From assembly GCA_047602405.1 (NCBI GenBank), contig JASGHJ010000002.1:2912001-2976000 (forward strand): a stretch of 64,000 nucleotides of DNA, in the 5' to 3' direction. A model generated the notes under the pieces. That model saw only the letters and a list, made by a program, of their open reading frames with translations. It was not told the DNA's origin and ran no database searches. The stretch comes from Anaeromyxobacteraceae bacterium. GTDB lineage: Bacteria > Myxococcota > Myxococcia > Myxococcales > Anaeromyxobacteraceae. The position numbers and the translations under genes are program-made. Shown one piece after another: positions 1 to 64,000 of the stretch (position 1 is the stretch's first letter; each line of letters starts with the position of its first letter).

Positions 1-2568
1 CGAACTCGAGGTCGAGATAGAACTGCACGTTCTTGTTCCCGGGCAGCACGCAGTACGCGTTCAGGAGCGGCTGCATGTCGCCGTGGTACACGTAACGCGC
101 CACGAACTGCGCGACGAGCTGCTCCGCGTTGACGGCGCGGACCAGCGCGTCGTCGTGACCGGCCAGGTGCGGGAGCACGCTCGCCTGGTGCCGGGGCAGC
201 TCCCACTCCGGGACCCTCTCCTCCCGGACCGAGATGTCCTCGAAGTACTGGCGGTCGTCCGTGTTGACGCGCTTCTCCTCGCCGATGAGGCGCGCCATGG
301 CCGGCTCGTCGAGCCAGAAGAAGCCGGCCACGCGCGCCACGGTGTCGAGCTGGAACTGCTGGGCCTCGAACCACGGGGGCAGCCGGTCGAGCTTCGCCTG
401 CAGCGTCCCGGCGTCGACGCCGAAGGGCTCGGGCGTGCCGAGCAGGAAGGCCTGGTCGGAGCCGTACACGTGCCAGAGGGTCGCCGTGGGGAAGACGCTG
501 CGGAAGGTGTTGAGGAGGATCCTCAGCCGGGCGCCGCGCATGGTGCGATCCACCGGGAACCACTGCGCGAAGACACCCCCGGGGCGCAGGCGCGCCTTCA
601 CCGAGCGGTAGAACTCCTGCGTGTACAGGATCCAGCTGTCGTAGGCGCGCGGGTGCGTCGAGTCGGAGACGATGACGTCGTACGGCTTGCCGCTCGTGAC
701 GAGGTAGTTGCGGCCGTCGTCGGCGTGGAACCGGAACCGGGGCTGGTGGAAGACGTCGCCGTTCACCTCGGTGAACAGGTCGTTGATGCCCCGGACGTCG
801 GGGTTCAGGTCCACGACGTCGAGCGACGCCACCTCTTCCGAGGCCAGCACCGAGCCGGCCGTGATCCCCGCCCCGAACGCGATCACCAGCGCGTCCTTGG
901 GCGTCGTCGACCCGTGCACCATCACCGGCAGGGCGCCGAGCAGCTTGAAGAGCTGGACGTGGAAGAAGCGCGTCGAGGCCTCCTCCACACCGTTGAGGTA
1001 CATGTCGCGGTAGGCGCCGATGCGCTCGTCCTCGTGCTCGATGACGGTCACGTTGGCCGCGCGCCCCTCCAGGGCCAGCCGGACCTCCACCCCGGCCCAT
1101 GCCCGGCCGGTGCGCCACCTTGTTCGCGTAGAGCCCGGTGATGCTCGGCATGAGCACCGTCAGGAGGACGAGCGTCGCCGCCACGACCGCGCCCGCGGTC
1201 GCCCAGCGCGGCGCGCTCCTGCCCGGCGCGAGCAGGTTGATCATCGCCAACGCGACGCAGATCGACGCCAGCCCGACCAGCACGCCGTGCGCGCCGATGA
1301 CGGGCACGAGGAAGTGGTTCACGAGCCCCGCGCCGAGGACGCCCCCGGCGGTGTTGAGCGCGTAGAGCGTCGCCGCGTCGCGGGTGGCCGTGCCGCGGTT
1401 CCGGGGATCCAGCATCCGCACCGCGATCGGCAGGAGCGCGCCGAGCGCGACCGTGGGCGCCGAGATGACGGCGAGCACGAGGAGCCGGTTCTGCGTCGGC
1501 TCGTAGGCGGTGCTGGAACCCGCCGAACGAGAGGATGACGTACGGCGCCGCCAGGAGGAGCGCCGCCGCGGCGAGCGAGAACACGCCGAAGAGGCGCTCG
1601 CCGGAGCGCGTGCGGCGGGCGAGGAGGTCGTGGAGCCACGTCCCGAGCACGGCGCTGATCCCGGTGCCGATCAGGAACCCCGTCAGGACGAACGCGAAGA
1701 CGGATCCCCTGTTTCCGATGAAGAGGATCACGAGCCGCGTCAGGAGCACCTCGTAGGCGAGCGCGACGAAGCCGACGCCGAACGTCGCGACGAGGAGGAA
1801 CCGGCGCAGGCCCGGGCGGACGGCGGCTGCCTCCGCGGGCGACCCCTCGACTGCAGCTTCCGCCGGCGCCCGGTCGAGGAGCCTCGCCGCGAGGGCGAGG
1901 CCGGCCGCGACGACGTTGAGGATGCAGGCGCCGACGAGCGTCGCGTGGACACCGTGCTCGAAGATGAGCCGGTGGCCCGCGAGGTAGCAGCCGACGGCCG
2001 CGCCGAGCGTGTTGACGCTGTACAGGAGCCCGATGCGCGTCGTCCGCCCGGATGCGCTGGCGGCGCCCGAGACCATGGCCGGGAACGTCGCGCCCATGAG
2101 CAGCGCCGGGACGAGGAGGGCGGCCATCGTCACCACGACGCGCACCGCCGTGAGCAGCGTTCGCGCGGGCACGCTGCCCGCCAGGCCGGAGAAGGCTGCG
2201 GCGAGCGCCTCGAACAGCGACGGAGACGCCAGGATGTAGGCGCCGATGGCGAGCTCGAGGGCGAGGTAGAACCCGAGCGACGCGCGACGCCGGGCGAGGA
2301 GCTTTCCGGCGACGTAGCTGCCGAGGCCCAGGCCGCCCATGAAGACGGCCGTGATCATCGCGGTCGCGCTGAGGGAGTTGCCGACCACCACGATCAGCAT
2401 CCGGTTCCACGTCACCTCGGCGAAGAGGCTGCTCGCGCCCGACGCGAAGAAGGCGCAGTAGACGAGGACCGAGAAGAGGGTCGATCGATCCGGGGTACGG
2501 GGCACGGGAACTCCCTTCGTTTCGGCCCCACGTCGCATCGAGCCGACGCCGCATTGACGCCCATTCAC
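1..2568 (-). CDS. Fused MFS-like membrane domain / spermidine synthase-like SAM-dependent transferase; 3' end runs off the window; two apparent frameshifts (~1515, ~1095)
   Basis: N-terminal TM segments (FFASGASSLFAEVTWNRML, LYSVNTLGAAVG). The downstream frame reads ALVIAFGAGITAG, DVVDLNPDV, DDGRNYL, YDVIVSD, LYTQEFY, typical of this fusion family. The true start may be slightly internal (~2504). Confidence 0.8.
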
Positions 2569-2663
2569 TGAGGCATGTCGTGACGTCGGTCAACTGCGGG
2601 CCCCGGTTCGCCCCGGGAGAAGGCGGGAGGCACGCACCCAGAGTCATCGGCGCGCAGGGGCAC

Positions 2664-3218
2664 TCACGGCAGCCGCCGGAGGACGCGACACGGGTTCCCC
2701 GCGGCCACGCAGCGGGCGGGGACGTCGCGGGTCACCACGCTCCCGGCGCCGACGGTCGCGCCCTCGCCGACGGTCACGCCGGGCAGGATCACCGCCGCCC
2801 CGCCGATCCAGGCCTTCGCCCCGATCCGGACCGGTCGGGCGAGCTCCGGGCCCTTCACCCGCTCGTCCGGGTCGACCGGGTGGGTGGCCGTGTAGATCTG
2901 CACCGCGGGCCCGAGGAACGCGTCGTCGCCGATGTCGATGCGCGCGCAGTCGAGGAGCACGCAGCCGGTGTTGAGGTACGCCCGCGCGCCGAGGTGCACC
3001 TGGGCGCCGTAGTCCACGAACAGCGGCGGCTCGATCCACGCGCCCGCACCGACCGCGCCGAGGAGGCCGCGCAGGATGGAGAGGCGGCCCTCGACGTCCT
3101 CGGGGTCCGTGTCGGCGAGCTGCCTCGCGAGCCTGCGGGCCCTCACCCGCGCCGCGACGAGCTCGGGATCGCTCGCCAGGTAGAGCTGCCCCGAGAGCAT
3201 CTTCTCGCGTTCGGTCAT
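2664..3218 (-). CDS. maa: Sugar (maltose/galactoside) O-acetyltransferase, hexapeptide-repeat family
   Basis: MTEREKMLSGQLY N-terminus, DYG, YTATHP, hexapeptide repeats and VAAGNPCRV C-terminus. Confidence 0.9.
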   Translation of the reverse strand: MTEREKMLSGQLYLASDPELVAARVRARRLARQLADTDPEDVEGRLSILRGLLGAVGAGAWIEPPLFVDYGAQVHLGARAYLNTGCVLLDCARIDIGDDAFLGPAVQIYTATHPVDPDERVKGPELARPVRIGAKAWIGGAAVILPGVTVGEGATVGAGSVVTRDVPARCVAAGNPCRVLRRLP

Positions 3219-3349
3219 CGCGTCCTCGCCCCGGACTTAGCCGGGGGCCGGGCGGCGCGCACCCCGCCCGCGCCGCCGCGGCTCGACCCGGGGTGCGGCG
3301 ACACGACGGCCTGAAGCGGGCCGCGCGGGCCGGGTGGTAGAGAGAGCGC

Positions 3350-5361
3350 GTGCGCACCCCGAGCCCCGGCGTCCTGAAGCTCTCGATCGCAGCCGCCCTC
3401 GCCCTCGCGTTCGCGGTCCAGGTCGCCGCGTCCGTGTCGCGCGACTCCGCGACCTGGGACGAGGGCAACCACCTCTACTCCGGCCTGCGCATCTGGACCC
3501 GCGGCGACTTCGGCCTCAACCCCGAGCACCCGCCCCTCGTGAAGCTCGTCGCGACGGCGCCGCTCCTCTCGCTCGGGCTCAGGATCGAGGAGCCGCGCGA
3601 CCTCGAGTTCGTGAAGGCCGCCTTCCTCGGCGGCCGCGCGCTCCTCCTCGAGAACGACCCCGCGGCGATCCTGCTCCGCGCCCGCCTCGCGGTGGCGATC
3701 TTCGCCGCCCTGCTCGCCGCCTTCGCGTTCCTGCTCGCGCGGACGCTCCTCGGGACCTGGGCCGGCCTCGCCGCGCTCGCGGTCCTCGCGTTCGAGCCGA
3801 ACGTGCTCGGGCACTCGGGCCGGGCGACGAGCGACGTCGCGGTCTCGGCGTTCCTCCTGGGCACGATCTGGGCGTTCCTGCGGTACCTCGCGGCGCCCGG
3901 CGTGGCCCGCCTGGCCGTCGCCGGCGTCCTCGCGGGGCTCGCGCTCGCGACGAAGCACACGGCCGTGCTGCTGTTCCCGATGCTCGCGCTCCTCGCCGCG
4001 GGCGAGCTCCTGCCTGGCCCGGGTGCGGCCGGCCCAGGCACGGCCGGCGCCGAGCCGCCGCGGCGCCGCGCGGCCCGGCTCGCCGGCGCGCTCGTCGCGA
4101 TCGGGCTCCTCGCCGTCGCGATCCTCTGGGCCTCCTACGGGTTCCGCTACGCGGCGCGGCCGGCCGGCCTCGCCATGAACCCGCCGCTCGCCGAGTACGT
4201 GAAGCCGCTCGGCGCGCTCGACCGCGCGGTGCTCGGCGCGTTCGCGTCCTCGAGGCTCCTGCCCGAGGCCTGGCTGCAGGGCTCGCCGCGGCGCGGCTCA
4301 ACGCGGAGGGCTACCACAGCTTCGCGCTCGGCGAGATCTACCCGACCCGCGTCTGGTTCTACTTCCCGCTCGCGCTCACCGTGAAGGCGACACTGGGCCT
4401 CCTCGCGCTCGCGGCCGTCTCCGCCTGGGCGCTCGCCACCGGGCGGCTCGGGGGACGGCGCGCGGTGCTCGCCCTCACCGTCCCGCCCGCGGTGTACCTC
4501 GCGGTCGCGATGGCCTCCGGGATGAACATCGGCATCCGGCACCTCCTGCCGGTCATCGCCTGGCTCGCCGTGCTCGGCGGGGCCGGCGCCGTGGCGCTCG
4601 CGCGCACCGGCCGGCGCGGAGCGCTCGTCGCGGCGGCGCTGCTGGCGCTCCACGCGGGCTCCACGGCCGCCGCCTTCCCCGAGTACGTGTCGTACGCCAA
4701 CGAGGCCTGGGGCGGCTCCGCGCGCAGCCACCTCCTCCTCACCGACTCGAGCGTGGACTGGGGAGAGCAGCTCCTGTCGGTGAAGCGCTGGTGCGTGGCC
4801 CACGGGATCACCGACGGCTGGTTCGCCTACTTCGGCCAGGGCGTCCTCGAGCCCTCGGGATACGGCCTCCCGCTCCGGCCACTGCCCACCGCCGACTCGC
4901 TCTGGATCGGCGAGCCCATCCAGGTGCCGCCCGTGATCGAGGGAACCGTGCTCGTGAGCGCAGGGGTGCTGTCCGGCTTCGAGTTCGGGCCGGGGCCGCT
5001 CGACCCCTACGCCGAGTTCCGCACGCTCCCGCCGGTGGACGTCATCGACCATGCGGTCTTCGTCTACCGCGGCCGCTTCGAGCTCCCGCTCGCCTCCGCG
5101 CTCGGGCGCGCACAGCAGGCCGTGGCCCTCGCCGGCGAGCACCGCGCCCGGGAGGCGCTCGCCGAGGCCGAGGAGGCCGTCCGCCTGGCCCCGCGCGCCG
5201 TCGCCGCGTGGTCGTCGCTCGGGGACGCGCTCGCGGAGGACGGTCGGCGGGACGAGGCCCGCGACGCGCACCGGCGTGCGCTCTCCCTGGCGCGCGAGGT
5301 GGAGCCCCGCTTCCAGGCGGGCTGGGTGACGGAGCTCGAGGGGAAGCTCGCGAAGCCCTGA
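3350..5361 (+). CDS. ArnT/PMT-like (GT39/GT83) integral-membrane glycosyltransferase with C-terminal TPR; frameshift ~4280
   Basis: TWDEGNH and EHPPLVK motifs, many TM helices, then GIRHLLP, DSSVDWG and a TPR-like tail. One G is missing at CAGGG(G)CTC. Confidence 0.8.
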
Positions 5362-5389
5362 GGCGGCGCCGCCTCGGGGCCTCGCGGGG

Positions 5390-5756
5390 CTACGCCCCGA
5401 CCGCGCGCCGGACCAGCGCGACGACCGCCGCCGGGTCGAGCGGCTTCTTCAGGATCTCGTCGGCGCCCATCCGCCGGTACGTCTCGAATCTCGCGGTCCT
5501 GGATGCGGGACGACATGAGCACGAGGAAGGTCTTCTTCCAGTGCGGGTGGGTCTTCACGAGCCGGCAGACGTCGGCGCCGTTCAGCTTCGGCATGTAGAT
5601 GTCGACGAGCAGCGCGTCGGGCCCCGTCTCGGCGAGCTTCTTGAACACCGCCTCGCCGTCCATCGCGGAGACGACCTCGAAGCCCGCGTCCTCGAGCGCG
5701 CCGGAGAGCGCGTCGATGACCGCCTGGGAGTCGTCGACCACGAGGACCTTCTTCAT
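5390..5756 (-). CDS. Single-domain response regulator (CheY-like receiver); frameshift ~5487
   Basis: KKVLVVDDS, PDALLVDIYMPKLNG; after removing one base it continues GADEILKKP...VGA-stop. Confidence 0.85.
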
Positions 5757-5781
5757 CCGAGGGTTTATACTGCACGTCGCC

Positions 5782-6594
5782 ATGGATCGCGACCCCGCGG
5801 TCGCCGGCCGGTTCTACGGCGCGGACCCCGCCTCGCTCGCAAGCGAGGTCGACGGTTGGCTCGTGTCCCCCGCCCCGCCCGCGCCCGCGCTCGGCCTCCT
5901 CGCACCCCACGCGGGCTACGTCTACTCCGGCGCCATCGCCGGCGCCGGCTACGCCCGGGTGGCGGTCCCCGCGCGCGTGATCGTCCTCGGCCCGAACCAC
6001 ACCGGGCTCGGCGAGCCCGCCGCGCTCTGGCCGGACGGCGCCTGGCATACGCCGCTCGGCGACGTGCCCGTCGACGCGGAGCTCACCGCGGCGCTCCTCG
6101 CGCCCGCCGGCCCCGGCGCGGAGCCCGCGGCGGCCCCGGACGTCGCCGCCCACCGCCTGGAGCACTCGCTCGAGGTGCAGGTGCCCTTCCTGCAGCGCGC
6201 CCACCCGGGCGTGCGCATCGCGGGGCTGTGCCTCTCGCACCTGTCCTTCCACGCGTGCGAGGCGGTGGCCCGGGCGGTCGCCGCCGCGAGCGCGGCCACC
6301 GGGGCGCTCGTCGTCGCGTCCTCCGACATGAGCCACTACGTGAGCGCGCGCGAGGCGCGGACCCTCGACCACCACGCCCTCGAGCGGCTCCTCGCGCTCG
6401 ATCCGCGCGGGCTCTACGACGTCGTGCACCGGGAGGGCATCACGATGTGCGGCGTCGTCCCCGCGACCGTGATGCTGCTCGCCGCCCTCGCCCGCGGCGC
6501 GCGCGAGGCGGAGCTCGTCCGGTACGGGAACTCCGGCGAGGTGAACGGCGACGATCGCCGGGTGGTCGGCTACGCGGCGGCGGTGGTGCGCTGA
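5782..6594 (+). CDS. amrB: MEMO1-family protein (AmmeMemoRadiSam system protein B)
   Basis: PAVAGRFY, PHAGYVYSG, GPNH, EHSLEVQVPFLQ, SSDMSHY, TMCG, VVGYAA motifs. Confidence 0.9.
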   Translation: MDRDPAVAGRFYGADPASLASEVDGWLVSPAPPAPALGLLAPHAGYVYSGAIAGAGYARVAVPARVIVLGPNHTGLGEPAALWPDGAWHTPLGDVPVDAELTAALLAPAGPGAEPAAAPDVAAHRLEHSLEVQVPFLQRAHPGVRIAGLCLSHLSFHACEAVARAVAAASAATGALVVASSDMSHYVSAREARTLDHHALERLLALDPRGLYDVVHREGITMCGVVPATVMLLAALARGAREAELVRYGNSGEVNGDDRRVVGYAAAVVR

Positions 6595-6648
6595 ACGGCA
6601 CCGCCGCGGCGCGCTCGAGCGCCGCGGCGGCGGAAGACGGTGCGAGGC

Positions 6649-7245
6649 CTACTGCGCGAGCCCGATCTGCTTCATGAACTCGCCGTTGTCCCAGAACAGG
6701 AACTCCTCGAACATGATCCCGTCCTTGTTCCAGTGGCCGATCGTGGCCATCGGGATGCGGTAGGCCTTCCCGGTGGGCTGGATGAACTTGCCGTCGCCGA
6801 TGGCCATGGGCTTCGTGAAGGTGCCCTCGAGCCAGCCGGTCACGGCGGTCCACTCGCCGTCCGCGGTGCCGAAGCGCACCGGGTGCTCCTCGATCCGGTT
6901 GTCGGGGGCGAAGGTCCACATGACCTTCAGGTCCTCGATGTGCTTCTCGATGCCCTGGGTGGTGTGACCGTCCGGCCAGTGCACGACGACGTCCTTCGTG
7001 TGGCTCCGGTGGAGATCCTGCCACTGCTGGCCGGTGTAGACGCGGAAGTCGAGGTCGTCGAAGTTCGCGAGGTTGCGCGCGAGCTCGGCGGGGACGCCCT
7101 TCGCCTTCGGGGCGGGCTCCCCGACCTTCGTGCCCGGCCACCGGGGTGAGGCCTTCTCGTCGGCGTGGGCGGGGACGGCGCCGAGCAGGGCGCCGCCGAG
7201 GACGGCGGTGAGAGCGAGCGAGGTGATGCGGTTCGTGTGGGTCAT
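6649..7245 (-). CDS. Secreted SnoaL-like ester/polyketide cyclase (NTF2 fold)
   Basis: Signal peptide ending AHA; FDDLDF...SHTKDVVVHWPDG...GTFTKPM...PTGK...EEFLFWDN. Confidence 0.8.
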   Translation of the reverse strand: MTHTNRITSLALTAVLGGALLGAVPAHADEKASPRWPGTKVGEPAPKAKGVPAELARNLANFDDLDFRVYTGQQWQDLHRSHTKDVVVHWPDGHTTQGIEKHIEDLKVMWTFAPDNRIEEHPVRFGTADGEWTAVTGWLEGTFTKPMAIGDGKFIQPTGKAYRIPMATIGHWNKDGIMFEEFLFWDNGEFMKQIGLAQ

Positions 7246-7311
7246 GGCTTCGTTCCTTTCGTTCGCTCGATATGCGCCCGTCCCGCATCCGGTTCAATGC
7301 GTTGACGAGCA

Positions 7312-7330
7312 CATGTCCGTTGCGAACATG
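7312..7330. promoter_or_regulatory. Inverted-repeat operator upstream of the cyclase gene (possible LysR-type T-N11-A box)
   Basis: CATGT-ccgttgcga-ACATG in an AT-richer intergenic patch about 70 bp upstream of the 7245 start. Confidence 0.35.
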
Positions 7331-7439
7331 GAACACACCTCCATCCGTCCGGGATCCGCTCCGCGCACGCGGGCGCACAGCCACCCCCGCGAACGCTCGC
7401 CCAGGTTCGGCATTCACCGAGGGTCGGAGCCTGCCGCGC

Positions 7440-7645
7440 GGCGGCCACCGCCTGCGTCGCCGCGGCCGACCTCTCCACCTCGGCCGCGTGCACCGCGGGG
7501 CTCGAACGTGCCGCCGAGCTCGGGCCAGGTGTTCGGCGAGAGCGCCTACCCCGCGGGCGGCCCGACGGTCTTCCTCGACGGTACGGCCACCGACGACCTC
7601 GCCTTCGGGCCGTCGGCGCCGGTCGCCGGCGTCGTGATCTTCTAG
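7440..7645 (+). pseudogene. Start-less coding remnant (3' end of a lost gene)
   Basis: Host-like codon usage reading ...AATACVAAADLSTSAACTA/GSNVPPSSGQVFGESAYPAGGPTVFLDGTATDDLAFGPSAPVAGVVIF-stop, with one frameshift and no plausible start. Confidence 0.35.
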
Positions 7646-8583
7646 CGCCGGCGGAGCCTGATCAAACCGAGCCCGGCGAGGAGCGCGAGCACGCCCTCCC
7701 CACCGGTGCCGCAGCCGCCCTTCTTCTTCGGCGCGGTCACGCAGGTGAGCGTCCCGCCCGCCTTCGGGTACACGGCGCAGACGCCGTCGACGTCGCCCTG
7801 GGCGAGGGAGCGCTTCGAGACCTCGCCGACGGAGGCCGTCGCGGCCATGGTGAGGTCCGAGTACGGCGTGTGCGCGAAGCCGATGAAGTGCCCGGCCTCG
7901 TGCGTCGCCGTGTTCTGGAGATCCATGTAGTAGCAGCCGGCCTCGCCGTAGCTGGTGCAGGCGTGGTCGCCCGCGCCGGGCACGGAGCAGGTGAAGTACC
8001 AGCCCTGGGCGCGGGTCGTCCCCATCGCCGTGCCCGACGAGGCCCCGGTCCAGTCGATGAACTCCATGTCGGCGTCGACGATCTCGCCGGTGGAGGGCGC
8101 GTAGGTCGTCGTGGTGAGCGCGATGATGTTCGTGCCGCCGAGGTTGCCGGTGTTCTCGAAGCAGTTGTACGTGTCGCCGCAGCGGATGGAGGGGTCCGTG
8201 AAGCACGGGTCCTTGGAGGCGACGGCGTCGTTCGAGCACCAGCCCTTCCGGAACACCACCAGGTTCTCGTTCGCGCCCTTCGAGTCGTACCCGAGCTTGA
8301 TCGACGTCGTGTCGGCGCCGCGCACGAGCGCGAGGTCGGTGCAGGTCTGCTGCGCGCCGGTCCAGGCGGCGAAGCCCGCCTCGACGGCCTTCGCCGCCGC
8401 GGAGTCGGTCGTGGAGAGCGGGCCGCAGGAGGCCGAGGTGGCCGTGCGCGCCGGGTTGACGTGGTAGGTGATCGAGCGCGGCTTCCAGTACAGGCACGCC
8501 TTCGTGTCCGGATCGGCGGACCGCACGTACTGCGGCCCCGTCTGCCCGGCGACGAGCGCGGCCACGGCGAGCGCGGCGATCAC
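7642..8583 (-). CDS. Matrixin/M10-like zinc metalloprotease with MYXO-CTERM sorting signal (myxosortase-dependent)
   Basis: HEAGHFIGFAH zinc motif, Met-turn (LTM), Cys-rich body, tail KKKGGCGTGG-hydrophobic-RLRRR. GTG start overlaps the upstream TGA. Confidence 0.85.
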   Translation of the reverse strand: MIAALAVAALVAGQTGPQYVRSADPDTKACLYWKPRSITYHVNPARTATSASCGPLSTTDSAAAKAVEAGFAAWTGAQQTCTDLALVRGADTTSIKLGYDSKGANENLVVFRKGWCSNDAVASKDPCFTDPSIRCGDTYNCFENTGNLGGTNIIALTTTTYAPSTGEIVDADMEFIDWTGASSGTAMGTTRAQGWYFTCSVPGAGDHACTSYGEAGCYYMDLQNTATHEAGHFIGFAHTPYSDLTMAATASVGEVSKRSLAQGDVDGVCAVYPKAGGTLTCVTAPKKKGGCGTGGEGVLALLAGLGLIRLRRR

Positions 8584-9119
8584 CGCGACACCTCCGCGTC
8601 GCCCACGCGCCGCGCGAGCTCGGCGAGCCGCATCGGCCCGACCGCCCGCTCGCCCGCCTTCAAGGTGCTCCCCTGGAAGTGGATGCCCTCGAGCGCGGGC
8701 ACCGCCTCGCCGCCCTCCACCTGGAACTTCCCGAGCGCGAGCCCGTTCAGCTCGAAGAAGTCGCCGCGCCGGGAGAGGAACACGACCACGTCCTCGCCGT
8801 CCTCGAACGGCGGCGCGGCGTCCACCCGCTGGGCGAGGTCGCCGACCTGGCCGCCCGGGACGATGATCCGCACCCGCGCCCCCGGCGCACCCTTCCAGGC
8901 CTCCGCCACCTCGACGACGACCTCGGTCAGGATGGTCCGGTGGTCGCGCGTGAAGAAGCTCGAGCGCGAGACCACGCGGCCCCGGACCACGGCGTCGGAG
9001 GCGCGCGCGACGGTCTCCACGCTCGTCTCGAGGAAGACCGCCGCGGAGGTCCGCGAGGGCGCTGCCCAGCCTGCGATCGCGAGCGCCAGGAGGGCCGCCG
9101 GGAGGAGCCTCATGAGCAT
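8580..9119 (-). CDS. Secreted hypothetical protein translationally coupled to the metalloprotease
   Basis: Signal peptide; ASDAVVRGRV...PGGQVG...GEDVVVFL; GTGA overlap with the next gene. Confidence 0.7.
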   Translation of the reverse strand: MLMRLLPAALLALAIAGWAAPSRTSAAVFLETSVETVARASDAVVRGRVVSRSSFFTRDHRTILTEVVVEVAEAWKGAPGARVRIIVPGGQVGDLAQRVDAAPPFEDGEDVVVFLSRRGDFFELNGLALGKFQVEGGEAVPALEGIHFQGSTLKAGERAVGPMRLAELARRVGDAEVSR

Positions 9120-9153
9120 CTTTCGAGTCTACCTGTGCTAGCTTGCGCCCGCC

Positions 9154-10576
9154 ATGGAACCGAAACCCCGCGTCCGTTTCGCACCTTCCCCCACCGGTTA
9201 CCTTCACATCGGGGGCGCCCGCACCGCGACTCTTCAACTGGCTCCACGCGCGGCGGCACGGGGGCACGTTCGTCCTGCGCATCGAGGACACGGATCGGGA
9301 GCGGTCGACCGACGCGGCCACCGCCGCGATCTTCGACGCGATGAAGTGGCTCGACCTCTCCTGGGACGAGGGCCCGGTGGTCGGCGGCCCGAACCCGCCC
9401 TACTTCCAGACCCAGCGCGGGGAGATCTACCGCGAGCACGCCATGAAGCTCGTGCGCGAGCGGAAGGCGTACGCCTGCACCTGCACGAAGGAGGAGCTCG
9501 ACGTCCTCCGCAAGCAGGCCGAGGCCGAGAAGCGCCAGTTCAAGTACCCGGGCACCTGCCGGGACAGGCCGTACGACGCCTCGAAGCCGCACGTCATCCG
9601 CTTCCGGATCCCGGACGGCCGCTCCGAGACGAGCTGGGACGACCTCGTGAAGGGCGTGATCTCGACGCCGCACGACACGCTGCAGGACGAGGTCATCCTC
9701 CGCTACGACGGGATGCCGCTCTACAACTTCGGCGCGGTCGTCGACGACGTCACCATGAACATCACGCTCGTCGCCCGCGGCGACGACCACGTGAACAACA
9801 CCGCCCGGCAGATCCTCATGTACGAGGCGCTCGGCTTCCCGGTGCCGAGGTTCGCCCACCTGCCGATGATCCTCGGCGCCGACAAGGCCCGCCTCTCGAA
9901 GCGCCACGGCGCGACCTCGGTCACGCAGTACCGCGACATGGGCTACCTGCCCGAGGCGGTCGTGAACTACCTCGCCCGGCTCGGCTGGTCGCACGGGGAC
10001 CAGGAGCTCTTCACCCGAGACGAGCTCGTCGCGGCGTTCGACTTCAAGGACGTCGGCGCGACCGCCGGCGTGTTCAACCCGGACAAGATGGCCTGGGTGA
10101 ACCACGAGTGGCTGAAGAAGCTCTCGACCGAGGAGCTCGCGAAGAAGGCGCTGCCCTACTTCGTCGCGGCGGGCCTCCCCGCGGCCGACGACGCGAAGCT
10201 GCGGCACGTGTGCGAGGTCGCGAAGGAGCGCGCCCGCACCTTCGGCGAGTACGTCCAGCAGTTCCGCTACTTCTACGCCCCAATCCAGCTCGACCCCAAG
10301 GCGAAGGAGAAGCAGCTCACGAAGGACACCCAGCCGATCCTGAAGGCCATCCGGGACGGGATCGCGGCGCTGCCCTCGCTCGAGACCGCGGGGCTCGAGG
10401 AGCTCTTCCAGGACGCGGCCGCGGCGCGGGGGCTCGGCCTCGGCAAGATCGCCCAGCCGGTGCGCGTGGCGCTCACCGGCGGCACGGCGTCGCCGGGCAT
10501 GTACGACGTGGTCCAGATCCTCGGCCGCGACGAGACGCTGAAGCGGCTCGACGACGCGATCGCGCTGATCGGCTGA
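9154..10576 (+). CDS. gltX: Glutamate--tRNA ligase; apparent frameshift ~9229
   Basis: RFAPSPTGYLHIGGARTA/LFNW, RIEDTD, RLSKRHG (KMSKS-type), anticodon-binding tail PVRVALTG. Confidence 0.97.
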
Positions 10577-10582
10577 CCGGAT

Positions 10583-11401
10583 TCACTCCCCCTCTCCCCG
10601 CGGCTGCTCCGGGGGGAGAGGGGGCTCCTGGAGCACCAGGGCCTCCTCCACGATCTCCCGGAGTCGCGCCGCGAACCGCGCCGCGGGCGCGCCGTCGACC
10701 ACGTCGTGGTCGATCGACAGCGTGAGCGGCAGGATCTCCCGCGGCTCGACCCGCCCGTCCACCACCCACGGCCGCCACGCCACCGCGCCGACCGTGAGCG
10801 CGAGCGTGTGCAGCGGCACGATGCCGATCGCCCAGCCGCCGCCCGTGCCGAACATCCCGACGGAGGTGACGAGCGCGGTCCCGGCCGAGCGCTTCATGAG
10901 CCGCGGGCTCCGGCGCAGCGCGCGCAGGAAGGCCCGGCGCGCGACGCCGGGCACGAACCGCGACAGCCGCGCGAGCGCCCCCGAGCGCTGGGCGCTCGTG
11001 CGCGGCTCGGCCTGCACGCGGCGGAGCTCCTCGTGGAGCGCGAGCGCGGAGCGCCGGTTCGCGGCCCGGATCACGTGCGGGACCGCCACCCCGCCCCGCT
11101 CCGCCTCGACGAGCGTGACGACGTCGACGTCCTCGAAGAGGACGAGCCGCCCGCGCCAGTCGCGACAGGCGTGCAGGAGCCGGTCCGCGTCGATGGCGCG
11201 GGCGAGGCTCGCCACCAGGAACGCGGTGAAGGAGAGCTTCCCGCCGCCCGGCCCGCCGGTCGCGAGGCGCGCGCGCGCAGCGGTGACGTCGAGCTCCAGG
11301 ATCGCGTGGACGACGTGTCTGCGGACACCCACCTCGAGCGCGTCGACGACGTCGTGGCGGGAGCGCGGGAAGGGTCTCGTCTCGAAGCCGTCGGCCTGCA
11401 T
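10583..11401 (-). CDS. Stand-alone 2-oxoacid dehydrogenase E2-type acyltransferase catalytic domain
   Basis: TSVGMFG and LSIDHDVVDGAPAARF; no lipoyl or subunit-binding domain. Confidence 0.8.
   Translation of the reverse strand: MQADGFETRPFPRSRHDVVDALEVGVRRHVVHAILELDVTAARARLATGGPGGGKLSFTAFLVASLARAIDADRLLHACRDWRGRLVLFEDVDVVTLVEAERGGVAVPHVIRAANRRSALALHEELRRVQAEPRTSAQRSGALARLSRFVPGVARRAFLRALRRSPRLMKRSAGTALVTSVGMFGTGGGWAIGIVPLHTLALTVGAVAWRPWVVDGRVEPREILPLTLSIDHDVVDGAPAARFAARLREIVEEALVLQEPPLPPEQPRGEGE
10588..10624. repeat. GC-rich palindrome (CCCTCTCCC...GGGAGAGGG) at the junction of convergent genes
   Basis: CCCCCTCTCCCC-gcggctgctcc-GGGGGGAGAGGGGG, overlapping the last codons of the E2-like gene. 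Confidence 0.55.
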
Positions 11402-11481
11402 GCGCGCGGCAGGATACGAGACCGGACCGGCGCCGCCTTGCGGCGATACCGCCCACCCCGGGACTTGCCGCCGGGGTGGGA

Positions 11482-11531
11482 CCGTTCATCCCGAGCGTAG
11501 GCCCGCCTTCGGCGGGCCGGAGTCGAGGGAC
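11482..11531 (+). repeat. REP-like structured dispersed repeat, copy 1
   Basis: CCGTTCATCCCGAGCGTA-GGCCCGCC-ttc-GGCGGGCC-GGAGTCGAGGGAC; flanks shared with 15495-15544. Confidence 0.75.
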
Positions 11532-11589
11532 GACCCCCCGGAAGCGCAGAGTTGCGGGAGGGACCCAGGTGGGATATTCGCCTGGATCC

Positions 11590-13896
<2,307 letters not shown>

Positions 13897-13922
13897 GGTC
13901 GGCGCAGCCGCCCCGGCCCACG

Positions 13923-14528
13923 TCAGGCGTCCTCGAGGTAGCCCGAGAAGCTCGCGAGCACGTACCGCACCACGCCCGTGCCGGAGTTGACCACGACGTG
14001 GAAGACCACGTTCGTCCCGGGGTCGGCGCGCAGGTGCACCGCGCTGCCGACCGTGTGGATCTCTCCCGTCTGCGAGACCGGCACGAGCATGTGATCGATG
14101 GCGACGCCGGGGTACGGCGCGCCGCCGAGGTGCGAGCCGGCGTTGGCGACCTTCAGCGAGTACGACGCCGCCGCTCCCGCCGCGAGCATCACGTAGCCGG
14201 AGACGTGCTCGATGACGAGCCGCTTGCCCGCGGGCACCGTGTAGAGGGTCACGTCCGCGAACGGGGTGGCGCTGCATTCCTGGGTGCACGTGCTCTGCCC
14301 CTGCACGGGCTGGACGGCGGCCGCCGCGGTGCCGCCGCCCTCGACCTTGACGGTGCCCTGCACGGTCACCGGCACCGTGTTCTGCACCACGACCGGGACG
14401 GCGCGCGGGCCACCCCGGTGATCGCGATCGTCGGCCGCGGCGGGCACTGCGGAGAGGGACAGCGCGAGGCCAGCGGCGGCGAGGCGCGAGAGGGAAACGG
14501 AGCGGAACGGGGTCACGGGAGCCTCCAC
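13923..14528 (-). CDS. Secreted hypothetical beta-rich protein
   Basis: Signal peptide; YTVPAGKRLVIEHVS; ends SFSGYLED; host codon usage. Confidence 0.65.
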   Translation of the reverse strand: MEAPVTPFRSVSLSRLAAAGLALSLSAVPAAADDRDHRGGPRAVPVVVQNTVPVTVQGTVKVEGGGTAAAAVQPVQGQSTCTQECSATPFADVTLYTVPAGKRLVIEHVSGYVMLAAGAAASYSLKVANAGSHLGGAPYPGVAIDHMLVPVSQTGEIHTVGSAVHLRADPGTNVVFHVVVNSGTGVVRYVLASFSGYLEDA

Positions 14529-14684
14529 GACCAGGGGGAGGGCGAGGTCGCCCCCGTGAATGATCGCGAGAACCGGGCTCGATGCGCCTCACGCTCGGTT
14601 GGGGCGCACCCGGCCGAGCCGCGGGAGTAAGCTCCGCTGGCCGGGGCGACCCCAGGATGGGGTCCTCGCCCCGAGGGAGGCACC

Positions 14685-15338
14685 ATGACGGAGTCGGCAC
14701 GTCAGGCGCTCGTGGGGCTCAGGGACTGGACCACGCTGCAGTGGTACGTGGTGCCGCTCCTCATCGTGCTCCTGCTGGTCTACGCAACCGAGCTGCGCGA
14801 GGCGCGGCGGACGGGCAACTGGGACTGCGTCGTCGCGGGGCTCGCGCTCTTCTCGGCGGACTTCGTCAACGAGACCGTCAACGGGTGGATCCTCGCGCTC
14901 TCCGGCTACAGCGCGCTCTGGCTCGCGCCGGGCCCCACGGCGCTGCGCACGCTGGTCGGCTGGAACCTCGAGATCATGTTCATGTTCGCGCTCGCCGGGA
15001 TCGTGTGGTGGAAGTGCCTGGGGCCCGACCCGCGCGCCCGCATCCTCGGCGTGCCCGACCGCTGGTTCTGGGCGATCGCGATGTCGGCGTTCGCGGTCCT
15101 GGTCGAGAACGCGCTGAACTCCGGGAAGCTCCTGATGTGGGACTACGCCTGGTGGAACCGCGGCCTCGTGGGCGGGATCCCGATCTTCCTCTTCGGGTAC
15201 CTGTGGTTCTTCGTGGCCGCGAAGTACGCGATCGAGCGCCCCACCCTGAAGGCGAAGTTCATGGTCCCGGCCGTGCTCGGCGGCCTCGCGGTCGTCGGAA
15301 ACGTGGTGGGGCTGGGCATCCTGGGGTTCAGGTACTGA
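14685..15338 (+). CDS. Hypothetical polytopic membrane protein
   Basis: Strong RBS (GGAGG), about 6 hydrophobic segments, Trp-rich. Confidence 0.75.
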   Translation: MTESARQALVGLRDWTTLQWYVVPLLIVLLLVYATELREARRTGNWDCVVAGLALFSADFVNETVNGWILALSGYSALWLAPGPTALRTLVGWNLEIMFMFALAGIVWWKCLGPDPRARILGVPDRWFWAIAMSAFAVLVENALNSGKLLMWDYAWWNRGLVGGIPIFLFGYLWFFVAAKYAIERPTLKAKFMVPAVLGGLAVVGNVVGLGILGFRY

Positions 15339-15382
15339 CCGCGGGCGGCGGGCCGGCGCAGACGTCTGCGTCCAACCCTCCC

Positions 15383-15505
15383 CCGTCCGTCCCTCTCCCC
15401 CCCGTCCGTCCCTCTCCCCCCCGCCCGTCCCTCTCCCCCCGCCCGTCCCACTCCCCCCGCCCATCCCACTCCCCCCCCCGTCCCTCTCCCACCCCCGTCC
15501 GTCCC
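15383..15505 (+). repeat. C-rich tandem array, 6-7 units of ~18-19 bp (CCGYCCRTCCCWCTCCCC)
   Basis: Units start at about 15383, 15402, 15421, 15439, 15457, 15475 and 15495; the last one runs into the REP-like element. Confidence 0.85.
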
Positions 15506-15544
15506 GAGCGTAGCCCCCGCGCAGCGGGGGCGGAGACGAGGGAC
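15495..15544 (+). repeat. REP-like structured dispersed repeat, copy 2
   Basis: CCGTCCGTCCCGAGCGTA-GCCCCCGC-gca-GCGGGGGC-GGAGACGAGGGAC. Confidence 0.75.
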
Positions 15545-15598
15545 CGGGGCCCGGGACTCAGATCCGCCCTGAGCCCCAGCAGGATCCTGCGATCTCAC

Positions 15599-15620
15599 TG
15601 TCAGACCGGGGTGGCAGGAT
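15599..15620 (+). promoter_or_regulatory. Putative PafBC/RecA-NDp-like promoter of the HNH gene
   Basis: TGTCAG-N10-CAGGAT, 7 nt before the ATG; the actinobacterial consensus is TGTCGG-N10-TA-N3-T. Confidence 0.45.
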
Positions 15621-15627
15621 CGCGGGC

Positions 15628-17472
15628 ATGGACGCGTGCGCGGCCAGCGAGATCGTCGGCGGAGTGCCTCCGGAGCTCGTGCCTCCGGAGCTCGCCCCGG
15701 CGGCTGCCTCGAACGACGCCGTCTCCGCGCAGGCCGCGAGCGGCATCACGCACCGCGACCCGCTCGGCGACCGCTGGGATCTCCGCGCGCCGCGGTGGGA
15801 TCTCCCGACCTTCACGCTGTTCGAGCTGCGCGAGCTCTGGCTGCGCGGCGACGGCGGCCTCGAGAAGTACGAACGCGCTCTCGCCCAGGGCGCTCGCATG
15901 CTGCGGGCCCTGCAGGTCAGCCGCGCCGCGGTGCTCGCCAAGTTCACGGAGGGTGACCGGCTCGCCCGGCTGGGCTTCTCGAGCCTCGGGGACTTCACCG
16001 AGAACCTCCTCGGCACCCGCCGGCGCGCCGCGCAGGTGGAGGTCCAGCTCTCGAAGGCGCTGCGGGAGCGGCCGCTCCTCAGGGCCGCGGTGCACGCCGG
16101 CACGGTGAGCCCGTCGGCGGCGCTCGCGGTCCTGCCGGTCACCCCCGGGGACGACGAGGCGCGCTGGGTCGAGCGCGCGGCCGAGCTGCCGGTCCGCAGG
16201 CTCAAGCAGGAGGTGAAGCGGGCGCTGAAGGAGCGGAAGGCGCTGCCGGGGCCCGACGCGGCGGAGGAGAAGAGGGAGGAGGACGAGGCGCCCTGGGTGC
16301 ACCTCGACGTGCCGATCTCGGATCGGGCCAGCGAGCGGCTCCACAAGGCCCTCGCCCTCGCCGGCGAGCTCGTCGAGAGCCCGCACCGGTTCGTCCAGCT
16401 CGAGGCGCTCGGGCAGGAGTTCCTCTCCGAGCACCCGGGCGACGAGTGGGACGTGAAGGGCGCGGAGCTCGCCCTCGATCGAAAGCTGCATCCCCTCGAC
16501 GTCCCGACGAAGCGGAACGCCGCGGAGGCGAAGCTCGAGTCCGAGACCTCTTCCTGGGAGTTCCTCGACCCCGTCGTCCCGGTGCCTTCGGTCGAGCTCG
16601 ACCCGCTCGACGCTGCCACCGACGACGACCTCTACGGCACGGCGCTCGGCCTCTCCCTGGAGATCAAGAGCTGGGAGGACCTCATCGGCTTCTGCTCGGC
16701 GGTCGTGAAGGGCGCCCGGCTCCACAAGGAGGCCGGCTTCGTCGACTTCCGTCACTACGCGACCGAGCGGCTCGGCGTCCCGGCCCGCACCATCGAGACC
16801 CGCGCCGCGCTCGAGAAGCACCTCTGGGAGAAGCCCGAGCTCAAGGTCGCCAAGGAGATGGGCCTCAGCTACTCGAAGCTGCTCCTCCTGAAGGAGGTCC
16901 CGCAGGACCAGATCCTGGAATTCGCGAAGCGGGCCGAGACCCTGACGGTGGTCGAGCTCAAGGAGGCCGTCCAGGCGCGGACCGACGCGCATATGTCTGC
17001 GTCGAAGCGGTTCCGGGTGTGGGTCCCCCGCCGGGTCGCCCTGCTGCTCCACCAGGCGTTCCTGGCCTCGTTGGCGCTTCCGGTTCCGCCGGAGGAGGCG
17101 GAGACCCCCCAATCCAGCACCCTGGACGGCGCCTTTCTCGGGAAGCTCGCGGACCACTTCATCGCGGTCTGGGGCGGCGACGTGATGGAGCCGAAGACGG
17201 TCTCCCAGAAGCAGCGCGCGAAGTACCCGCGCTGCTGCTTCCCCGGCTGCAGCCGCCGCAGCGACCACGGCCACCACATCGAGTTCCGCAGCCACGGCGG
17301 CTCGGAGGACGCCTGGAACCGCATGCCGCTCTGCGCCTTCCACCACCACGTCGTCGTCCACGGCGGCCACGCCACCATCACCGGCATCTTCCCCGACGCC
17401 GTCGAGTTCCGCGTGAACGGCGTCGTCTGGAAGGACGCGAAGTTCGGGCGAACGCGCGCGGAGCGGGTGTAG
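15628..17472 (+). CDS. Large HNH endonuclease (DUF222/13E12-like architecture)
   Basis: C-terminal CCFPGC...HHIEFRSHGGS...N...LCAFHH...H; helical N-terminal region with a duplicated GF-x5-[FY]-x-E-x-LG motif. Confidence 0.85.
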   Translation: MDACAASEIVGGVPPELVPPELAPAAASNDAVSAQAASGITHRDPLGDRWDLRAPRWDLPTFTLFELRELWLRGDGGLEKYERALAQGARMLRALQVSRAAVLAKFTEGDRLARLGFSSLGDFTENLLGTRRRAAQVEVQLSKALRERPLLRAAVHAGTVSPSAALAVLPVTPGDDEARWVERAAELPVRRLKQEVKRALKERKALPGPDAAEEKREEDEAPWVHLDVPISDRASERLHKALALAGELVESPHRFVQLEALGQEFLSEHPGDEWDVKGAELALDRKLHPLDVPTKRNAAEAKLESETSSWEFLDPVVPVPSVELDPLDAATDDDLYGTALGLSLEIKSWEDLIGFCSAVVKGARLHKEAGFVDFRHYATERLGVPARTIETRAALEKHLWEKPELKVAKEMGLSYSKLLLLKEVPQDQILEFAKRAETLTVVELKEAVQARTDAHMSASKRFRVWVPRRVALLLHQAFLASLALPVPPEEAETPQSSTLDGAFLGKLADHFIAVWGGDVMEPKTVSQKQRAKYPRCCFPGCSRRSDHGHHIEFRSHGGSEDAWNRMPLCAFHHHVVVHGGHATITGIFPDAVEFRVNGVVWKDAKFGRTRAERV

Positions 17473-17492
17473 CGACGTCCGACCGCCCGCCG

Positions 17493-17816
17493 CTACGAGA
17501 CGACCGCCACCGGCCCGAGCATCGCGGTCATGAACCGCGTCGCGTCCTCGAGCATGTGCTCCGAGAACGCGAGGCCGGCGCGGTACGGCGGGTCGCGCGT
17601 GGACCAGGCGATGTTGGCCATCCCGGCCACCTCGAACGGCACGATCTCGGACCGGAGGCGCACGCGCACCATCGTGTCGCGCGGGATGGGCATGAGGAGC
17701 TGCACGCGGCAACCGCCCGCGCCGAGGTCGTCCGCCTGGCAGGTCTGCAGCTGCCCCTGCACCGACAGCTCGACGGCGAAGGCGGCCTGGTAACGGCGAA
17801 AACGTCTCGGCTCCAC
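17493..17816 (-). CDS. Single-domain PilZ protein
   Basis: RRFRR (RxxxR), DLGAGG (DxSxxG-like), AGLAF; GTG start at 17816. Confidence 0.8.
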   Translation of the reverse strand: MEPRRFRRYQAAFAVELSVQGQLQTCQADDLGAGGCRVQLLMPIPRDTMVRVRLRSEIVPFEVAGMANIAWSTRDPPYRAGLAFSEHMLEDATRFMTAMLGPVAVVS

Positions 17817-17944
17817 GGATCCCCCGGCGAGCCTTATAGCCCACCCTGCCTGGCCCCGGAGCCCCGCGTCCGCGGGGCCTCGAAGGCTCCGGGACCATGG
17901 CCGACCGCGGGGGGCTCCGGAGGGCGGACTGCCTCGACGACCCG

Positions 17945-19246
17945 CTACAGGAACGCGAGCCGGCCGTAGTCCGAGCCCAGGCTCTGGTTCGTCATGGCGG
18001 ACGACTGCCCGAGCCACCGGTCGAGGATGGTGGCGTACACCGACCGGAAGTCGAGCGTCATCACCATGTTCTTGTTCGCATCCGGCTTGGCGAGGTCCGG
18101 GTAGGTCCCGTACATGCCGCCGGTCACGGAGCGACCGACGCAGAACGCCAGGCCGGCCGTGCCGTGGTCGGTCCCGCCGTCGTTCTCGGGGATGCGCCGG
18201 CCGAACTCGCTGTAGGCGAAGATCATCGTGCGCGCCTGGGCGTTGCCGTCGGGCGTCTCGATGCTCGCGAGGTCCTCGTAGAACGACCGGATCGCGCCGC
18301 CGAGCTGCCGCATCAGCTGCGGGTGATCGCGGAGCTGGTTGGAGTGGGTGTCCCAGCCTCCGATCCGGGCGAAGAAGACCTCCGTGCCGAGGTTCGCCGC
18401 GATCATCTGCGCGATCAGCTTGAGGCGGCCGGCGAGGCCGCCCGACACGCCGGCGATCCGGTAGCCCTGATCGCCGGGGTAGAGCACCTGCGGGGTGCGA
18501 ACCGGCAGCGAGCCGTCCGCACCGAACCGGTTCTGCGCCTCGTAGAACAGGTTCCCGGTGGACTTCGCCGCGTCGTAGCTCGGCGAGCCGGCCTGCGCCG
18601 CCGTCACGGCCGCCAGCCACTGCTGCTCGAGCACGTCGGGCTGGAAGGTGCTCCCGAGGCGGCCACCCCGGAGGCGCGAGGGATAGACGAACCCGGACGC
18701 CCCGGAGATCGAGACGAAGCTCTTGTCTGCGCCGCGGAACATGAGCGGCACGTCCCCGGTCACCGTGATGCCGCGGAGCGCGTCGTTGGCGCTGAACGCG
18801 GTGTCGGCGTAGCGCCCGAGCCAGCCGGTGTTGTCCGGCTGCGCGCGCCCCTGGCCCCAGAGGTCGTTCGCCTCGAAGTGCGAGAGGTTCGGCTTCGGCA
18901 TGCCGATGCCGGGGAACCAGGCCACGCGGCCGCGCGCGTGCAGATCGGCGAAGCCCGTCAGGTCGTCGTGGATGCCTGCGTCCTGGTCCCCGAGGTCGTA
19001 CGCCTGGCTCGTGAGGATCTTGAGGTTGGGGCGCGCCGCCTCGTACGCCGCGCGGTTCGCGCCCTTCATCGGGATCATCATGTTGAGCCAGTCGTTCCCG
19101 CCGTCGATGAAGACGACGACGAGGATCGGCTTCGCGGGGATCGGGAGCGCCGGCTCGCGCTCGACCCGCGTGGCGCTGCAGCCCGCGGCAGCGGCGAGGC
19201 CCGCCGCCCCCACACCCTGGATGAACTCGCGTCGAGTGATGGCCAT
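17945..19246 (-). CDS. DUF1501-family protein with twin-arginine (lipo)signal peptide
   Basis: TRREFI Tat motif and AAGC lipobox; GGNDWLN, SHF, GGWDTH, SEFGRR, GTDHG, DFRSVY. Confidence 0.88.
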   Translation of the reverse strand: MAITRREFIQGVGAAGLAAAAGCSATRVEREPALPIPAKPILVVVFIDGGNDWLNMMIPMKGANRAAYEAARPNLKILTSQAYDLGDQDAGIHDDLTGFADLHARGRVAWFPGIGMPKPNLSHFEANDLWGQGRAQPDNTGWLGRYADTAFSANDALRGITVTGDVPLMFRGADKSFVSISGASGFVYPSRLRGGRLGSTFQPDVLEQQWLAAVTAAQAGSPSYDAAKSTGNLFYEAQNRFGADGSLPVRTPQVLYPGDQGYRIAGVSGGLAGRLKLIAQMIAANLGTEVFFARIGGWDTHSNQLRDHPQLMRQLGGAIRSFYEDLASIETPDGNAQARTMIFAYSEFGRRIPENDGGTDHGTAGLAFCVGRSVTGGMYGTYPDLAKPDANKNMVMTLDFRSVYATILDRWLGQSSAMTNQSLGSDYGRLAFL

Positions 19247-19256
19247 GGCGGTCTCC

Positions 19257-20889
19257 CTAGTAGAGCTGCCCGCCAGGCGAGCAGAGGATGAGGAAGGCGA
19301 GGCGCCGCGCGGAGGCCTTGTCGGCGTCGTTCCAGTTGCCCCAGGCGCCCGGCCAGAGCGCGGACAGCCAGCTCGCGGCGACGGCCGACGGGATGAGGCC
19401 CGGCTGGAGCAGCGCCTTCAGCCGGTCGTAGACCTGGCTCGGCGAGGTCGGGGGCGTGGGGAACCAGGCGTCCGGGCTCGAGGGGAAGAGGGTCACCGGC
19501 GTGCCGTTCTGGTCAGCGGTCTCGGCGAGCGCCACCGCCGCGGCGAGCTTCGTCCGGTAGCGATAGGTGTTCGAGCTCAGCCAGGCGACGTCCTCCTTCC
19601 AGCCGTTCGGGCCGTTGGGATCGAGGAGCCGCATGCCCATGTCGTCGAAGTAGGGCGTGGCGAGCACCCAGGACGGGAAGCGCCCCGCCGCCGCGGTGGC
19701 GCCGGCGAGGTCGTAGCCCAGGAGCCGTGCGGCACGGACCGCCCAGGAGACGGGTCCCTCGACCAGGCCGAGCTGGTTCGCGTAGAAGTAGTTCGACTTG
19801 AGCAACAGCTTCATGATCGCCCGCATGTCGTAGCCGGCCGTGTAGATGAGCCCCGCGAGGTCGTCGACGTCCGCCTGCGTGAACTGCGTCGTGACGAAGT
19901 GCCGGAGGAGGCGAGCCGCGAGGAACCGGGCGGACTGCTTGATCGTCGCCTCGGTCGGCTTCGAGAGGATCGCGCGGATCAGCTCCTCGCCCTTCTCCAT
20001 GCCGGCGGGCGGCACCTCCGCCTGGAAGCTCCCGCCCAGGAAGGTCAGGCTCGGGGCGGTCCCGGGGTTCCGGCGCATGTTGGGGAGGTTCGCCTGGTTC
20101 TCGCCGCCGAGGTCCCAGCGAAGGTGGCCCGCCGGCGTGGCACGGCCGTCGTAGACCGCGAACGTCCCCTTCGCGATCCGGCGGTTGTTGGTGTTGCCCG
20201 GCTCCGCCGAGACGTCCGCCGGGTCCACCGTGAAGCTCCAGCCCGCCAGGGCGACCGCCAGCTCCGAGATGTCGGGCTGGTTGTAGATGGTGTCCACGCC
20301 CACCGAGTACAGCTCGAGCACCTCGCGGGCGTAGTTCTCGTTGGGCACGCGCGTACCGCTCGCGTTGTTGCGGACCGAGTCCAGCCGAGATCGCCATGGC
20401 CGGGTCCTTCGAGACGGCCACGAGGAGATCGCCGAACGGATCCAGCCCGCGGGCGCCCAGCATGTCCCACTGGTTCACCATGAGGGCGACGTTGTCGACC
20501 TTGTGCTGGCCGGTGGCGAAGAGGTTGTGCCAGAAGAGCGCCATCCGCTCGCGGAACGGGTACGCGGTGTACTGCATGCGGAAGGCGATGAACGCCTGGG
20601 CGCGCTCCAGGTCGTTGCGCCACGCGTGCGCGACGCCGCCCACGCGGTAGGGGTGAGGCCCGGTGTCGGTGTCGTCCTCGCGGATGGGATCCGCCACGGC
20701 GAGCGCGTTCGCCGGGATGTCGGCGGCCCCGGTGCCGTCCACCCAGGCATCCACGAGCGCGGCGGTCGAGCCGAACGTCCCCAGGTAGGCGTCGGCCTGC
20801 TCCGGCGTCATGCCGAAGCCCGCGCGACGGGCCAGGTGCAACACCTCGTCGCGGGTCCACGCGGTGCTCTTCGGGTTCAGATCGGCCAT
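19257..20889 (-). CDS. DUF1800-family protein; frameshift ~20387
   Basis: HLARRAGFG, ERMALFWHNLF, DPAM(AIWLD), PNENYAREVLELYSVG, PNGW; canonical pairing with DUF1501. Confidence 0.88.
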
Positions 20890-20920
20890 GCGCGATCCTC
20901 CTCGTGCGTCGAAGCTTCGG

Positions 20921-21430
20921 TCAGCGGGGTGCGCCCTGCTCGATCCACGCGCCCAGCGTGTCGATCGTGGCCGGGCAGAGCGGACTCGTTCCCGTCGGCA
21001 TGCGACCGCCGTAGCTCGCCTCGTCGGCCGGCTCGTTCGTCACCTTGAAGTAGATCCAGGACTTCGAGGTGTCGAAGGGCTTGATGAGGAGGTAGCCGGG
21101 CGGTGAGCCGGAGGGGGCCACGTCGACGATGTCGTCGTAGACGTCGTCCGCGGTGCGGCCCGCGTGCGTCGCCCACTCGATCTTGCCCTTCGGCAACACC
21201 CCGCCGGACGGAGGGCCGTGACACGTCGTGGACTTGGAGCCGCAGCTCGACTGCATGGCGGGGAGGATGTGCGCCGCGAAGGTCGGGTTCGGAATCCCCC
21301 CCGGCGCCGCGGGCCCCGCGAGGATGGGGCACGTGAACTCGGGTGTCTGCGCGCCGGACCCGGAGTCGGATGGCGAGCAGGCGGCCAGCGAGAGGGACGC
21401 GGCGAGGGCCAGGCGTGAAAGCGCGTTCAT
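20921..21430 (-). CDS. Lipoprotein resembling planctomycete-type cytochrome c, atypical CX6CH motif
   Basis: LAAC lipobox; F...I.P....CGSKSTTCH...KS....K...RMP...WIEQGA. Confidence 0.65.
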   Translation of the reverse strand: MNALSRLALAASLSLAACSPSDSGSGAQTPEFTCPILAGPAAPGGIPNPTFAAHILPAMQSSCGSKSTTCHGPPSGGVLPKGKIEWATHAGRTADDVYDDIVDVAPSGSPPGYLLIKPFDTSKSWIYFKVTNEPADEASYGGRMPTGTSPLCPATIDTLGAWIEQGAPR

Positions 21431-21448
21431 CGGATGGTCTGGGTGCGA

Positions 21449-21462
21449 TTGATCCGTATCAC
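21449..21462. promoter_or_regulatory. FNR/CRP-family-like box upstream of the cytochrome-DUF1800-DUF1501 operon
   Basis: TTGAT-ccgt-ATCAC, 9/10 match to TTGAT-N4-ATCAA. Confidence 0.45.
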
Positions 21463-21564
21463 GACGGAAAGTGAATCGCGATGTGGGCGGACAACCACCT
21501 CGGCCCCGACCCGGGGGAGGTAACCCGTGACCATGTCTGTCGGTGAGGGGCCGGTCCGCGGAGG

Positions 21565-22770
21565 CTACGGGGCCGCGAAGGCCCGCGCGGGCTTCCCGAG
21601 CAGGTAGCCCTGGAGGAGGTCGACCTCGAGCCCGGCGAGCGCCTCGCGCTCGGCCTCCGACTCGATGCCTTCCGCCACGACGAGGATGCCGAGGTCGTGC
21701 GAGGCCCGCGTGATGGACCCGACGAGCTTCTTCCGCACCGGGTCGGTCTCCACGCCGCGCACGAGCGACATGTCGATCTTCACGACCTCGGGGCGCAGCC
21801 GCGCGAACGAGGCGAGGCCGGCGAACCCGGCGCCGAGGTCGTCGACCGCGATGCGGAACCCGAGCCCGCGCAGGACGTCGAGCCGGGGGCCGAGGTCCTT
21901 CACGTCGGAGAGCGACGCGCGCTCGGTGATCTCGAGCACCACCCGGCGGGCCTGCTTCGAGAGCGGCGCCTCCTCGTCGTAGAGGTCCGGGTCGTCGAGG
22001 TCGAGCGGGTGGAGGTTCACGAACGCCACCACGCCCTCGGGGATGTGCTGGAGGCCGGCGGCGACGGCCTGGCGGACCGAGCGGCCGAGGTCGTTCAGGC
22101 GGTTGAGCTGCTCCGCCGCCAGGATGAAGTGGTCGGGGCGCGCGAGCGACGGCTCGTCGGTGCGGAGCAGCGCCTCGTAGGCGAAGACCTCGCCCGAGCG
22201 CCAGTCGGTCACCGGCTGGTAGGCCATCCAGCGCGCCGCGAGCGCCCGCTCGAAGCGCTCCTCGAGCTCGACCCGGGCGCGGACGCCGGCGCGGGCGGCC
22301 TCCTCGCCCACGAGGCGGAACGCCTGCTCGCGGGCCACCGCGAGGCGGTAGGTGCGCACGGCGTCGGAGACGGCCTCGGTGAGCTCGTCGGTGCCCACCG
22401 GCTTCTGCAGGTAGCGGAACGCGCCGGCCTCGACGGCCTGGATCGCGGACTGGAGGTCGGCGGAGCCGGTCGCGAGCACCACCGGCACGTCCGGGGCGAG
22501 CTCGTGCACGACCCGCAGCACGCCGAAGCCGTCGAGCCCGGCCATCCGGATGTCGGTGATGACGGCCTCGAAGTGATCGCGGGCGAGGAGCCCGGACAGC
22601 TCGCGGGACTCCTCGAGGATCTCGACGGCGAAGCCCGCCGCCTTGAGGATGCGTCGCCACGAGTGGAGGACGAGCTGGTCGTCGTCCACGAGCAGCACCC
22701 GCCCCTTCGACTGGGCGTGGGCGCCGGAGGCGGCCGCTTTGCTGCTGGTCTTGGTACTGGGGGGCGTCAT
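21565..22770 (-). CDS. Response regulator with EAL c-di-GMP phosphodiesterase domain
   Basis: RVLLVDDD/ITDIRM/YLQKP receiver; YQP, EALLR, EITE, DDLGAG, KID, AEGIE, QGY. Confidence 0.92.
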   Translation of the reverse strand: MTPPSTKTSSKAAASGAHAQSKGRVLLVDDDQLVLHSWRRILKAAGFAVEILEESRELSGLLARDHFEAVITDIRMAGLDGFGVLRVVHELAPDVPVVLATGSADLQSAIQAVEAGAFRYLQKPVGTDELTEAVSDAVRTYRLAVAREQAFRLVGEEAARAGVRARVELEERFERALAARWMAYQPVTDWRSGEVFAYEALLRTDEPSLARPDHFILAAEQLNRLNDLGRSVRQAVAAGLQHIPEGVVAFVNLHPLDLDDPDLYDEEAPLSKQARRVVLEITERASLSDVKDLGPRLDVLRGLGFRIAVDDLGAGFAGLASFARLRPEVVKIDMSLVRGVETDPVRKKLVGSITRASHDLGILVVAEGIESEAEREALAGLEVDLLQGYLLGKPARAFAAP

Positions 22771-23078
22771 GGGTGGCGCGGCTCCGCCGGGCCCAATGTG
22801 CGAGTTCCGGGCCACGGTGTCCACCCCGGCCCGTCCCCGGACCGCGCGTCGCTGCGCCGGCCAATCCTGCCCGCAAGATATCGACGCCACGGCAGGATCT
22901 GCCGCACCCACCCGCCGCCCGGCGGCGCCCCCCGCGCCGGAGGCCCACGCCGGGAGGGGGGTCGGCGGCACCCCGAGGCGCGGCGAAACCCGGGCGATCG
23001 ACCTGCCCCGGGGCGCACGCCCTGCGGGCCGGTCAGCGGGTGTTGCGGACGAGCCCTCCGAGACGCCCGACCTCCCGA

Positions 23079-23762
23079 TCAGCGGGAGATCTGCGCCCAG
23101 GAGATCGCGTAGTCGTTGTCGTCGATCGCGACCGAGCAGCCGCGGCGCCAGTCACCCCAGCGGTCGTCGTCGTGGTCGTCCTTGTGGTCGCCGTCCTTCT
23201 TCTTCGGCGGCGGCACCCGGCGCAGGCAGGCGCCGAAGGTGTACGTGCCGGCGCCCGGGATGGCGGTGGCGACGATCGGGTAGCCGTGGCGCGTGTGGCC
23301 GACGTCGACGTTCTGGAACACGTCGGGCACGAGCGGCGCGGGGGCGGCGTCCTTCCTCGCGAGGCAGAAGGTGAGCGACACCTCGACCTCGCCCGAGCGC
23401 GTCCCGAGCGCGAGCGTGCCGGAGGCGGTGATGCGCTGGCCCTCGAGGAGGCCCACGGCGGCGGTGGGGCCGACGAAGACGAAGTCCTTCGCGTCGTCGC
23501 GGCCGATCGCGGCGATGCTGCCGGCGAGCGACACGGTGTCGACGATGGCGGTGGCGCCCTGCGGGCCGACGTCACCCTGGAGGCCTTGCGGCCCCGGCAC
23601 GCCCTCGAGGCCCTGCGGGCCGGTGTCGCCCTTCGGGCCCTGCGGCCCGGTGGGCCCGGTGGGCCCCTGGACCGCCACCGTGGCGGCCGACGAGCCGGTC
23701 TTCGTGCTCGAGCCGCACGCCGTGAGGACGGCGAGCGCGGCGAGCGTCGCGATGAGGCGCAA
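23079..23762 (-). CDS. Collagen-like (Gly-X-Y) lipoprotein
   Basis: LTAC lipobox and about 12 G-X-Y triplets; probable TTG start at 23762 with upstream AGGGGGA. Confidence 0.7.
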   Translation of the reverse strand: MRLIATLAALAVLTACGSSTKTGSSAATVAVQGPTGPTGPQGPKGDTGPQGLEGVPGPQGLQGDVGPQGATAIVDTVSLAGSIAAIGRDDAKDFVFVGPTAAVGLLEGQRITASGTLALGTRSGEVEVSLTFCLARKDAAPAPLVPDVFQNVDVGHTRHGYPIVATAIPGAGTYTFGACLRRVPPPKKKDGDHKDDHDDDRWGDWRRGCSVAIDDNDYAISWAQISR

Positions 23763-23886
23763 GATGGTGTTCCCCCTGAGGCCCAGGATGGTACCCCACC
23801 GGCGGGGGTGTGCGGTGGCCCCCGACGGCGCCACACCCCCCGGGGCTCGCGGGGCGCCTCCCTCGAATCCTGGGACAGCAAGGCCC

Positions 23887-24705
23887 TCAGTCGTCGAGGC
23901 CGTGCTGCTCGAGCGCCCGCGCCGCCTCGGACCGCGAGTCCGGATTCACGGTCAGCTCATAGGCGCGCAGCCGCTGGTACGCCGCGTAGCTCGCGTCCTG
24001 CCACGCGACGGCGAGGCCGCGCCAGCCGTCGAGGCACGCGAGCCGGAAGAGGTAGTCGCGGACGAACGCCGCGAGGAACACGAGCGGGAGCGCCCAGACG
24101 CCCGGGGGCCTCCCGGCGTCCACGCGGGTCTGCGCCTTGAGCTCGCCGTAGCGCAGCGTCTTCAGCGATTGGTGCACGAGCGTGGGGCTCTGGTGGTGCA
24201 GGAACGGCGCGCGCAGGGTCTCGACCGGGCCGCCGAACACCATGGTCTCGTGCACGCGCACGTCGGTCCAGCGCGCGCGGCCCCGGTGGTAGAGCCGGCC
24301 CTGCTTCTCGCCCACGAGCGGCCGGTAGAAGCGCATGGGCCTGCCCATGTAGGAGGCCGAGCGGAGCAGCCACGCGCCCGCCTTCCGCTCCGCCTCGAGC
24401 GCCGGGAGCCGCGCCTCGATCTCCGCCGCGAGCGCGGGCGAGAGCTCCTCGTCGGCGTCGAGGAAGAGGATCCAGTCGTTCCGGGCGAGCGTCGAGGCGT
24501 GGTTCCGCTGCGGCCCGAAGCCGAGCCAGGGCTGGTCGACCACCCGCGCGCCGTGCGCCACGGCGACGTCGCGGGTGCGGTCCCGCGAGCCGGAGTCGAC
24601 CACGATCTTCTCGTCGGCGAACGGCACCGAGTCGAGGCAGCGCCCGAGCTGGTGCGCCTCGTTGCGGGCCATGACGAGCAGGGTGAGCGGGATCCGCGCC
24701 ATCAC
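23887..24705 (-). CDS. Glycosyltransferase family 2 (WaaE/KdtX-like)
   Basis: NEA, VVDSGSRD, GFGPQRN, FLDADE, VHE, LDGWRG. Confidence 0.9.
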   Translation of the reverse strand: MMARIPLTLLVMARNEAHQLGRCLDSVPFADEKIVVDSGSRDRTRDVAVAHGARVVDQPWLGFGPQRNHASTLARNDWILFLDADEELSPALAAEIEARLPALEAERKAGAWLLRSASYMGRPMRFYRPLVGEKQGRLYHRGRARWTDVRVHETMVFGGPVETLRAPFLHHQSPTLVHQSLKTLRYGELKAQTRVDAGRPPGVWALPLVFLAAFVRDYLFRLACLDGWRGLAVAWQDASYAAYQRLRAYELTVNPDSRSEAARALEQHGLDD

Positions 24706-24719
24706 CGGCTCCAGGACAT

Positions 24720-24754
24720 GAAAAAGCCCCGCAGCTGGACGAGGGCTGCGGGGC
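24720..24754 (-). terminator. Rho-independent terminator after tRNA-Glu
   Basis: Minus strand GCCCCGCAGC-loop-GCTGCGGGGC-TTTTT. Confidence 0.85.
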
Positions 24755-24760
24755 CGATGC

Positions 24761-24835
<75 letters not shown>

Positions 24836-24850
24836 ATTTTTCGAGCCCTG

Positions 24851-24879
24851 CTTCTACCCGCGGGCGCTGCGGCAGTCAA
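24851..24879 (-). promoter_or_regulatory. Sigma70-type promoter for tRNA-Glu
   Basis: TTGACT-17 bp-TAGAAG just upstream of the tRNA 5' end. Confidence 0.7.
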
Positions 24880-24907
24880 CGCCGGGATGCGGGGTGGGAC
24901 ATTACAG

Positions 24908-24978
24908 CTGGGGGACAAGGATTCGAACCTTGATAGCCAGATCCAGAGACTGGCGTCCTGCCGTTAGACGATCCCCCA
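24908..24978 (-). tRNA. tRNA-Gln (anticodon CTG), CCA not encoded
   Basis: TGGGGGATCGTCTAACGGCAGGACG-CCAGT-CTCTGGA-TCTGG...GGTTCGAATCC...CCCCCAG; U1-A72 pair typical of tRNA-Gln. Confidence 0.95.
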
Positions 24979-25041
24979 ATCTCGTTCCGGACGCTCAGCG
25001 GCCCGGCTGCTGCTGCGCTGCTGCGCTACCTCTCTGCTGCT

Positions 25042-25401
25042 CTACTGCTTCTTCTCCGGCTCCTCGGCGATCACGACGAAGACCCTCGTCTCGCCGCGGA
25101 GCTCGTAGACGTTCAACCCTTCCCACCTGCCCGGCTTCGCGTCCGGGTTCTCGATGTGCACGGCCTTCACGGCGGGAAGATCCGCGATCGGCCGCCGCCG
25201 GTACCTCGGTCCGTAGACCTGGCGGTAGAACTTCAGCGTCTCCTCGAAGCCCCGGCCGACCTTGTACCGGCGGTCCGCCACCTTCACGGCGTCGTCCGGG
25301 AGCGTGGCCCCGGCGACCTCGGTGGCGAGCGCCGCGCCCGGCAGGAGCGCGAGGAACGCAACAAGCGCGGCCTTGTAGCGCGTGGCGGCGTGCATCGTCA
25401 A
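25042..25401 (-). CDS. Small secreted hypothetical protein
   Basis: Signal peptide ending ALA; host codon usage. Confidence 0.7.
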   Translation of the reverse strand: MTMHAATRYKAALVAFLALLPGAALATEVAGATLPDDAVKVADRRYKVGRGFEETLKFYRQVYGPRYRRRPIADLPAVKAVHIENPDAKPGRWEGLNVYELRGETRVFVVIAEEPEKKQ

Positions 25402-25432
25402 GGGTCCCGTGTACCCGTCCCGGACCGCCCCG

Positions 25433-25981
25433 TCAACGCCAGACCCCGTAGGCCTTCCCCTTGTGGCCGGCCTCGCGGAGCACGAGCTCCCCGCGCTTCC
25501 AGGCGGCGGCCGCCTTCGGGCCGATCCAGCTGCCCTTCGGCTCGCTCCGGCGCCAGCTCTTCTTGAACAGGGTCGTGATCTCGTCGAACACCGACCGCAG
25601 GCCGCGGGGCTTCCCCTTGCGGTCGGTCGGGTCGTCGCTGACGTCGAGCTCGGCCCAGAGCCGGCCCTGGACGAGCTCGCCCTTCTCGTTCGGCACCGAG
25701 CGCTCGTAGTGGAAGACCGGCGACGGGATCTCCTCGATGACGAGCATCCCGCGGTCCGGGCCGCGCTTCACCGGGTGGACGATCACCGGCCCGAGGCGCT
25801 CGGCCGCCATGTACCAGCTCGAGGCGTCGCCGAGGCGCTCGACGGAGTCCTCGTGCACGGGGATCGGCGCGAAGCCGGGGGGGATGAGCTCGGGGTAGAG
25901 CGTGAGCTCGCGCCGCGCGAGGACGCGGAACAGCGCGCGCTCGTCGTCGGGCAGCATGAAGTAGAAGATGGTGGCGGCCAT
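25433..25981 (-). CDS. Hypothetical protein
   Basis: Host codon usage; directly abuts the upstream gene's stop. Confidence 0.75.
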   Translation of the reverse strand: MAATIFYFMLPDDERALFRVLARRELTLYPELIPPGFAPIPVHEDSVERLGDASSWYMAAERLGPVIVHPVKRGPDRGMLVIEEIPSPVFHYERSVPNEKGELVQGRLWAELDVSDDPTDRKGKPRGLRSVFDEITTLFKKSWRRSEPKGSWIGPKAAAAWKRGELVLREAGHKGKAYGVWR

Positions 25982-27331
25982 TCACTCCCGTCCAGGGAGC
26001 TGGTCATACCGCCTTCCGGCCGCCTCCGCGACCTTCCCGAGATCGTCCGCCGACGCCCGGTCGTGCGCGCCCCCGGGCCCGCGGTCCGCGTAGAGCACGT
26101 TCACGATCCGTCCGTCGCAGAGGATCGGCACCGCCACCCCGCCCAGCGGCGGGCCGCCGCCGATGGCCTGGACGAGCTTCCAGTCGGCCTCGACGTGCGC
26201 GAGCGGCCCGTCGACCGTCATGCCGTGGAGGACCGCGGCCGAGACGATGCCCGGGTCGCCGAGCGGGAGGAGGAGCGTGCGGAGCGCCTCGGCGCCGACC
26301 CCCGGGGCCCGGCCGTCGATGGCGCACGCGAGGCCGTTGTCGAGGCGGAAGAGCACGGTCCGGTAGAACCGGCCGGCGGCGTGGCGGAGCAGGATGCCGA
26401 GCACGGCCTCGCGGTCGCGGGCGGCCGCCATGGCGGTGAGCGAGACCTGCAGGTCCACCGGCCACTCGGCCGGGGGCTCGCCCGGACGCACCGGCACGGC
26501 GGGCGGCTCGCCGCGGTCGAGCGCGAGCTTCGCCAGGAGGTCGCGGGTGAAGGAGGGCAGCTCGAGCGGCGGCGGCTCCGGGCGGCCGCGCGGCGGCGGG
26601 GCCTCCACGGGCTCCCCCTCGAGCGGCGCGTCCTCGGCCTCCCCGGGCCCGGAGAGGTCGAGCGCCGGCACGCCGCCGGGGAGCGGCGGCGTGGGCGCGT
26701 CCACGAGGGCCCGGCCGGCCGGCGGGGCCACCACCGGCTCCTCGTCCTCGCCGGCGAGGCCGAGCAGCGCCGGGCCATCCTGATCGACCACCTGCCCGGT
26801 CACGGCGTCGAACGCGCGGGCCCGCGGCGCGCGCGCGGCGCCGGGCGCCTCGGAGGGCGCGCGCGGCCGGAGGATCCCGGAGCGCATCGCCACCGCGCGC
26901 AGGTGGCGGTCCACCCGGTAGTGCGCGCGGAGCAGGTGCGCGAGGCGGGTCTCGGTGACCACCGCCGGCGCCACCTGCTTGCCTGACACGAAGGAGATCT
27001 CGTCGAGCAGGCCCAGCGCCCCGGGCTCGATGCAGCAGACGGTGAGCCGCCGGCCCTCGACCCGGTACGGCACCGCGTTGCAGCGGTCGGCGAGGTCGGC
27101 CGGCACGAGCGCGAGCGCGGCCGGGTCGGGGGTGAGGTCGTCGCCCGCGAGCCAGGGCACGCCGTACTTCGCCCCCAGCACCTCGGCGAGGTCCTCCTCG
27201 CGCACGGCGCCCGCCTCGATGAGGTTCGTGCCCAGGCGGCCGCCGAACAGCACCTGGTTCTCGAGGGCCGCGTGGAGGCCCTCGAGCGTGCACGCGTTCC
27301 TCGCGAGCAGCATGTCGCCGATGCGCCGCAT
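25982..27331 (-). CDS. GspE/PilB N-terminal (MshEN) domain protein with Pro-rich linker and GAF-like C-terminus; no ATPase domain
   Basis: RIGDMLL...AALENQ and RLGTNLIEAG tandem motifs; AVPYR; C-terminal VAVPI...VLYAD. Confidence 0.75.
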   Translation of the reverse strand: MRRIGDMLLARNACTLEGLHAALENQVLFGGRLGTNLIEAGAVREEDLAEVLGAKYGVPWLAGDDLTPDPAALALVPADLADRCNAVPYRVEGRRLTVCCIEPGALGLLDEISFVSGKQVAPAVVTETRLAHLLRAHYRVDRHLRAVAMRSGILRPRAPSEAPGAARAPRARAFDAVTGQVVDQDGPALLGLAGEDEEPVVAPPAGRALVDAPTPPLPGGVPALDLSGPGEAEDAPLEGEPVEAPPPRGRPEPPPLELPSFTRDLLAKLALDRGEPPAVPVRPGEPPAEWPVDLQVSLTAMAAARDREAVLGILLRHAAGRFYRTVLFRLDNGLACAIDGRAPGVGAEALRTLLLPLGDPGIVSAAVLHGMTVDGPLAHVEADWKLVQAIGGGPPLGGVAVPILCDGRIVNVLYADRGPGGAHDRASADDLGKVAEAAGRRYDQLPGRE

Positions 27332-27339
27332 CCGCCCCC

Positions 27340-28755
27340 TCAGGCCCTCCCCGGCTTCGTGAGCCGCGCGGGATCCAGGACCCGGCGCGCCTCCGCCGAA
27401 CGCAGCGTACCGGTCTCCACGGCCACCTCGCGAATCCCACGGCCGCTCGACAGCGAGGTCTTCACGATCTCCGCGGCACGGACATACCCGATCCGTGGGG
27501 CGAGCGCGGTCGCGAGGCTCACCGTCCGCTCCGCGTAGTCATTGCAGCGAGCGGTGTCGGCCTCGAGCCCGCGGGCGCAGCGGTGGTCGAACGTGTGCAC
27601 CGCGGCGGCGAGCACCTCCATCGCGTGGCAGAGGTCGAAGGCCACGAGCGGCATCATGACGTTGAGCTCGAGCTGGCCCGCCGCGGCGGCCCAGGCGATG
27701 GCGCCGTCGAGGCCGATGACCTGGTACGACACCATCGAGAGCATCTCGGCCATCGAGGGGTTCACCTTGCCCGGCATGATCGACGAGCCGGGCTGGACCG
27801 CCGGCAGCCGGAGCTCGCCGAGCCCGGTGGCCGGGCCGCTCCCGAGGAGCCGCACGTCGCCCGACAGGCGCACGAGCTCGAGCGCGGCGACCCGGAGCGC
27901 GCCCGAGAGCGCCGCGAAGGGCGCGAGCGACTGCATCGCGTAGAACGGGTTCGGGTGCGGCTGCAGCGGGATGCCGGTGAGCTTCTCCAGCTCCTTCGCG
28001 GCGAGCGCGGCGTAGCGCGGGTGGGCGTTCACGCCGGTGCCGACGGCGGTGCCGCCGAGGCCGACGAGCGAGAGCTCCGGGAGCACGTCGCGGATCCGCC
28101 GCGCGGCGTTCCGGACCGCCGCCGCCCAGCCCGAGACCTCCTGGCCGAGCCGGATGGGCGTCGCGTCCATGAGGTGCGTGCGGCCCGACTTCACCACGCG
28201 GTCCCAGGCCTTCGCCTTCTTCTCGAAGGTGCCGGCGAGGTCGGAGAGCGCGGCGAGCAGCGGCGGCGCGAGCTCCAGGGCGGCGAGCCGGATCGCGGTC
28301 GGCACGACGTCGTTCGTCGACTGCGCCATGTTGACGTCGTCGTTCGGGTCGACCGCCGCGCGGTCCCCGCGCGTCCGCCCGAGGAGCTCGGCGGCCCGGT
28401 TCGCGAGCACCTCGTTGACGTTCATGTGGTGCGAGGTGCCGGCGCCGGCCTGGTACACGTCGACGACGAACTGCTCGCGGTGGTGGCCGGCGAGCACCTC
28501 CCGCGCGGCCGCCTCGATGGCGCGCGCCTTCACCCTAGGTAACAGGCCCAGCCTCGCGTTCGCACGCGCGGCGGCGATCTTGATCCGCACCGTCGCGTCC
28601 ACGAACGCCGGGTGGGCGACGAGCCCGGAGATCGGGAAGTTCTCGACCGCGCGCGCCGTCTGCGCGCCGTAGAGCGCCGCCGCCGGGACGCGCAGCTCGC
28701 CCATCGTGTCGCGCTCGGTCCGCGTGCGCGGACGGCGCCCCCCCTGCTTGGCCAT
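27340..28755 (-). CDS. Aspartate ammonia-lyase / class II fumarase family lyase
   Basis: YGAQTARA, GAGTS, QSTND, GRTH, GSSIMPGKVNP signature; the two activities cannot be told apart by eye. Confidence 0.9.
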   Translation of the reverse strand: MAKQGGRRPRTRTERDTMGELRVPAAALYGAQTARAVENFPISGLVAHPAFVDATVRIKIAAARANARLGLLPRVKARAIEAAAREVLAGHHREQFVVDVYQAGAGTSHHMNVNEVLANRAAELLGRTRGDRAAVDPNDDVNMAQSTNDVVPTAIRLAALELAPPLLAALSDLAGTFEKKAKAWDRVVKSGRTHLMDATPIRLGQEVSGWAAAVRNAARRIRDVLPELSLVGLGGTAVGTGVNAHPRYAALAAKELEKLTGIPLQPHPNPFYAMQSLAPFAALSGALRVAALELVRLSGDVRLLGSGPATGLGELRLPAVQPGSSIMPGKVNPSMAEMLSMVSYQVIGLDGAIAWAAAAGQLELNVMMPLVAFDLCHAMEVLAAAVHTFDHRCARGLEADTARCNDYAERTVSLATALAPRIGYVRAAEIVKTSLSSGRGIREVAVETGTLRSAEARRVLDPARLTKPGRA

Positions 28756-28764
28756 GTCCCCGTT

Positions 28765-29466
28765 CTAAGGGACGGCGAGCCTGGAGGCCAGCCTTCGCAG
28801 CGCCAGCTCCGTCTTCGCGTCCTCGATCTCGCCCGCCTCGCAGGCGCTCAGGGCAGCCCCGAGGCCGCGCCAGGTCAGCAGGGCGCCCTCCTCCAGGGGT
28901 GAACCGTCCCCGGGGCCCGGCGCGTCGTAGGTATCCGGTCCAACGTTCGGCTTCTCCACCTCCACCTCGAGGAGGTGGATCTTCTCGGAGACGATGCCCG
29001 GCAGCGGGAAGAAGGGCCCGCCCAGCCTCAGGAGGCGCGAGGGCTCGACGGTGAGGCCGGCCTCCTCGTGCAGCTCGTCGGCGCCGCGCCGCTGCAGCGC
29101 CTCGAAGCCGAGCTCGCCCGGCTCGAGCACGCCGGCGACGAGCTCCTCCACGAGCAGGTACTCGGGCTCCGGCAGCACCGGCGTCCGGCCGCGGCGGAAG
29201 TACGCCGCCGGCCTGAGGCCGCGGCGGGTGAGGACCTCGATGCCGTCCCCCGGGGCGCCGGTGCGGGCCGCGGTCCGAGCCCAGACGCAGACCGCGACGG
29301 CGTCGAGCGTCGGGCGGTCCACGAGATCGATCGGGTAGGTGCGCGAGCACGTGCCGTCGGCGTGGCGGTTGCGCGCGGTGAGGCGCTTCAGGCGCAGGAA
29401 CCCCTCGTCCAGGCGGGCACGGTGGGTGTAGTCCTCGACGACCTCGATCGCGGCGACGCGGGGCAT
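28765..29466 (-). CDS. NUDIX hydrolase (ADP-ribose pyrophosphatase-like)
   Basis: AGVLEPGE...DELHEEAG Nudix box; PG..SEKIH; IEDAKT. Confidence 0.82.
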   Translation of the reverse strand: MPRVAAIEVVEDYTHRARLDEGFLRLKRLTARNRHADGTCSRTYPIDLVDRPTLDAVAVCVWARTAARTGAPGDGIEVLTRRGLRPAAYFRRGRTPVLPEPEYLLVEELVAGVLEPGELGFEALQRRGADELHEEAGLTVEPSRLLRLGGPFFPLPGIVSEKIHLLEVEVEKPNVGPDTYDAPGPGDGSPLEEGALLTWRGLGAALSACEAGEIEDAKTELALRRLASRLAVP

Positions 29467-29651
29467 GGGGAGAAGGTACCCCCGAACCCGGCGCGGCGCG
29501 GTGCGGCGCGCCCGGCGCGAGGGTCCACGGAACCGGGTCTATGCAACCCCGGGTTCGGGCGGTCGAACCTTACGCCCGCGCCCGGTGAAGACCCGACACG
29601 CATAACCCCCCGCCGGGACGCGACTCCGCCTCCGCGCGCCCGGGGTCTCGC

Positions 29652-29667
29652 TGGCTCCGCTCGTGCA
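29652..29667 (+). promoter_or_regulatory. Putative sigma54 (-24/-12) promoter of the chemoreceptor
   Basis: TGGCTCCGCTCGTGCA, with GG-N10-GC spacing, about 70 bp upstream of the ATG. Confidence 0.5.
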
Positions 29668-29735
29668 ACGCTCACGCGCACCCTGCCCCACCGCGGCCAC
29701 CACGGCGCGCGGCCACGGCTGGACGGACTCAACCC

Positions 29736-32282
29736 ATGACCCTCCGCACGCGCATCCTCCTCCTGATCGGCCTGTTCGGCCTCGGCTTCGCGGTCCTCAC
29801 GTTCGTCGAGCTGGGCCGCCTCGAGCGCGTCGCCCTCGGGCTCGCGATCCTCGCGCTGACGGGCGTCGCGGCCTGGCGGATCGACCTCAGGCTGCGCCGC
29901 ACCTTCGGCGCGCTCGGCGGCCAGCTCTCCCTCGCGGAGGCGGCGATCTCGCGCGGGCAGCTGTCGTACCGGGCCCGGCCGGAGGCGGTCGACGAGGAGT
30001 TCCGGCCGCTCGTCGCCGGCCTCAACCACACCCTCGACGCGTTCGAGGCGCCCATCCGCGAGGCCGCCCGCGTCATCGGCGACATCGCGAACGGCCAGCC
30101 GCTCACGCCGGTCACCGCCCGGTACCAGGGCGACTTCGACGCCCTCAGGGACGACCTCAACGAGGTCGTCTCGATGGTGCTGGCGCGCGGCAGGGAGATC
30201 GACCGCCTGCTCGCGAGCGCCGTCGAGGGCAAGCTCGACGTCCGCGGCAACGCCGCCCTGTTCAAGGGCGCCAACAACAAGGTCGTCGCCGGCATCAACG
30301 GCATGCTCGACGCGCTCGTGCGGCCGCTGCAGGCCTCCGCGCAGGTCGTCGCGGCCATCTCCCGCGGCGAGCTCCCGCCCCGCATGCAGGGCGAGGCGCG
30401 CGGCGAGTTCGCCGTGCTGAACGAGAACCTCAACGCCTGCATCGACTCGGTCAACGCGCTCGTCGCCGACACCCGCGCGCTCGCCGACGGGGCGATCGCG
30501 GGCAGGCTCGAGGTGCGCGCCGACGCGACCCGGCACCGCGGCGACTTCAGGAAGATCGTCGAGGGCGTCAACGCCACGCTCGACGCGCTCGTGGGCCCGC
30601 TCCAGAAGGCGGCCGACGCCTTCGACCGGATCTCCCGCGGCGACGTGCCCTCACCCATCACCGAGGAATGGCGGGGCGACTTCAGGAAGGTGCGGGAGAG
30701 CCTCAACACCTCGATCGCCGCGATCACCCGGCTGGTCAACGACAGCTCCGCGCTCGTGGACGGCGCGGTCAACGGCCACCTCTCGATGCGGGCCGACGCG
30801 AAGGCGCACCAGGGCGACTTCGCCGCGATCATGGACGGCATGAACCGCACGCTCGACGCGGTGATCGCGCCGGTGGCGGAGGCGGACAAGGTCCTCTCGG
30901 AGCTCGCGAAGCGCAACCTGAAGGCGCGCGTGACCGGCGCCTACCGCGGCGAGCACGCCCGCATCAAGCGCTCCACGAACGCGACCGCGCAGGCGCTCCA
31001 CGACGCGCTCCTGCAGGTGGCGGGTGGCACCGAGCAGGTCTCCTCTGCGGCCACGCAGATCGCGGCGTCCTCGCAGGCGGTCGCGGCGGGCGCGTCCGAG
31101 CAGGCGGCCGCCATCCAGGCCTCCTCCGAGAGCCTGGTGTCGGTCACATCCATCACCGAGCAGGCCGCCGGCGACGCGCAGAAGGCGAACGCGCTCGCGC
31201 GCGAGGCCCGCACCTCGGCGGAGGACGGCGCGAAGTCGATGGACGAGATGCAGGCCACGATGAACCGCATCCGCGCCTCCGCCGAGAGCACCTCGCAGAT
31301 CATCAAGGACATCAACGAGATCGCGTTCCAGACCAACCTGCTCGCCCTCAACGCCGCGGTCGAGGCCGCGCGCGCCGGCGAGGCCGGGCGCGGCTTCGCG
31401 GTCGTCGCCGAGGAGGTCCGCTCGCTCGCGCTGCGCGCGAAGGAGGCGGCGCAGAAGACCGAGGGGCTCATCAAGCAGTCGGTCACGCAGGCGGGCCACG
31501 GCGAGGAGATGTCCCGGCAGGTCACGACGAAGCTCGCCGACATCGTCTCGGGCATCGGCAAGGTCTCCCAGATCGTCGACACCATCGCCTCGGCGGCGAA
31601 GGTGCAGAAGTCCGGCATCGACCAGGTCTCGAAGGCCGTCTCCGAGATGGACAAGGTCACCCAGCAGAACGCGGCGTCGGCGGAGGAGTCCTCCTCGGCC
31701 GCCTCCGAGCTCTCCGCCCAGGCCGACGAGCTCGCCGAGATGGTGTCGAGCTTCCAGCTCGACCGCGAGCAGAAGGCGCTCGTCGTCGGGGGCAACGGCA
31801 CGCGCTCGGACGACGAGGACGACGACTCCACGCTGGTGTGGACGCCGGCCATCGCCGTCGGCCACCACGACATCGACACGCAGCACCAGGAGCTGTTCCG
31901 CCGCCTCGGCCAGCTCCTCGACGCGGTGCGGTCGGGGCGCAGCGCCGAGATCGGCCGCCTCTTCGACTTCCTCGGCGTCTACTGCGTCGACCACTTCGGC
32001 ATGGAGCAGACGCTGATGGAGCAGACCGGGTACCCCGACTACCCGATGCACAAGGCCGCCCACCAGCGCTTCATCAAGACGTACCAGGACCTCCAGGCGT
32101 CGTTCGGCGCGCAGGGCGCCACCGCCGACCTCACCCAGAAGCTCCGCGGGTGGATCGGCGACTGGCTCTGGGCGCACATCGGCCAGACCGACCGCAAGCT
32201 CGCGGGCTTCCTCCAGCAGCGCGGGATCGTCGAGACCCCGGCGCTCCCGGAGCGGTCGCGCGGGCCGGTCGTGACGTTCTAG
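29736..32282 (+). CDS. Methyl-accepting chemotaxis protein with poly-HAMP array and C-terminal bacteriohemerythrin
   Basis: Two TM helices, repeated G[DE]F...N..LD HAMP units, [34 protein letters not shown], then IDTQH/HFGME/HKAAH/HIGQTD. Confidence 0.93.
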
Positions 32283-32327
32283 GCGCGCGCCCGCGGCGAT
32301 CGTGCCGCACCCGGAGATCGCGCCAGG

Positions 32328-34990
32328 GTGGTACGAAGCCTCGTGCACCGCCCGCTCTCCCTCGCCGCGATCCTGCTCGCCTCGGCGTGCGCTCGCGACC
32401 CGGCGGCCCTCCCGGTCGGGCTCACCACCGAGGGCGAGGTGGCGCCGCTCTCGGTGGACGTCGCCGCGCCGCGGCTCGCCTGGCGCCTCGCGCCGGGCGG
32501 CGCGGGCGCGCGCCAGACCGCGTACGCGCTCGACGTGCGGCGCGAGCCCGGCGGCGAGGCGATTCTGGTCGAGCGGCGCCGTCCGGAGCGACGCCACCCG
32601 GGTCGCCTACGCGGGGCCTCCGCTCGCTCCGGGGACGGCGCACTCCTGGAGCGTCCGCGCGGCGGACGGCGCGGGGCGCTGGTCGAGCCCGAGCGCCCGG
32701 GCGCGCTTCGAGACCGCCCCGGAGCCGGCCGGCTTCACCGCCCGGTGGAATCGGGCGGGACGAGCCCCGGCCCGGCCTCACCGTCCGGATCACGCCCTCC
32801 CCGCTCCTCCGCAGGACCTTCACGCTCGCCGCGCCCGCCGCCCACGCGGTGCTGCGGATCTGCGGGCTCGGGCTCCACGAGGTCGCGATCGACGGCGCGC
32901 GCGTGGGGGACGACGTGCTCGGCCCCGCGTTCACCGGGTACGACCGGCGCGTCGCCTACGACACGTACGACGTGACCTCGCTGCTCGGCGCCGGCGCGCA
33001 CGCGCTCGCGGTGCGGCTCGGGCGCGGGTTCTACGCGACCTCCGGCCTCGACGGCTACGGCTGGAACCAGGCGGCCTGGAACGCGCCGCACGCGCTCCTC
33101 GTCCAGCTCGACGTCACGCTCACGACCGGCGAGACGATCCGCGTCGTGAGCGACGGGAGCTGGCGCGTCGCCGACGGCCCCACGCGCAGCGACGGCGTGC
33201 GGACCGGCGAGCGGCACGACGCGCGGGAGGAGCCGGCGGGCTGGATGGATCCCGGCTTCGACGACGGCGGGTGGGCGCCCGCCGAGGAGGTGGCGGGACC
33301 GCGCGGCGCGCTCCGCGCGCGGATGGGCCCGGCGGTGCGCGTCGTCGAGACGCTCGCGCCGGTCGCCGTCACCTCGCCCGCGCCCGGCGTGCGGGTCTTC
33401 GATCTCGGCCGGGTGACGGCCGGCTGGGCGCGCGTCACGGTGCGAGGGCTCCGCGGCGAGGCCGTGACGCTGCGCTACGGCGAGAAGCTCGCCCCCGGCG
33501 GCGCGGTCGACGCCTCGGTGATGTACGCGGGTCCGCAGGAGGACACGTACGTCCTCGCGGGCGGCGGCGCCGAGGAGCGCTGGGAGCCGCGCTTCACCTG
33601 GCACGGGTTCCGCTACGTGGAGGTCCGCGGCGACCCCGAGGTCGTGGCGCTCGAGGGCCGCGTCGTCCACGCCGACGTCGCGCGCACCGGCGCGTTCGAG
33701 AGCTCGAGCCCGCTCCTCGACGCGATCTGGGCCGCGCAGCGGCGCACCGTCGAGCACAACCTGCAGTCGATCCCCACCGACTCGCCGCAGTACGAGAAGT
33801 CGGGGTGGGCGGCGGACGGCTGGCTGTGGGGGCGGTCGGCGCTGCTCTCCCTCGACGTGGAGCGGTTCCACGAGAAGTGGCTCGCCGACTGGCGCGACGC
33901 GCAGCGCGCCGACGGGGCGCTCGGCGTCATGGTGCCCTGGCCGGGCGCGGGCCCGTTCGCGCCGTACCTCGACGACCCGCTCTGGTCGGGCGTGCACGTG
34001 CTCCTCGCGTGGGACCTCTACCTGGAGCGCGGCGACCTCCGCGTGCTCGAGGAGAACCACGACCTCGCGCGGCGCTGGGTCGATCGCGCCGCGGCCCTCG
34101 TCGAGCCCACCGGCTCGCTCTGGACCGGCCACACCTACGGCGACTGGCTGAACCCCGGCGCCGGGTCGGACGACGCGCTCCTCGCGAGCGCGGCGCTGGC
34201 GCACGAGGCGCGCACCTTCGCCGCGAGCTGCCGCGCGCTCGGCAGGCCCGGGGAGGCGCCCGCGTACGACGCGCTCGCCGACCGGGTCGCGGCGGCGGTG
34301 AACGCGCGCTTCTTCGACCCGGCGCGGGGCGTCTACCAGGCGGAGGGCGCGCCGTACCGCCAGGCCTCGAACGCGGTCGCGGTCGCGTGGGGGATCGTGC
34401 CCGAGGGGCGCGCCCAGGCGGTGGTGGACGGGATCGCCGCCGACGTCGCCGCGCGGGGCGACCACCTCGCGACCGGCGCGTACGGGACGAAGGTGCTCCT
34501 CCCCGTGCTCACCGCGTACGGCCACGGCGACCTCGCCGTGCGGCTCGCGCTCCAGACCACCTACCCGAGCTGGGGTCACCTCGTCGGCGCGCTGGGCGCG
34601 GACACGCTCTGGGAGGGTTGGGGCGGCGACGAGCGCTCGCGCAATCACGCGTTCCTGGGCTCGGTCGTGGACTGGCTGGTCGCGGACCTCGCCGGGCTCG
34701 CGCCGCTCGAGCCCGGCTATCGCCGCCTGCGCGTCGCGCCGTTCGTGCCCTCCGCGGGGATCGACCGAGCCGCCGCCTCGCTCGAGACGCCCCACGGCCG
34801 CGCCGCCGTGCGGTGGCGGCGGGGCGCCGGGCTCGAGGTGGAGGTGCCGCCGAACACCCGCGCCGAGGTGCGGGTGCCCGCGGCGCTGCGGTCCGGCCCG
34901 TGCGACGCCGGCATGGACCTCCTGCGGCGGGAGGCGGACGCGGCGGTGTACGCGGCCGGCCCGGGCAGGCACGGGTGCGGGAGGATGTGA
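32328..34990 (+). CDS. GH78 alpha-L-rhamnosidase-family lipoprotein; frameshifts ~32563 and ~32750
   Basis: LASAC lipobox; GLGLHE, FTWHGFRYVE, IPTDSPQYEKSGWAAD, YGDW, TLWEGW, SRNH. Confidence 0.88.
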
Positions 34991-34999
34991 GGGGAGCAG

Positions 35000-35192
35000 C
35001 TACTTCTTCCCCTCGCCTTCCCCGCCGCCCTTCCCCTCCCGCGGCTCCGGCACCCCCTCGTCCTCCTCGAGCATCCGGTACTTCGCGCCCTCGGGGTCCT
35101 CGTACTGCGCCGCTCTTCACCGTCCACATGAAGAACGCCCACGCCCCGAGGCCGAGGCCGAGCGACAGGAGGATGAGGCCGGCGAGGTTCAC
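35000..35192 (-). CDS. ccoS: cbb3 oxidase maturation protein CcoS/FixS; frameshift ~35109
   Basis: TM helix then FMWTVKSG/QYEDPEGAKYRML; last gene of the cco operon. Confidence 0.85.
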
Positions 35193-35201
35193 GTCGAACT
35201 C

Positions 35202-37700
35202 CTACCGCAGCGCGCCCTTCAGGCGCGCCGAGTTGAGGACCACGATGACCGAGCTCGCCGCCATCGCGGCGGCGGCCACGATGGGGTGCAACAGGCCCAT
35301 CATCGCGAGCGGGATCGCGGTCACGTTGTAGGCGAACGCCCAGAACACGTTCTGGTGGATGACGCGCGTCGTCTTCCGGGAGAGCGTCACGAGCTCCCCG
35401 AGCAGCCGGAGGTCGTCGCGCACGAGCACGGCGTCCGCGCTCTCGAGCGTCACGTCGGTCCCGCGCCCCATCGCGACGCCCACGTCGGCCTGCGACAGCG
35501 CGGGCGCGTCGTTGATCCCGTCGCCCACGAAGAGCACCCGCCGCCGGCGCGCCTGGAGCCGCGCGACCACCTCGCGCTTGTCGACCGGCGTCGCCTCGGC
35601 GACCGCCTCGAGCCCGAGCCCGCTTGCGACCGCGGCGGTGGTCACCGGGTGGTCGCCGCTCACGATCCGCGCCGCGATCCCGGCCCCGCGCAGCGCCGCG
35701 ACGGCCGCGGGCGCCTCGTCGCGCACGACGTCCGCGACGGCGAGGAGCGCCTCGACCCGGCCCCCCCGCGCGAGGAACGCGACGGTGCGGCCCTCGGCCT
35801 CGAGCCCGCGCGCGGCCGCCTGCTCCGCGTCGCCCAGGGCGACGCCCCGCTCGGCGAGCAGCGCCCGGTTGCCGACGAGGACCGGCCGGCCGTCCACCTC
35901 GGCCTCGACGCCGCGGCCCGGGATGGCCGCGAAGCGGGCGACCTCGAGCGCCGGGCGGCCGGAATCGGCCCCACCTCCGGCCGGCCCCGCCGCGCGCGCG
36001 GCCGCGACGATCGCCCGCCCGAGGTGGTGCTCGCTGCGCGCCTCGACGGCGCCGGCGAGCGCGAGGGCCCCCTGCCCGCCGTCGCGCGCCGCCCCGCCCA
36101 CCGGCACCACCGCCACGAGCTCCGGCCTGCCGCGGGTGATCGTGCCCGTCTTGTCGAGGAGCGCGTCGGTGACCCTCCCCGCCCGCTCGAGCACGTCGCC
36201 CCCGCGGATGAGGATCCCGCGCGTCGTGGCGAGCCCGGTCGCGACGATGATGGCGACCGGCGTCGCGAGCCCGAGCGCGCACGGGCAGGCGATGACCACG
36301 ACCGCGATGCCGGTCATCACCGCCTGCTCCACCGGCGCGCCGCGCGCGAGCCAGACCGCGACCGTCCCCGCCGCGAGCACCAGCATCGCCGGCACGAAGA
36401 CCCCGACCACGCGGTCCGCCACCGCCTGGATGCGGGGCTTCTTGACCTGGGCCTCCTCGACCGCCCGCACGATGCCGGCGAGCACCGTGTCGTTGCCGGT
36501 GCGGGTCACCTCCACGTCGAGCGCGCCGTGGCCGTTCAGCGTCCCGCCGACCACCGCGGCGCCCGGGCGCTTCCCGACCGGCCGCGACTCGCCGGTCAGG
36601 AGCGACTCGTCCACCTCCGAGGCGCCCGCCCGCACGACCCCGTCCACCGGCACGCGCTCGCCGGGCACCACCCGCACGAGGTCGCCCGGCGCGAGCGAGG
36701 CGACCGCGACGGCGCGGACCACCTCGGCGCCGTCCACGCAGCGCTCCAGCCGGCGCGCCTCGCGCGGCGCGAGCGCCGAGAGCCGGGCCACCGCCTCGCT
36801 CGCCCGGCCCTTCGCGGCGGCCTCGATGTAGCGGCCCACGAGCACGAGCGTCGGGATCATCGTCGCGGTGTCGAAGTAGACCTCGCCCCCGCGCGCCATC
36901 TGCCAGAGGCTGTAGCCGAGCGCCGCCCAGGAGCCGATGACGACGAGCGCGTCCATCCCGAAGGACAGGTGCTTCAGGCCCGCCCAGGTCGCGCGGAGGA
37001 ACGGCGCGCCGGCGTAGAGCAGCACCGGCAGCGTGAGGCCGAGCGAGATCCACTCCATCAGCCGGCGCGTCGCCGCGTCGATGTCCTGGAAGTACCCGGC
37101 GTAGAGCGCCGCCTGGTAGATCATGAGCTGCGAGGCGAGGAACCCCGCCGTCCCGAGCCGCACGAGCAGGTCCCGCACCTCCGCCCGCCGCGCCTCCGCC
37201 TGCCCGCCCTCGCTCCAGGGCTTCGGCACGTACCCCGCGGCGCGGATCCGCCCCAGCACCACCTCGAGCGGCGCCGCGGCGGGATCGAACCGGATGCTCG
37301 CCTTGTGCGTCGCGTAGTTCACCCGCGCGTAGGAGACGCCGGGCGTCTTCTGCAGCATCCGCTCGTTCAGCCAGACGCAGGAGGCGCAGTGGATCCCGTC
37401 GATGTAGACGTCCACCTCGACCGTGTTCCCTGCCGCCATGCCCGCCTCGGCGCCGCCGCCGTGGCGCACGGCCTCCCGGATGGCGGCGAGGTCCGGCTCC
37501 GGCAGCGACGACACCGCCTGGCCGGGCCCCTCCCACCTCCGCGAGGCGTAGTAGCTCCCGAGCCCCTCGGCGTGGACCAGCTCGAAGACGCCGCGGCACC
37601 CCACGCAGCAGAACACGCGCTCCACGCCGCCGACGACCGCCCGCACCGCGTCGTGCGGCGGGACCGGCAACAGGCAGTGTGCGCACCCCGGCTCGCTCAC
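35202..37700 (-). CDS. ccoI: Cu-translocating P1B ATPase CcoI/FixI
   Basis: CAHC...[37 protein letters not shown] start at 37700. Confidence 0.92.
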
Positions 37701-38390
37701 CCGTGCAGCCCGCGCCAGACGAAGAGGCACGCCCATGGCCGCCACGAGGACGCCGCCGAGCCGGTACAGCACGCCCCGCGCCTTCACCGAGAGCCACGCC
37801 CCGGCCGCGCCCGCCGCGAGCAGGGCCGGGAGGGTCCCGAGCCCGAAGGCGAGCGACAGGGCGAGCCCCTCGCCGAGGCTGCCCGTGCCCGCGGCCCCGA
37901 GGAACGCGGTCCACGAGAGGCCGCACGGCAGGAACCCGAGCGCGAGGCCCGCCGGGTAGAGGCTCCCGGGCGCGGCGCCGAGCACCCCGCGCACCTTGCG
38001 CAGGAGCCGGCCCGAGGCCTCGGCCTCGAGCCGCCTCAGGAGCCCGGAGGCGCCGGACGCCCCGAGGCCGAGCAGGATCATGAAGATCCCGGCGACGACC
38101 GCGACCGCCTGCGAGAGGCCCGCGAGCCGGCCGGCGACGTTCACGAACGCGCCGGTCAGCCCGAGGATCCCGCCGAGCACGGTGTACGTGGTGATCCGCC
38201 CGGCGTGGTACGCGAGCTGGCCCCTCAGCGCGTGCGCCGCGGCGGCGCGCCCGCCGGCGGCCTGGCCCGCGGCGGCCGGGCTCCCCGCCGACAGCACCAT
38301 CGCGCCGACGAGCGGCCCGCACATGCCGATGCAGTGGCCGAAGCCACCGAGGAACCCGGTGGCGAGCGCCATCGCGACGGCGTCGGTCAC
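37697..38390 (-). CDS. TauE/SafE / DsbD_2-type membrane protein of cco clusters; apparent fusion to ccoI arises from a +1 indel ~37728
   Basis: [27 protein letters not shown]. Removing one C gives [16 protein letters not shown] with a GTGA overlap onto ccoI. Confidence 0.85.
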
Positions 38391-38403
38391 GCGACGGCCC
38401 CGC

Positions 38404-39246
38404 TCACTCGACCACCTCGAACGGGAACCGCGCGGTGCGCGTCGCCTCGAGCGGCGCAGCCTGGCCGGCCCCGGCCCGGCCGGGCAAGGTCACCTCCACG
38501 ATGGCCTCCCAGTCCTTCCGTCCGGACATGCAGCGGACCACCGTCGCCGCGCCCACGTAGCGCCCCGGCGCGTCCTCCCTCAGGACGACGACGTTCGGGC
38601 CCATCTCCATGCCGGGCATCGCGAGCGTCACCTTGACCGCGGCGCCCGCGACGGGCTTGCCGCCCGCGGCGAGGCGCGCGACGGCCGCGAGCGAGGCCAT
38701 GGCCTTCAGGGGCCGGGGCCCGAGCTCGAGCGTCAGCTCGGCGTCGCCGGCGGGCAGCGTGCAGGGGCCGGCGCCGAGGTCGCAGGCGTCGGCGGAGCGG
38801 ACGGCCTTCTCGATGCGCAGGCGGTCGGGCCCCTTCGAGACGTCGAACGTCACGAGCCACTCGCCCCGGCCGGACACGCCGGTGTCGGCCGCCCAGCGGC
38901 CCGGCCCGATCGCGACCGCCCTCGCGCGCTTCACGTCGCGCGAGGTGTCCGGGCGGGAGAGCGCGACCTCGACCTCGGCGCCGTCGAGGGGCCTCCCGGC
39001 GCCGTCGAGCACCGCGAAGGTGATGGTGCCCGCGCCCGCGGCGACCGCCCCACCCTCGACCTTCACGTCCCAGCGGAGCCGCTCGCGGGCGGCGCGGTCG
39101 GCGCCCTGGCGCAGCCCCTCCTCGTAGGGCTTCGCGACGACCGTCTCCTCGCGCACCTTCGAGCCGACCCACATCGTGAGGGCCACGGTGCCCAGCGCCC
39201 CCACGGTGGCCACCGCGACGACGACGTTGAGGGTCGGGTTCCGCAT
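38404..39246 (-). CDS. ccoH: FixH/CcoH-family protein with YtkA-like domain
   Basis: N-terminal anchor, VVAKPYEEG, two Ig-like halves, MPGMEMG; position between ccoG and ccoI. Confidence 0.7.
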
Positions 39247-39259
39247 CGGGGCCGCTCCT

Positions 39260-40483
39260 TCAGTGCGCCCCGGGGGTCGTGATCGCGAGCGGGCGAGACC
39301 GGCGCTCCGGGGGGTGAGCGTCCGACCAGCGGGCCTCGGCGACGAGCTCGCCGTGCGCGAGGCCGGGCGCGAGTGTACGCGCCGTGGCGACCACGCGGAA
39401 CTGCCGCCGCTCGCCGGCCGCGAGGGAGAGCGTCGCCGGGTGGAGCTCGAGCGCCTCGCCGCCCGCGGCCATCGCGAGCGACACGTCCGCGGCGGCGCGG
39501 CCGCGGTTCTCGAGCGCCACCGAGTAGGCGGCGAGCACGCGCCCGTCCGCCGCGCGGCGGGTGCGGAAGGCGGCGTCGGCCATGGCGTCGACGGTGAGGA
39601 GCGGCCGGCGGGCGACGATCACCCCGAGCAGGAGGGCGAGGAGCACCGTCGCGCCGGCGAGCGCCGCCACCACGGGCCGGAGCGGGCGCGGCGGCTGGCC
39701 GAACTCGCCGTGCGCGTAGCCCACGAGGTCGGGGGCGCGCTTCAGCTTCGCCATGATGGGCTGGCAGGCGTCGATGCACTGCCCGCAGGCGATGCAGCCC
39801 ATCTGCAGGCCGTCCCGGATGTCGATGCCGGTCGGGCAGACCCGCACGCACGCGCGGCAGTCGACGCAGTCCGCGTCGCGTCGCCGGTCGTAGGCGACGA
39901 CGAGGGTGTGCCGGTCGAAGAGGACGCCCTGCAGCTTCGCGTACGGGCAGGCGGTGGCGCAGAAGTCCGCGCGCAGGAACGCGAGGTCGAGGAAGAGGAC
40001 GCCGGCGGTGACGAGCCAGCCCCACAGGGCGGGCGCCGGGAGCGTGCCGGCGAGGAGCCCCCGGAAGAAGTCGCCGGGGGGGACGAAGTACCAGACGACC
40101 GCGGCGCCCACCGCGAGCGAGACGAGCGCCGTGAGCGCGAACCCGGCGGGCCGGCGCCAGCGCCGAGGCAGCTTTCGCTGCTCGGGCTCGATCCAGCGGG
40201 TGACGTCGCCCAGCACCGTCTGCGGGCAGCCCCAGCCGCACCAGACGCGGCCGGCGAGCAAGGTGACCGCGAGGAACAGGAAGGTGAGGACCAGGGTGGC
40301 GAGCAGCACCACCCAGGCCTCTCCGAGCACGAACGACGCGCCGAACGCGTGGAGCCGGCCCGTCGGGACGTCGAGGCGGAGCGCGCTCTCCCCGCCGACG
40401 GTCACGAAGGGCAGCCCGAACCAGGCGGCGGCCTGGGCTGCCCCTGCGACGCGGCGCCAGCGGTGGAGCCTACCGGTCGTCAT
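39260..40483 (-). CDS. ccoG: CcoG/FixG 4Fe-4S membrane protein
   Basis: WCGWGCPQ, FCATACPY, CVDCRACVRVCPTGIDIR, CIACGQCIDAC. Confidence 0.93.
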   Translation of the reverse strand: MTTGRLHRWRRVAGAAQAAAWFGLPFVTVGGESALRLDVPTGRLHAFGASFVLGEAWVVLLATLVLTFLFLAVTLLAGRVWCGWGCPQTVLGDVTRWIEPEQRKLPRRWRRPAGFALTALVSLAVGAAVVWYFVPPGDFFRGLLAGTLPAPALWGWLVTAGVLFLDLAFLRADFCATACPYAKLQGVLFDRHTLVVAYDRRRDADCVDCRACVRVCPTGIDIRDGLQMGCIACGQCIDACQPIMAKLKRAPDLVGYAHGEFGQPPRPLRPVVAALAGATVLLALLLGVIVARRPLLTVDAMADAAFRTRRAADGRVLAAYSVALENRGRAAADVSLAMAAGGEALELHPATLSLAAGERRQFRVVATARTLAPGLAHGELVAEARWSDAHPPERRSRPLAITTPGAH

Positions 40484-40613
40484 CCTCGAGCATCTTGTAC
40501 TTCGGCGCCTCGACCCGGTCCTTGCGGCGTCGCGAGTACGAGACGGCCGTGATGCCGACGAGGAGCACCACGAGCGTGATGCCGAAGACGAGGTAGGCGA
40601 CGTCCGGGGTCAT
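40470..40613 (-). CDS. ccoQ: cbb3 oxidase small subunit CcoQ
   Basis: 47 aa; one TM helix then RKDRVEAPKYKMLEDD. Confidence 0.75.
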   Translation of the reverse strand: MTPDVAYLVFGITLVVLLVGITAVSYSRRRKDRVEAPKYKMLEDDDR

Positions 40614-40623
40614 GGCGCCGAGC

Positions 40624-40914
40624 CTAGACCTTCTTCTTCTTCGTCGCGAACATGACCCAGAGCCCGAGCGCGGCCAGGGACGGCAGGATCGTGAACGCGA
40701 GCGTGGCGACGAGGTTCGAGCCGAAGGCCGCGCCGCCGCCGTCGGCGTCCTGGGCCTGCGACCAGCCACCGAGCGCCGGCGAGTTGGTCCACAGGTAGTA
40801 GGGCATCCAGAGCACGAGGCCCCAGAACAGGATCGCCCAGCCCACCGGCACCTTGTGGGAGGTCTCCTTGGCCTCGAACTTCGAGAGATCGTCGTTCAGG
40901 TCGAGATCGGCCAT
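40624..40914 (-). CDS. CcoP N-terminal (FixP_N-like) membrane protein lacking heme domains
   Basis: HKVPVGWAILFWG...YY...GWSQ resembles the CcoP N-terminus; no CxxCH. Confidence 0.6.
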   Translation of the reverse strand: MADLDLNDDLSKFEAKETSHKVPVGWAILFWGLVLWMPYYLWTNSPALGGWSQAQDADGGGAAFGSNLVATLAFTILPSLAALGLWVMFATKKKKV

Positions 40915-40917
40915 GGC

Positions 40918-41940
40918 CTACTCCTTCCCCGTTCCGTGGGTGGTGCCGCCGTGATCGGCTTCCTCGTGCCGCTTGTGCGCGCGCAGCCAGGTGACGAGCG
41001 CCCAGGCGTCGTCCTCGGCGAGCTCCGCGGCGGGCATGCCGCCGTCGGCGCGGCCGGGGCGGCCGAGCGCGGGCTTCGCGTCGCTGCCGAAGGTGATCAT
41101 GCCGACGTAGGCCGCGTCGGGCATGTCGCCGGCGACCTCGAGGAACCGGTCGTCGATGAGGCTCGGGGCGACGCCGTCGATGCCCTCGCCCTCCTCGCCG
41201 TGGCAGGCCGCGCAGCCGTTGTCCTCGAAGACCCGGCGGCCGCGCTTCGCGGCCTCGGCGTTGCCGGCGAGCGGGTTCGCCTCGGCGAGGTCGATGGAGG
41301 TGGGCTTCTTCGAGCGGTCGACCGCCTTGCCGAGCGAGACGACGTAGGCGACGAGCGCGTCGAGCTCGTTCCTGCCGCCCACCGCGGCGGGCGCGCCGGC
41401 GATGTCCTCGTCGGTGTACGGCACGCCGACGGTCCGGAGCGCGCGCATGTGCGCCTGGAGCTCGGCGGCGTCGATCGACTCCCGCTTCAGGAACGCGTAG
41501 GCCGGCATGTTGGAGCGCGGCACGAGCGCCTGCGGGTTCTCGAGGTGCTGGGCCTGCCAGTCCCTCGACGGCTTGATCCAGCCCTCGAACGCGAGGTCGG
41601 GGCCGGTGCGCTTCGAGCCCCACAGGAACGGGTGGTCGTAGGCGAACTCGCCGGCGAGCGAGTAGCGCGCGCCCGGGACCTCGGCGCGGCTGCCCTTGTA
41701 CCGGACGATCTCGGAGCGGAGCGGGCGGACCGTCTGCGTGTGGCAGGCGTTGCAGCTCTCGCGCTGGTACACGTCGCGCCCGGCGAGCTCGAGGGCGCCG
41801 AGCGGCTTCAGGCCCGGCACCTTCTGCTGCATGTCCTGCCGGAAGATCGGGTACGCCATCGTGACGATGGACCCGACGAGCACCGTCACCGCGACGAGGA
41901 CCGTGAAGAGGACCGGCTGCGAGTAGATCTTGTTGGCCAT
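40918..41940 (-). CDS. ccoO: cbb3 oxidase subunit II (CcoO) fused to an additional cytochrome c domain
   Basis: GRDVYQRESCNACHTQ, WGSKRTGPDL, SNMPAY; second CAACH and GMPA. Confidence 0.92.
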   Translation of the reverse strand: MANKIYSQPVLFTVLVAVTVLVGSIVTMAYPIFRQDMQQKVPGLKPLGALELAGRDVYQRESCNACHTQTVRPLRSEIVRYKGSRAEVPGARYSLAGEFAYDHPFLWGSKRTGPDLAFEGWIKPSRDWQAQHLENPQALVPRSNMPAYAFLKRESIDAAELQAHMRALRTVGVPYTDEDIAGAPAAVGGRNELDALVAYVVSLGKAVDRSKKPTSIDLAEANPLAGNAEAAKRGRRVFEDNGCAACHGEEGEGIDGVAPSLIDDRFLEVAGDMPDAAYVGMITFGSDAKPALGRPGRADGGMPAAELAEDDAWALVTWLRAHKRHEEADHGGTTHGTGKE

Positions 41941-41952
41941 GGTCGTCTCCCC

Positions 41953-43372
41953 CTACGCCGCCGAGGCCGCCGCGGGCGCCGCCGCCTCGAGGGCGCGGCC
42001 CTTACGGATGGTCATGATCACGTTGTAGACGAAGAAGAGCATGCCCACCGCGAAGATGACGCCGGCGAACGTGCGGGCCTGCCACATCGGGTAGTTGTCG
42101 ACGACCGTGTCGATGTAGTTCGGGTAGAGGAGCTTCCCGTTCGCGTCGGTCGCCTTCCACATCCAGCCCTGGCGGATGCCGGTGATCCACATCGTGATCG
42201 AGAAGAGGAGCTGGCCCACGAGCACCAGCCAGAAGTGCGTGTTCGCGATCTTCTCGGAGTAGATCTCGGTCCCGTAGATCCTCGGGATGACGTAGTAGAT
42301 CGAGGCCGTCGTCACCATCGTCACCCAGCCCATCGTGCCCATGTGGACGTGGCCGGGGACCCAGTCGGTGTAGTGGATGAGCTGGGAGACGACGCGGAAC
42401 GCCTGCGTCGGGCCCTGCACCGTCTGCAGGCCGTAGAAGGTGATGCCGAGGACGAAGAACTTGGTCAGGTAGTTCGACCGCATCTTCGACCAGTCCTGCC
42501 CCACCGTGTAGTAGCCGTTCACGACCGAGCCCCAGCTCGGCGCGATCAGGAAGATCGTGAAGATGATGCCGAGCGTCTGGAGCCAGTCCGGGATCGGCGT
42601 GTAGACGAGGTGGTGCGCGCCGGTCCACAGGTACGCGAACACGAGCGACCAGAAGGCGACGATGGAGAGGCGGTGGCTGAAGATGGGCAGCCCCGTCGAC
42701 TTCGGGAGGAAGTAGTAGAACATCGCCAGGATCGGCGTCGTGAAGACGAAGCCGACGGCGTTGTGGCCGTACCACCACTCGACGTTGGCGGAGTTCGCGC
42801 CCGCGAACAGGTGGTAGCTCTTCGTGAGGCCCGCCGGGATCGACAGGTTGTTCACGAGGTAGAGCACCGCGACGGCGACGACGGTCGCGAGCACGTACCA
42901 GAGCGCCACGTACATCTGCCTCTTCCTTGCGCTTGATGATGGTGCCGATCACGTTCACGGCGAACATCACCCACAGCACGACGATCGCGACGTCGAGCGG
43001 CCACTCCAGCTCGGCGTACTCGAGCGACTGGGTCTGGCCGGCGAGCAGCGAGACCGCGGCGAGCGCGATCCCGGCGTTGAAGAGCCAGAGCTGGAACCGG
43101 GCCAGCCTCGGGAAGAGCAGCGGCCGCTTCGTCAGCCGCATCACGATCCAGTAGCTGAGGCCGAAGATCGCGCCCACGCCGAGGCCGAACGCGAGGCCGT
43201 TCGTGTGGACGGTGCGGAGGCGCCCGTAGGTCAGGTACGGCGCGAAGTTGGCCTCGGGCGCCCAGAGCTGGACGGAGATCAGCAGGCCGAGGACGATGCC
43301 CACGACCCCCCAGAAGATCGCGGACAGGATGAACCCCTGGACCGTCTGGTGGTCGTACCTGTAATCGTTCAT
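41953..43372 (-). CDS. ccoN: cbb3 oxidase subunit I; frameshift ~42920
   Basis: YGRLRTVHT, EYAELEW, WWYGHNAVGF, WTGAHH, HYTDWVPGHVH. Confidence 0.96.
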
Positions 43373-43452
43373 GAGACGTTCCCCTCCCGGGTAGAAATCG
43401 AGGGGCAAGCTACACCTTCATGAGCCGGTCGAACAGCGGGGCGTTCGAGGCC

Positions 43453-43466
43453 TTGATCCCGGTCAA
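43453..43466. promoter_or_regulatory. FNR/FixK/Anr box upstream of ccoN
   Basis: TTGAT-cccg-GTCAA (9/10 consensus), about 80 bp upstream of ccoN; the expected regulator for cco operons. Confidence 0.8.
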
Positions 43467-43594
43467 GTCACCGACATTCCAGGGCGTTATGGAGCCTCGG
43501 CGCCTGCCCGGCGGTGCGGTCCCTTGCCGCACATCGCCCGTCCAGGGCCGCCCGGAGAGCCGATCCCGTTCGGGCCAAATCGCTCAGTTTCCGG

Positions 43595-45635
43595 TCACGC
43601 CGGCCGCACGTCGACCCGGTTGTCGTAGAAGGTCGAGCCGAACGCCTCGTCGGTGAGGCGCTGCGATGTGAGCGCGTTCACGTTCCGGCCGGAGAGCGTG
43701 TGCTCGAGCCAGGCGACGCCCGGCGCGACCGCGACGCCGGCGGGCACGCCCTCGTCGACGACGAGGCGGAAGGTCACCTCGCCGAGCGCGTTCCAGGCCA
43801 CGACCCGCGCCCCGTCGGCGAGCCCGCGCCGGCCGGCCTCCTCGCGCCCGAGGAGGAGCGGCATCACGCCGTTCCGCTCGCGCAGCTCGGGGCGCTCCTG
43901 GAACGTGGAGTTGAGCGTGTGCAGCGCGGGGGCGGTGACGAGCCGGAGCGGCAGCGGGTTCGCCTCGCGCTCCGCGTGGGACGGCAGGTAGCCCGGCAGC
44001 GGCGACGCGTGGCGAGGGTTCAGGAGCTCGATCCGCCCGGAGGGCGTGCCCCAGGTCTCGCCGCCGTCGGGGCGGCGGGCCCTCGGGGGCGGCGCCAGCG
44101 CGACGGGCTCGCCCGCGTCGAGCGCCGCGCGGTCCACGTCGCGCCACCAGTCCGGGCGGGTGCGGGCCGAGTCGTCGAGCACGCGGGCGATGACCGCGTC
44201 GGCGTCCATCGAGAAGACCGGGTCGAGGAGCCCGAGCGCCCGGGCGAGGCGCCCGACGGTCTCGAGGTTCGGCAAGGACTCGCCCACCGGCCGCACCACC
44301 GGCCGCACCCGCTGCACGGTGTAGTGGCCGTAGGAGCGGTAGAGGTCGGCGTGCTCGAGCGAGGAGGTGGCGGGCAGCACCACGTCGGCGAAGCGCGCGG
44401 TGTCGGTGAGGAACCGCTCGTGCACCGCCAGGAACAGATCCTCGCGCGCGAGCCCGGCGAGCACGGCGTTCTGGTCGGGCGCGACGGCGGCCGGGTTCGA
44501 GCACCAGACGTACATCGCCTTCACCGGGGGACCGCCGCCCGGGTCGCGCAGCACGTCGCCGAGCCCGTTCATCGTGAAGGTGCGGGTCGGCCGCGGCAGG
44601 AGATCCTCCCGCTTCCACCCCGACAGCTCGAACGCCTGCGACGAGGACGTCGACATCCAGCACCCGGCGCCCCGCCCCGGCGCGCCGAGCACGGCCGCGA
44701 GCGCCACCACGGCGCGCATGTTCGCGGCGCCGTTCCCGTGCCGCGACGGCCCGCCGCCGGGCCGGAGCATGGGCGCGCGGGCCCGCGCGAGCACGTGGGC
44801 GAAGCGCTCGATCTCGCCGGGGGGGAGGCCGACGATGGGGCTCGCCCAGGCCGGCGACCACTCCGCGAGCGCGCGGGCCCGGAGCTCGGGCCAGCCCACG
44901 GCCTCGCGGGCGAGGAACGCCTCGTCGGCCATGCCGTCGCGCGCGAGCACGTGGATGGCAGCGAGCGCGAGCGCCCCGTCGGAGCCGGGGCGGACCACCA
45001 GCACCTCGTCGGCGAGGTCGGCGCCCTCGTGGCGGTACAGCTCGACGAGGAGCACCTTCGCGCCCCGCCGCCGCGCGTCCTTGAGCCGCTGGACGAGGTG
45101 GATGTTCGTCGCGACGACGTTCGCGCCCCACACGACCACGAGGTCCGCCCGCTCGAGGTCGTCCGGGCCGGGCTGGGCGGTCGCCCCCATCACCGAGGTC
45201 CAGGCCGCGTCCTGGGCCGGGGTGCAGATGGAGCGCTCCAGGCGCGACGCGCCGAGCGCGTGGAAGAGCGCGAAGCCGGCGTTCCGCTGCACGACCCCCA
45301 TCGAGCCCGCGTAGGAGTAAGGAAGGATCGCCTCGCCGCCGTGCTCGGCCGCCACCACCCGGAACCGCTCCGCGACGAGGCGGATCGCCTCGTCCCAGCT
45401 CGCCCGGCGGAACTCGCCGGCGCCCTTCCGGCCGGTGCGCACGAGCGGCGTGGTGAGCCGCGCCGGCGAGTGCACGCTGCGTTCATACCCGTTCATCTTC
45501 GGGCAGAGCGTGCCCTGGCTGTAGGGGTGGGCCGGGTCGCCTCGCACCTTCACCGCCACCCCGCCCTCCACGCGCACGGAGAGCCCACACGCATCGGGGC
45601 AGTCGAAAGGACAGAATCGAGCGCGGGTCGGCCAT
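43595..45635 (-). CDS. Cytoplasmic molybdopterin-dependent oxidoreductase (N-terminal Fe-S motif); frameshift ~45616
   Basis: MADPRS(I)CPFDCPDAC...LCPK, SWDEA, TDTARFADVVLPA, LNSTF, STFYDNRV; no Tat signal. Confidence 0.88.
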
Positions 45636-45713
45636 GCCGGCACTCTAGTCGAGGTCGCGGGAGCCCACGACGTACCGGGTGGTCGTCCCGCGAACCGGGC
45701 GTCCGAGGTTCGT

Positions 45714-46187
45714 GTGGCCCACGGACACGGGCGTCCCCGGAACCCGGCCCGCTGGTACGTTCGCGGCCACCGAGGGGAGCTTCGCCTGTACGAGACCAAC
45801 GCCACCCGGGTGTACCTGCTCCGCCAGGGGGGCGCCGCGCCGCCTCCCGAGGGGCGCGAGGCGCTGCTCGAGGGCCTGCGCGCCGCCTCGGCCGGCGGGC
45901 CGGTCGCCGTCGTGATCGATCTCGGCGAGCGGCCCTCCTTCGACCCGGGCAGCGCCGCCTGGTGGCTGGGCGTCCTCGAGGACCGCGGGGCCGACGTGGC
46001 GGTGCTGGCGGTGATCACCCGCGCGCGCTCCCTGATGCTCGGCACCCTCGCGTTCTCCGCGATGGTCTCGCTCCGTCACCTCCCGGTGGAGGTGAAGGCG
46101 CTCGCCGACGAGCGCACCGCCATCGACTGGGCGGCGGCCGCGCTCGCGCGGGCCGCCGCGGAGCGCCGGCGCGCGAGCCGGGGGTGA
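45714..46187 (+). CDS. Hypothetical protein, STAS/SEC14 (SpoIIAA)-like; start uncertain
   Basis: VAVVIDL...LAVI...DERTAIDW pattern. Confidence 0.5.
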   Translation: MAHGHGRPRNPARWYVRGHRGELRLYETNATRVYLLRQGGAAPPPEGREALLEGLRAASAGGPVAVVIDLGERPSFDPGSAAWWLGVLEDRGADVAVLAVITRARSLMLGTLAFSAMVSLRHLPVEVKALADERTAIDWAAAALARAAAERRRASRG

Positions 46188-46215
46188 GCGGCGCCCCCGG
46201 CCCTGCGCCCGGCGC

Positions 46216-46629
46216 TCAGAACCGGCCTTGCCAGACCGTGAATGTCTGCAGGCGGCTCTGGTCGCGCCTGCGCTGGTCCAGCGTGAAGCTCTGCCCGTCC
46301 GTGGCGTGCAGCGACACCACCGGGCGCCCCGCCGAGTAGGTCGGACCGGTCGTCGCGTCGACGACGCCCCACACCAGCCCCGCGCCGAGGCCGATCACCG
46401 TGCCCCACGCGAGCGTGCGGCCCCAGTCGTACCCGCTCTCGTCCTGGATCCCCATCTTGTAGAGGATCACGCCGCCGCTCACCGCCGCCCCGACCAGCGC
46501 GCCGGACACCGCGTCGCGCAGCACGAGGCCGGCGGCGCTCGGCCGGTGGTCCACCGCGACGTACCCCTGCGCCGACGCGGTCCCCGCCGCCGCCAGGATC
46601 GCCGCCGCCACGAGCGCCCTCACCGTCAT
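46216..46629 (-). CDS. Exported/membrane hypothetical protein with glycine-zipper-like segments
   Basis: Signal ending ASA; GALVGAAVSGG and GTVIGLGAG; ends in aromatic GRF; RBS GGAGGGAG. Confidence 0.7.
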   Translation of the reverse strand: MTVRALVAAAILAAAGTASAQGYVAVDHRPSAAGLVLRDAVSGALVGAAVSGGVILYKMGIQDESGYDWGRTLAWGTVIGLGAGLVWGVVDATTGPTYSAGRPVVSLHATDGQSFTLDQRRRDQSRLQTFTVWQGRF

Positions 46630-46737
46630 GCTCCCTCCCCCGCCGGCCTCGCCGCCGGCGCCACCCGAGACGGTGGGTACGGCGGGCGGGCGGGACAACT
46701 CCACGCGCCTGGCGGCCCGCCGGGTAGAATCCCGGCC

Positions 46738-47718
46738 ATGCGAGCGCTCGTGACGGGGGCGGACGGATTCCTGGGGCGGGCGCTCGTGCGCCTGCTCGCC
46801 CGCAGGGGCGGCGGGCCCGGAGACGAGGTCCGCGCGCTCGTGCGCCGGCCCTCGCCGGCGCTCGAGGCGCTCGGCGCGCGGGTGCTCGTGGGCGACGCGA
46901 CCGACCCGGGCGCGCTCCGCGCCGCGGTCGAGGGCTGCGACGACGTCTTCCACCTCGCCGGCGTCCGCCGGGCCACCGACCCCGAGGAGTTCCGCCGGGT
47001 GAACGCCGGCTCGACCCGGCTCGCGCTCGAGGCCTGCCTCGCGGCGGCGCCCCGGCTCCGGCGCTTCGTGCTCGCGGGCTCGATGGCGGCGGCGGGCCCG
47101 TCCGCGACCCCGCGGCGCGAGGAGGATCCGGTCTCGCCGGTCGAGCCCTACGGCGCCTCGAAGATCGAGGCGGAGCGGATCGCGCTCTCCTACGCCGACC
47201 GCGTCCCGGTCGCCGTCGCGCGACCGCCGCGGATCATGGGGCCGGGCGACAAGGAGAACCTCTTCTTCTTCAAGATCGCGCGCGCGGGGTACGCGGTCGG
47301 CTTCGGCGGCGGGCGGCGGCCGCTCTCCTGGATCGACGTCGACGACTGCGCCCGCGGGATGCTCCTCCTCGCCGAGCGCCCCGAGGCGCGGGGCGAGGTC
47401 TTCTTCCTCGCCTCGCCCGACCTCACCGACGCCCAGGGCCTCATGCTCGCGGTCGCGGACGCGCTGCACCTGACCGTCCGCCGCGTCACCATGCCCGGGC
47501 TCGTCGTCCGCGCGGTGGCGGAGGCCGGCGAGGCGGTGCGCGCCCTGACCGGCCGTCGCTTCCCGCTCAACCGCAAGCTCGCGGCGCAGGCGCTCGCGCC
47601 GGGCTGGGTCTGCGATCCCTCGAAGGCGCGCGCCCGGCTCGGCTTCGTGGCCTCGACGCCGCTCGCCGACTCCGTGGCCCGGGCCGCCGCCTGGTACGTG
47701 CGCGAGGGCCTCCTCTGA
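46738..47718 (+). CDS. NAD-dependent epimerase/dehydratase (extended SDR), first gene of the elb-like operon
   Basis: TGADGFLG, FHLAG, YGASK. Confidence 0.9.
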   Translation: MRALVTGADGFLGRALVRLLARRGGGPGDEVRALVRRPSPALEALGARVLVGDATDPGALRAAVEGCDDVFHLAGVRRATDPEEFRRVNAGSTRLALEACLAAAPRLRRFVLAGSMAAAGPSATPRREEDPVSPVEPYGASKIEAERIALSYADRVPVAVARPPRIMGPGDKENLFFFKIARAGYAVGFGGGRRPLSWIDVDDCARGMLLLAERPEARGEVFFLASPDLTDAQGLMLAVADALHLTVRRVTMPGLVVRAVAEAGEAVRALTGRRFPLNRKLAAQALAPGWVCDPSKARARLGFVASTPLADSVARAAAWYVREGLL

Positions 47719-47848
47719 ACGGGCGTTTCCTGATCCGCCCATGCCGAGCGTAGGCTTCCGGCTGCCGCACGGCGGCCGGAAGCCGGAGTCGAGGCACCAA
47801 CGGTCCACTTGCGCGGGGGGCCCCGCCCGGTCTACGACCTCCCATCCC

Positions 47849-48523
47849 ATGGAGAAGCAGAAGGCGGCGTTCTTCGACGTCGACGGCACCCTGGTGAGCA
47901 CGAACATCGTGCACGCCCAGGCGTACTACGCGATGAACCAGGGGACGATCCTGGGCACCGCCTGGAAGACCTTCAAGACCGTGGCGTCGGTGCCGCTCTT
48001 CATGGTCACCGACCGCGTCAACCGGAAGGTCTTCAACGAGCTCTTCTACCGGTACTACGAGGGGCAGAGCGAGGACCGCCTCGAGGGGCTCGCCTCCGAG
48101 CTCTTCGAGGACGTCCTGAAGCCCGCCATCTTCCCGGGCACGAAGCGGCTCATCGAGGAGTGCCGGCGGACCGGCTGCCGGATCGTGCTCGTGACCGGCG
48201 CGCTCGACTTCACGGTGCGTGACCTCGCGAAGCACCTCGGCGCCGACGACGTCATCGCCAACAAGATGCGCTTCGTGCAGGGCGTCGCGACGGGCCAGGT
48301 CATCCCGCCCATCATCGAGGGCGCCCACAAGGCCCTCGTCATCCGCGACTACTGCGTGCGCGAGAACATCGCCCTCGAGAAGAGCTTCGCGTTCTCCGAC
48401 TCGTTCTCCGACTACCCGATGCTGGCGGTGGTCGGCCACCCCGCCGCGGTGAACCCCGAGCCGAAGCTCGCCCGGGTCGCGCGCGCGTACGAGTGGCCGA
48501 TCGTCCGCACCACCGAGGCCTGA
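47849..48523 (+). CDS. HAD-IB family phosphatase
   Basis: FFDVDGTL, VTG, K, FSDSFSDYPML motifs I-IV. Confidence 0.92.
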   Translation: MEKQKAAFFDVDGTLVSTNIVHAQAYYAMNQGTILGTAWKTFKTVASVPLFMVTDRVNRKVFNELFYRYYEGQSEDRLEGLASELFEDVLKPAIFPGTKRLIEECRRTGCRIVLVTGALDFTVRDLAKHLGADDVIANKMRFVQGVATGQVIPPIIEGAHKALVIRDYCVRENIALEKSFAFSDSFSDYPMLAVVGHPAAVNPEPKLARVARAYEWPIVRTTEA

Positions 48524-48532
48524 AGACCCACC

Positions 48533-50142
48533 ATGCGCGAGCCCCGCTCCCTCGACCGCTTCTACTCGGCCACCGACCCGATCGTCACCATCGAGCGCGA
48601 CTCCCCGCCGCGCGTGATGTTCTCCGGGGAGGACATCCTCATCGAGGACCTCCCGGTCGGCACGAAGGTCATCTACCCGAAGCCGCCGGTCGCGGGGCTC
48701 TCGAACGTGAAGGCGGCCATCTGGCACGCCATCCACCACCCCGAGGAGAGCCCGCCGCTCCACGCGCTCCTGCGCCCGGGGATGAAGGTCACCATCGCGA
48801 TCGACGACATCTCGCTCCCGCTGCCGCCCATGCGCACGCCCGACGTGCGCCAGCAGGTGCTCGAGGTGATCCTGCCGCTGCTCGCCGAGGCGGGCGTCGA
48901 CGACGTGCACCTCGTCATCGCCATCGCGCTCCACCGCCGGATGACCGAGGCGGAGATGAAGCGGATGGTGGGGCAGAAGATCTTCGACGCCTTCTACCCG
49001 GACCGCTACTACAACCACGACGCCGAGGAGCCCGACGGCTGCGTCACCCTCGGCACCACCGACCACGGCGAGAAGGTCATCCTCAACCGCCGGGCGGCCG
49101 AGTCCGACCTCGTCATCTACGTGAACCTCAACCTCGTGCCGATGGACGGCGGCCACAAGTCCATGGGCACCGGGCTCACGAACTACGAGGGCGTGAAGGC
49201 GCACCACACGCCGCATCACATCCGCAAGAGCCACTCGTACATGGACCCCGAGCGCTCCGAGATGCACCGCTCGGTGGACCGCATCGGGCGGATGATCGAC
49301 GAGCACGTGGACGTCTTCCACATCGAGACGACCATCAACAACCGGATGTTCGACGGGCCGCTCGACTTCCTGATGAAGCGCGAGGAGCACTTCACCGAGC
49401 TCGATCGGCTCAAGGCGGAGGGCATGCGGGCGATGCTGAAGCGGCTGCCCGCCGCCGCGAAGCGGAAGATCTTCCAGGCGGTGCCCGCCGCCTACGACGT
49501 CATCGCGGTCGCGGCGGGGCGCACCGAGCCCACCCACGCGAAGATCCTCGAGGCGTCCTGGAACCAGTACGCGGTCGACCTCGACTTCCAGGCCGACATC
49601 GCCATCATCGGGATCCCGTTCGTGTCGCCGTACAACGTGAACTCGATCCTGAACCCGCTGCTCGTGCAGGTGATGGCGAGCGGGTACTTCTTCAACTTCT
49701 ACCGGGGGAAGCCGCTCCTCAAGAAGGGCGGCACCCTCATCATCACCCACCCGTGCTCGGACAGCTTCGATCCCGAGCACCACCCGAGCTACATCGAGTT
49801 CTTCCACCGGCTCCTGCCCGAGACCCGCGACTCGCAGGTCCTCGAGCGCAAGTACGAGCGCGAGTTCGCCGAGAACCCGGCCTACGTGCACATGTACCGG
49901 ACCGGCAACGCGTACCACGGCGCCCACCCGTTCTTCATGTGGTACTGGGGCGAGAACGGCCGCCGGCACATGGGCCGGATCATCGCGGTCGGCGCCGACA
50001 ACGAGCACGTGCCGCGCATGATGGGCTGGGACTCCGCGCTGACGCTCTCGGAGGCGATCGACATGGCCCGCTCGGTCCACGGCCGCGGCGCCGAGATCGC
50101 GATGCTCCACGTGCCGCCCATCCTCATGACCCAGAACCTCGG

Positions 50143-50146
<4 letters not shown>
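48533..50146 (+). CDS. Lactate-racemase (LarA)-superfamily domain protein
   Basis: [24 protein letters not shown] motifs; located in the ether-lipid operon. Confidence 0.75.
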
Positions 50147-54759
<4,613 letters not shown>

Positions 54760-54763
<4 letters not shown>

Positions 54764-55776
54764 GCAACGTGCTCGTCACCGGCGCGACCGGCTTCCTCGG
54801 CACGCACCTCCTGCCGCTCCTCCTGCAGGCCGGGCACCGGGTGCGCGCGCTGCAGCGCTCGGACGCGCCCGCGGCGCGGAAGCTCGGCGCCGAGGTCGTG
54901 CAGGCGTCGGTCTCCGACGCCGACGCCGTGAAGGCCGCGCTCGACGGCGTGGACGCCGTCTTCCACCTCGCGGGCCGCGTCGACTTCGACCCGGGCAACC
55001 CCCGCGCGCTCTACGACCTCCACGTGAACGGCACGCGGGTCCTCCTCGAGGCCTGCGCCGCGGCGGGCGTGAAGCGCGTCGTGATGGCCTCGACCTCCGG
55101 GACCATCGCGGTGTCGAAGGAGGAGCGCGTCGCGACCGAGGACGACGACTACCCCATCGTCACGGTCGCCGACTGGCCCTACTACCTCTCGAAGATCTAC
55201 CAGGAGAAGGCCGCGCTCCGGATCCACCGGGACACCGGGCTCCCGCTCGTGTGCCTCAACCCGTCGCTCCTCCTCGGCCCCGAGGACGCGCGGCTCTCCT
55301 CGACCGACGTCGTCTACAAGTTCCTCGAGAAGCGCATCCCGGCGATGCCGTCGGGCGGCATCTCCTTCGTGGACGCCCGCGACGTCGCCGCCGCGTTCGT
55401 GGCCGCGCTCGAGCGGGGCCGCCCCGGCGAGCGCTACCTCCTCGGCGGCGCCAACATGAAGTTCTCCGAGTTCTTCAAGCGCCTCTCGCGCATCTGTGGC
55501 GTCGAGGCGCCGGTGCTGAAGCTCCCGACGAAGCTCAACGTCGCCGGCGCGAAGCTCCTCGAGAAGTGGCACGGCTGGCGCGGCTCCGAGCCCGACCTCG
55601 ACGCCCACTCCACCGAGATGGGCGAGCGCTGGTGGTACTGCGACTCCTCGAAGGCCGAGCGCGAGCTCGGCTTCGCGCCGCGGGATCCGCAGGAGACGCT
55701 CGTCGACACCGTGCGCTGGCTGGAAGCGAACGTGCGGCGGCGGGAGAAGGCGTCGGGCGTGTTCCTGCCGGGGTGA
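54760..55776 (+). CDS. NAD-dependent epimerase/dehydratase (dihydroflavonol-reductase-like), last gene of the elb-like operon
   Basis: TGATGFLG, YYLSK, VDARDVA, GERYLL; ATGA overlap with elbD. Confidence 0.9.
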
Positions 55777-55780
55777 CCCG

Positions 55781-56332
55781 TTGATCCCGACCGGAACCAC
55801 ACCAGTGGTGCGCGAGGGGGTTGAGCGGGCGCGCTCCGACATCGCTGCGCGCATCTCACCGCTCGGCTTCGCGCGCACGTTCAAGGGGCTCTGGACCCGT
55901 CCCCACGCGCTGACGATTGACTGGGTCTCCGTCGACCGCCACGGCTCCAGCTACGGAGCGCCGCTGACCTTCTCGGTCGACCTCCGCCTGCAACTCGGGA
56001 TCGACCTGCTCGACGGCCCGATGAAACGCGGCGCCTGGGGCCCGTCGAGCGACCCTGCTCATCTCAGGGCCGGCCGGTACCACCTCAGATTCAACGCCCG
56101 GAGCGGCAGCACCTACGAGCGCTGCATCGACGACCTCGCCCGGTTCGTTTCGGAGCTGGGCGAGCCCTGGTTCGCCCGGCTCGCGGCCCCCGAAGCTCTC
56201 GTCGCCGAGTTCGTGGCTCAGCAGGTTCCTGACGCGCGCGAGCGGATGGATGCGCTCCGCTCAGGCCGGGTCGACGCCGCGACGCGTGCGGCGACGCTCG
56301 AGGCGAAGGGCGTGAAGGCTCCCGCGTGCTGA
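55781..56332 (+). CDS. Hypothetical protein, DUF4304-like
   Basis: LGFAR...W...PWF pattern; visibly less GC-biased codons. Confidence 0.45.
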   Translation: MIPTGTTPVVREGVERARSDIAARISPLGFARTFKGLWTRPHALTIDWVSVDRHGSSYGAPLTFSVDLRLQLGIDLLDGPMKRGAWGPSSDPAHLRAGRYHLRFNARSGSTYERCIDDLARFVSELGEPWFARLAAPEALVAEFVAQQVPDARERMDALRSGRVDAATRAATLEAKGVKAPAC

Positions 56333-56425
56333 CGTGAAGGTGCGCAAGATGGCCGACCCGGCACACTCTTGAATTCGGCAGAGGTGCCCTCCCCGGGAAG
56401 GCGCCTGGCCGAGGCGCCGCCTTCC

Positions 56426-56797
56426 TCACGGCGCCGCCCAGGTCCCGCCGTAGTAGGTGCACATGGCGCCCGCGGCCGTGAGCGTGAAGGTGGGTGGGTA
56501 GAACCAGACCTCGATCGTCGTCGTGCTGCCGCGCACCACGGTGCACTTCCCCACGGCGTCGGTCGGGTTGCAGGTGACCCCGAGCGTTCCGCCGGCGTTC
56601 CCGCACTCGAACTCCACGTTGTGGACGTCGTCGGCAGCGAAGGCGCCGGTGAATGCGTAGTGCGAGCACTGACCGGAGATCGTGCGCTCGTCGCAGGAGG
56701 TCCGGAGCGGCTGCGGGGTGGTCTCGCCGTCGTGGCCGCCGCCGCAGGCGGCCAGGGCGAAGGCGAGCGCGAGCGGAGCGGCGTGGACGGGGCGCAT
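56426..56797 (-). CDS. Small Cys-rich lipoprotein
   Basis: LAAC lipobox, six further Cys, ends GGTW. Confidence 0.75.
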   Translation of the reverse strand: MRPVHAAPLALAFALAACGGGHDGETTPQPLRTSCDERTISGQCSHYAFTGAFAADDVHNVEFECGNAGGTLGVTCNPTDAVGKCTVVRGSTTTIEVWFYPPTFTLTAAGAMCTYYGGTWAAP

Positions 56798-56843
56798 GCC
56801 TCGTCCATACCACACCCGCGGTGCGGCCACCCGCGGCGTCCGG

Positions 56844-57773
56844 TCACTCCTGCGCCACCACCGCGACCCCGGCGCGCGCCGCCTGGCGCAGGCGCAGGGC
56901 GTCGCGGCGGGGCGGCTCGCCGAAGAGCCGGCTGTACTCGCGGCTGAACTGGCTCGGGCTCTCGTAGCCGACCGCGAAGCCGGCGCTCGCGGCGTCGCCC
57001 TCCCCGGCGAGGAGGAGCCGGCGCGCCTCGTTCAGGCGGATCCGCTTCTGGAACTGGAGCGGGCTCATCGCGGTGACCGCCTTGAAGTGGCGGTGGAAGG
57101 AGGAGGGGCTCATGCCCGCGCGCTTCGCGATCGCCTCCACGCGGAGCGGCTCCCGGTGGTGCTCGCGGATCCAGCCGATCGCCCGGCCCACCCGGGCGGC
57201 CGGGGAGTCGGCGAGCGCGATCCTCCGCAGGAGCGCGCCCTGCTCGCCGTCGAGGAGCCGGTAGAGGAGCTCGCGCTCGGCGAGCGGCGCGAGCGCGGCC
57301 GCGTCGCGCGGGCGGTCGAGGAGCCGGGCGAGGCGGAGCACGGGGTCGAGGAGCTCCGGGGTGATCGGGCTCACCGCGAGCCCCGCGCCGGTGGCGGGCG
57401 CCGGCGCGCGGCCGCCGGGCAGGTCCAGGAGCACGCTCGCGAGGAGGGCCCGGTCGAGCTTGAGGCAGAGCGCGAGCATCGGCGCGCGCGGGCTCGCGCG
57501 CACGATCTGGCCGGTCGCCGCCAGGTCCACCGACACCGCGAGGTACTTGCCCGCCTCGTAGTCGTGGCTGCGCCCGCCCATCGCGACGCGCTTCGCCCCC
57601 TGCGCGATGAAGCAGACGTTCGCGTCGTAGACGAGCGGCGCGGGGCGGGTCGGCGCGGTGGCGCGCAGGAGCCGCACCCGCGGCACCGCGGTCTCGAGGC
57701 GCGGCGCGGTGCAGTGGCGGTCGACGAGCTCGCGGAGCTCGGCGAGGCCGCTGCGGTCGAGGAGGTCGGGCAT
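56844..57773 (-). CDS. AraC-family transcriptional regulator (AraC_N + HTH)
   Basis: AQGAK, MSPSSFHRHFK, SPLQFQK, VGYESPSQFSREYSRLFG; divergent from the AKR gene. Confidence 0.93.
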   Translation of the reverse strand: MPDLLDRSGLAELRELVDRHCTAPRLETAVPRVRLLRATAPTRPAPLVYDANVCFIAQGAKRVAMGGRSHDYEAGKYLAVSVDLAATGQIVRASPRAPMLALCLKLDRALLASVLLDLPGGRAPAPATGAGLAVSPITPELLDPVLRLARLLDRPRDAAALAPLAERELLYRLLDGEQGALLRRIALADSPAARVGRAIGWIREHHREPLRVEAIAKRAGMSPSSFHRHFKAVTAMSPLQFQKRIRLNEARRLLLAGEGDAASAGFAVGYESPSQFSREYSRLFGEPPRRDALRLRQAARAGVAVVAQE

Positions 57774-57908
57774 CCGGGTCACCTGGCAGGATCGTGCAAG
57801 AAGATGCGAGCTTCGGTCTACCGCCGGGGCGGCTCCGGCGCCATGCTTCCGTCCACCGGGACGGACGCCCGCACGGATCGGGCAAGCACCCCCGGAGGAG
57901 ATCCACCC

Positions 57909-58949
57909 ATGCCCATGCACCTCAACCCCCTCGGCGACACCGGCCTGCTGGTCTCGGAGCTGTGCCTCGGCACCATGACCTTCGGCGGGAAGGGCTTCTG
58001 GACCGCCATCGGCCAGCTCGACCAATCGGTCGCGGACCGCATCGTCGCCCGCGCCCTGGACTGCGGGATCAACTTCATCGACACCGCCGACGTCTACTCG
58101 GAGGGGCTCTCGGAGGAGATCACCGGCAAGGCACTGCGCGCGAGCGGGAGGAAGCGCTCCGACTACGTCCTCGCGACGAAGGCCCACGGCCAGGTCGGAC
58201 CGGGCCCGAACGACCGCGGCGCCTCGCGCGGGCACCTCATGGACGCCGTGAAGGAGAGCCTGCGCCGGCTCGGCACCGATCACGTCGACCTGTACCAGAT
58301 CCACGGCCTCGACCCGCTCACGCCCGTCGAGGAGACGGTGCGCGCGCTCGAGGACCTCGTGAAGCAGGGCCACGTCCGCTACGTGGGCGTCTCCAACTGG
58401 CCGGCCTGGCAGATCATGAAGGCGCTCGGCGTGGCCGACCGGCTCGGCTTCCAGCGCCTCGCGTCGCTGCAGGCCTACTACACGATCGCCGGCCGCGACC
58501 TCGAGCGCGAGCTCGTGCCGCTCCTGCGCGCCGAGAAGGTCGGGCTGATGGTGTGGAGCCCGCTCGCGGGCGGGCTGCTCTCCGGGAAGTACGGCCGGGA
58601 CGGCAAGGGCCCCGACGGCTCGCGCCGGGTCGCCTTCGACTTCCCGCCCGTGAACAAGGACCGCGCCTTCGCCTGCGTGGACGCCATGCGCCCCATGGCG
58701 GAGGCGAGGAAGGTCTCCGTCGCGCGCATCGCGCTCGCGTGGCTCCTCCACCGCCCGGCGGTGACCTCGGTGATCATCGGCGCGAAGAACGTCGAGCAGC
58801 TCGAGGACAACCTCGCCGCCGTCGAGGTGACGCTCACCCCGCAGGAGCTCGCGACGCTCGCCGAGGTGAGCGCGCTCCCGCCCGAGTATCCGGGCTGGAT
58901 GCTCGAGCGCCAGGGCGCGGGCCGCGTGCCGCCGTCGCGGGCGCGCTGA
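57909..58949 (+). CDS. Aldo/keto reductase
   Basis: LCLGTMTFG, IDTADVY, LATK, DLYQIH, WSPLAGGLL. Confidence 0.95.
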   Translation: MPMHLNPLGDTGLLVSELCLGTMTFGGKGFWTAIGQLDQSVADRIVARALDCGINFIDTADVYSEGLSEEITGKALRASGRKRSDYVLATKAHGQVGPGPNDRGASRGHLMDAVKESLRRLGTDHVDLYQIHGLDPLTPVEETVRALEDLVKQGHVRYVGVSNWPAWQIMKALGVADRLGFQRLASLQAYYTIAGRDLERELVPLLRAEKVGLMVWSPLAGGLLSGKYGRDGKGPDGSRRVAFDFPPVNKDRAFACVDAMRPMAEARKVSVARIALAWLLHRPAVTSVIIGAKNVEQLEDNLAAVEVTLTPQELATLAEVSALPPEYPGWMLERQGAGRVPPSRAR

Positions 58950-59137
58950 CGTGCCTCGCGCCGAGTTCACGCGTCGTCGCGACATCATATCGCAACGCCG
59001 AGGGTGAAACTCGGCTCCCCCCTCGACCCGATGCTCATGCGGTGCGTCCGTGCCGGTGGGAGGGTGTCGGACGTCTCCGGACGCGTCGAGCCCGCCCCCG
59101 TGCGCGCGGCCCGGAACCGCTCCGGGAGGGGGAAGAC

Positions 59138-62100
59138 ATGGTCGAGACGTCCTGCGCCGCGGTCCTGGACCGCGAGCGCTCGCTGGCGTGGCTCGTCGCC
59201 ACGGTGATGCTCGCGGCGCCGCTCGGTTGCACGGTGCCCCCTCCGCAGGGCGGCACGGCCGCGGCCGCTGCGCCCGCCTCCGCGGCGGGCCTCGTGGCGG
59301 GCTACGCGTTCACGGAGGCCGCGGGGACCACCACCGCCGACGCCTCGGGGAACGGCGTGACGGGCAGGCTCTCCGGCGCGACGTGGACGGCGGGCCACGC
59401 GGGCGGCGGCCTCTCGTTCGACGGCAGCACGTCGTACGTGGACCTCGGCAGCCCGGCCGCGCTGGCGCTCACGGGCAGCCTCACCGTCTCCGCCTGGGTG
59501 AACGAGGGCGCGAACGTCGGCGACGACGGCATCATCGTGGCGAAGTCGAGCGGTGCGGGCGGGTGGGAGCTGAAGTCGAGCCCCGACACCGGCCAGCGGA
59601 CGTTCGCCCTCGGGATCTACACGACCACGGGCGCCTACGTGGCGCGCTACTCGAACGCCGCGCGCGCGCTGGGCACCTGGTACCACGTCGCGGGCGTCTA
59701 CGACGCCACCGCCCGCACGTTGCACGTCTTCGTGAACGGCGCCCTCGCGGACGGCACGCTCGTGGGCACGGTGCCGTCGGCCATCGCCAACCCCGCCGTG
59801 AACGCGTTCGTGGGCAAGCGCCCCGCCGGCTTCCACCTCCGCGGCGTCGTCGACGACGTCCGCGTGTACGGCCGCGCGCTCACGCAGGCGGAGATCCAGG
59901 CGGACCTGGCCGCGGCGGTGGACGCGGGGACCGGTGACGTCACGCCGCCGACCGTGCCGACCGGCCTCACCGCGTCGCCCGCCTCCGCCACGCGCGTCGA
60001 CCTCGCCTGGAGCGCCTCCACCGACGACACCGGCGTGGCCGGCTACCGGGTCTACCGGGGCGGGGCCCTCGTGGGCTCCACCGCGGGGACGACCTACGCC
60101 GACGTGACGGTCGCGGGCGGCACCACGTACGCCTACGCCGTCGCGGCGTACGACCTCTCGGGCAACGCCTCCGCCACCTCCGCGGCGTGCCCGGTCACGA
60201 CGCCGGCCGCCCCGTTCGACTTCTCGCTCTCGGGCCCCGGCGGCCGCTCCGTCGGCCAGGGCGGCACCGTCTCCGGGACGGTCGCCGCGTCCCTCGCGTC
60301 CGGCGCGCCGCAGCCGGTGACCTTCACGGCCTCCGGCCTGCCCGCGGGCGCGAGCGCCACCTTCACGCCCGCCGCGTGCACGCCGCCGTGCAGCACCACG
60401 CTCTCGATCACCGCGGGCGCCTCCACCCCGACCGGCACCTCGACCGCCACCATCACGGGGGTCGCCGGGGGACTCCTGCGCACCTCCACGTTCGCGCTGA
60501 CCGTCACCGGCGCGGTGGACGACCAGGCGCCGGCCGGCACGGTCGTCGTGAACGGCGGCGCCCCGGCCACCCGGAGCACCGCGGTGACCTTGACCCTCGC
60601 CGCCTCCGACGCGCAGGGCGCGGTCGCGCAGATGAGGTTCTCGAACACCGGCACCTCGTGGTCGACGGCCCAGGCCTACGCGACCACGAAGGCGTGGACG
60701 CTCGCGTCGGGCTCCGGCACGAAGACCGTGTACGCACAGTTCAGCGACGCCGCGGGCAACTGGTCGCCCTCCGCGTCCGACACGATCGTGCTCGACACGA
60801 CCGCGCCGACGATCTCCGGAGTCTCGGCCACGGGCATCCTCGCCACCTCGGCCACCCTCGCGTGGACGACGAACGAGCCGGCCACCTCGCAGGTCGAGTA
60901 CGGTCCGACGACCTCGTACGGCCTCCTCACGCCGCTCGACCCCTCGCTCGTCGCGTCCCACCGCCTGGTGCTGACGGGCCTGAAGGCGAGCACCACCTGC
61001 TACTACCGGGTCCGCTCGATGGACGCGGCGGGCAACGAGAAGCTCTCTTCGCGGTCCTCGTTCAAGACCACCTCGGCGCCCGACACCGCGCCGCCCTCGG
61101 TCCCCTCCGGCCTCACGGCCACGGGCACGTCGGTCTCGCGCGTGAGCCTCGCGTGGACGGCGTCGACCGACAACGTGGCGGTGGCGGGCTACCGCGTCTA
61201 CCGGGACGGGACCCAGGTCGCGACCACCGCCGCGACCACGTTCGTCGACACGGCGCTCGCCCCCGCCACGACCCACGTCTACGGGGTCGCCGCCTACGAC
61301 GGCGCGGGTAACCTCTCCGCCGTCTCGGGGCCCGTGCCCGGCACCACGCTGCCCGACGGCACCGCCCCGTCCGTCCCCGCCTCCCTGCGCGCGATGGCGG
61401 TGACGGCCCACCGCGTGGACCTCGCCTGGGCCGCCTCGACGGACGACGTGGGGGTCGACGGCTACGAGGTCTCCCGCGACGGCACGCTCCTGGCGGTGGT
61501 GACGGGCCCTGCCTTCTCCGACGCGGACCTCCCGCCCCTCTCGACGCACGGGTACTCGGTCGCGGCGCGCGACGCCGCCGGGAACGTCTCCGCCCGCTCG
61601 GCCCCGCTCTCCGTCACGACGCTCGACGTGGTGACGGTCACGCCCGCCGAGGCCACCACCGCGACCGGCCAGCCGGTCGCGCTGGCGTGCACGGTGGACG
61701 ATCCGGTCGACGCGTCCTGCACGTGGACGGTCCTCGAGGGAGACGCCGGCGGCCGCGTGACCGCCACCGGCCCCGCGACCGGCCGCTACGCGCCGCCGTC
61801 GACGACCGGCACCTTCCACGTGGTCGCGACCTCCAGCGCCGAGCCGGACCGCTCGGCCACGGTCACGATCCGCGTCCTCGACGGCAACGTCTTCGCCGCG
61901 CCCATGCCGCTCGTCAGCCGCTTCCCGGGGGTGCAGGCGTACGCGAGCAACGACGCCGCCGGGACCCTCGGGGACTTCGGCGCGAACCGCGCCCGCGACG
62001 GCGTGTACGACGGCTGGGGCCACGCCTGGCGCCCCATCGACGCGGGCTACCCCCAGTGGCTCGCGTACGACCTCTCGTCGGTCCCCGCCGGGCAGCGCGG

Positions 62101-63028
62101 CACGGTCCTCGTCGCGTTCTACAACGAGACGTTCGGCTACGACGACGGACCGGCCTCGACGACCCCGCTCGCCTACAGCGTGCCGGCCGAGTACGTGCTC
62201 GAGGCCAACCCGGCCCCCGGAGGCACCGGCGTCGCCCCGTCCGACGGCTGGGAGCCGCTCGTCTCGGTCACCGGCAACCGCTGGCACTCGCGCACGCACG
62301 CCCTCGACCTCACGGGGTTCACCTGGCTGCGCTTCCGCGCCGTCTCGGGCATGTCCACGAACCAGCCCGGGAACCGCGACGTGGAGCTCAAGCTCGAGGT
62401 GTTCGACGCGCACCTCGGCAACACCGACTCCTGGCTCTTCGTGGGGGACTCGATCACCGCCACGGGCATGAGCCACCTCGAGCACGGCGGCCAGAACTTC
62501 TCGCAGCGCGTGAACGCCGCCGCGCCCGCGAACTACCCCCTCTACGAGAACGCCGGGCAGCCCTTCGACACCGCCCAGGTCGAGGGCCCGGCCCGGCTCG
62601 CCGTCGCGCTCGCGAACTCGCCTGCGAAGTACGTGGCGCTCGCCTACGGCACCAACGACGGCGGGGCGGGGCTCCCGGCCGACGACGCCTTCTACGTGGC
62701 GTACCGCGCGCTCGTCGAGACGGTCCTCGCCGCGGGGCGCATCCCGGTGGTCCCCACGATACCCTGGACGGCGGAGGAGCCCTGGCGGACCGCCATCGGC
62801 GACCCCGTCACCGGGCCGGAGCTCGGCCTGAACCGCCAGCTCGCGCGGCTCAAGGCCGACCTGCGCGCGGAGGGGAAGGTCGTGCTCGACGGCCCCGACC
62901 TCTGGCACCTCTTCGAGGCGAACCCGGCGCTCATGGGGACGCACGACGTCCACCCGACCGACGCCGGCTACGTCGAGATGCGGCACCTGTGGGCGGACAC
63001 CCTGCTCGGGGCCTGTTACGGTCGGTGA
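59138..63028 (+). CDS. Large secreted modular protein: LamG, multiple FN3/Ig domains, C-terminal SGNH/GDSL hydrolase
   Basis: WYHVAGVYD...DDVRVY (LamG); repeated LAW.ASTD..GV.GY (FN3); GDSIT, YGTND, DVHP (SGNH blocks). Confidence 0.85.
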   Translation: MVETSCAAVLDRERSLAWLVATVMLAAPLGCTVPPPQGGTAAAAAPASAAGLVAGYAFTEAAGTTTADASGNGVTGRLSGATWTAGHAGGGLSFDGSTSYVDLGSPAALALTGSLTVSAWVNEGANVGDDGIIVAKSSGAGGWELKSSPDTGQRTFALGIYTTTGAYVARYSNAARALGTWYHVAGVYDATARTLHVFVNGALADGTLVGTVPSAIANPAVNAFVGKRPAGFHLRGVVDDVRVYGRALTQAEIQADLAAAVDAGTGDVTPPTVPTGLTASPASATRVDLAWSASTDDTGVAGYRVYRGGALVGSTAGTTYADVTVAGGTTYAYAVAAYDLSGNASATSAACPVTTPAAPFDFSLSGPGGRSVGQGGTVSGTVAASLASGAPQPVTFTASGLPAGASATFTPAACTPPCSTTLSITAGASTPTGTSTATITGVAGGLLRTSTFALTVTGAVDDQAPAGTVVVNGGAPATRSTAVTLTLAASDAQGAVAQMRFSNTGTSWSTAQAYATTKAWTLASGSGTKTVYAQFSDAAGNWSPSASDTIVLDTTAPTISGVSATGILATSATLAWTTNEPATSQVEYGPTTSYGLLTPLDPSLVASHRLVLTGLKASTTCYYRVRSMDAAGNEKLSSRSSFKTTSAPDTAPPSVPSGLTATGTSVSRVSLAWTASTDNVAVAGYRVYRDGTQVATTAATTFVDTALAPATTHVYGVAAYDGAGNLSAVSGPVPGTTLPDGTAPSVPASLRAMAVTAHRVDLAWAASTDDVGVDGYEVSRDGTLLAVVTGPAFSDADLPPLSTHGYSVAARDAAGNVSARSAPLSVTTLDVVTVTPAEATTATGQPVALACTVDDPVDASCTWTVLEGDAGGRVTATGPATGRYAPPSTTGTFHVVATSSAEPDRSATVTIRVLDGNVFAAPMPLVSRFPGVQAYASNDAAGTLGDFGANRARDGVYDGWGHAWRPIDAGYPQWLAYDLSSVPAGQRGTVLVAFYNETFGYDDGPASTTPLAYSVPAEYVLEANPAPGGTGVAPSDGWEPLVSVTGNRWHSRTHALDLTGFTWLRFRAVSGMSTNQPGNRDVELKLEVFDAHLGNTDSWLFVGDSITATGMSHLEHGGQNFSQRVNAAAPANYPLYENAGQPFDTAQVEGPARLAVALANSPAKYVALAYGTNDGGAGLPADDAFYVAYRALVETVLAAGRIPVVPTIPWTAEEPWRTAIGDPVTGPELGLNRQLARLKADLRAEGKVVLDGPDLWHLFEANPALMGTHDVHPTDAGYVEMRHLWADTLLGACYGR

Positions 63029-63034
63029 ACAGGG

Positions 63035-64000
63035 TCACGGCACGCCCCACCGCGGCGCCATCGGCACCGCCCGGTAGACCGCGGTGGGCGCGCCGTCGAG
63101 GAGGAGCGTCCCCTCCCAGGCGATCGCGCCCGACGGCTCCACCCGGGAGACGATCCCGACCTCGGACATCCCGACCCAGGTCGAGCCGTCCGGCTGCCGG
63201 TAGGCGGAGCCGGTGAACTGGTTGAAGTGGCCGCCGGGGTGGCGGAACTCCCAGACCCGCCGCGCGGTGCGCGCGGGCACGTCGAGCGCGTACTCGACGG
63301 CGCGCGTCGTGGGCGGGTCGTGGTGGGTGCCGTTGTCGAACACGAGCAGCCGGCCCCCGGGGAGGAGCGTCGCGGTGTGCTGCCCGGAGAAGCCGCCGAG
63401 CGGGTCGTCGAGGAAGGTGAAGTCGCTCCGCGCGCCGCCGAGGCGCCAGCGGACCTCGCCGGTCTCCCGGTCCAGCAGCCAGACCGCGTCGAGGTTCCGG
63501 AAGGAGACGACGTAGTCGCCCGCCTCGTCGAGCGCGATCGAGTTCGCGTGGTCGACGTCGGTCCCCTCGACCATGTCCGGGAAGATCGGGTTCACGAGCT
63601 CGTCCACGCCCACGTGGTCCCAGCCGTTCCAGGTGAACTCCGGCGTGCGGTCCGGCCGGAGCCGCTGCACGGCGTGCATCGCCATCTCGGCGCGGCCGAG
63701 GCCGAGCGGCGCGAGGTCGACCTCGCGGTGGTCGTAGCCGATGACGTGGAGCCGCTCCGCGGGCGTGCCCGGGTCGGTGACGAGCGCCTCGTGCCCGTCG
63801 GTGAAGAGGGGGGCGGCGGCGCCGAAGCGCCGGACCTCCTCGCCGGCCGCGTCGACCTCGACGTAGCCGCCCTCGACCGCCTGCCAGCCGTTCGAGCGGC
63901 CGAGGTAGGCGATCACGTGCCCGTCCGCGAGCGGCTTCGCCTCGACCACCGGCGCGTCCCCCTCGAACTCGCGGTACCAGCGCAGGGTCCCGGCGCCGTC
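63035..64000 (-). CDS. Arylsulfotransferase (ASST)-family beta-propeller; 5' end outside the window
   Basis: DGHE, HANSI, VSFR, WRLGG, GQH, FDNG motifs. Confidence 0.82.
   Translation of the reverse strand, partial: DGAGTLRWYREFEGDAPVVEAKPLADGHVIAYLGRSNGWQAVEGGYVEVDAAGEEVRRFGAAAPLFTDGHEALVTDPGTPAERLHVIGYDHREVDLAPLGLGRAEMAMHAVQRLRPDRTPEFTWNGWDHVGVDELVNPIFPDMVEGTDVDHANSIALDEAGDYVVSFRNLDAVWLLDRETGEVRWRLGGARSDFTFLDDPLGGFSGQHTATLLPGGRLLVFDNGTHHDPPTTRAVEYALDVPARTARRVWEFRHPGGHFNQFTGSAYRQPDGSTWVGMSEVGIVSRVEPSGAIAWEGTLLLDGAPTAVYRAVPMAPRWGVP

Follow-up and report, generated by a model that had tools for sequence, protein, structure and literature searches.

Architecture of the HNH gene locus

The window, a 64,000-nt stretch with a GC content of 74%, lies at G000:C2:2912001-2976000, G000 being our label for the genome it comes from and G010 that for the sister genome. 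Within it we studied a gene for a 614-aa protein that carries two related helical repeats and a C-terminal HNH nuclease domain, with a small membrane-protein gene on one side and a convergent PilZ-like gene on the other. The homologues that bear names come from Anaeromyxobacter sp. The original prediction, made from the letters of the window, placed a tandem array, a REP-like hairpin, a promoter-like motif and a probably leaderless start ahead of this gene, and all four are confirmed where it put them. Its interval starts past an upstream palindrome, which we call P (15356-15370), and a related site inside the gene (16987-17001) goes unmentioned in it. The features are as follows.

15356..15370, no strand assigned: upstream copy of the palindromic site (P, GCGCAGACGTCTGCG), before the array
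15380..15500, + strand: C-rich tandem array of 18-19 bp units that come from stuttering of the REP-like repeat's left arm and vary in number among paralogues; a passenger
15497..15544, + strand: GTAG-tagged REP-like hairpin repeat of a genome-wide family; a passenger of one subfamily
15553..15598, + strand: conserved upstream core of 11 close copies, a small CTCAG/CTGAG hairpin plus CCCTGAGCCCCAG, with no further occurrence in the genome
15599..15620, + strand: PafBC-type promoter motif TGTCAG-N10-CAGGAT, with the ATG 7 nt downstream; predicted to be leaderless
15628..17472, + strand: HNH gene, 614 aa, two DUF222-related helical repeats and a C-terminal HNH nuclease; GC3 0.96
15907..16242, + strand: repeat 1, residues about 94-205, homologous to repeat 2
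16660..17004, + strand: repeat 2, residues about 345-459, predicted ParB/Noc/KorB-type helix-turn-helix DNA-binding domain
16987..17001, + strand: quasi-palindromic site within the gene, GCGCATATGTCTGCG, spanning codons A454-H-M-S-A458, of which CAT and TCT are rare; under DNA-level constraint throughout the family
17230..17358, + strand: HNH nuclease domain (residues about 535-577), in which both the zinc ligands and the catalytic residues are intact

The internal duplication that had been read from the sequence was recovered by BLASTP (E 4e-6 and 5e-4) and by a single domain profile that matches twice in the protein. The HNH residues are also intact, namely CxxxxC, HH, N and CxxHH. The Pfam HNH match falls under the cut-off in the 614-aa protein (E 0.056) and is found in 45/84 homologues, and the domain also matches solved HNH domains, including those of IscB and of HNH-Cascade subunits. 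A search of NCBIfam returned 0 families. As first described, no transposase or integrase gene adjoins the HNH gene, and the Y1 HUH transposase domain has no match in the 614-aa protein or its 84 homologues.

Kinship to DUF222/13E12 and size of the family

The original prediction likened the protein to the large DUF222/13E12 proteins of actinobacteria, a kinship that holds for the repeat domain and fails for the DUF222 model itself. Pfam DUF222 has no match above the cut-off in the 614-aa protein, and 4/84 homologues match it at E<=0.01. A profile of the repeat domain matches a protein that passes the DUF222 cut-off, and thus the 614-aa protein is homologous to this family while lying outside the DUF222 model, a relative with a doubled domain. 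Matches at E<=0.001 were found in 2394 representatives, and members are present in 24/24 same-genus genomes searched; plasmid and phage collections gave no match to the family. Scanning genome contigs with one distant protein returned 1 locus, the alignments being too diverged for that scan.

As had been expected, the gene is multicopy in its own genome, where 17 family loci comprise 11 close copies (45-100% identity), 5 distant copies (about 29%) and 1 remnant. Four G000 copies are frameshifted (h2, h4, d3 and d4). In 13 pairs dN/dS is 0.10-0.40, indicating purifying selection. Broken or truncated members (d3, d4, L013, L014, L016 and L123) were left out of the tree and of the promoter count, d4, L013 and L014 were left out of the partner count, and h4 lies outside the 85-locus set. 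An integrase-like ORF abuts L018, a truncated copy in G010.

Like 13E12/REP13E12 of mycobacteria (Pfam DUF222, often with HNH), the genes described here are dispersed and multicopy, and they have the C-terminal HNH with zinc ligands that is found in 13E12/DUF222-HNH proteins. They differ in their myxobacterial host, their doubled helical domain and the lack of a DUF222 match. According to the accessible text of three papers, REP13E12/13E12 genes are DNA-damage inducible, with a RecA-NDp promoter and LexA sites (PMC3381160), REP13E12 paralogues undergo gene conversion (PMC13061034), and the 13E12 family forms recombination hotspots (PMC13157036).

A damage-type promoter common to the family and to repair genes

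The PafBC-type motif precedes an in-frame start at 72/79 family loci. At its spacer of 10 there are 26 matches in G000, family copies among them, compared to 0-7 at spacers 6-9 and 11-14. The same motif lies upstream of uvrA, polA, ruvB, radA, a uvrD-like gene, two ssb genes and a PolB-type exonuclease gene in G000, and side-by-side WYL genes in this genome match PafB and PafC. It was not found in G000 upstream of two recA genes, lexA, uvrB, recN, recG, mfd, recJ or lhr, the search for recA and lexA spanning 220 nt upstream. The motif ahead of the family loci and of repair genes is real, and the damage-type leaderless promoter of the original prediction is borne out.

This arrangement resembles a PafBC regulon in motif and spacing, in the adjacent PafB and PafC homologues and in the repair genes that bear the motif; it departs from one in that the motif was not found in the 220 nt upstream of either recA or lexA. 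The PafBC consensus is given as tGTCgg(N10)tA(N3)T in the accessible part of PMC8635444, and a TGTCAG variant appears in that of PMC8151990. For Myxococcus xanthus, a PafBC-binding sequence is recorded at 24/51 genes in what is available of PMC9705874, and the PafB/PafC homologues MXAN_1359/1360 were left aside in the available portion of PMC12288472; the partly accessible literature that we found holds no experimental demonstration of PafBC control in myxobacteria. A LexA-box-like sequence, by the consensus in the accessible text of PMC9705874, is present in 8/9 distant copies checked and absent in the window copy and h7. The promoter motif of the HNH family also mirrors the RecA-NDp/PafBC promoter of 13E12, as described in the accessible text of PMC3381160. 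We consider it likely that the HNH gene is switched on by DNA damage, presumably via PafBC.

The hairpin and the C-rich array are passengers

The array has a period of 18, 6.7 copies and 92% matches, and its score of 168 is the best of 124 rows in the window. The hairpin belongs to a repeat family with 256 pattern matches and 298 profile matches in the genome, commonest between convergent genes (69/317 convergent gaps). In the original prediction, the repeat would serve as target, end or RNA component for a selfish or mobile unit or for a damage-induced nuclease. Consistent with such a role, the repeat lies at the same distance upstream of 8/11 close copies, and 10/11 close copies face their neighbour's 3' end, where the repeat is commonest; the figure is 3/5 for distant copies and 1651/4995 (33%) for all genes. 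This orientation count rests on the 16 G000 copies, and a noisy neighbour call over 77 loci (44 convergent, 27 same, 6 none) was left unused.

However, the repeat upstream of the close copies is one variant that was copied with the gene, since 9 of the 10 occurrences of the window's exact hairpin lie upstream of close copies. The repeat is found at 0/5 distant copies and in 9/170 flanks of the 85 loci (by a profile built from G000, which can miss diverged repeats), so that most HNH relatives had no match beside them. In G010, other repeat types fill the same upstream slot, and left-arm stutters also occur at two REPs without an HNH gene. As to an RNA component, Rfam gave 0 matches at E<=1. The folding of the 141-nt stretch 15490-15630 is no better than that of shuffles (z -0.63), although the number of matches in the genome shows the repeat to be genuine. 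We consider the role proposed for the hairpin and array quite improbable, and reject them as parts of the system because the repeat is genome-wide, undetected beside most relatives and replaced in G010. Thus each of the four features is real, but they do not make up one system: the REP-like hairpin and the C-rich array are passengers.

The hairpin has the properties of the GTAG repeats of REPtrons and TIRtrons (RAYT, TIRYT), being likewise GTAG-tagged, genome-wide and enriched in convergent gaps. Unlike in REPtrons and TIRtrons, the gene lacks a Y1 HUH transposase domain, and the repeat lies upstream only and in one subfamily. GTAG REPs are described in PMC3733652, the accessible part of which does not name Anaeromyxobacter.

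A predicted ParB/Noc-like fold of the repeats

A model of the full protein reached a pLDDT of 88.6, and Foldseek found no match to it at E<=0.001. Repeat 2 modelled alone reached 91.2, and in a search of 48,161 chains its top 4 matches are DNA-binding domains of ParB, KorB and Spo0J, with Z 7.3-7.7 and, for two of the four, an rmsd of 2.7 over 91-95 residues. Foldseek on repeat 2 ranks Noc and Spo0J first (E 0.55-2). These scores are borderline, with Z under 8, and the wide structure search covered repeat 2. Structures with DNA are among the fold matches, and Pfam HTH_ParB is matched in 3/84 homologues. On these models, the repeats are predicted to be two ParB/Noc-like DNA-binding domains.

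Domains of the ParB/Noc/KorB kind dimerize on short palindromes, in keeping with the pairing of one-domain proteins with symmetric sites and of two-domain proteins with asymmetric sites. The predicted repeat fold is like that of ParB, Noc and KorB, which are paired with parS, NBS or operator palindromes. Several properties set the present proteins apart from these: two domains in one chain, the fusion to HNH and a candidate site inside the gene. Moreover, Pfam gave no match to the N-terminal CTPase domain of ParB/Noc/KorB in the 614-aa protein or among the 84 members.

A palindromic site constrained inside the gene

The sequence linked to this family is a short palindrome inside the gene, not the REP hairpin. 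This quasi-palindrome is 12-16 bp long and is written with rare codons (usage of TCT 0.7%, TGT 2.3%, CAT 2.2%). Codon 457 ends in T in 25/32 non-redundant members though the residue is Arg, Cys or Ser, compared to a mean A/T wobble of 7% (sd 6%) over 530 columns, of which the next highest reaches 36%. Codon 457 is TGG in the distant G000 copies, which leaves the constraint unreadable there. The intragenic site is constrained at the DNA level across the family. No paper describes it in the literature searched, the coverage of which is thin for subscription journals, and for 13E12 an intragenic palindromic site is not mentioned in the accessible text of PMC3381160, PMC13061034 or PMC13157036.

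In addition to the intragenic copy, 28/82 loci, which are related to one another, have their own 12-mer repeated exactly in the interval -2000..+500 nt, compared to 4/401 control 12-mers; such a second copy is absent at 54/82 loci. Inverted partners are found in the gene or upstream and match over 14-19 nt. A central A/C change is mirrored in the partner (CAG ATG/ACG CAT versus CAG CTG/ACG CAG) in two separate gene clades, and the A/C variant follows the host genome. Among 30 loci, no helix-turn-helix residue tracks this variant. At the window locus, the inner site and P differ at 2/12 bases.

G000 contains the perfect 16-mer 27 times and G010 contains it 21 times; these are the two genomes with the subfamily, and it is found 0 times in 39 others searched. 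Since the two are sisters, the shared palindrome counts as one event. The 12-mer is seen 27 times with 0.38 expected, and 11 copies of the perfect site are located no more than 800 nt upstream of close copies. For the QMCA variant, the predicted palindromic forms are not enriched in other genomes. The perfect site is also present in a host gene: recJ carries it via rare AGA and CGT codons in G000 and G010, a synonymous creation, where 12/12 relatives use other codons. A second host gene with P has no relatives in 19 other genomes, and the outgroup comparison is limited to recJ.

Other lineages carry extra copies of their own variants. For example, G013 paralogues contain 3-5 tandem copies of their own variant inside the gene, and G001 has 60-bp-spaced arrays of its own variant. 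One-domain relatives have a perfect CACGTG-centred palindrome in the gene in 10/10 cases (6 genomes), some in tandem, and two-domain relatives of another family have an asymmetric site at the same place in 5/5.

Such a site might act without the 614-aa protein, by RNA or single-stranded DNA pairing with its inverted partner or by binding a host protein. The perfect complementarity over 14-19 nt with its compensatory change fits pairing, as does the fact that no protein residue tracks the variant. However, many partners lie upstream of the predicted leaderless start and hence are not part of the message; in one-domain relatives the palindromes are self-contained and the tandem copies direct; and, of the genomes searched, only the two with the subfamily have the perfect site. 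We therefore regard action of the site without the protein as improbable.

Copy distribution, turnover and gene conversion

Many sites are shared with G010. At h0, h1, h3, h6 and h8, G010 holds unrelated genes rather than a clean empty site. At the window's site, G010 has a lipoprotein-like gene and a Y1 transposase gene about 1 kb from P; similarity of the window locus to G010 ends at P, and similarity to the paralogues h1, h8 and h9 continues to the gene. P at this locus may be a landing site or a remnant. Beyond the sister genome, 1/24 relatives' sites adjoins a G000 copy, so the gene is non-syntenic among relatives. In other genomes, a copy present in G015 is missing from G003 and G007, where the gap measures 1 and 46 nt versus 1858, and a copy present in G007 is missing from G018.

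The Y1 gene in G010 raises the prospect that a RAYT-like Y1 transposase has the scattered palindrome as its end sequence and that the resemblance to the inner site is secondary. We give this explanation a very slim chance: in G000 the nearest P is 74-148 kb away from the six Y1 matches, the inner site predates the lineage, and the extra copies found in a given lineage are of that lineage's variant.

The comparison of filled and empty sites, which had been suggested as a check for element ends and target duplications, revealed none: at three such comparisons, all with diverged junctions, there were no ends, inverted repeats or target duplications. A classical insertion sequence was rejected for lack of terminal inverted repeats and target duplication at these three. 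The paralogues group by genome and not by site; for example, h5 groups with h8, h9 and h10, not with the G010 copy at h5's own site. Thus gene conversion explains the near-identity of the copies, which we rejected as proof of recent jumps. Since no ends were found and five G000 sites hold unrelated genes in G010, loss or ordinary gene turnover could explain the distribution. On our preferred reading the new sites would be gains rather than differential losses, and both are compatible with the present comparisons.

The main rival reading is a host-serving role. The site may be an operator, with the protein binding the inner and upstream copies, looping the DNA and repressing its own gene in the manner of KorB, while the nuclease serves the host in repair, growth arrest or defence as part of the damage regulon and copies turn over by ordinary recombination and transfer. 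The predicted KorB/ParB-type fold, the partner copies upstream of the promoter in several lineages, the purifying selection (dN/dS 0.10-0.40), the promoter common to repair genes and the lack of element ends are all consistent with an operator. However, an operator alone leaves unexplained the co-variation at central bases that no recognition residue tracks, the tandem stutters of the site and its synonymous creation in recJ, as well as the 17 loci with broken members at lineage-specific places. On balance, we find the operator explanation rather unlikely.

Two known kinds of mobile HNH gene can be compared with the present one. Homing endonuclease genes, like the gene described here, are stand-alone HNH genes at variable sites, but the candidate site here is intact inside the gene, not interrupted by it. 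As for IscB/HEARO-type HNH elements, the IscB match covers only the HNH region here, with no RuvC or PLMP domain and no Rfam RNA.

A proposed damage-induced nuclease gene that may copy its own site

We favor a reading in which this nuclease gene is induced by damage, its protein binds and nicks the gene's own site, and the gene spreads slowly as repair copies it, and we put the probability of this reading at roughly 0.45; binding, cutting and movement are proposed from sequence comparison. DNA damage would switch on the multicopy HNH gene through its PafBC-type promoter. The two predicted ParB/Noc-like domains would then bind the palindromic site in their own coding sequence, the tandem pair reading an asymmetric site and the homodimer of a one-domain relative a symmetric one. 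Nicks at the gene's own site would be repaired by copying, so that copies would be homogenized, and the presumably co-induced PolA, UvrD, RuvB, RadA and SSB may be used for template switching. Repair copying would also write the site into nearby and host DNA and would rarely seed a new copy.

The promoter data give sequence support for a PafBC-type regulon in Anaeromyxobacter-like bacteria. HNH genes of the DUF222/13E12 type are widespread, are induced by DNA damage and have links to gene conversion and inversions, and the partly accessible literature that we found assigns no function to them. The candidate substrate proposed here, 12-16 bp long and held in place by rare codons, comes in natural variants, has partners that co-vary with it and shows a footprint in a host gene; thus its binding, nicking and spreading are directly testable. 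More broadly, and as a tentative suggestion that we consider possible though doubtful, the gene may be a self-recognizing selfish nuclease gene that joins a host damage promoter to a palindrome in its own frame, where a nick plus host repair would copy the site or the whole gene without transposase, ends or guide RNA. In this picture, symmetric sites belong to one-domain proteins and asymmetric sites to two-domain ones. All of the DUF222/13E12 family may spread in this way, which may also be the reason that it marks hotspots of conversion and inversion.

Filled and empty sites between sister genomes

Comparing the source genome (G000) with its sister (G010), we found an empty site at window positions 34994-35030, whose G010 counterpart has about 2.5 kb (locus L025) holding a distant member of the HNH nuclease family and a small divergent gene; no target duplication was seen between the two at this site. 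The place taken in G000 by the window's 614-aa HNH gene is filled in G010 (L040:4017-6058) by two other genes, one lipoprotein-like and one for a RAYT-like Y1 transposase.

Truncated family genes each adjoin a tyrosine-recombinase-like ORF in G010 (L018:3000-3320) and in G015 (L181). Integration into a gene is known for REP13E12, and by analogy these truncations possibly reflect integration into a family gene.

Genomic neighbors and domain variants

Family members of different clades lie immediately ahead of a uvrD-like gene in G022 (L076) and G001 (L128). This uvrD-like gene has the same promoter type as the family members; G000 has no family member ahead of its uvrD-like gene. A one-domain relative (L165:197-1540) bears a RuvA_C domain on the C-terminal side of the HNH. 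Elsewhere in the window, the ORF at 11476-13896, which by its motifs presumably resembles glutamine-tRNA ligase, has a long C-terminal extension and adjoins an ORF that on the same grounds presumably resembles glutamate-tRNA ligase.

Palindrome copies in predicted host genes and arrays in G001

The family palindrome also occurs, via rare codons, in other predicted host coding sequences of G000, several of which are common to G010, and G001 carries arrays of its own site variant.

Palindrome copies in predicted host coding sequences, and arrays of the G001 site variant
G000 C1:155165, 794706, 835536, 871894: palindrome in predicted host coding sequence
G000 C2:1747933, 2151406, 3441815: palindrome in predicted host coding sequence
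G001 C21:343969-344523: array of 10 copies, spacing about 60 bp
G001 C14:135033-135525: array of 4 copies, spacing about 140-185 bp

PafB/PafC homologues and genes with the promoter motif

G000 encodes two tandem pairs of WYL genes (L056:841-2894; L057 from 1019 onward); the comparison with PafB and PafC covered the first pair, which matches them. Two ssb genes (C1:20445 and C1:5868), about 15 kb apart, have identical promoters in inverted orientation. Small genes also lie downstream of the PafBC-type motif at five G000 loci (L064, L066, L067, L068, and L072); four have no Pfam family, none has an NCBIfam family, and in two GTTCAG adjoins the motif. We regard these five as candidate new damage-response genes.
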